Made by a program: the position numbers and the translations under genes
In this document: positions 1 to 5,397 of the stretch, piece after piece
Numbering within the stretch: position 1 is the stretch's first letter
Layout of the letters: each line of letters begins with the position of its first letter
IMG/VR virus record: IMGVR_UViG_2671181012_000016
Source: a virus
Taxonomy: Duplodnaviria > Heunggongvirae > Uroviricota > Caudoviricetes
Length of the DNA stretch: 5,397 nt
Strand: one strand, 5' to 3'
The notes under the pieces: model-generated
What the model was told of the DNA's origin: nothing
Seen by the model: the letters and a program-made list of their open reading frames with translations, nothing else
Databases searched by the model: none

Positions 1-717
1 ATGGATGATAACAATATATCGGTCAAACAATATATTATTTATTCGGTTATGAATGATTTAATTACTGGTGGGCGAGAATCTTCAGTTTTAAACGTTCCTG
101 TATCTTTATCCCCGAGAAACTCCACCATAGAGGCTATAAAACGCTTGATTGATGATATAAGAGATTATTTTTATAAATCAAAATATCCAACAAGAGAATT
201 TCTTTTGTGTTATGGTTTAGAATCAAGTGAAATCGAGCAATATCCTATTGAATTAGCTGCAAAAATTGATTCATGTGGTTTTTTAATATTTGATAGTAAA
301 CTATCTTGTCAGGTTGTCGATACTTTAAATTCAGCAGTTGCATTGTACCATGTCGGAATGCGTAATCACGCAGACAAACTTACTAGAGTTGGTGTTGAGT
401 TATTGCTTAATGATTTTTTTGAAGAAATTATATCGAACCATGAAAAAGATAAAAAAATAAAGGATGCTTTATCCTTATCACAGAAAGAAAAAGCGCGCAA
501 ACCAAGAAATCATTATTACAATGAAGTTATGCACGTAATTAAACTAACATGGGAAAAGTACCCTAAAGCCAGTAAAACAGGTTTATTGAACGAGCTTTCT
601 GTTTACTACCATGGGAAAGTAAGTAAAAACACGCTAGATAGATGGATTAAAGAATCAGGGGCACAACCACCAAAGCCTGATAAATACTCTTCGTTTGAGC
701 TTGTTCACCCCCAATAG
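1..717 (+). CDS. hypothetical protein; AT-rich cargo gene with unassigned N-terminal region and C-terminal helix-turn-helix-like segment
   Basis: 238-codon ORF starting at the window edge, so the true start and RBS are not visible. Composition is clearly AT-rich (by-eye estimate ~30% GC against ~50% or more for the rest of the window). C-terminal segment KTGLLNELSVYYHGKVSKNTLDRWIKESG has helix-turn-helix character, preceded by a Lys-rich linker. No family recognised. Confidence 0.55.
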   Translation: MDDNNISVKQYIIYSVMNDLITGGRESSVLNVPVSLSPRNSTIEAIKRLIDDIRDYFYKSKYPTREFLLCYGLESSEIEQYPIELAAKIDSCGFLIFDSKLSCQVVDTLNSAVALYHVGMRNHADKLTRVGVELLLNDFFEEIISNHEKDKKIKDALSLSQKEKARKPRNHYYNEVMHVIKLTWEKYPKASKTGLLNELSVYYHGKVSKNTLDRWIKESGAQPPKPDKYSSFELVHPQ

Positions 718-797
718 CTGGCTACGGTATTTTAATAGCTGGCTATTGAGGCTAAATAACTGGTAACAGCCCCACAGCAACTGGCTATTGGGCTAAA
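713..797 (+). repeat. three phased direct repeats containing CTGGCTA (two longer copies CTGGCTATTG(A)GGCTAAA) in the intergenic region upstream of the excisionase-family gene
   Basis: AATAGCTGGCTA at 713-724 and 734-745; CTGGCTATTGAGGCTAAA at 739-756; CTGGCTATTGGGCTAAA at 781-797. Core copies start at 718, 739 and 781, i.e. spaced 21 and 42 bp (same helical face). Confidence 0.45.
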
Positions 798-822
798 AAC
801 AAAATACTCATTGATTGATATT

Positions 823-856
823 TATCACCGTTGTTACTTAGACGTACACGGTGATA
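823..856 (+). promoter_or_regulatory. inverted repeat TATCACCG / CGGTGATA overlapping the putative ribosome-binding site of the downstream HTH gene
   Basis: TATCACCG at 823-830 and its exact reverse complement CGGTGATA at 849-856, separated by 18 nt. The right arm contains GGTGA (850-854), the likely Shine-Dalgarno for the ATG at 860. Confidence 0.3.
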
Positions 857-859
857 GAT

Positions 860-1069
860 ATGAATTTAAAGAAATCTGATTTATCAACTGACCGCCTTAC
901 ACGTGCTGAAGCTGCTGCCTACCTTGGCGTTAACAATCAAACACTGGCGAACTGGGCGTGTACTGGCAAGGTAAAAATCCCTTTCCATAAGCTTGGTCGC
1001 AAAGTGCTGTATATGCGCACTGATCTCGATGCTTATCTTGCATCCACTCGCAGAACGCAGACGGTGTAA
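860..1069 (+). CDS. excisionase-family helix-turn-helix DNA-binding protein (AlpA/Vis-like regulator or excisionase)
   Basis: 69-aa product with LTRAEAAAYLGVNNQTLANWACTGKVKIPFHKLGRKVLYMRTDLDAYL, matching the pattern of excisionase-type (MerR-like) HTH domains (hydrophobic-EAA-LGVS-TLYRW-GK-P-K-GRK-RF-DL-WL). ATG at 860 is preceded by GGTGA; the ORF track starts at an in-frame GTG at 851. Stop TAA at 1067-1069. Confidence 0.8.
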   Translation: MNLKKSDLSTDRLTRAEAAAYLGVNNQTLANWACTGKVKIPFHKLGRKVLYMRTDLDAYLASTRRTQTV

Positions 1070-1083
1070 GGGGGAGTGATGGC

Positions 1084-1115
1084 ACATAAAACAAAGGCGA
1101 CCGGGGGCGGTCGCC
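1084..1115 (-). terminator. putative rho-independent terminator for the leftward small gene
   Basis: Perfect 8-bp GC-rich stem GGCGACCG (1096-1103) / CGGTCGCC (1108-1115) with a 4-nt loop. On the minus strand it is followed by the T-rich run TTTGTTTTATG (complement of 1084-1095). The + strand has no T-tract after the stem. Confidence 0.5.
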
Positions 1116-1209
1116 AATGGATACACACTAAACTTGAACGCATCACCAACAATGCCACATTTGCGGCTGGTGGGCAATGTGATCAGTGTGCTGGCTTGCT
1201 GGTTGGCTG

Positions 1210-1392
1210 TCAGCCTTTGGGTTCTATGCCTTCTTTGCGTAGCTTATCACGACAAGCATTTTTTACCCATGAGCTGAAATTACCAGGCCCAGCAACTTCG
1301 TTAATTTGTTGCAACAATGTGTCTTCGAAGCGGATGTTTTTCTTTGTGCTGCCGGAGCGATCAAATTTTGGTTTCACATTTTCTTCTTGCAT
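1210..1392 (-). CDS. small ribbon-helix-helix-like DNA-binding protein (putative repressor)
   Basis: 60-aa ORF convergent with the HTH gene. KKNIRFEDTLLQQINEVAGPGNFSSWVKNACRDKL fits a beta-strand/helix/helix (Arc/CopG-type) pattern. Its start codon abuts the palindromic operators and a terminator lies downstream. No clear Shine-Dalgarno, and a long + strand ORF overlaps it, so coding status is uncertain. Confidence 0.5.
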   Translation of the reverse strand: MQEENVKPKFDRSGSTKKNIRFEDTLLQQINEVAGPGNFSSWVKNACRDKLRKEGIEPKG

Positions 1393-1436
1393 TGGTACGT
1401 ACCATCGTTATAAACTGAAATTAAATGGTACGTACC
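1387..1436 (+). promoter_or_regulatory. putative rightward promoter of the replication operon with two palindromic operator sites
   Basis: Perfect 12-bp palindrome TGGTACGTACCA at 1393-1404 and a second copy of the core GGTACGTACC at 1427-1436, centres ~33 bp apart. Candidate -35 TTGCAT (1387-1392) and -10 TATAAA (1409-1414) with a 16-bp spacer that contains the first palindrome; the second palindrome lies just downstream of the predicted transcription start. Confidence 0.5.
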
Positions 1437-1465
1437 GCATTAAAAATACGCAACCATTAAATACA

Positions 1466-1502
1466 GCGAAGCCCGGTAGTGCGGGAACACTAACCGGGCT
1501 TC
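1466..1502 (+). other. long stable stem-loop in the leader of the rightward operon (possible RNA regulatory or processing element)
   Basis: GAAGCCCGGT (1468-1477) pairs perfectly with ACCGGGCTTC (1493-1502); the stem extends with AGTG (1478-1481) / CACT (1488-1491), leaving a 1-nt bulge and a 6-nt loop CGGGAA. No U-tract follows on the + strand. Confidence 0.4.
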
Positions 1503-1537
1503 TAACCACCAACGATAACGATAGTATCGAGGTAGCT

Positions 1538-1741
1538 ATGTTAAATCATACCACACACCCGCAAGGGCGGTACTCGCACGACCTGAATAAATACATCTGG
1601 CGTTTTATCGCCCTGAGCACGGCACAACCGCGCGTGATTACCATTGAGGCCACCAGCGAACAGGAAGCACGCCAGCAATCCCCGGCTGGCTACGTGATGG
1701 TATTCGCCGCCCGTATTCGTCAGGGGGTGTGCCATGCCTGA
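1538..1741 (+). CDS. small hypothetical protein, first gene of the replication operon (possibly Icd-like; tentative)
   Basis: ATG at 1538 preceded by GAGG (1528-1531). 67-aa product MLNHTTHPQGRYSHDLNKYIWRFIALSTAQPRVITIEATSEQEARQQSPAGYVMVFAARIRQGVCHA. The stop overlaps the next start (ATGCCTGA). The Icd-like assignment is from memory of small proteins at this position in P4-like elements and is unverified. Confidence 0.55.
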   Translation: MLNHTTHPQGRYSHDLNKYIWRFIALSTAQPRVITIEATSEQEARQQSPAGYVMVFAARIRQGVCHA

Positions 1742-2054
1742 TATGTCAAATTACCAGTACCTGATTAATCCGCATTTTAACTGTGAGCATGATATTGCTA
1801 AAAAGGTTTATTCCGCTGCTGATGGGGCTACTGACAATATATCAATGGCTGTTGCGTCAATTGGTAGCCTGATGTGGCATGCGTCAGAAAATGAGGACTA
1901 TGACGAAAAGGCCATGCGCATTGATATGGGTAATATCGGTTTGTTACTGGCAATGCTTGGGCAGTTTGATATTTCGTTACGGTGCACCATTGAAAATGCC
2001 ACAGATGCATTAAATGCCATAAAGAAAGCGAATACTGATTCAAATCGGGGATAA
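1734..2054 (+). CDS. hypothetical protein
   Basis: 106-aa ORF; ATG at 1734 preceded by GGGGG (1723-1727) and overlapping the upstream stop by 8 nt (translational coupling). No recognisable motif. Confidence 0.6.
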   Translation: MPDMSNYQYLINPHFNCEHDIAKKVYSAADGATDNISMAVASIGSLMWHASENEDYDEKAMRIDMGNIGLLLAMLGQFDISLRCTIENATDALNAIKKANTDSNRG

Positions 2055-2060
2055 ATAATC

Positions 2061-2360
2061 ATGAGAACATATTTATCTGGCTTGACTGCCAGCGGTTATG
2101 CACACCCCAAAATTATCCCCGGCGCTATTTATCTGGATAAGAACGGTAACAGAGTAACGGTAAAAGAACTGATGTTTGACCGTGTGTATTTTATTCGTGA
2201 TGGCTATTCATTTCATAGTTCGCTGAACGTGGAGATCTTTATTAGCAGATTCCGGCGGGAAATCCCGACTTCCAGAAATAACCATGTGTCACGTGTGGAT
2301 GTGGATAAAAAACTGCAGGAACTGAAAAACATGATTGCCGCGTGGAGAGAGCCGAAATGA
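2061..2360 (+). CDS. hypothetical protein
   Basis: 99-aa ORF starting 6 nt after the preceding stop. Its stop TGA (2358-2360) overlaps the ATG (2357-2359) of the replication gene as ATGA. No recognisable motif. Confidence 0.6.
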   Translation: MRTYLSGLTASGYAHPKIIPGAIYLDKNGNRVTVKELMFDRVYFIRDGYSFHSSLNVEIFISRFRREIPTSRNNHVSRVDVDKKLQELKNMIAAWREPK

Positions 2361-4174
2361 AAAAAGCGCCAAATTTAAAACACCAGCCGCGTGACAAAAT
2401 GACGGAAGTCATCATTTTTGCGGGTAGTGATGCGTGGGCACATGCGAAGCAGTGGCAGGAACAGGACGGGCGACTGGCTGGCGATAACGTGCCACCTGTC
2501 TGGCTTGGAGAGCAACAACTTGCCGAACTGGACAACCTGCAAATCGTACCGGACGGACGCTATCGCGTGCGTCTCTACCAGGCGGGGTTATTGCGTCCGG
2601 GGCTTGTTAATACCATCGGGCAGAAACTGGCAGCGGCAGGTGTCAGGGATGCTGATTATTATCCTGAAGGAATGCACAGCCAGAAACGGGAGAACTGGCG
2701 CGAATATCTGGAACGTGAACGGGCAGAGCAGGCGGAAAAGAAAAAGGTAGTTGAACTGCCTGTAAAGAAAAAAGAGCGGGTAAAAGACGATAACGCTTCA
2801 TCACTGGCGCTTAACCAGATGGGAGCAAGTCAACGCGGCGAAGTTCTCCTGGCACATTATGGCGGTGAACTGGCGATTCATGCTGACTCTGACACTGTTC
2901 ACCATTACAACGGCGTTGTATGGGAGCCAGTACAGGATAAAGAATTACAGCGAGCTATGGCACAGATTTTCATTGATGCGGAGATCAGCTATTCGCAGAA
3001 CGCCATTAAATCGGCGGTCGATACCATGAAGTTAAGTTTGCCTGTAATGGGGAATACAGCCCGTAACCTGATTGGATTCAGTAACGGGGTATTTGATACC
3101 AGAACAGGTAATTTTCGGGAGCATAACAAAAACGACTGGTTGTTAATTGCCAGTGAATTACCTTTCAGCCCACCAGCAGAGGGGGAAACGCTGGCAACAC
3201 ATGCGCCGAATTTCTGGAAGTGGTTACGCCGTTCGGTGGCTGAGAATGACCGCAAGGCGGATCGCGTACTGGCTGCATTATTCATGGTGCTGGCGAACCG
3301 GTACGACTGGCAGTTATTCATTGAGGTAACAGGTCCAGGGGGAAGTGGTAAAAGCGTGATGGCGGAGATTTGCACCATGCTGGCGGGTAAGGCCAACACA
3401 GTATCGGCAAGCATGAAGGCGCTGGAAGATGCAAGGGAACGCGCGTTAGTGGTTGGCTTTTCGCTGATTATCATGCCGGATATGACCCGCTACGCTGGTG
3501 ATGGGGCAGGGATTAAGGCTATTACAGGCGGTGACAAGGTGGCAATTGACCCGAAACACAAAGCCCCCTACTCAACGCGTATTCCGGCAGTAGTGCTGGC
3601 GGTTAACAATAACGCCATGTCATTCAGTGACCGCAGCGGGGGGATCTCGCGCCGTCGGGTGATATTCAATTTTTCGGAAGTTGTACCGGAGAACGAACGC
3701 GATTCCATGCTGGCAGAAAAAATAGAAGGAGAGCTGGCGGTTGTGATTCGCCACCTGCTTACTCGTTTTTCTGACCAGGACGAAGCTAAACGCCTGCTGT
3801 ATGAGCAGCAGAAATCAGAAGAAGCTCTGGTGATAAAACGCGAGGGCGATTCGCTGGTGGACTTCTGCGGCTATCTCATGTCGTCGGTAATGTGTGATGG
3901 CCTGTTAGTGGGTAATGCTGAAATTGTGCCATTCAGCCCGCGCAGGTATCTCTATCATGCCTATCTGGCTTATATGAAGGCACATGGGTTTGGTAAACCT
4001 GTAACACTGACGCGCTTCGGTAAAGATATGCCGGGGGCAATGGCGGAATATGGCAGGGAGTATATGAAACGGAAAACGAAGCACGGTTTGCGTTCAAACG
4101 TGAAACTGACGGAGGAATCAGAAGACTGGATGCCGTCATGTGTATCGGTCACTAATGACGATAGCAAAAATTAA
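2357..4174 (+). CDS. P4 alpha-like replication initiation protein (phage/plasmid primase-helicase family, SF3 helicase-type P-loop NTPase)
   Basis: 605-aa product from ATG 2357 with RBS GGAGAG (2344-2349); the ORF track starts at an in-frame GTG at 2342. Walker A motif GPGGSGKS encoded at 3332-3355, followed by a hydrophobic stretch ending in D (LIIMPD), a Walker B candidate. A charged Lys/Glu-rich linker (~2690-2790) separates an N-terminal ~110-aa region from the NTPase region. The iteron array immediately downstream matches the arrangement of P4 alpha and crr. Confidence 0.8.
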   Translation: MKKAPNLKHQPRDKMTEVIIFAGSDAWAHAKQWQEQDGRLAGDNVPPVWLGEQQLAELDNLQIVPDGRYRVRLYQAGLLRPGLVNTIGQKLAAAGVRDADYYPEGMHSQKRENWREYLERERAEQAEKKKVVELPVKKKERVKDDNASSLALNQMGASQRGEVLLAHYGGELAIHADSDTVHHYNGVVWEPVQDKELQRAMAQIFIDAEISYSQNAIKSAVDTMKLSLPVMGNTARNLIGFSNGVFDTRTGNFREHNKNDWLLIASELPFSPPAEGETLATHAPNFWKWLRRSVAENDRKADRVLAALFMVLANRYDWQLFIEVTGPGGSGKSVMAEICTMLAGKANTVSASMKALEDARERALVVGFSLIIMPDMTRYAGDGAGIKAITGGDKVAIDPKHKAPYSTRIPAVVLAVNNNAMSFSDRSGGISRRRVIFNFSEVVPENERDSMLAEKIEGELAVVIRHLLTRFSDQDEAKRLLYEQQKSEEALVIKREGDSLVDFCGYLMSSVMCDGLLVGNAEIVPFSPRRYLYHAYLAYMKAHGFGKPVTLTRFGKDMPGAMAEYGREYMKRKTKHGLRSNVKLTEESEDWMPSCVSVTNDDSKN

Positions 4175-4184
4175 ACTTATGGAA

Positions 4185-4417
4185 TAACTGTTCACCACTG
4201 TTCACTCTGTCATAAATATCTTTTATATCAGTATATTATAGGGTGAACAGTTATTTATGAACTGTTCACCAAACTATTCACTGTTCACCTTTTTGATTGT
4301 TTATTGAGCTTCAAGGGTGAACAGTGGTGAATAGTTGGTGAATAGTTTTTGTGAAACTGTTCACCCCTTAACATTATGAATTAAAAGATAAAATATCAAA
4401 AGGTGAACAGGTGAAGG
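4185..4417. repeat. replication-origin iteron array (P4 crr/ori-like), TGTTCACC octamers in both orientations with AT-rich spacers
   Basis: Perfect TGTTCACC at 4189-4196, 4263-4270, 4282-4289 and 4358-4365. Perfect inverted GGTGAACA at 4252-4259, 4316-4323 and 4402-4409. Variants TGTTCACT 4199-4206, TATTCAC 4275-4281, GGTGAATA 4326-4333 and 4337-4344, GTGAAGG 4411-4417. AT-rich stretches at 4211-4240 and 4371-4400. Two tandem ~65-75 bp units (4186-4260, 4261-4324) share the layout ACTGTTCACC ... CTGTTCAC ... AT-rich ... GGGTGAACAG. Confidence 0.85.
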
Positions 4418-4461
4418 GTTAAAACGCAAAAATTTTAATTTACTGCTGTGAGATAAAGCCT

Positions 4462-4707
4462 ATGACAGCGAAGCACACAAAAAAATCACAATCGCACGCC
4501 CTTGATTTGACGGAACACTGGTTAAGGGTGTCGATAAAAATCATCGACCGCAACGCCGGGGAAGGATATGCGAAAGCACATCCCGAACTGATTAGCGCAT
4601 TCATGACAACGGCAGCTGCAAACTTTGCCACGCTGACAGAGCGGGAGATTGCCGAAGCGGAACAGGTAACAACCATCAACGTTAAAACCGGAGAGGTGAA
4701 ATCATGA
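4462..4707 (+). CDS. hypothetical protein
   Basis: 81-aa ORF with a weak RBS. Its stop TGA (4705-4707) overlaps the ATG (4704-4706) of the SSB gene as ATGA, which supports it being a real coupled gene. Confidence 0.5.
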   Translation: MTAKHTKKSQSHALDLTEHWLRVSIKIIDRNAGEGYAKAHPELISAFMTTAAANFATLTEREIAEAEQVTTINVKTGEVKS

Positions 4708-5114
4708 CAGCACAGATAGCCGCTTACGGGCGGCTGGTGGACGACCCGCAGGTAAAACAGACCAGCAAGGGCACACCGATGACGCTGGCGCGTATGGCGG
4801 TATCACTGCCATGCAGTCAGGCACAGGACGGACAGGCGACGTTATGGTTATCGGTCATCGCATTTGGCAAACAGGCCGACCAACTGGCAGGACATGAGAA
4901 AGGCAACGTAATCAGCGTATCCGGCGTGATGCAGATAAGCCAGTGGACCGGACAGAACGGGGAGACGCGTCAGGGTTATCAGGTCATTGCCGACAGCGTA
5001 ATCAGTGCGAAAACGGTGCGACCAGGCGGGAACAGACGCAAAACCACAGGCACACAGGGTAATCAGCCACCAGCGGGAGGCGATGACCCTTACGGTGATG
5101 ATATTCCGTTCTGA
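4704..5114 (+). CDS. ssb: single-stranded DNA-binding protein (SSB)
   Basis: 136-aa product with strong RBS GGAGAGG (4689-4695). The N-terminal ~110 aa have SSB/OB-fold character (IAAYGRLVDDPQVKQTSKGTPMTLARMAVSL ... WLSVIAFGKQADQLAGHEKGNVISVSGVMQISQWTGQNGETRQGYQVIADSVI). A Gly/Pro/Gln-rich linker leads to the acidic C-terminal tail DDPYGDDIPF, matching the DDDIPF tail of E. coli SSB. Confidence 0.9.
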   Translation: MTAQIAAYGRLVDDPQVKQTSKGTPMTLARMAVSLPCSQAQDGQATLWLSVIAFGKQADQLAGHEKGNVISVSGVMQISQWTGQNGETRQGYQVIADSVISAKTVRPGGNRRKTTGTQGNQPPAGGDDPYGDDIPF

Positions 5115-5124
5115 GGGGGTGACG

Positions 5125-5397
5125 ATGGTACATGACCGCATAGCGGAAGAACTCGAAGCGAAAGGATTTTACCGGAGGGCGGCGGCGCGATGGGGTGAAG
5201 TCATGATGCTGGTGGAGACAGACAAGGAACGGCATCACATCACGATGCGACGGCTGGAATGTTCCAGGAAGGCACAGAGGCCACCGGAGCCGCCTGATAA
5301 TTTCGGAGACCTGAGAAATGCAGTTAATCGCACTTGTGCCGAAATGGGTATAGATGGTGCTGGTGATGAAATATGGCGCAATTACCAGGACAGCTAA
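5125..5397 (+). CDS. PerC-family transcriptional regulator-like protein
   Basis: 90-aa product from ATG 5125 with RBS GAGGGGG (5113-5119) just after the SSB stop. N-terminal IAEELEAKGFYRRAAARWGEVM resembles, from memory, the N-terminal WRRAA-containing motif of PerC/Pch regulators. Stop TAA at 5395-5397. The in-frame upstream extension to 5005 overlaps ssb and is not used. Confidence 0.6.
   Translation: MVHDRIAEELEAKGFYRRAAARWGEVMMLVETDKERHHITMRRLECSRKAQRPPEPPDNFGDLRNAVNRTCAEMGIDGAGDEIWRNYQDS

Follow-up and report, generated by a model that had tools for sequence, protein, structure and literature searches.

A conserved integrase-linked protein family as a candidate DNA-binding gatekeeper of alpA in capsid-forming PICIs at tRNA-Ile

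AlpA is the master activator in Gram-negative PICIs and activates its own promoter (PMC6092414). Unlike the islands governed by Stl or Rpr, Gram-negative PICIs are described as being controlled by the AlpA activator, with no repressor known, and the presence of a global repressor has been stated as unclear (PMC6092414). Helper phages induce alpA transcription in these islands through an unidentified factor (PMC6092414). Capsid-forming PICIs (cf-PICIs) have been defined by the presence of int, alpA, a primase/replication module and their own capsid and packaging genes, by a size of about 15 kb and by site-specific insertion (bioRxiv 10.1101/2022.09.08.507074). Here, we analysed a stretch of 5,397 nucleotides, referred to as the window. 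Of 5426 complete E. coli genomes, 24 contain this DNA. According to the open reading frame listing, its first gene, ORF1 (positions 1..717, plus strand), starts with an ATG codon and codes for a protein of 238 amino acids. It is followed by alpA and by genes for a D5-type primase, an SSB and a PerC-family protein, and the window also contains iterons.

The first-pass annotation, which was made from the sequence of the window, had assigned the locus to a P4-like satellite. This assignment has to be revised, as the element is a PICI located in tRNA-Ile with its own capsid, protease, portal and terminase genes. In a complete relative from strain A41 (L022), int is followed by ORF1, alpA and the genes for YlcI, an Icd-like protein, DUF4222, the primase and SSB, and then by the capsid module in the order major capsid, protease, portal, connector, HNH, TerS and TerL, which ends at tRNA-Ile. 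The L022 element spans approximately 14.5 kb from the nfeF side to tRNA-Ile, and its annotation includes no psu, sid or delta gene. The element adjoins nfeF, beside a 3' tRNA fragment. Judged by its gene content and insertion, the window element is a cf-PICI by the published definition (bioRxiv 10.1101/2022.09.08.507074). In E. coli 90-9280 (L001 10587-24850), two satellites are arranged in tandem at one tRNA-Ile site. One of them, the first, is truncated behind its primase gene. The other possesses a different integrase gene, directly followed by an HTH gene and by genes for a HicB antitoxin, a HEPN-domain protein and a protease-capsid fusion. A hypothetical protein of similar size to ORF1 in the tandem neighbour element (L001 19172-19879) was considered as a homologue and rejected (BLASTP E 9).

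Further downstream in the window, the iteron GGTGAACAG occurs in ten copies with at most one mismatch at positions 4188-4410 on both strands, whereas about one copy would be expected in the whole window. These copies lie in an AT-rich gap after the primase gene, which presumably is the replication origin. A further copy with one mismatch is located inside the 3' end of ORF1 (701-709) and is probably due to chance. At positions 1465-1537 of the minus strand, we noted a sub-threshold match to the SymR antitoxin RNA (Rfam, 34.7 bits, E 7e-4). The region directly precedes the start of the Icd-like gene and is antisense to it, its predicted folding energy is -38.9 kcal/mol (z -6.3), and it could be regarded as a candidate antisense or immunity RNA. 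The last gene of the window, at positions 5125-5397 of the plus strand, is a full-length PerC-family gene (Pfam E 5.4e-42). The PerC-like protein of another E. coli PICI has been reported to repress, rather than activate, the LEE virulence locus (PMC11773190).

In complete genomes, a gene coding for a tyrosine integrase is located directly before ORF1, and the suspicion of the first-pass annotation that a partner gene might lie upstream of the window was thus well founded. In strain 90-9280 (L001), the reading frame of the 473-aa integrase differs from that of ORF1 and extends 8 nt into it (ATGGATGA). The two are thus distinct genes that form an int-ORF1 pair with a start/stop overlap, and ORF1, the second of the pair, is not a fragment of a longer upstream gene. 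Among the 38 loci with at least 1300 nt of upstream DNA, 37 have an ORF1 family member directly after an integrase gene of one clade (473-490 aa, Arm-DNA-bind_3/Phage_integrase), with an overlap of the int stop and the ORF1 start that measures 1-19 nt across loci. The order int-ORF1-alpA is kept in E. coli, Salmonella, Proteus, Superficieibacter, other assemblies and 29 IMG/VR contigs. The remainder of these elements differs, with D5 primase, RepA-type helicase, DUF5906 or Toprim-DUF927 genes and various capsid modules. The integrase of this clade is found in 85 E. coli genomes at a nucleotide identity of at least 95%. Six loci picked for this integrase but lacking the window allele (L014, L017-L021) likewise have a family member after int, in the form of 228-aa or 266-aa alleles (profile E ~1e-42), and all sampled elements with an ORF1-type integrase carry one (profile E 1e-42 to 1e-63). 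PICIs with other integrases have different genes or none at the place between int and alpA. Based on this synteny, ORF1 is a fixed component of one integrase module. The interval between int and alpA had been taken for a variable cargo slot, a view that, by the first-pass annotation's own account, would be weakened by conservation of the gene in all related elements; finding the same family at the same fixed place argues against variable cargo.

Several observations concern the surroundings of this gene pair. The integrases of the clade possess a C-terminal extension of approximately 45 residues past the catalytic Tyr region (L001 11850-12008), which contains the helix motif L-S-D/E-x-E-K-R-x-L-I/L-F (SDxEKRxLxF). 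The helix is retained across ORF1 alleles, and only the last ~10 residues of Int vary with the allele. In a PICI located at rcnR with another integrase (L015 2322-3176), a DUF6387 gene overlaps the int stop and precedes alpA. Kinship of this gene with ORF1 was rejected, as there is no visible similarity and no Pfam match in ORF1. An int-coupled gene ahead of alpA may be a more general trait of PICIs. The gene between int and alpA in the EcCIMP1 paper is a different, small ORF and was set aside as a counterpart of ORF1. Annotation pipelines label ORF1 as 'hypothetical', and virus-prediction pipelines often cut contigs at its start codon. Eight IMG/VR contigs (L023, L028, L030, L033, L034, L040, L043 and L044) start at or within a few bases of this codon, and prophage-boundary prediction appears to cut these satellites systematically between int and ORF1. 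Two copies of the locus are decayed. In one of them (L005 8001-8909), the ORF1 stop is lost, leading to a read-through of 302 aa into the downstream repeats, and the integrase is broken into two parts; in the other (L016 3522-4271), an IS1 fragment takes the place of the ORF1 3' end and the repeats.

The AT-richness of the first 717 bp that had been noted from the sequence was confirmed. The GC content is 0.29-0.37 over positions 1-750 and 0.43-0.57 (about 50%) for most of the remaining window, in which the iteron/ori region at positions 4200-4500 is the sole further AT-rich stretch. This composition had been interpreted as a sign of separately acquired cargo. However, the part coding for the N-terminal region of the ORF1 family has a GC content of 29-38% in nine loci, and the integrase bodies have about 51% in eight of them and 39% in the ninth. 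AT-richness is therefore a trait of the whole family and provides no evidence for a recent separate acquisition in the window element. Compared with a 97%-identical allele, the dN/dS ratio of ORF1 is 0.25 overall, 0.59 for the N part and 0.065 for the C part, all based on small counts. Due to the overall ratio and the approximately 130 clusters that match the family profile, we count ORF1 as a real gene.

That ORF1 resembles no recognisable family, as the first-pass annotation had stated, was borne out by searches against Pfam, PHROGs, NCBIfam and PADLOC, none of which gave a significant match. No defence family was found in PADLOC-DB at E values up to 1, no regulator in PHROGs below an E value of 0.01, and no helix-turn-helix model of Pfam above the gathering threshold, nor was there a match to HTH_17. 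When 90 family members were compared with Pfam, no model covered the family, and faint matches to HTH_32, HTH_Tnp_Tc3_2 and Rho_N were seen in one or two members. Profile searches of PDB sequences and a fold search of the PDB gave no match to the family, and no homology to Stl/Rpr was found in the PDB, by sequence and fold, or in PHROGs. A word-indexed search with ORF1 retrieved 11 clusters only. By contrast, a profile search of 1.84 billion representatives with E values up to 1e-3 retrieved 130 clusters (50% identity) of proteins with 190-280 aa each, all matched through the C-terminal part. By comparison of sequences and of the predicted fold, ORF1 is a member of an uncharacterised protein family outside any curated family.

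Based on alignments, the charge distribution and an AlphaFold model, the protein can be divided into a hypervariable acidic N-terminal module (residues 1-95), a conserved helical core that includes one long helix (residues 96-166), a conserved basic three-helix domain (residues 167-219) and a conserved tail (residues 220-238; PPKPDKYSSFELVHPQ). The model, which was built with 90 sequences (pLDDT 91.3, pTM 0.74), is all-helical and consists of five short helices, a helical hairpin with a long helix from residue 121 to 166, three helices between residues 173 and 219 and an ordered tail. The C-terminal ~75 residues are almost invariant across the family (KASKPRNxYYxEVMxVIxLTWEKYPxASKTGL...VSRNxLxxWIKxSG...PPKPxKYxxFELVFPQ), whereas the N-terminal ~95 residues diverge strongly. 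The C-terminal 72 residues of ORF1 have a pI of 9.5, with a median net charge of +6 in the family, and the remainder is acidic. N-types and C-types occur in all combinations, indicating that the two parts recombine independently. The C-terminal HTH-like segment VSKNTLDRWIKESG that had been pointed out before corresponds to helix 3 (residues 209-219) of the confidently modelled three-helix domain. The stretch described as a Lys-rich linker is instead modelled as the end of the single long helix (residues 121-166). Given the predicted basic, helix-turn-helix-like C-terminus, the earlier suggestion that ORF1 could be a DNA-binding regulator is the best reading of this protein.

Candidate binding sites for such a protein are present between the ORF1 stop codon and alpA, a distance of 141-143 nt from stop to alpA ATG in most loci. 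Four palindromic 12-mers start at positions 714, 735, 756 and 777 and are thus exactly 21 bp apart. Site 1 (ATAGCTGGCTAC, 714..725) overlaps the ORF1 stop codon TAG, and site 2 (ATAGCTGGCTAT, 735..746) is the near-palindrome ATAGC-TG-GCTAT; both share the form ATAGCTGGCTA(C/T). Site 3 (ATAACTGGTAAC, 756..767) is a degenerate copy, which was recognised by its sequence and the 21-bp autocorrelation and keeps the same register. Site 4 (GCAACTGGCTAT, 777..788) has a flank, GCTATTGGG (784-792), that mirrors CCCAATAGC (710-718) of site 1. In 16 of 17 divergent representative loci, the best autocorrelation lag is 20-22 bp. The sequence of the array varies from locus to locus and its architecture is kept, with repeats of the types TAGCTGGCTA, TAGCATGCTA, TAGCGAGCTA, AATCCAGAT, GACGCGTT, TTAGCCAGCTAA, CATAGCGAGCTATG and GCAGG; the AATCCAGAT-type array consists of three direct copies and one inverted copy. 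In the complete 23-kb locus L022, the 10-mer core (at most one mismatch) is found only at two adjacent intergenic positions, which are 2.3 kb from attL, and no copy of the motif occurs near attL or attR. Pairing of the palindromes in RNA, in place of protein binding, is disfavoured, as subfamily II has three direct repeats and a strict phasing of 20-22 bp has no rationale for an RNA. The repeats were also rejected as arm-type sites of the integrase, since loci with unrelated repeats share an Int of at least 95% identity and since the array is located 2.3 kb away from attL.

Among the proteins encoded nearby, the C-terminal part of ORF1 is the one that varies together with the array. For 22 representative loci, the array distance correlates with the distance of the helix-turn-helix-like C-domain of ORF1 (Spearman 0.60), and in a partial Mantel test controlling for AlpA, r was 0.61 (p 0.0005). 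In the same 22 loci, the correlation of the array distance was 0.03 for AlpA and 0.03 for its N-terminal 22 residues. The AlpA recognition helix QTLANWA and the wing are invariant across loci, and YlcI is identical between loci that carry unrelated arrays. As both proteins are invariant while the sites vary, AlpA and YlcI are disfavoured as binders of the array. The region coding for the C-domain adjoins the array, and linkage contributes to the co-variation; however, the 5' end of alpA is equally near without showing a correlation, so this objection is limited and partly controlled for. The window and the Salmonella locus L002 have nearly the same sites, yet helix 3 differs at three positions (VSKNTLDRW and VCENTLGRW), suggesting that specificity may lie elsewhere in the C-terminal domain. 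Going by the co-variation, ORF1 most likely binds the phased array just upstream of alpA.

The region is also exchanged between elements. L001 and L014 are approximately 100% identical through int up to about 70-100 nt before ORF1, but share less than 45% identity over ORF1 and the intergenic array. An identity of 95% resumes near window position 935, which corresponds to alpA codon ~26. In the comparison with the Salmonella locus L002, the replacement is confined to the N-terminal part of ORF1. In E. coli, ORF1, its putative sites and the first ~26 codons of alpA are, judging from these alignments, exchanged as one cassette of about 1 kb in elements that are otherwise 95-100% identical. ORF1 had been considered an exchangeable gene, and it is indeed swapped between near-identical elements, but unlike accessory cargo it is accompanied by its own putative sites, with which it forms a cassette. 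By analogy, this is the behaviour of immunity or specificity regions and not of accessory cargo.

The alpA gene itself (851/860-1069, plus strand) codes for an HTH_17 protein of the AlpA/excisionase family (Pfam E 1.4e-11). Its leader can be folded into a hairpin (818..862, plus strand; -20.3 kcal/mol, z -5.1), the 5' arm of which, UAUCACCGU, is predicted to pair with the Shine-Dalgarno sequence GGUGAU and the spacer up to the AUG. The AUCACC of this arm mimics the 16S anti-Shine-Dalgarno sequence. As TATCACCG, the arm also corresponds to the consensus of a lambda operator half-site. RNAalifold predicted 13 pairs for the leader, five of them with compensatory changes. Comparable hairpins are found in four of the seven other folded loci (L007, L008, L009 and L013; z -4.5 to -5.3), and the hairpin is weak or absent in L010, L012 and L014. 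In L046-L051, the Shine-Dalgarno sequence is GGAGCU and the arm is changed to GGCUUC, giving nine pairs including two G-U wobbles; such wobble pairs favour an RNA structure over a DNA palindrome. An Rfam search of the window gave no match in the ORF1-alpA region. According to the folding predictions, a conserved RNA hairpin is thus positioned to hide the ribosome-binding site and start codon of alpA. PICIs in tRNA-Ile2 with distinctive integrases have been described as being without alpA (PMC10111431). In our analysis, every tRNA-Ile-site locus examined has a clear HTH_17 alpA gene, and that of L013 had escaped the gene caller. The reported absence of alpA (PMC10111431) may therefore be a gene-calling artefact in some cases.

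We propose that ORF1 is a locus-specific DNA-binding gatekeeper of alpA, probably a repressor, that is co-expressed with the integrase, and give this reading about even odds (a probability of roughly 0.5). The int-ORF1 operon and the self-activating alpA gene are separated by the array, and no terminator was found between ORF1 and alpA, which makes gatekeeping the most likely role. To this end, ORF1 would be translated from the int transcript, with its start codon overlapping the int stop, and would probably dimerise through the long helix. The basic C-terminal three-helix domain would bind the four palindromic 12-mers, all of which face the same side of the DNA helix due to the 21-bp repeat. 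As a repressor or roadblock, ORF1 would keep alpA silent while the island is integrated. The RNA hairpin could provide a second safeguard by blocking AlpA translation from int-ORF1 read-through transcripts, and transcripts that start inside the hairpin loop would escape this block. The hypervariable N-terminal module is a candidate input domain that, in analogy to SaPI Stl, might for instance respond to a helper-phage protein. A bolder and doubtful extension of this analogy is that the ORF1 family might be the missing master repressor and sensor of this Gram-negative PICI lineage, and as such an independently arisen functional analogue of SaPI Stl. If this were true, ORF1 would hold alpA off through its operators until a helper-phage protein, recognised by the exchangeable N module, lifted the repression. 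Both the induction of alpA by helper phages in these islands and the rapid turnover of alleles would then be explained.

The geometry of the region speaks against gatekeeping, as any plausible alpA promoter would lie downstream of the candidate sites and without overlap with them, an arrangement that would suit an activator too. The best -35-like hexamers before alpA are TTGATT/TTGATA at positions 811-820, and the sites end approximately 25 bp upstream of them. A scan for sigma-70 promoters gave no convincing plus-strand site between ORF1 and alpA, as would be expected if the promoter were activator-dependent. The same protein and sites could therefore constitute an activator upstream of a weak alpA promoter, switched by a helper-phage signal to the N module, and helper phages do induce alpA transcription (PMC6092414). 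We regard this as unlikely, as AlpA already activates its own promoter and PICIs without an ORF1-type gene are still phage-inducible (PMC6092414). In addition, an arrangement of four phased palindromes starting from the stop codon of a read-through operon is better suited to a roadblock or repressor, although an argument from geometry is weak either way.

The same array is left without explanation if ORF1 is anti-phage or accessory cargo, that is, a single-gene defence or superinfection-exclusion factor with a variable N-terminus that tracks phage targets. Satellites do carry defence genes (PMC11364771), and the N module is hypervariable, AT-rich and has the higher dN/dS ratio of 0.59. We nevertheless consider this improbable: PADLOC gave no match, the all-helical protein of 238 aa has no enzymatic or effector domain, and the same family occupies a fixed position across the integrase clade. 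Furthermore, the reported locations are downstream of pri for the defence region of PICIs and near cos for the P4 hotspot, and do not include the int-alpA gap (PMC11364771). The tight connection with int might instead point to an accessory of the integrase, a directionality factor or architectural protein that is translationally coupled to Int and serves excision or integration, and the unusual conserved C-terminal extension of the clade's Int could dock such a partner. This seems very improbable to us, since the only putative site copies of the complete element are far from attL and none is near either attachment site, and directionality factors normally come from the family of the neighbouring AlpA (PMC10111431). 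Moreover, the part of Int that follows the ORF1 allele is limited to its last few residues and shows no sign of co-adaptation. The gatekeeper model is the one we favour. Our analysis provides an unannotated family of ~130 clusters without a Pfam model, candidate operators and a predicted translational lock on alpA. With the family, the operators and the hairpin, the question of how alpA is controlled in Gram-negative PICIs, by a repressor and with which helper trigger (PMC6092414), becomes testable. In addition, the ORF1 family and the 21-bp array can serve as markers for one integrase clade among the capsid-forming satellites in tRNA-Ile.

Of the described systems, the AlpA/Vis/Xis proteins with an HTH_17 domain are DNA-binding regulators of small elements encoded in the integration zone, as ORF1 is predicted to be, and AlpA is its neighbour and likely control target. 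ORF1 differs from them in having no HTH_17 match, in being three times larger and in carrying a variable module. With the defence cargo of satellites, as found in the P4 psu-int hotspot and the PICI region downstream of pri, ORF1 shares the features of an AT-rich, allele-rich gene near the integrase. However, its family and position are fixed, it matches no defence model, it has its own site array and its host element is a cf-PICI. The closest functional analogues of ORF1 would be the SaPI Stl/Rpr repressors and the lambdoid immunity cassettes. SaPI Stl and the Rpr proteins of Gram-positive PICIs are, like ORF1, encoded beside int and are expressed with int in the quiescent island, as is proposed for ORF1, and they combine a conserved DNA-binding domain, which is predicted in ORF1, with a highly variable domain. 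Their position gives them control over the switch for the onset of the island cycle, which might also hold for ORF1, whose function we infer from its context. In contrast to Stl/Rpr, ORF1 shows no similarity to them in sequence or fold, its predicted DNA-binding domain is C-terminal, and it is co-directional with, rather than divergent from, the genes it would control. The lambdoid immunity regions differ from the ORF1 cassette in their unrelated protein and in sites that overlap divergent promoters, whereas the ORF1 sites are four palindromes in strict 21-bp phase upstream of one gene and ORF1 has no visible cleavage or SOS-related domain. As in the lambdoid regions, however, a regulator gene and its putative cognate sites are swapped as a block in the ORF1 cassette, which measures about 1 kb and is exchanged between elements that otherwise share 95-100% identity, with several alternative specificities at one locus.

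Follow-up and report, generated by a model that had tools for sequence, protein, structure and literature searches.

A predicted ribbon-helix-helix repressor, twin palindromes and a SymR-like antisense RNA as a putative switch ahead of a satellite replication operon

The 5,397-nt stretch of viral DNA considered here (IMG/VR record IMGVR_UViG_2671181012_000016; hereafter the window) breaks off after the part of an island that carries the HTH, primase, SSB and PerC genes. A sequence-only reading had framed it in terms of P4, but the comparison does not support this: the closest relative, the island of E. coli A41 (identity 96.5%, with 93% of the window aligned), is a capsid-forming PICI. Between nfeF and tRNA-Ile it carries the full set that defines the class, namely integrase, AlpA-type regulator and primase together with its own capsid, portal and terminase genes, and no tail or lysis genes. 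The window is probably the left-hand portion of a chromosomal satellite of this type; the copy in strain 90-9280 is cut short after the primase. The features discussed below lie between an upstream helix-turn-helix gene and the end of the primase gene (Table 1).

Table 1. Coordinates of genes and predicted regulatory features in the window
Feature	Position	Strand	Basis or remarks
Upstream HTH/excisionase-type gene	860-1069		Convergent with the 60-aa gene
Intrinsic terminator of the repressor gene	1096..1115	-	GGCGACCGCCCCCGGTCGCC then TTTGTTTTAT
YlcI/YnfO (DUF3950) gene, 60 aa, predicted Arc/MetJ-type ribbon-helix-helix repressor	1210..1392	-	ORF, family models, RefSeq
Predicted -35 of P_R, TTGCAT	1387..1392	+	Overlaps Met-Gln codons of the repressor gene
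O1, predicted operator	1393..1404	none	Abuts repressor ATG, occupies P_R spacer; position kept in ~60 loci
Predicted -10 of P_R, TATAAA	1409..1414	+	Predicted start near 1421
O2, predicted operator	1426..1437	none	~+5 to +16 of rightward transcript; kept 33-35 bp from O1
SymR-like cis-antisense RNA	about 1455..1538	-	Rfam symR/sar scores, covariation, fold
Icd-like gene, first of the rightward operon	1538..1741	+	NCBIfam NF033153, 1.1e-18; RefSeq; Shine-Dalgarno GAGG 1529-1532
Predicted antisense promoter, extended -10 TGgTATGAT	1545..1553	-	Within Icd-like codons 3-5
Remaining operon: 106-aa protein, DUF4222 protein, D5_N/P4-family primase (2357-4174)	1734..4174	+	Frames overlap or nearly touch

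The small leftward gene that had been proposed from the letters alone is real. Its 60-aa product belongs to the YlcI/YnfO family, scoring above the curated cut-offs of both Pfam PF13132 (DUF3950; 33.0 bits, 5.6e-8, cut-off 25) and NCBIfam NF041551 (YlcI/YnfO; 31.1 bits, 1.8e-7, cut-off 30), and RefSeq uses that name as well, annotating the ORF with exactly these ends as WP_001154805.1 in an E. coli genome that is 100% identical. A case can also be made for an overlapping ORF on the + strand (1076-1741, 221 aa, with an Icd-like C-terminal part) as the functional product in its stead: the Icd frame is stop-free across the intergenic region in 12 of 13 window-clade loci, where the other + frames contain 3-10 stops, intergenic lengths differ by multiples of 3, and direct reading places a Shine-Dalgarno-like AAGGGGGAG ahead of the ATG at 1079. 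We nevertheless consider this extremely improbable, given that curated families match the minus-strand product only, that this product has 581 homologous clusters and a conserved hydrophobic periodicity, and that neither the upstream end nor the sequence of the + ORF is conserved. In-frame stops interrupt the latter in 43 of 62 loci, spread over all clades; its shared 'KTKA..GRQ' start coincides with the conserved minus-strand terminator, and where third positions are shared, an open frame on the antisense strand often arises as an artefact. Codon statistics are uninformative between the two frames because those third positions are shared (substitutions by codon position run 189/126/440 against 126/189/440), and both strands could in principle be used as coding.

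The ribbon-helix-helix fold attributed to this protein is probably correct, as judged from sister-clade matches, an alignment in the register of P22 Arc and two modelled helices. A sister clade, 38% identical to the window protein and alignable end to end, matches the HicB model above its cut-off (1.7e-5) and RHH_1 at 1.7e-3, with weak matches to Arc, NikA and TacA1; the window protein itself gave no direct match to any RHH model, and a profile search of PDB sequences returned no RHH chain. Alignment with hhalign sets the protein against Arc in the expected register, marginally (E 0.0048, probability 7%), and against Mnt it yielded nothing, while the AF2 model places helices at residues 24-34 and 39-53 after an extended N-terminus. 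Arc reads bases with Gln9, Asn11 and Arg13 together; the counterpart of Arg13 in the family is Arg21, which is invariant, and the variable residues of the family align with Gln9 and Asn11. When phages were searched by tblastn with the 60-aa protein, lambdoid phages also proved to have DUF3950 genes; the one example inspected sits between lysis genes and HNH/terminase genes, a different context that is silent on repression.

As anticipated, the leftward gene is followed by a terminator-like hairpin, which together with its T-run lies 95 nt past the stop codon; in locus L051 a hairpin occupies the homologous place with different stem letters and its pairing kept. The description of the gene as convergent holds towards the upstream HTH gene; relative to the replication operon the arrangement is divergent. 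Neither a recognisable promoter of its own nor a strong ribosome site was found for the 60-aa gene. A leaderless start of its mRNA seems unlikely because no -10 lies at the right distance, and the candidates are a promoter TTGCGT-17-TACCAT that overlaps O2, or read-through from the antisense promoter described below.

The ATG of this gene (the complement of 1390-1392) directly adjoins the first of two palindromes, O1 (TGGTACGTACCA), which direct reading and a repeat search both show to be a perfect 12-bp palindrome; the second, O2 (TGGTACGTACCG), departs from O1 at its final base, a G at 1437. By the same two approaches, the common core TGGTACGTACC recurs at 1393-1403 and 1426-1436, 33 bp from start to start. 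The motif GGTANNTACC occurs twice in the window, each time as one of these sites, against 0.07 expected from the mean of 200 shuffles, none of which (0/200) reached two. The coordinates first given for the palindromes were right to within 1 nt, and the claims that the leftward gene starts at one of them and that together they bracket a TATAAA likewise hold. The repeat search also returns O1 and O2 as a perfect inverted repeat of each other (12 nt, with 19 nt between), and direct reading finds common restriction palindromes (GGTACC, TACGTA and GTAC) within the predicted operators.

Both sites are tied to a predicted rightward promoter, P_R. A simple promoter scan of the window did not call it because the TTGCAT-16-TATAAA arrangement is too weak for the scanner's rule; the same scan does call the homologous promoter of a relative, L053, as TTGACA-18-TATGCT. 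The -35 overlaps the first codons of the repressor gene, and synonymous codon choice there speaks for it: genes of the clade beginning Met-Gln (MQ) read ATGCAA in 48 of 48 cases and use CAG in none, and those of the MS clade read ATGTCAAC in 20 of 20, which produces a perfect TTGACA. At the -10 position, L004 and L009-L014 have TATAAT, the SymE clade has TAGTTT, and the HicB-annotated clade has either TATGCT or TATGAT. With O1 between the conserved -35 and -10 and O2 just downstream of the -10, the original placement of the palindromes in the spacer and early transcribed region of a rightward promoter is borne out. Downstream, the reading frame of the Icd-like gene extends into the next gene, both here and in the islands of A41, 90-9280 and SCU-387, and the + strand between 1400 and 4500 contains no promoter-like or terminator-like site. 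With no such site until the primase gene is complete, whatever controls the first gene would therefore control the predicted operon.

Some 60 related Enterobacterales loci carry two GTA-NN-TAC sites 33-35 bp apart, and within the roughly 5 kb taken for each locus the palindromes are found at this place only. Loci from E. coli, Xenorhabdus, Pantoea, Proteus and Pectobacterium all share this two-site layout, while the intergenic sequence around it drifts. The sites change together with three residues in the predicted DNA-reading strand of the small protein: KKN accompanies the operator centre CG (7/7 loci), MKH the centre AC (7/7), MKN or TKN the centre CC (30/30 at O1), and TFQ the centre CG with changed flanks (19/19). 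Comparison of the loci thus supports the repressor-operator reading well, with perhaps four or five independent clades behind the co-variation of protein and operator. The symmetry of the 12-bp sites and their co-variation with the strand residues also point indirectly to a dimer that would insert a two-stranded sheet into the major groove. A further island, in E. coli SCU-387, has the same layout and a leader about 92% identical to that of the window, with a diverged YlcI/YnfO allele in which BLASTP detects no similarity to the window protein; here the palindrome is another one, GTGTT(C/T)AACAC, present three times around TTGACG-17-TAAATT. Computationally, then, the sites overlap core promoter elements, and protein and site change in step. 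These patterns leave only a slim chance that the palindromes are bound by some other factor (the HTH protein encoded at 860-1069 or a host protein), or serve as restriction or methylation targets, with the small gene merely adjacent. AlpA-type proteins do activate downstream PICI genes (PMC6092414), and the restriction palindromes within the sites would suit restriction targets. Against this, the sites accompany the small gene where no AlpA-type gene is near, as in L016, their type tracks the strand residues and becomes wholly different with the diverged allele, and restriction targets would not be expected to persist as a strict pair in constant register with a promoter.

Beside the operators, a structured antisense RNA is encoded over the start of the Icd-like gene, so the contrast drawn earlier between a protein here and an RNA in P4 is not supported. 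Its sequence is the complement of a stretch that includes the ribosome site of that gene and its start codon. From the 5' end, the RNA comprises a hairpin whose loop is anti-Shine-Dalgarno, the linker GGUUAG, a hairpin of terminator type at 1502..1468 and a U-rich tail. On the minus strand, Rfam symR (RF01809) matches at 34.7 bits in the window and at 36.9-37.4 bits in L043 and L045, below the gathering threshold of 61, and the sar model matches weakly (18 bits) on the same strand; Rfam C4/IsrK gave no match in the window (E up to 1) or in 1380-1560 (E up to 10). In an alignment of 36 sequences, compensatory changes occur in 12 of 16 pairs and 95.1% of cells pair on the minus strand against 79.2% on the other, with 97 G.U pairs against 5; none of 500 shuffles reached the observed score, and the fold has an MFE of -38.9 kcal/mol (z -6.7). 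The predicted antisense promoter is similarly conserved, the T, A and T of TAnnnT being invariant in 36 of 36 aligned loci. In SymE-type relatives the antisense -10 motif is CATTCTA; silent changes to this sequence in E. coli K-12 eliminate symR promoter activity (PMC1891008). The RNA thus lies opposite the 5' end of its target, with its -10 within the first target codons and two hairpins, as in the SymR type; the target is the Icd-like gene in the window, and SymE in loci of the L016 type.

A different use of the palindromes, also at the level of RNA, would have O1 and O2 pair with each other in a leftward transcript that begins upstream of O2, forming a stem of 10-12 bp whose loop spans about 20 nt. 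Ending at the small gene's AUG, this hairpin would govern the translation or stability of that gene, and its protein would serve some other function. The perfect inverted repeat would permit this. Asymmetric centres are mostly inverted between the sites (GT/AC in L004, L009 and L010; GG/CC in about 26 loci) and O1-O2 complementarity is therefore kept, and in some loci (L043, L047) the antisense terminator lacks a U-tract, making read-through that carries both sites plausible. Yet the outer half-sites (TGGTA/TACCA) are two-fold symmetric, which a protein dimer requires and an RNA stem does not; L011-L014 hold asymmetric sites in direct orientation, so that two central bases mismatch, and a single mismatch occurs in L015, L017 and L020; the register of the sites is fixed relative to the rightward -35 and -10, and SCU-387 has three promoter-flanking copies instead of one pair. 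We consider such a stem improbable as the explanation, though the two readings are compatible.

Taken at the level of sequence, the likely best explanation of the locus is a repressor-operator module that, together with the SymR-like RNA, silences a replication operon. What the analysis shows directly are the sequence features and their conservation, the co-variation between protein and operator, and the strand and structure of the RNA; binding, repression, how far the operon extends, what induces it and where the repressor transcript originates are inferences. A dimer of the 60-aa protein would bind each 12-bp palindrome, of the form (T/A)GGTA-NN-TACC(A/T), and with O1 in the P_R spacer and O2 at about +5 to +16, occupancy would exclude RNA polymerase from the operon, so that the Icd-like gene, the 106-aa protein, the DUF4222 protein and the primase, and with them satellite replication, would stay off. 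Transcription of the repressor gene and of the operon would be mutually exclusive because the -35 of P_R overlaps the repressor start codon. As a second layer, a constitutive-looking promoter in the first Icd-like codons would give rise to a leftward RNA of about 80 nt, a SymR relative that would anneal to the Icd-like message over its ribosome site and start codon, and block or destabilise messages escaping repression.

Alternatively, the small protein might be an antitoxin-like partner of the first downstream gene that autoregulates that module only, leaving replication under AlpA alone. RefSeq does label sister-clade proteins 'HicB family antitoxin', in about 30 loci the gene immediately downstream encodes a SymE toxin (Pfam 3.5e-14), the L016 cassette adjoins another toxin-antitoxin pair outside any satellite, SymE genes have been described next to RHH transcription factors by Kawano et al. 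(PMC1891008), and the PICIs studied are induced by AlpA overexpression alone. This account agrees with the main reading at its core, since here too the protein would bind the palindromes and repress P_R. In the window, however, the Icd-like gene runs into the next gene with no promoter-like or terminator-like + strand site before the end of the primase, and we would give the antitoxin-like role little weight, about as much as the RNA stem.

The proposed repressor-operator switch has parallels in several known systems, among them immI of P22 with its ribbon-helix-helix repressors Mnt and Arc, antisense RNA sar and ant gene. Common to both are a small RHH repressor, predicted here, transcribed away from the operon it controls, an operator overlapping the rightward promoter, by which the divergent promoters would exclude each other, and a short cis-antisense RNA over a downstream ribosome site; sar is also a weak Rfam match on the symR strand. 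P22 differs in having two repressor genes where we find one, a single Arc or Mnt operator where we find two separated 12-bp palindromes, and an antirepressor under control where we find an Icd-like protein and a replication module. With SymE-SymR, a type I toxin-antitoxin system of E. coli, the locus shares the two-hairpin RNA, the -10 in the first target codons, the covered ribosome site and, in sibling loci, both the SymE toxin as target and the CATTCT motif proven for symR. It differs in its Rfam score (35-37 bits against the gathering 61), in having a predicted RHH protein with its own operators in place of LexA control, and, in the window, in a target that heads a replication operon.

Among satellites, the Stl proteins are much larger, of the helix-turn-helix type, and their derepression by a helper-phage protein is established. 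Stl/Rpr repressors of SaPIs and other Gram-positive PICIs are unrelated in sequence to the protein described here, and the divergence of the repressor gene from the replication operon of the satellite is all that the two arrangements share. In those islands the divergent repressor keeps the excision-replication operon quiescent (PMC6092414). An Icd-like first frame behind a leader under small-RNA control recalls immI of P1 (c4 RNA-icd-ant) and CI of P4. The c4 and CI RNAs arise by processing of the sense transcript and their targets lie upstream in the leader, whereas the RNA here comes from the opposite strand and leaves the C4/IsrK models unmatched; P4 is not known to have a protein repressor of this kind. 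Should the repressor be made by antisense read-through, P_R and the antisense promoter would stand face-to-face about 117 bp apart, as promoters do in the lysis-lysogeny switch of 186, although the resemblance to the 186/P2 switch is purely geometric and the repressor families are unrelated.

Induction of Gram-negative PICIs has been attributed to the activator AlpA with no repressor needed (PMC6092414), and the literature on these islands calls a global repressor 'unclear' and gives AlpA the leading role. Later surveys of satellites list YlcI/YnfO and 'HicB' genes as accessory cargo only (PMC13612085), and our literature search on satellites, YlcI/YnfO/DUF3950 function and PICI repressors found no description of such a switch. 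If the proposal is true, the module would supply the missing half of the Gram-negative satellite switch, offer testable operators and a specificity code (three strand residues against an operator centre), and account for unrelated-looking small genes in the same slot of many islands; it would also link satellite control to the SymE/SymR cassette, a single regulatory cassette reused before toxins and replication operons. More tentatively, and at rather less than even odds in our judgement, YlcI/YnfO protein, twin operators and antisense RNA may together be the missing maintenance switch of many Gram-negative PICIs and cfPICIs, carried in exchangeable, immunity-like specificity cassettes and overridden by AlpA, for example through transcription that enters from upstream and crosses the convergent repressor gene; DUF3950 would thereby gain its first function.

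Some capsid-forming PICIs are without the module. One of them, the packaged vB_KppS-Ant, provided the sole megablast match of the window in the phage collection, a 78% match in the primase. Among 5426 complete E. coli genomes, the window allele is present nearly full-length in 72 and the conserved leader in 468.

The proposal, made in a sequence-only reading, that a small leftward gene and twin palindromes form a repressor-operator module over the replication promoter is supported by independent comparative lines, namely layout, promoter and protein-site co-variation. The small gene is genuine: its product scores above the curated cut-offs for Pfam DUF3950 and NCBIfam YlcI/YnfO and has 581 homologous clusters, and a search limited to one genome per species yielded 72 loci in Enterobacterales. 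Its replacement by an overlapping 221-aa plus-strand ORF, which shares its frame with the Icd-like gene and is antisense to the whole small gene and its predicted operators, is unlikely. As an oddity, the Icd frame does stay open across the intergenic region in 12 of 13 window-clade loci (L003-L014, L051), the other two plus-strand frames of this clade holding 3-10 stops there, and the intergenic regions (139-157) vary in length in multiples of 3.

The ribbon-helix-helix character first ascribed to the product is graded as probable, the protein being probably Arc-like on the evidence of distant homology and a predicted model. A sister clade, 38% identical and alignable end-to-end including the C-terminal GIEPKG, is annotated as 'HicB family antitoxin', 'CopG family' and even 'repressor', and its members score above cut-off for Pfam HicB, with weaker matches to RHH_1, Arc, NikA and TacA1. 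The family profile places residues 13-40 on Arc 5-32 (a weak match, E 0.0048), so aligned that Lys17, Asn19 and Arg21 fall on Gln9, Asn11 and Arg13, the base-reading residues of Arc. The AlphaFold2 monomer (pLDDT 73.8) has helices at 24-34 and 39-53 preceded by an extended N-terminal segment; structure searches using this monomer gave no matches, an outcome that a single chain of an intertwined dimer would be expected to give and that keeps the fold a prediction. With tblastn, DUF3950-like reading frames also turned up in records of lambda-derived and other lambdoid phages, and in the one case inspected (vB_EcoS-705R7, L075 4516-4716) the gene sits between lysis and HNH/terminase genes, a setting that differs from the satellite cassette.

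Features of the window and their coordinates
Feature	Coordinates	Strand
238-aa protein, function not assigned	1-717	
Excisionase/HTH_17-type regulator	860-1069	+
221-aa ORF	1076-1741	+
Hairpin with T-run	1115..1096	minus
60-aa small gene (YlcI/YnfO, DUF3950)	1210-1392	minus
O1, TGGTACGTACCA	1393-1404	
TATAAA	1409-1414	
O2, TGGTACGTACCG	1426-1437	
Antisense RNA with its own conserved -10	1455-1553	minus
Icd-like gene	1538-1741	
106-aa protein, then DUF4222 protein		
D5_N/P4-family primase	2357-4174	
GGTGAACAG repeat field, ten repeats	4188-4410	
81-aa protein	after repeat field	
SSB gene	4704-5114	
PerC-family gene	5125-5397	

Direct reading, repeat search, shuffles and a promoter/terminator scan bore out the twin palindromes (the predicted operators O1 and O2, spaced by 33 bp), the small-gene start, the TATAAA and the GC-rich, terminator-like hairpin. 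The window has two occurrences of GGTANNTACC where 0.07 are expected, a count reached by none of 200 shuffles; the first copy adjoins the ATG of the small gene, and the TATAAA lies between the two. With all loci turned to the orientation of the window, about 60 retain a pair of GTA-NN-TAC sites at a spacing of 33-35 bp, the first abutting or overlapping the small-gene start codon, the exceptions being contig ends, rearranged loci or deletions between the sites, and GGTANNTACC is limited to the control region in each ~5-kb locus. A conserved rightward promoter surrounds the first site, its -35 overlapping the start codon: all 48 genes with Met-Gln starts use ATGCAA, never CAG, giving TTGCAT, and all 20 with Met-Ser-Thr starts use ATGTCAAC, giving a perfect TTGACA. 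The -10 follows this site at a fixed distance: it reads TATAAA in the window and TATAAT in L004 and L009-L014, and the Pectobacterium clade has TATGCT or TATGAT; in the related locus L053, TTGACA-18-TATGCT was the sole promoter called by a promoter scan in 600 bp, and it points away from the small gene. These conserved positions place O1 in the promoter spacer and O2 at about +5 to +16, exactly the geometry originally proposed. No plus-strand promoter-like or terminator-like site was found between 1400 and 4500. It is possible that the two palindromes, being inverted repeats of each other with complementarity mostly kept, pair as an RNA stem, but this leaves unexplained the internal symmetry of each site, their direct orientation in L011-L014 and their fixed promoter register. 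Binding by the HTH protein instead is unlikely, since the palindromes travel with the small gene even where no HTH-type protein is near, as at locus L016.

If the small protein reads these sites, the two should change together, and across loci the operator centre can be told from the strand triplet that precedes the invariant Ile-Arg. KKN goes with CG in 7/7 loci (TG in one O1), MKH with AC in 7/7, MKN or TKN with CC in 30/30 at O1 (O2 being AC in three), and TFQ with CG and swapped outer bases (the AGGTACGTACCT type) in 19/19; Arg21 and the GTA/TAC half-sites are constant throughout. The strongest single case for such co-change is E. coli SCU-387, which has the same layout of integrase, AlpA, small minus-strand gene, Icd-like gene, DUF4222 and primase, and a leader in which 74 nt match window 1467-1540 at ~92% identity. 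Its 59-aa small protein scores higher as a YlcI/YnfO member (59.7 bits), has no BLASTP similarity to that of the window, and accompanies three GTGTT(C/T)AACAC palindromes around TTGACG-17-TAAATT (allele and palindromes, L077 3373-3571). A different protein with different palindromes at a kept target suggests that repressor and operators are exchanged as a unit, the hallmark of an immunity-type cassette. Independent events are few and follow phylogeny, so that the co-variation is good but not conclusive support for the pairing. An 'Icd-like pseudogene, missing C-terminus' (2750-3197), annotated by RefSeq just upstream in SCU-387 and overlapping the end of the small gene, may be an annotation echo of the long antisense ORFs. 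The packaged capsid-forming satellite vB_KppS-Ant (L076 6994-7583) has neither a small minus-strand gene of this family nor GGTANNTACC sites, and the regulatory slot between integrase and replication is thus filled differently among satellites.

The original contrast of a protein in place of an RNA proved wrong, for a SymR-like antisense RNA covers the ribosome site and start codon of the Icd-like gene. At 1537..1465 on the minus strand Rfam matched two models below threshold, SymR at 34.7 bits (gathering 61) and P22 sar at 18 bits. Aligned in minus-strand orientation, 36 non-redundant loci are invariant upstream of the RNA only at the three fixed bases of a TAnnnT hexamer, which reads TATGAT in the window (1550..1545, preceded by TGg) and lies inside codons 3-5 of the Icd-like gene. 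The consensus fold comprises a 5' hairpin whose loop is the Shine-Dalgarno complement, a GGUUAG linker and a long hairpin, followed in many loci by a U-tract. Compensatory changes occur in 12 of 16 pairs; 95.1% of cells are paired against 30-52% with partners slid by 1-3 columns, and none of 500 shuffles matched the observed co-variation score. The wobble pairs mark the minus strand as the RNA strand (97 G.U pairs against 5 on the plus strand, where 79.2% of cells pair), and the computed fold of the window RNA has an energy of -38.9 kcal/mol (z -6.7). About 30 sibling loci have a SymE toxin gene downstream (Pfam 3.5e-14 for the L016 product), and there the hexamer is complementary to CATTCTA; silent CATTCT-to-CACTCC mutations abolish the symR promoter of E. 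coli K-12 (PMC1891008). This identity with the symR -10 argues that the RNA is a diverged SymR relative. Leader and antisense unit are fused to varied first genes, encoding Icd-like or SymE-like products, a 154-aa protein or peptides of 32-38 aa. The L016 cassette lies outside a satellite, beside a HigB/HigA-like pair next to tRNA-Sec, and the cassette is thus portable. A SymE-family toxin is the first gene behind the same predicted repressor/operator/antisense cassette in L016 and L018-L049 (e.g. L016 2088-2378, minus).

The P4 framing of the element also fell. Over its first 4483 bases the window matches the chromosome of E. coli O114:H49 90-9280 and two other strains at 99.3% identity (100% over 700-2400), RefSeq placing the same genes after a tyrosine integrase. 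The best long relative, E. coli A41 (96.5% identity over 93% of the window), lies between nfeF and tRNA-Ile and continues into major capsid, prohead protease, portal, connector, HNH, TerS and TerL, the recognition set for capsid-forming PICIs and not for P4 (bioRxiv 10.1101/2025.02.11.637232). The P4 genes sid, psu and delta are all absent, and an Rfam search of the window found no P4-type CI/C4 RNA.

In the mechanism we propose, the small protein would bind O1 and O2 as dimers and shut the rightward promoter, silencing the Icd-like gene and, by way of the overlap between reading frames, the primase operon as well, and the antisense RNA would block or destroy transcripts that escape. A role limited to toxin-antitoxin control would share the binding claim and differ solely in the reach of control. 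The published model of Gram-negative PICIs invokes AlpA as activator, with the helper triggering its expression, and calls a global repressor 'unclear' (PMC6092414); a capsid-forming PICI is also driven by AlpA overexpression. Override of the proposed silencing we can only infer: transcription from an upstream promoter would run antisense through the predicted repressor gene and into the operon. The HTH gene and small gene converge on a hairpin whose T-run is confined to the minus strand, so that such plus-strand transcription could pass; a weaker plus-strand terminator-like site in the same scan (1198-1215) means that read-through is not assured. An RHH repressor with palindromic operators and a cis-antisense RNA is a well-known kind of system, of which P22 immI and SymE/SymR are examples. 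These small genes have been treated as cargo (PMC13612085), and their candidate role as silencers of Gram-negative satellites, carried in swappable specificity cassettes, appears new in the open literature searched.

Elsewhere in the window, the field just 3' of the primase gene holds GGTGAACAG or its complement in both orientations, three copies with one mismatch (13 matches in the whole window against 1.05 expected), and looks like an iteron-type replication origin. Between the 238-aa and HTH genes (701-792), repeated AGCTGGCTA / CTGGCTATTG units (708-724, 739-748, 771-790) occur together with inverted repeats and are possible binding sites for integrase, excisionase or an AlpA-type protein, and an 18-nt inverted repeat, ATTGATATTTATCACCGT / ACGGTGATAGATATGAAT (814-865, 89% complementary), brackets the HTH gene start. 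The Rfam int-alpA motif was not found in the window and is present in L011 (3332-3398). The PerC-family gene (Pfam 5.4e-42) follows the SSB gene, and the slot holds a different hypothetical gene in A41; PICI PerC-like genes are reported to silence LEE expression or leave it unaffected (PMC11773190). Finally, E. coli 90-9280 (L001 9888-25050) carries two tandem satellites, the island of the window being truncated after the primase, and the second, which follows it, encoding a separate integrase, a small repressor annotated as HicB and accompanied by GTACGTACGTAA / TTACGTACGTAC sites, an Icd-like product, a RepA-type helicase and a protease-capsid fusion.

Follow-up and report, generated by a model that had tools for sequence, protein, structure and literature searches.

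A predicted antisense RNA opposite the leader of the replication operon in P4-like satellites of Escherichia coli

The window, by which we mean the whole 5,397-nt stretch of DNA that was analysed, is 100% identical by BLAST to E. coli L73 and is a P4-like/PICI-type satellite of E. coli. An integrase gene lies upstream, beyond the window, and is followed by a 238-aa ORF, an AlpA-like HTH gene, a minus-strand gene of the YlcI/YnfO type, an Icd-like gene (icd), a 106-aa ORF (orf106, 1734-2054), a DUF4222 gene, a D5/P4-type primase-helicase gene, an array of iterons, and genes for SSB and PerC; capsid genes are found further along the element. Adjacent genes overlap at two places in the operon: the icd stop overlaps the start of orf106 in ATGCCTGA (1734-1741), and the DUF4222 and primase genes share ATGA at the primase start. 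The hairpin that is the subject of this analysis lies between the divergent small DNA-binding gene and the Icd-like gene that heads the primase operon. The genes and plus-strand features that surround it are as follows.

1210..1392, minus strand: small gene of the YlcI/YnfO family (DUF3950), NF041551 at 31.1 bits and PF13132 at 33 bits, located 3' of the predicted RNA on the same strand
1387..1436, plus strand: predicted operon promoter region, with -35 TTGCAT (1387-1392), a spacing of 16 nt, -10 TATAAA (1409-1414) and a start near 1421
1529..1540, plus strand: Shine-Dalgarno sequence GAGG (1529-1532) and start codon (1538-1540) of icd, read from the sequence; the putative target of the antisense RNA
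1538..1741, plus strand: Icd-like gene of 67 aa, the first of the operon, NF033153 phage_ICD_like at 70.1 bits against a cutoff of 25

The putative operon promoter was missing from a consensus promoter scan because its hexamer lacks T6. It is flanked by two exact copies of the palindrome GGTACGTACC (1394-1403 and 1427-1436), where 0.10 would be expected by chance. The palindromes are likely to be operators, and the divergent protein of the YlcI/YnfO family (1392..1210) may be what binds them; transcriptional and RNA controls appear to be layered on the operon.

Several other features of the window were recorded. Three direct repeats containing CTGGCTA (about 717-795) and an 18-nt inverted repeat (814-831/848-865) lie just 5' of the AlpA-like gene and across its start, and are possible regulatory sites. 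A strong intrinsic terminator on the minus strand (GGCGACCGCCCCCGGTCGCC then TTTGTTTTAT, 1096-1115) is found in the gap that follows the AlpA-like gene, 3' of the YlcI/YnfO gene. Immediately 3' of the primase-helicase gene, positions 4183-4410 are dense with direct and inverted CTGTTCACC/GGTGAACAG iterons, an array that is likely to be the replication origin of the element. The ORF at 5125-5397, which adjoins the SSB gene (4704-5114), carries a full-length PerC transcriptional-activator domain (PF06069, 142 bits).

The original prediction described an interrupted 14-bp stem with a 1-nt bulge and a 6-nt loop, placed between a transcription start near 1421 and the ATG at 1538. Promoter and ATG were found in those places, and the stem is exactly as claimed: GAAGCCCGGT (1468-1477) pairs with ACCGGGCTTC (1493-1502) over 10 bp, AGTG (1478-1481) pairs with CACT (1488-1491) above a bulged A1492, and the loop is CGGGAA (1482-1487). 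As plus-strand RNA, the 72 nt from 1466 to 1537 fold at -29.9 kcal/mol, far below shuffled sequences (-16.4 ± 2.8, n = 200; z -4.8), none of which equaled it. The minus strand of the same 72 nt is more stable than the plus strand, folding at -37.5 kcal/mol (z -6.3) into two adjacent hairpins. A near-perfect palindrome in a single sequence cannot reveal which strand is functional, and the hairpin looked like a plus-strand feature because the window's variant is Watson-Crick throughout the stem.

Relatives were collected by scanning IMG/VR with a leader word and, independently, with the Icd-like protein, which yielded 101 distinct variants of the RNA core. A scan of genome contigs with the Icd-like protein produced only four loci, two of them spurious (Arthrobacter and Rhizobium), because exact peptide words were too strict, and IMG/VR was used instead. 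About 160 distinct variants of related elements entered the comparison in total. In all 101 variants the 74-nt RNA is more stable as the minus strand, at a mean of -35.3 kcal/mol versus -22.4 on the plus strand, and the same is true of 72 of 74 members of the second of the two sequence types described below. The stem of E. coli CFT073 (AAGCCCCGCAAGTG/CACTCGCAGGGCTT) illustrates the asymmetry: it differs from that of the window, and both of its imperfections, C·A when read on the plus strand, are G·U pairs on the minus strand.

Several lines of evidence from alignments indicate that the structure is selected on the minus strand, since compensatory and G·U-type changes in both hairpins make sense only there. 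In alignment A1 (n = 47 sequences) the two-hairpin structure pairs 92.3% of cells, compared with 34-57% in slid controls, and 10 pairs, comprising 76 cells, are changed on both sides. None of 500 shuffles came up to A1 in percentage paired, covariation score or number of double-change cells (76); four of 500 matched the 10 pairs. When the same 27 pairs are scored on each strand, the minus strand has 958 Watson-Crick, 213 G·U and 98 mismatched cells, and the plus strand 958, 16 and 295; the plus-strand mismatches are C·A or A·C, and become G·U on the other strand. The MAFFT column alignment is out of register at the terminator apex for some variants, which lowers the percentage paired of the apical pairs in A1; model-based alignment copes better with the apex and is biased towards structure. 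A covariance model, R1, was built from A1 and applied to loci obtained with a different leader word, giving an independent alignment (A2) of 63 distinct sequences that had not been used in building the model. There, 91.6% of cells are paired, 15 pairs (128 cells) are changed on both sides (0 of 500 shuffles), and G·U cells number 205 on the minus strand versus 32 on the plus strand. Ten of the 15 pairs in the 3' hairpin change on both sides in A1, and likewise in A2. Unguided RNAalifold returned the same two helices, with the basal 10 pairs of the 3' hairpin found de novo, at an alignment energy of -55.0 for the minus strand versus -39.6 for the plus strand. In the outer stem of the 5' hairpin, G·U and U·G pairs that would be mismatches on the plus strand are kept in 46 and 43 of 47 sequences. 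The conserved secondary structure is therefore specific to the strand opposite the target gene, as is expected of a cis-encoded antisense small RNA.

Read on the minus strand, from 5' to 3', the predicted RNA and its promoter consist of the following parts.

1545..1553, minus strand: predicted promoter of the antisense RNA, sigma-70 type, an extended -10 (TGgTATGAT) within icd codons 3-5 that lacks a good -35
1503..1537, minus strand: 5' hairpin and linker, AGCUACC-U-CGAUA-CUAUCGU-UAUCG-UU-GGUGGUU-A, which holds the anti-Shine-Dalgarno CCUC (complement of 1529-1532)
1468..1502, minus strand: 3' (terminator) hairpin, GAAGCCCGGU-U-AGUG(U) UCCC (G)CACUACCGGGCUUC, identified by folds, covariation and G·U asymmetry
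1455..1467, minus strand: tail after the 3' hairpin, GCUGUAUUUAAUG, a weak, interrupted U-tract in the window

We propose, with a probability of about 70%, that the stem-loop serves as the Rho-independent terminator of a cis-encoded antisense RNA of approximately 75-82 nt transcribed from the minus strand. The RNA is predicted to start at A1537 (± 2). On genome records it would fall at about 1158832-1158926 of NZ_CP033378.1 (E. coli L73) and about 3007425-3007520 of NZ_CP158446.1 (CFT073), on the record's plus strand in both. In 139 distinct relatives a -10 hexamer precedes the conserved 5' AGC of the RNA by exactly 7 nt; T1, A2 and T6 of the hexamer are present in 138, 139 and 138 of them, and positions 3-5 vary (TATGAT, TATGCT, TATAAT, TAGACT, TATCAT and others). 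A TG precedes the hexamer in 73 of the 139, which are essentially the type-1 relatives, the type to which the window belongs. Since the promoter lies inside conserved coding sequence, part of its conservation could be driven by the protein. The hexamer nevertheless persists in phage mEp460, in which truncation has left the opposite ORF with 14 codons, and where that ORF encodes a different protein (a BREX-linked ORF).

At the other end, the ten nucleotides after the stem contain a mean of 4.95 T on the minus strand versus 1.0 on the plus strand (121 variants). Most relatives have a stronger tail than the window, for example GGGGCGUUGUUUUUUG or GGGCUUUGUCUUUUC, and have it exclusively on the minus strand. 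With UUCGCUGUAUUU, the window ranks among the weakest variants in this respect, and termination here may therefore be partial. The claim that the hairpin is not a simple intrinsic terminator holds for the plus strand, where the stem is followed by UUCUAACCACC with no U-run and where a scan of the window for terminators did not return it; it fails for the opposite strand, on which the hairpin is most likely the terminator of a short RNA. In silico, the RNA has a promoter and a terminator of its own, the latter with a weak tail in the window. Homology between elements stops just past the tail: BLAST similarity typically sets in at the hairpin or within it, upstream of which the sequences are unrelated. 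The RefSeq records that were checked carry no ncRNA annotation at the module.

The predicted RNA is fully complementary to the leader from 1458 to 1537, including the Shine-Dalgarno sequence GAGG at 1529-1532. A second, equally common type of relative carries the anti-Shine-Dalgarno (CCUC or CUCC) in the loop of the 5' hairpin, and its RNA begins 3 nt inside the ORF. Placement is constant even among loci that were fetched by the Icd-like protein alone, 80 of 80 having exactly one R1 match, antisense and ending 5 nt into the ORF.

Other explanations of the hairpin have to be weighed against this one. The original prediction proposed RNA-level control in the leader of the replication operon, by analogy with P4 immunity. 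Control at the RNA level is supported, but the plus strand is not, the C·A and A·C oppositions of the plus strand being G·U on the minus strand in relatives. An element acting on the plus strand, in the operon mRNA, could be an attenuator, a processing site, a 5' stabiliser or the target of a trans-acting RNA, as in P4 immunity. It would suit a hairpin that is nearly perfect and very stable in the window and that does sit in the predicted 5' UTR of the operon, and some plus-strand hairpin forms in all variants (the mean of -22.4 kcal/mol for the 74-nt region), as the leader is bound to be complementary to the antisense RNA. However, the plus strand of relatives has three times as many mismatched cells as the minus strand (295 vs 98) and few of its G·U pairs (16 vs 213). 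It also lacks a U-tract, with 1 T in 10 nucleotides, and the specific analogy with P4 immunity is not supported: at E ≤ 1 the window has no C4/CI or isrK/seqA match, and the search for complements of loop and stem returned only chance-level matches of 9-10 nt to 1458-1540 elsewhere in the window. We consider a plus-strand element very unlikely. Still more improbable is a strand-specific DNA hairpin, a site of single-strand initiation, recombination or protein binding. The hairpin does reside in a replicating mobile element, and since DNA hairpins tolerate G·T pairs, strand asymmetry alone is no proof of RNA. A DNA hairpin would nonetheless leave unexplained the -10 at fixed distance, the U-rich tail, the anti-Shine-Dalgarno hairpin and the constant placement over the ribosome-binding site, and the iterons of the likely origin are elsewhere (4183-4410).

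A minus-strand transcript could also be the 5' leader of the mRNA of the YlcI/YnfO-type gene (1392..1210), with the hairpin as an attenuator, that is, a terminator regulated by read-through; this is compatible with a dual role. In most of the distinct contexts that were inspected, the RNA is indeed followed on its own strand by a small gene of the ribbon-helix-helix (RHH) type, usually at a distance of 50-120 nt. By eye, about three quarters of the 40 commonest downstream ORFs listed are YlcI/YnfO-like, the rest being spurious picks of a naive first-ORF finder. The terminator tail is weak in the window, and in L005, the one two-copy element that was examined, each copy precedes such a gene. 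Against this, most variants combine a strong GC stem with a U-run, and the gap between hairpin and gene holds the divergent operon promoter and the operators, which is where the gene's own promoter would be expected. Moreover, elements cease to be homologous immediately beyond the tail, and one RNA variant can be followed by unrelated sequences in different elements, which indicates that the RNA travels with the icd/ash leader and not with the repressor gene. We regard the attenuator as an unlikely account, and the terminator of an independent antisense RNA as the better one.

If the hairpin is such a terminator, a mechanism can be outlined. From position only, we infer that the RNA would repress icd and exert polarity on the primase operon. 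It would pair with the operon leader, and the duplex would occlude the ribosome-binding site of icd, probably be a substrate of RNase III, or both. A block of icd translation would be polar on the replication genes; such polarity is expected because the downstream ORFs overlap, at the icd/orf106 and DUF4222/primase junctions. Transcriptional interference could come on top of this, since the two promoters face each other across about 116 bp. Overall, a threshold would be expected, with leaky transcripts of the leader silenced in the resident satellite until induction gives an excess of mRNA. It is the family name only (host cell division inhibitor Icd-like) that would suggest a role for the Icd-like protein as the toxin of a type I toxin-antitoxin system.

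At least 1434 of 5426 complete genomes of E. coli, CFT073 and Nissle 1917 among them, carry the unit of YlcI/YnfO gene, hairpin and Icd-like gene, with up to seven copies per genome. R1 also matched elements of E. ruysiae and Tenebrionibacter, the Klebsiella satellite vB_KppS-Ant, one Klebsiella phage, and a truncated copy in the lambdoid phage mEp460. The type-2 leader matches 117 plasmids from nine enterobacterial genera, one of which (P1-like IncY) was checked with the model. In the phage collection the window's leader had no match and the type-2 leader had seven partial matches. The prediction of a widespread, unannotated family of cis-antisense RNAs is well supported; the family is unannotated in genomes because it is absent from Rfam 15.

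Several individual loci deserve description. In phage mEp460_ev081 (L330, 1850-2081) a degraded copy scoring 27.5 bits lies between a 449-aa minus-strand gene and the hok/rem/Q region, with the 14-codon truncated ORF and a fragment of a repressor-like gene. A second antisense-RNA module is found 750-870 nt from the first, on the same strand, in L005 (1612-1707), L197/L243, L225, L267, L272, L279, L281 and L307; the second copy in L005, the sole one examined, precedes a second small repressor-like gene and faces what is apparently the remnant of an ORF start. The same locus, a sister element from E. coli RM14516, has plus-strand matches to isrK (66 bits) and C4 (77.6 bits) at 2694-2879, between an 'ash family' ORF and the Icd-like gene, and since the antisense RNA lies upstream, it would have two RNA control systems on one leader. 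On the IncY plasmid NZ_CP026200.1 (L333, 2750-3470), a 59-aa repressor-like gene, an antisense RNA (47.6 bits) and an ORF starting MAGSQHTQT head a WYL/BrxR-BREX defence operon; the plasmid is P1-like. The position of this cassette at the head of a BREX operon suggests that the switch is portable.

Sequence variation within the RNA is concentrated in two places. The loop of the 5' hairpin is hypervariable between elements, with a nucleotide diversity (pi) of 0.27, and the terminator apex reaches 0.46; for comparison, the flanking stems and linker have a pi of 0.01 and third codon positions of icd 0.08. Loop and apex may set the specificity of an element, and their hypervariability fits a role as specificity determinants, though it is not proof of one. 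Loop types of co-resident copies differ in nine of 10 genomes, and random pairs would mostly differ too (36 combinations in 80 loci). We suggest tentatively, as an idea that we would rate as doubtful, that the RNA is a specificity-coded determinant of immunity or incompatibility within a portable 'RNA-gated switch' cassette that has been recruited to other operons, including BrxR-BREX on P1-like IncY plasmids, and that perhaps shares ancestry with SymR. The parts of the proposed cassette are the small repressor gene, the face-to-face promoters, the antisense RNA and the first gene. If this were true, co-resident satellites would regulate themselves independently, and a resident element could silence newcomers of the same type in trans.

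The silence of Gram-negative PICI and P4-like satellites before the arrival of a helper is partly understood, the known players being AlpA and, in some of them, a P4-type CI RNA. Post-transcriptional control would be a further layer if a conserved antisense RNA covers the ribosome-binding site at the head of the replication operon. C4 and isrK matches, but not this antisense RNA, have already been reported in some Gram-negative PICIs (PMC10111431). Neither Rfam 15 nor the openly searchable full-text literature, including PMC10111431 and PMC3326304, was found to contain a description of this antisense RNA.

A scan of the window with all of Rfam gave one weak match at the site, to SymR, and no other family at E ≤ 1, hence no sequence or covariance-model similarity of the Sar kind. 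SymR, the antisense RNA of the symE/symR type I toxin-antitoxin pair, is a proven antisense regulator. The match is full length, on the minus strand from 1537 to 1465, at 34.7 bits (E = 7e-4), against a gathering threshold of 61. One further variant (L004) scored 35.3 bits, only two of the variants tested matched, and CFT073 and five other variants had no SymR match at E ≤ 0.1. The likeness extends to size (77 nt vs about 78), to the two hairpins, the ..UGRUUAG.. linker and the GUGUU..CGCAC apex of the 3' hairpin, and to a weak or absent tail. In both cases the promoter lies within the target ORF, the 5' end is 0-3 nt from the start codon and the Shine-Dalgarno sequence is covered; the RNA starts AGCCAU in type-2 relatives and AGUCAU in SymR. 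Identity is 50/82, compared with 40.6 ± 2.9 for shuffles. With its ends as predicted from sequence, the RNA has the SymR-type architecture of about 77 nt, two hairpins, a 5' end at or just inside the start codon and a covered Shine-Dalgarno sequence. Membership of the SymR family (RF01809) was nonetheless rejected: the match is below threshold, it is not reciprocal (R1 misses true symR at E ≤ 1), and the target is different, being an Icd-like gene (NF033153, 70 bits) that heads a replication operon and not the SymE endoribonuclease. No LexA context was seen, and the true symE/symR locus, read for comparison, looks different.

The layout of the locus has a close counterpart in the Sar RNA of phage P22 immI, reportedly described by Liao, Wu, Susskind and co-workers in 1987. 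Sar is a short antisense RNA whose promoter lies inside the operon, facing the main promoter, and which overlies the ribosome-binding site of the gene that follows; beyond the main promoter lies mnt, a divergent repressor gene of the ribbon-helix-helix type. The order of repressor gene, operon promoter, antisense RNA and first gene is the same here, whereas the target is icd-like instead of ant and the host is a satellite, not a temperate phage.

Immunity exerted at the RNA level on the leader of an early operon is what the C4 RNA of phages P1 and P7 and the CI RNA of P4 would share with the predicted RNA; in P1, C4 directly targets the ribosome-binding site of icd and affects downstream genes by polarity. 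C4 and CI, however, share a strand with their targets, arise by processing of the leader transcript, and act by way of short complementary boxes that occur repeatedly (seqA/seqC vs seqB; a'/b'), whereas the RNA predicted here is on the opposite strand and fully complementary. The models applied were RF01695 for C4/CI and RF01394 for isrK, which detects seqA-like targets. With no match to either at E ≤ 1 and no second complementary site in the window, P4-type immunity was rejected for this element. In 13 related loci neither C4 nor isrK reached its gathering threshold, and L005 alone has both. The antisense RNA is apparently undescribed, and its predicted logic resembles that of SymR/symE, P22 Sar/ant and P1 C4/icd.

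Follow-up and report, generated by a model that had tools for sequence, protein, structure and literature searches.

The region at positions 2357-4417 of the DNA analysed here, a stretch of 5397 bp referred to below as the window, is the replication module of an E. coli phage-satellite island of the PICI/cfPICI type. In all likelihood it forms a replicon consisting of the gene for a self-loading initiator-helicase, Rep, and the cognate origin of this protein located directly 3' of the gene. Three observations make the array of octamer repeats (iterons) that follows the gene very probably the cognate origin of Rep: a conserved arrangement, an iteron sequence that varies in step with the binding domain of the protein, and agreement with the tested origin of the PICI EcCICFT073. 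The module joins a known kind of replicon and does not constitute a new system.

Element identity and gene content

The gene order of the island is int, alpA, icd-like, DUF4222, rep, ori, ssb and perC. PICIs are defined by the order int - alpA - ... - pri-rep in one direction with the ori immediately 3' of rep (PMC6092414), and the window ORFs with their Pfam matches show this unidirectional order and ori position. The iteron sets flanking an AT-rich region that characterise a PICI ori are likewise present. In the complete island of E. coli A41 (locus L001) the integrase is directly upstream. The A41 island carries int, alpA, ylcI, icd-like, DUF4222, rep and ssb, followed by capsid, protease, portal and terminase genes (annotated are the major capsid, protease, portal, connector, HNH and TerS/TerL); its annotation contains no tail genes, and the boundaries of its rep CDS are identical to those in the window. 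The closest full-length relative of the window, 96.5% identical across window positions 1-5032, has the capsid-forming gene set, which is also found in vB_KppS-Ant, an induced and packaged 16.5-kb relative with a Rep that is 74% identical. The window itself stops at perC, and other relatives that are 99% identical to it part from its sequence beyond position 4483.

A reading of the element as a P4-like satellite was rejected. The core set of P4-like elements in SatelliteFinder comprises the psu-delta-sid operon, epsilon/ash, alpA and alpha (PMC10085698); sid, psu, delta and epsilon are absent from the annotated relative, and by gene content the island is of the PICI/cfPICI type.

A single-stranded DNA-binding protein (SSB) is encoded downstream of the array.

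4704-5114, + strand, SSB gene with an acidic C-terminal tip (...GDDIPF); Pfam SSB, E 6e-16

The island-encoded SSB is possibly an accessory factor, not an obligatory partner of Rep. An SSB gene was found downstream of 1 of 7 type-1 and 1 of 15 type-2 primase-less relatives, and the idea that SSB makes up for the missing primase as a rule was rejected because SSB is absent beside most of these relatives. Pfam searches of the 238-aa and 81-aa ORFs gave nothing significant, and an Rfam scan of the window gave no match.

Rep protein

The features of Rep are listed below.

2357-4174, + strand, rep gene, 605-aa initiator-helicase (ORF; Pfam D5_N, DUF5906 and Pox_D5)
2357-2701, + strand, N-terminal 115-aa domain (MKxAPNLK...IIFAGSDAW...VRLYQAG), no primase motifs
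2840-3229, + strand, D5_N domain, aa 162-291 (Pfam PF08706, E 1.4e-13)
3329-3661, + strand, SF3 helicase ATPase core (Pfam DUF5906 and PPV_E1_C; SaPI5 PriRep 7OLA, E 2e-10)
3332-3355, + strand, Walker A, GPGGSGKS
3464-3481, + strand, Walker B, LIIMPD
3596-3613, + strand, motif C, LAVNNN
3644-3661, + strand, arginine pair, ISRRRV
3842-4135, + strand, C-terminal winged-helix origin-binding domain, aa 496-593 (1KA8 match; Pfam Pox_D5)
4067-4099, + strand, putative specificity segment, KRKTKHG-LRSN, aa 571-581, which separates the iteron classes

The protein had been predicted to be alpha-like, and this was borne out by 50% identity to P4 alpha over Rep aa 145-595 (451 aa) and by a phmmer alignment of aa 497-593 with residues 2-99 of 1KA8, the P4 alpha origin-binding domain (E 7.6e-24). 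The domain search proposed with that prediction detected SF3 helicase domains, and Walker A, Walker B, motif C and the arginine pair are all intact. Where P4 alpha has a zinc ribbon and a Toprim primase, Rep has an unrelated 115-aa N-terminal domain that lacks catalytic motifs. No Toprim or zinc-ribbon match was obtained for Rep in Pfam or NCBIfam, even at E = 10; the EGYATA motif, already predicted to be missing, and CxxC motifs are absent from Rep, and the conserved Toprim glutamate after strand 1 and the DxD after strand 3 are not present in the N-terminal 115 aa. In P4 alpha, Zn_Ribbon_Prim (aa 30-66), Toprim_3 (aa 210-299), EGYATA and CxxC are all present. N-terminal modules are exchanged just upstream of D5_N, at a conserved junction, ALNQMGASQRGE, and a Pfam search of the alternative type-2 module of relatives gave nothing significant. 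The 115-aa domain precedes three unrelated types of mobile-element helicase (D5/SF3, DUF927 and RepA/AAA_25). The RefSeq relatives of Rep are labelled as 'DNA primase family protein', so that the gene bears the name of a primase despite the absence of a primase motif.

A primase-less relative of alpha raises the question of the primer supply of these satellites. Given that Rep has no primase motif and that its EcCICFT073 homologue, whose N-terminal domain is the same, needs only its ori to replicate a plasmid in plain E. coli, primers would most likely be supplied by the host primase DnaG, with elongation by host Pol III. Standing in place of the primase, the 115-aa domain may act as a non-catalytic adaptor of a kind not described before, and it could also hide an unusual activity. 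That it is a divergent but active primase, making Rep a complete and DnaG-independent primase-helicase like P4 alpha, is improbable. If the adaptor reading is true, the domain could recruit the host primase or replisome, and the satellites would depend on DnaG, unlike P4.

Iteron array

The array occupies 229 bp and begins 15 bp past the rep stop codon. Its features are as follows.

4189-4417, unstranded, very probable origin with 12 iterons (repeat map; conserved arrangement; P4 ori collinearity)
4189, 4263, 4282 and 4358, + strand, perfect copies of TGTTCACC
4242, 4316 and 4402, - strand, perfect copies of TGTTCACC
4199, + strand, one-mismatch iteron TGTTCACT
4326 and 4337, - strand, one-mismatch iterons TATTCACC
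4275, + strand, two-mismatch iteron in register, TATTCACT
4410, - strand, two-mismatch iteron in register, CCTTCACC
4207-4241, unstranded, AT-rich spacer 1, 35 bp, 20% GC, between convergent iterons, candidate unwinding element
4290-4315, unstranded, central spacer, 26 bp, 27% GC, approximate dyad centre of the array
4366-4401, unstranded, AT-rich spacer 2, 36 bp, 17% GC, between convergent iterons, candidate unwinding element

Nine perfect copies of TGTTCACC are present in the window against an expected 0.23, a number reached by none of 200 shuffles. Seven of the nine lie at 4189-4409, four direct and three inverted, exactly as the original prediction had counted them, and the variants that it had also reported number five. 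The octamer had been named as the type I iteron of P4, and in the GenBank record of P4 it carries the label 'ori type 1 repeat', in ori as well as in crr. With at most one mismatch allowed, 251 bp contain 10 sites and the remaining 5146 bp only 4. The two isolated perfect octamers outside the array are at 702 and 2896, the latter corresponding to the conserved codons T-V-H-H, which are kept in relatives that use other iterons.

The layout of the array is [+ +] 35-bp AT [-] 13 bp [+ + +] 26 bp [- - -] 13 bp [+] 36-bp AT [- -]. Its GC content is 31% (window, 46.5%), with 17-27% in the spacers. By the stability of 30-bp stretches, spacer 1 shares the lowest rank in the window (-28.5 kcal/mol; window mean -41.5, sd 4.0), and in relatives its length is kept while its sequence varies. 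Spacer 2 is the third least stable such stretch and aligns with P4 ori 9361-9395, being the positional equivalent of the AT-rich stretch of that origin. Around a dyad centre near 4303.5 the array has 50% complementarity over 122 pairs (shuffle 95th percentile, 0.474). The AT-rich tail after the last iteron is conserved, and a scan of the array for promoter-like and terminator-like sites found none.

The array had been proposed to fall into two tandem units of about 70 bp plus a partial third, and this could not be upheld, the signal being near background in Tandem Repeats Finder, autocorrelation and unit-to-unit alignment. Tandem Repeats Finder reported no period of about 70 bp in the array. 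Shifted by 74 bp, the array has a self-identity of 0.379, which is within the shuffle range (maxima: mean 0.368, 95th percentile 0.398), and pairwise identity among the proposed units is 51-61% compared with 49-52% for shuffled units, whose maxima reach 56-59%; only the first pair (61%) tops its shuffle maximum, marginally. The two crr units of P4 are 82% identical. The array is one compact cluster of three convergent iteron groups with two easily melted spacers. In the complete relatives searched for a second iteron cluster, the E. coli A41 island and vB_KppS-Ant, none was found and each has a single cluster; therefore there is no split into ori and crr. What stands of the predicted P4-type origin is the shared iteron, the probable role as cognate origin and the collinearity with P4 ori, while the crr-like repeats and the bipartite organisation do not.

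Pairing of Rep with its iteron

Across the 76 related loci in which co-variation was examined, a change of octamer goes along with a change in a short hairpin-like part of the Rep binding domain. Each of the five iteron classes has its own variant of this segment (aa 571-581), and the variants differ in sequence and length, together with the C-terminal tail. Going by the canonical order of winged-helix elements, the segment is a putative beta-hairpin 'wing'; a single-sequence AF2 model of the C-terminal domain had a pLDDT of 35. Besides TGTTCACC, the octamers TGTCTACC, TCTCCACC and TGTCCGCC were named as iterons.

Two natural swaps were found. The Rep proteins of L013/L015 (iteron TGTTCACC) and L078 (iteron TCTCCACC) are 95% identical, and those of L003 and L026 (the latter with TGTCTACC) are 90% identical; in both pairs the iterons differ, and the proteins diverge only over about the last 60-90 residues. 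The end of the protein thus travels as a unit with the origin. Because these near-identical proteins differ only at the end of the binding domain and in their iterons, Rep and the array are very probably a cognate pair. Shared ancestry is a partial confounder of the co-variation, although the near-identical pairs argue against it. Throughout Enterobacterales, arrays built from five different octamers keep the iteron order, orientation and spacing, as does the EcCICFT073 ori, and across genera the iteron positions are 81% conserved compared with 55% elsewhere (p = 2e-9). Of 5426 complete E. coli genomes, 594 (about 11%) carry the ori allele, which is 95-99% conserved among them and reaches up to six co-resident copies in one genome.

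Proposed mechanism and alternatives

Rep has four parts, a presumably non-catalytic N-terminal domain, D5_N, the SF3 helicase and a winged-helix origin-binding domain of the P4 alpha type. Induction by a helper phage and rightward transcription driven by AlpA would precede its binding to the origin. That the C-terminal domain binds the iterons is predicted from the co-variation described above and from the homology to P4 alpha and SaPI Rep. By analogy with the same two proteins, Rep would then form head-to-head hexamers across the two AT-rich spacers, melt them and load itself as the replicative 3'-5' helicase, after which DnaG would prime and host Pol III would elongate. For the window allele, iteron binding, melting and replication are thus inferred from homologues that are 48-50% identical.

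Some features of the locus would also suit an array that is mainly regulatory, a copy-control (handcuffing) site or a partition-like site for the Rep C-terminal domain, controlling for example the downstream 81-aa, ssb and perC genes, and not the site of initiation: the array lies between rep and these genes with no terminator, the conserved AT-rich tail extends beyond the last iteron, and iteron arrays of plasmids serve copy control too. This is nevertheless very unlikely, as no promoter-like site is present in or near the array, both AT-rich spacers show the extreme low stability expected of unwinding elements, and the array is homologous to P4 ori and arranged as in the tested EcCICFT073 ori. 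The array may have a dual role in initiation and regulation. A crr-like cis-acting enhancer, looped as in P4 ori/crr to a true start elsewhere in the island, is highly improbable. The single cluster in the complete A41 island and in the packaged vB_KppS-Ant genome speaks against it, as do the collinearity of the right half with P4 ori itself, AT-rich stretch included, the absence of repeats of the 120-bp kind and the sufficiency of the EcCICFT073 equivalent as an origin (PMC6092414). The array does occupy the exact place of crr in P4, directly downstream of the alpha-like gene, and in the order of its iterons the left part (4186-4255) is similar to a crr unit. Isolated octamers also occur at 702 and 2896, but the second of these is accounted for by the conserved codons noted above.

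The least probable reading is that the module is a decaying remnant without function. It would be in keeping with the many partial or frameshifted database entries of the family and with the frameshifted prohead protease of the A41 relative, but the ORF is unbroken and encodes every helicase motif, seven perfect iterons are retained, the ori allele is conserved in the 594 genomes at the level given above, and the genome of a close relative has been obtained from induced particles. An initiator-helicase gene with its cognate origin directly 3' therefore remains the preferred interpretation.

Implications

RefSeq carries no annotation for this 229-bp origin, which nonetheless occurs in about one in nine complete E. 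coli genomes. The correspondence of five octamers with five variants of one short protein segment amounts to a simple, testable recognition code. The island has exactly the iteron of P4 and a specificity segment resembling that of P4; PICIs of this kind and P4-like satellites, or co-resident ori copies, could therefore fire or titrate one another's origins. If such cross-talk is true, it would mean replication interference or incompatibility between satellite families, and the short C-terminal segment together with the ori would be a swappable cassette that resets specificity. Taken jointly, the adaptor reading of the N-terminal domain and the cross-talk through shared iterons are offered tentatively and are rather doubtful.

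Comparison with known systems

The E. coli PICI EcCICFT073, whose Pri-Rep and ori were described by Fillol-Salom et al. 2018 (PMC6092414), shares with the window the order ylcI, icd-like, DUF4222, rep, ori, small ORF, ssb and perC. Its rep-ori pair sustains a thermosensitive plasmid in DH5alpha, and deletion of rep or ori abolishes maintenance (PMC6092414). Pri-Rep and the window Rep are 48% identical overall and about 73% identical over the unusual N-terminal domain that they share, whereas the origin-binding domain is much more divergent and the variable segment differs. Both origins lie immediately 3' of rep, with the same iteron order, orientation and spacing around AT-rich spacers, but the iteron is TGTCTACC in EcCICFT073 and TGTTCACC in the window. 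With its capsid-remodelling genes, EcCICFT073 belongs to the classical PICIs, whereas the nearest full relative of the window is capsid-forming.

SaPI Rep and PriRep resemble the window protein in having an SF3 helicase and a C-terminal winged helix, and the match to 7OLA (PriRep5) is in the ATPase core. SaPI Rep is self-loading, and its winged helix reads iterons located 3' of rep in opposed orientations about an AT-rich centre (PMC9371898). The sequence similarity to the window is only distant and the SaPI iterons are of 5-6 nt. SaPIs have a primase of the prim-pol type, separate or fused, whereas the window Rep shows no primase motif; the SaPI ori has one centre, as opposed to the two AT-rich spacers and three iteron groups of the window origin.

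P4 alpha and the window Rep have the SF3 helicase and C-terminal winged helix in common, within the 451 aa that are 50% identical. P4 alpha is a protein of 777 aa with zinc ribbon and Toprim primase, whereas Rep has 605 aa and neither of these. The iteron octamers are identical and occur in both orientations around AT-rich DNA, and window positions 4314-4420 are collinear with P4 ori 9308-9415 ([- - -][+] AT [- -]). The array follows rep as crr follows alpha in P4, but there is no terminator between gene and array in the window, and P4 has ori and crr (two 120-bp direct repeats) 4.5 kb apart where the window has one compact cluster. An earlier account reportedly presented the PICI origin as unique and Pri-Rep as no more than a distant relation of alpha. 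Clear homology links the replication modules of P4 to those of the enterobacterial PICIs, with a common binding domain, a common origin arrangement and, in the present case, even the same iteron.

Replication protein

The open reading frame at 2357-4174 (605 amino acids) has an annotated counterpart with the same start and end in a related E. coli genome. The original prediction of a protein resembling the alpha replication protein of satellite phage P4 was borne out, residues 145-595 being 50 % identical to P4 alpha, and domain searches matched SF3 helicase domains but no primase (Toprim) domain. The features of the replicon are as follows.

2357-4174, plus strand: rep gene
Residues 162-291: D5_N (Pfam)
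Residues 325-433: DUF5906 (Pfam)
Residues 496-591: Pox_D5 (Pfam)
4189-4417: iteron array
4199, 4326 and 4337: TGTTCACC copies with one mismatch
4275 and 4410: TGTTCACC copies with two mismatches, in register

The last 97 residues of the protein align with the P4 origin-binding domain of known structure (1KA8, E = 8e-24). Its ATPase core, which matches SaPI5 PriRep (7OLA), has an intact arginine pair and intact Walker A, Walker B and C motifs. P4 alpha carries a zinc ribbon (residues 30-66) and a Toprim domain (residues 210-299, with the EGYATA motif), whereas the window protein has neither; EGYATA is missing, as had been noticed, and zinc ribbon and Toprim gave no match even at E = 10.

The N-terminal 115 residues form a separate domain, which AF2, given 22 homologues, modeled confidently as a beta-alpha-beta sandwich (pLDDT 84). 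Foldseek comparison with the PDB returned nothing significant, the profile of the domain failed to match that of the P4 Toprim, and a Toprim fold is at most weakly indicated. Because, in addition, every member of the family lacks an acidic residue at the Toprim glutamate and DxD positions, the domain is treated as a non-catalytic module, possibly derived from a Toprim. The N-terminal region had been proposed to be a divergent or different priming domain, but it lacks a primase signature. When 1.84 billion representative proteins were searched with the profile, only 112 clusters contained the domain. In nearly every match that covers the profile start, no more than about 10 residues precede it; in full-length members it is followed by D5_N/SF3, DUF927 or AAA_25 (RepA-like) modules. 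The fusions to DUF927 helicases and RepA-like AAA_25 ATPases (proteins P0102, P0104, P0125, P0192 and P0196) make the domain a shuffled module common to three kinds of replicative helicase. The opening octapeptide, MKxAPNLK, is conserved throughout the family, with A4 invariant and P5 present in at least 90 % of aligned members. Relatives with the same helicase chassis carry three other N-terminal modules, namely a helical module of ~110 residues, a plain Toprim (locus L024), and a zinc ribbon plus Toprim (P4, Xenorhabdus and Pantoea), and all modules are joined at a conserved 'ALNQMGASQRGE' junction.

Iteron array

The window contains the P4 type I iteron TGTTCACC nine times without mismatch, where 0.23 copies would be expected; none of 200 shuffles gave as many. 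Seven lie at 4189-4409 (four on the plus strand and three on the minus strand), as originally counted, and the "at least four variants" reported with them proved to be three one-mismatch and two two-mismatch copies. The array is 229 bp long, begins 15 bp past the rep stop codon, and has the layout [+ +] 35-bp AT [-] 13 bp [+ + +] 26 bp [- - -] 13 bp [+] 36-bp AT [- -], with weak dyad symmetry centered at ~4303. Its GC content is 31 % (17-27 % in the spacers) compared with 46.5 % for the window, and both AT spacers are among the least stable 30-mers of the whole window (tied first and third, >2.8 sd below the mean).

In all origins of the TGTTCACC class, the last iteron is succeeded by a conserved AT-rich tail (GGTTAAAACGCAAAAATTTTAATTT at 4418-4445 in the window; CTTAAACGCATATTTTTTAATTTT in the aligned tails of relatives L003-L011). 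The two lone perfect copies outside the array, at 702-709 and 2896-2903, are conserved in position in E. coli A41 (locus L001, 12702 and 15109). The one at 2896 falls on codons for a conserved T-V-H-H in the D5_N domain and is probably coincidental, since T-V-H-H is also present in relatives using other iterons. The 702 copy is at the end of a 238-aa ORF, directly ahead of the alpA upstream region.

Pairing of protein and origin

Seventy-six loci encoding relatives of the C-terminal domain were fetched and their downstream DNA was compared. The same arrangement was found with five octamers, TGTTCACC, TCTCCACC, TGTCCGCC, TGTCCACC and TGTCTACC. The binding domain is nearly invariant except for the C-terminal tail and the equivalent of residues 571-581, a segment whose sequence and length differ among the five octamer classes. 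Two natural swaps were observed, L013/L015 (TGTTCACC) versus L078 (TCTCCACC), with proteins 95 % identical, and L003 versus L026 (TGTCTACC), with proteins 90 % identical. In both pairs the proteins diverge only in roughly the last 60-90 residues, which, with the change of octamer, indicates that protein end and origin were exchanged together. Across genera, iteron columns of the TGTTCACC class are 81 % conserved versus 55 % for other columns (p = 2e-9), and spacer lengths are also kept. These sequence comparisons are evidence that the protein and the array form a cognate pair. In the winged helix, the beta2-beta3 wing and helix 3 contact DNA (PMC2777425); by canonical winged-helix order, the variable segment would correspond to this wing. 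At locus L056 (Enterobacterales MAG, contig 9), a truncated relative has helix 2 of its binding domain interrupted by a tandem expansion, AYMAYMAYMAYMAYM; an intact second copy (L078) lies beside it on that contig.

The best-supported model for the window replicon, by analogy, is the P4 alpha/SaPI Rep paradigm (PMC9371898). The C-terminal domain would bind the iterons, hexamers would form in opposed orientation across the AT-rich spacers, and the DNA would melt before the helicase loads itself. Primers would most likely be supplied by host DnaG, because the protein lacks a primase signature and the homologue from the E. coli island EcCICFT073 works in a plain E. coli host.

Island context

The window corresponds to the left arm of a PICI/cfPICI-type satellite. 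Its gene order is the 238-aa ORF, an AlpA-type HTH gene, YlcI/DUF3950 (minus strand), an Icd-like gene, a 106-aa ORF, DUF4222, rep with the array, an 81-aa ORF, SSB and PerC. E. coli A41 is 96.5 % identical over window positions 1-5032, with an integrase directly upstream. The A41 island, bounded by nfeF and a tRNA-Ile gene, continues with genes for capsid, protease, portal, connector, HNH and terminase, and no tail genes were found in it. A protein with 74 % identity occurs in vB_KppS-Ant, whose 16.5-kb genome was recovered from induced particles.

The acidic tip of E. coli SSB binds replisome proteins, and the neighboring SSB carries a canonical one. SSB is absent beside most primase-less relatives and would thus have an accessory role at most.

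In the intergenic region preceding the AlpA-like gene, a motif of ~9-17 nt (AATAGCTGGCTA / CAACTGGCTA) occurs three times in direct orientation, at 708, 729 and 771 (region 708-792), and an 18-nt inverted repeat (814-831 / 848-865, 89 % complementary) spans the alpA start; both may serve as operators for the regulator of the island. E. coli A41 has an additional small HTH gene behind alpA that is missing or diverged in the window. A 221-aa ORF in 1076-1741 is probably not a gene; the YlcI/DUF3950 gene (1210-1392, minus strand) and the Icd-like gene (1538-1741) lie within this region. A full-length PerC-family transcriptional activator ends the window (5125-5397, Pfam E = 5e-42), and PICI-borne PerC homologues can activate the LEE pathogenicity island (PMC6092414).

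Of 5426 complete E. coli genomes, 594 carry the ori allele, usually with 95-99 % identity, and no annotation was found over it there. It occupies up to six places per genome, which implies that some genomes have several co-resident islands sharing one Rep/ori specificity.

Comparison with known replicons

The identification of the octamer as a P4 iteron was correct. The P4 GenBank record labels it 'ori type 1 repeat' in ori as well as in crr, and all 11 perfect P4 copies lie within these two regions. The array had been described as tandem ~70-bp units resembling crr. The tandem units were not upheld; the left part does resemble a crr unit, but the right half (4314-4420) aligns nearly gap-free with P4 ori (9308-9415). 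Complete relatives have only one iteron cluster, the array, so a division into ori and crr as in P4 is not applicable. Full-length P4-alpha-like proteins of 770-776 aa from Pantoea, Erwinia and Mixta (L058-L073) have binding domains ~50 % identical to that of the window; no repeated octamer was found within 450 bp downstream of their genes, and their origin must therefore lie elsewhere or use an undetected repeat.

The CFT073 region contains EcCICFT073, whose Pri-Rep is 48 % identical to the window protein overall and ~73 % over the N-terminal domain. The DNA past its rep stop codon has the window's iteron arrangement, built from TGTCTACC. With this rep-ori pair a thermosensitive plasmid was maintained in DH5alpha, and deletion of rep or ori abolished maintenance; E. 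coli PICI origins were described in that study as sets of iterons on either side of an AT-rich stretch, located 3' of rep (Fillol-Salom et al., PMC6092414). The general design was thus already known for PICIs, as was the homology of Pri-Rep to alpha (PMC6092414; PMC10085698). As far as the searched literature shows, the new elements are the exact P4 iteron and ori arrangement in a PICI-type island, the correspondence of a variable protein segment to the iteron octamer, the co-inheritance of protein end and origin as a cassette, and the recognition that the N-terminal module is a non-catalytic domain family of its own.
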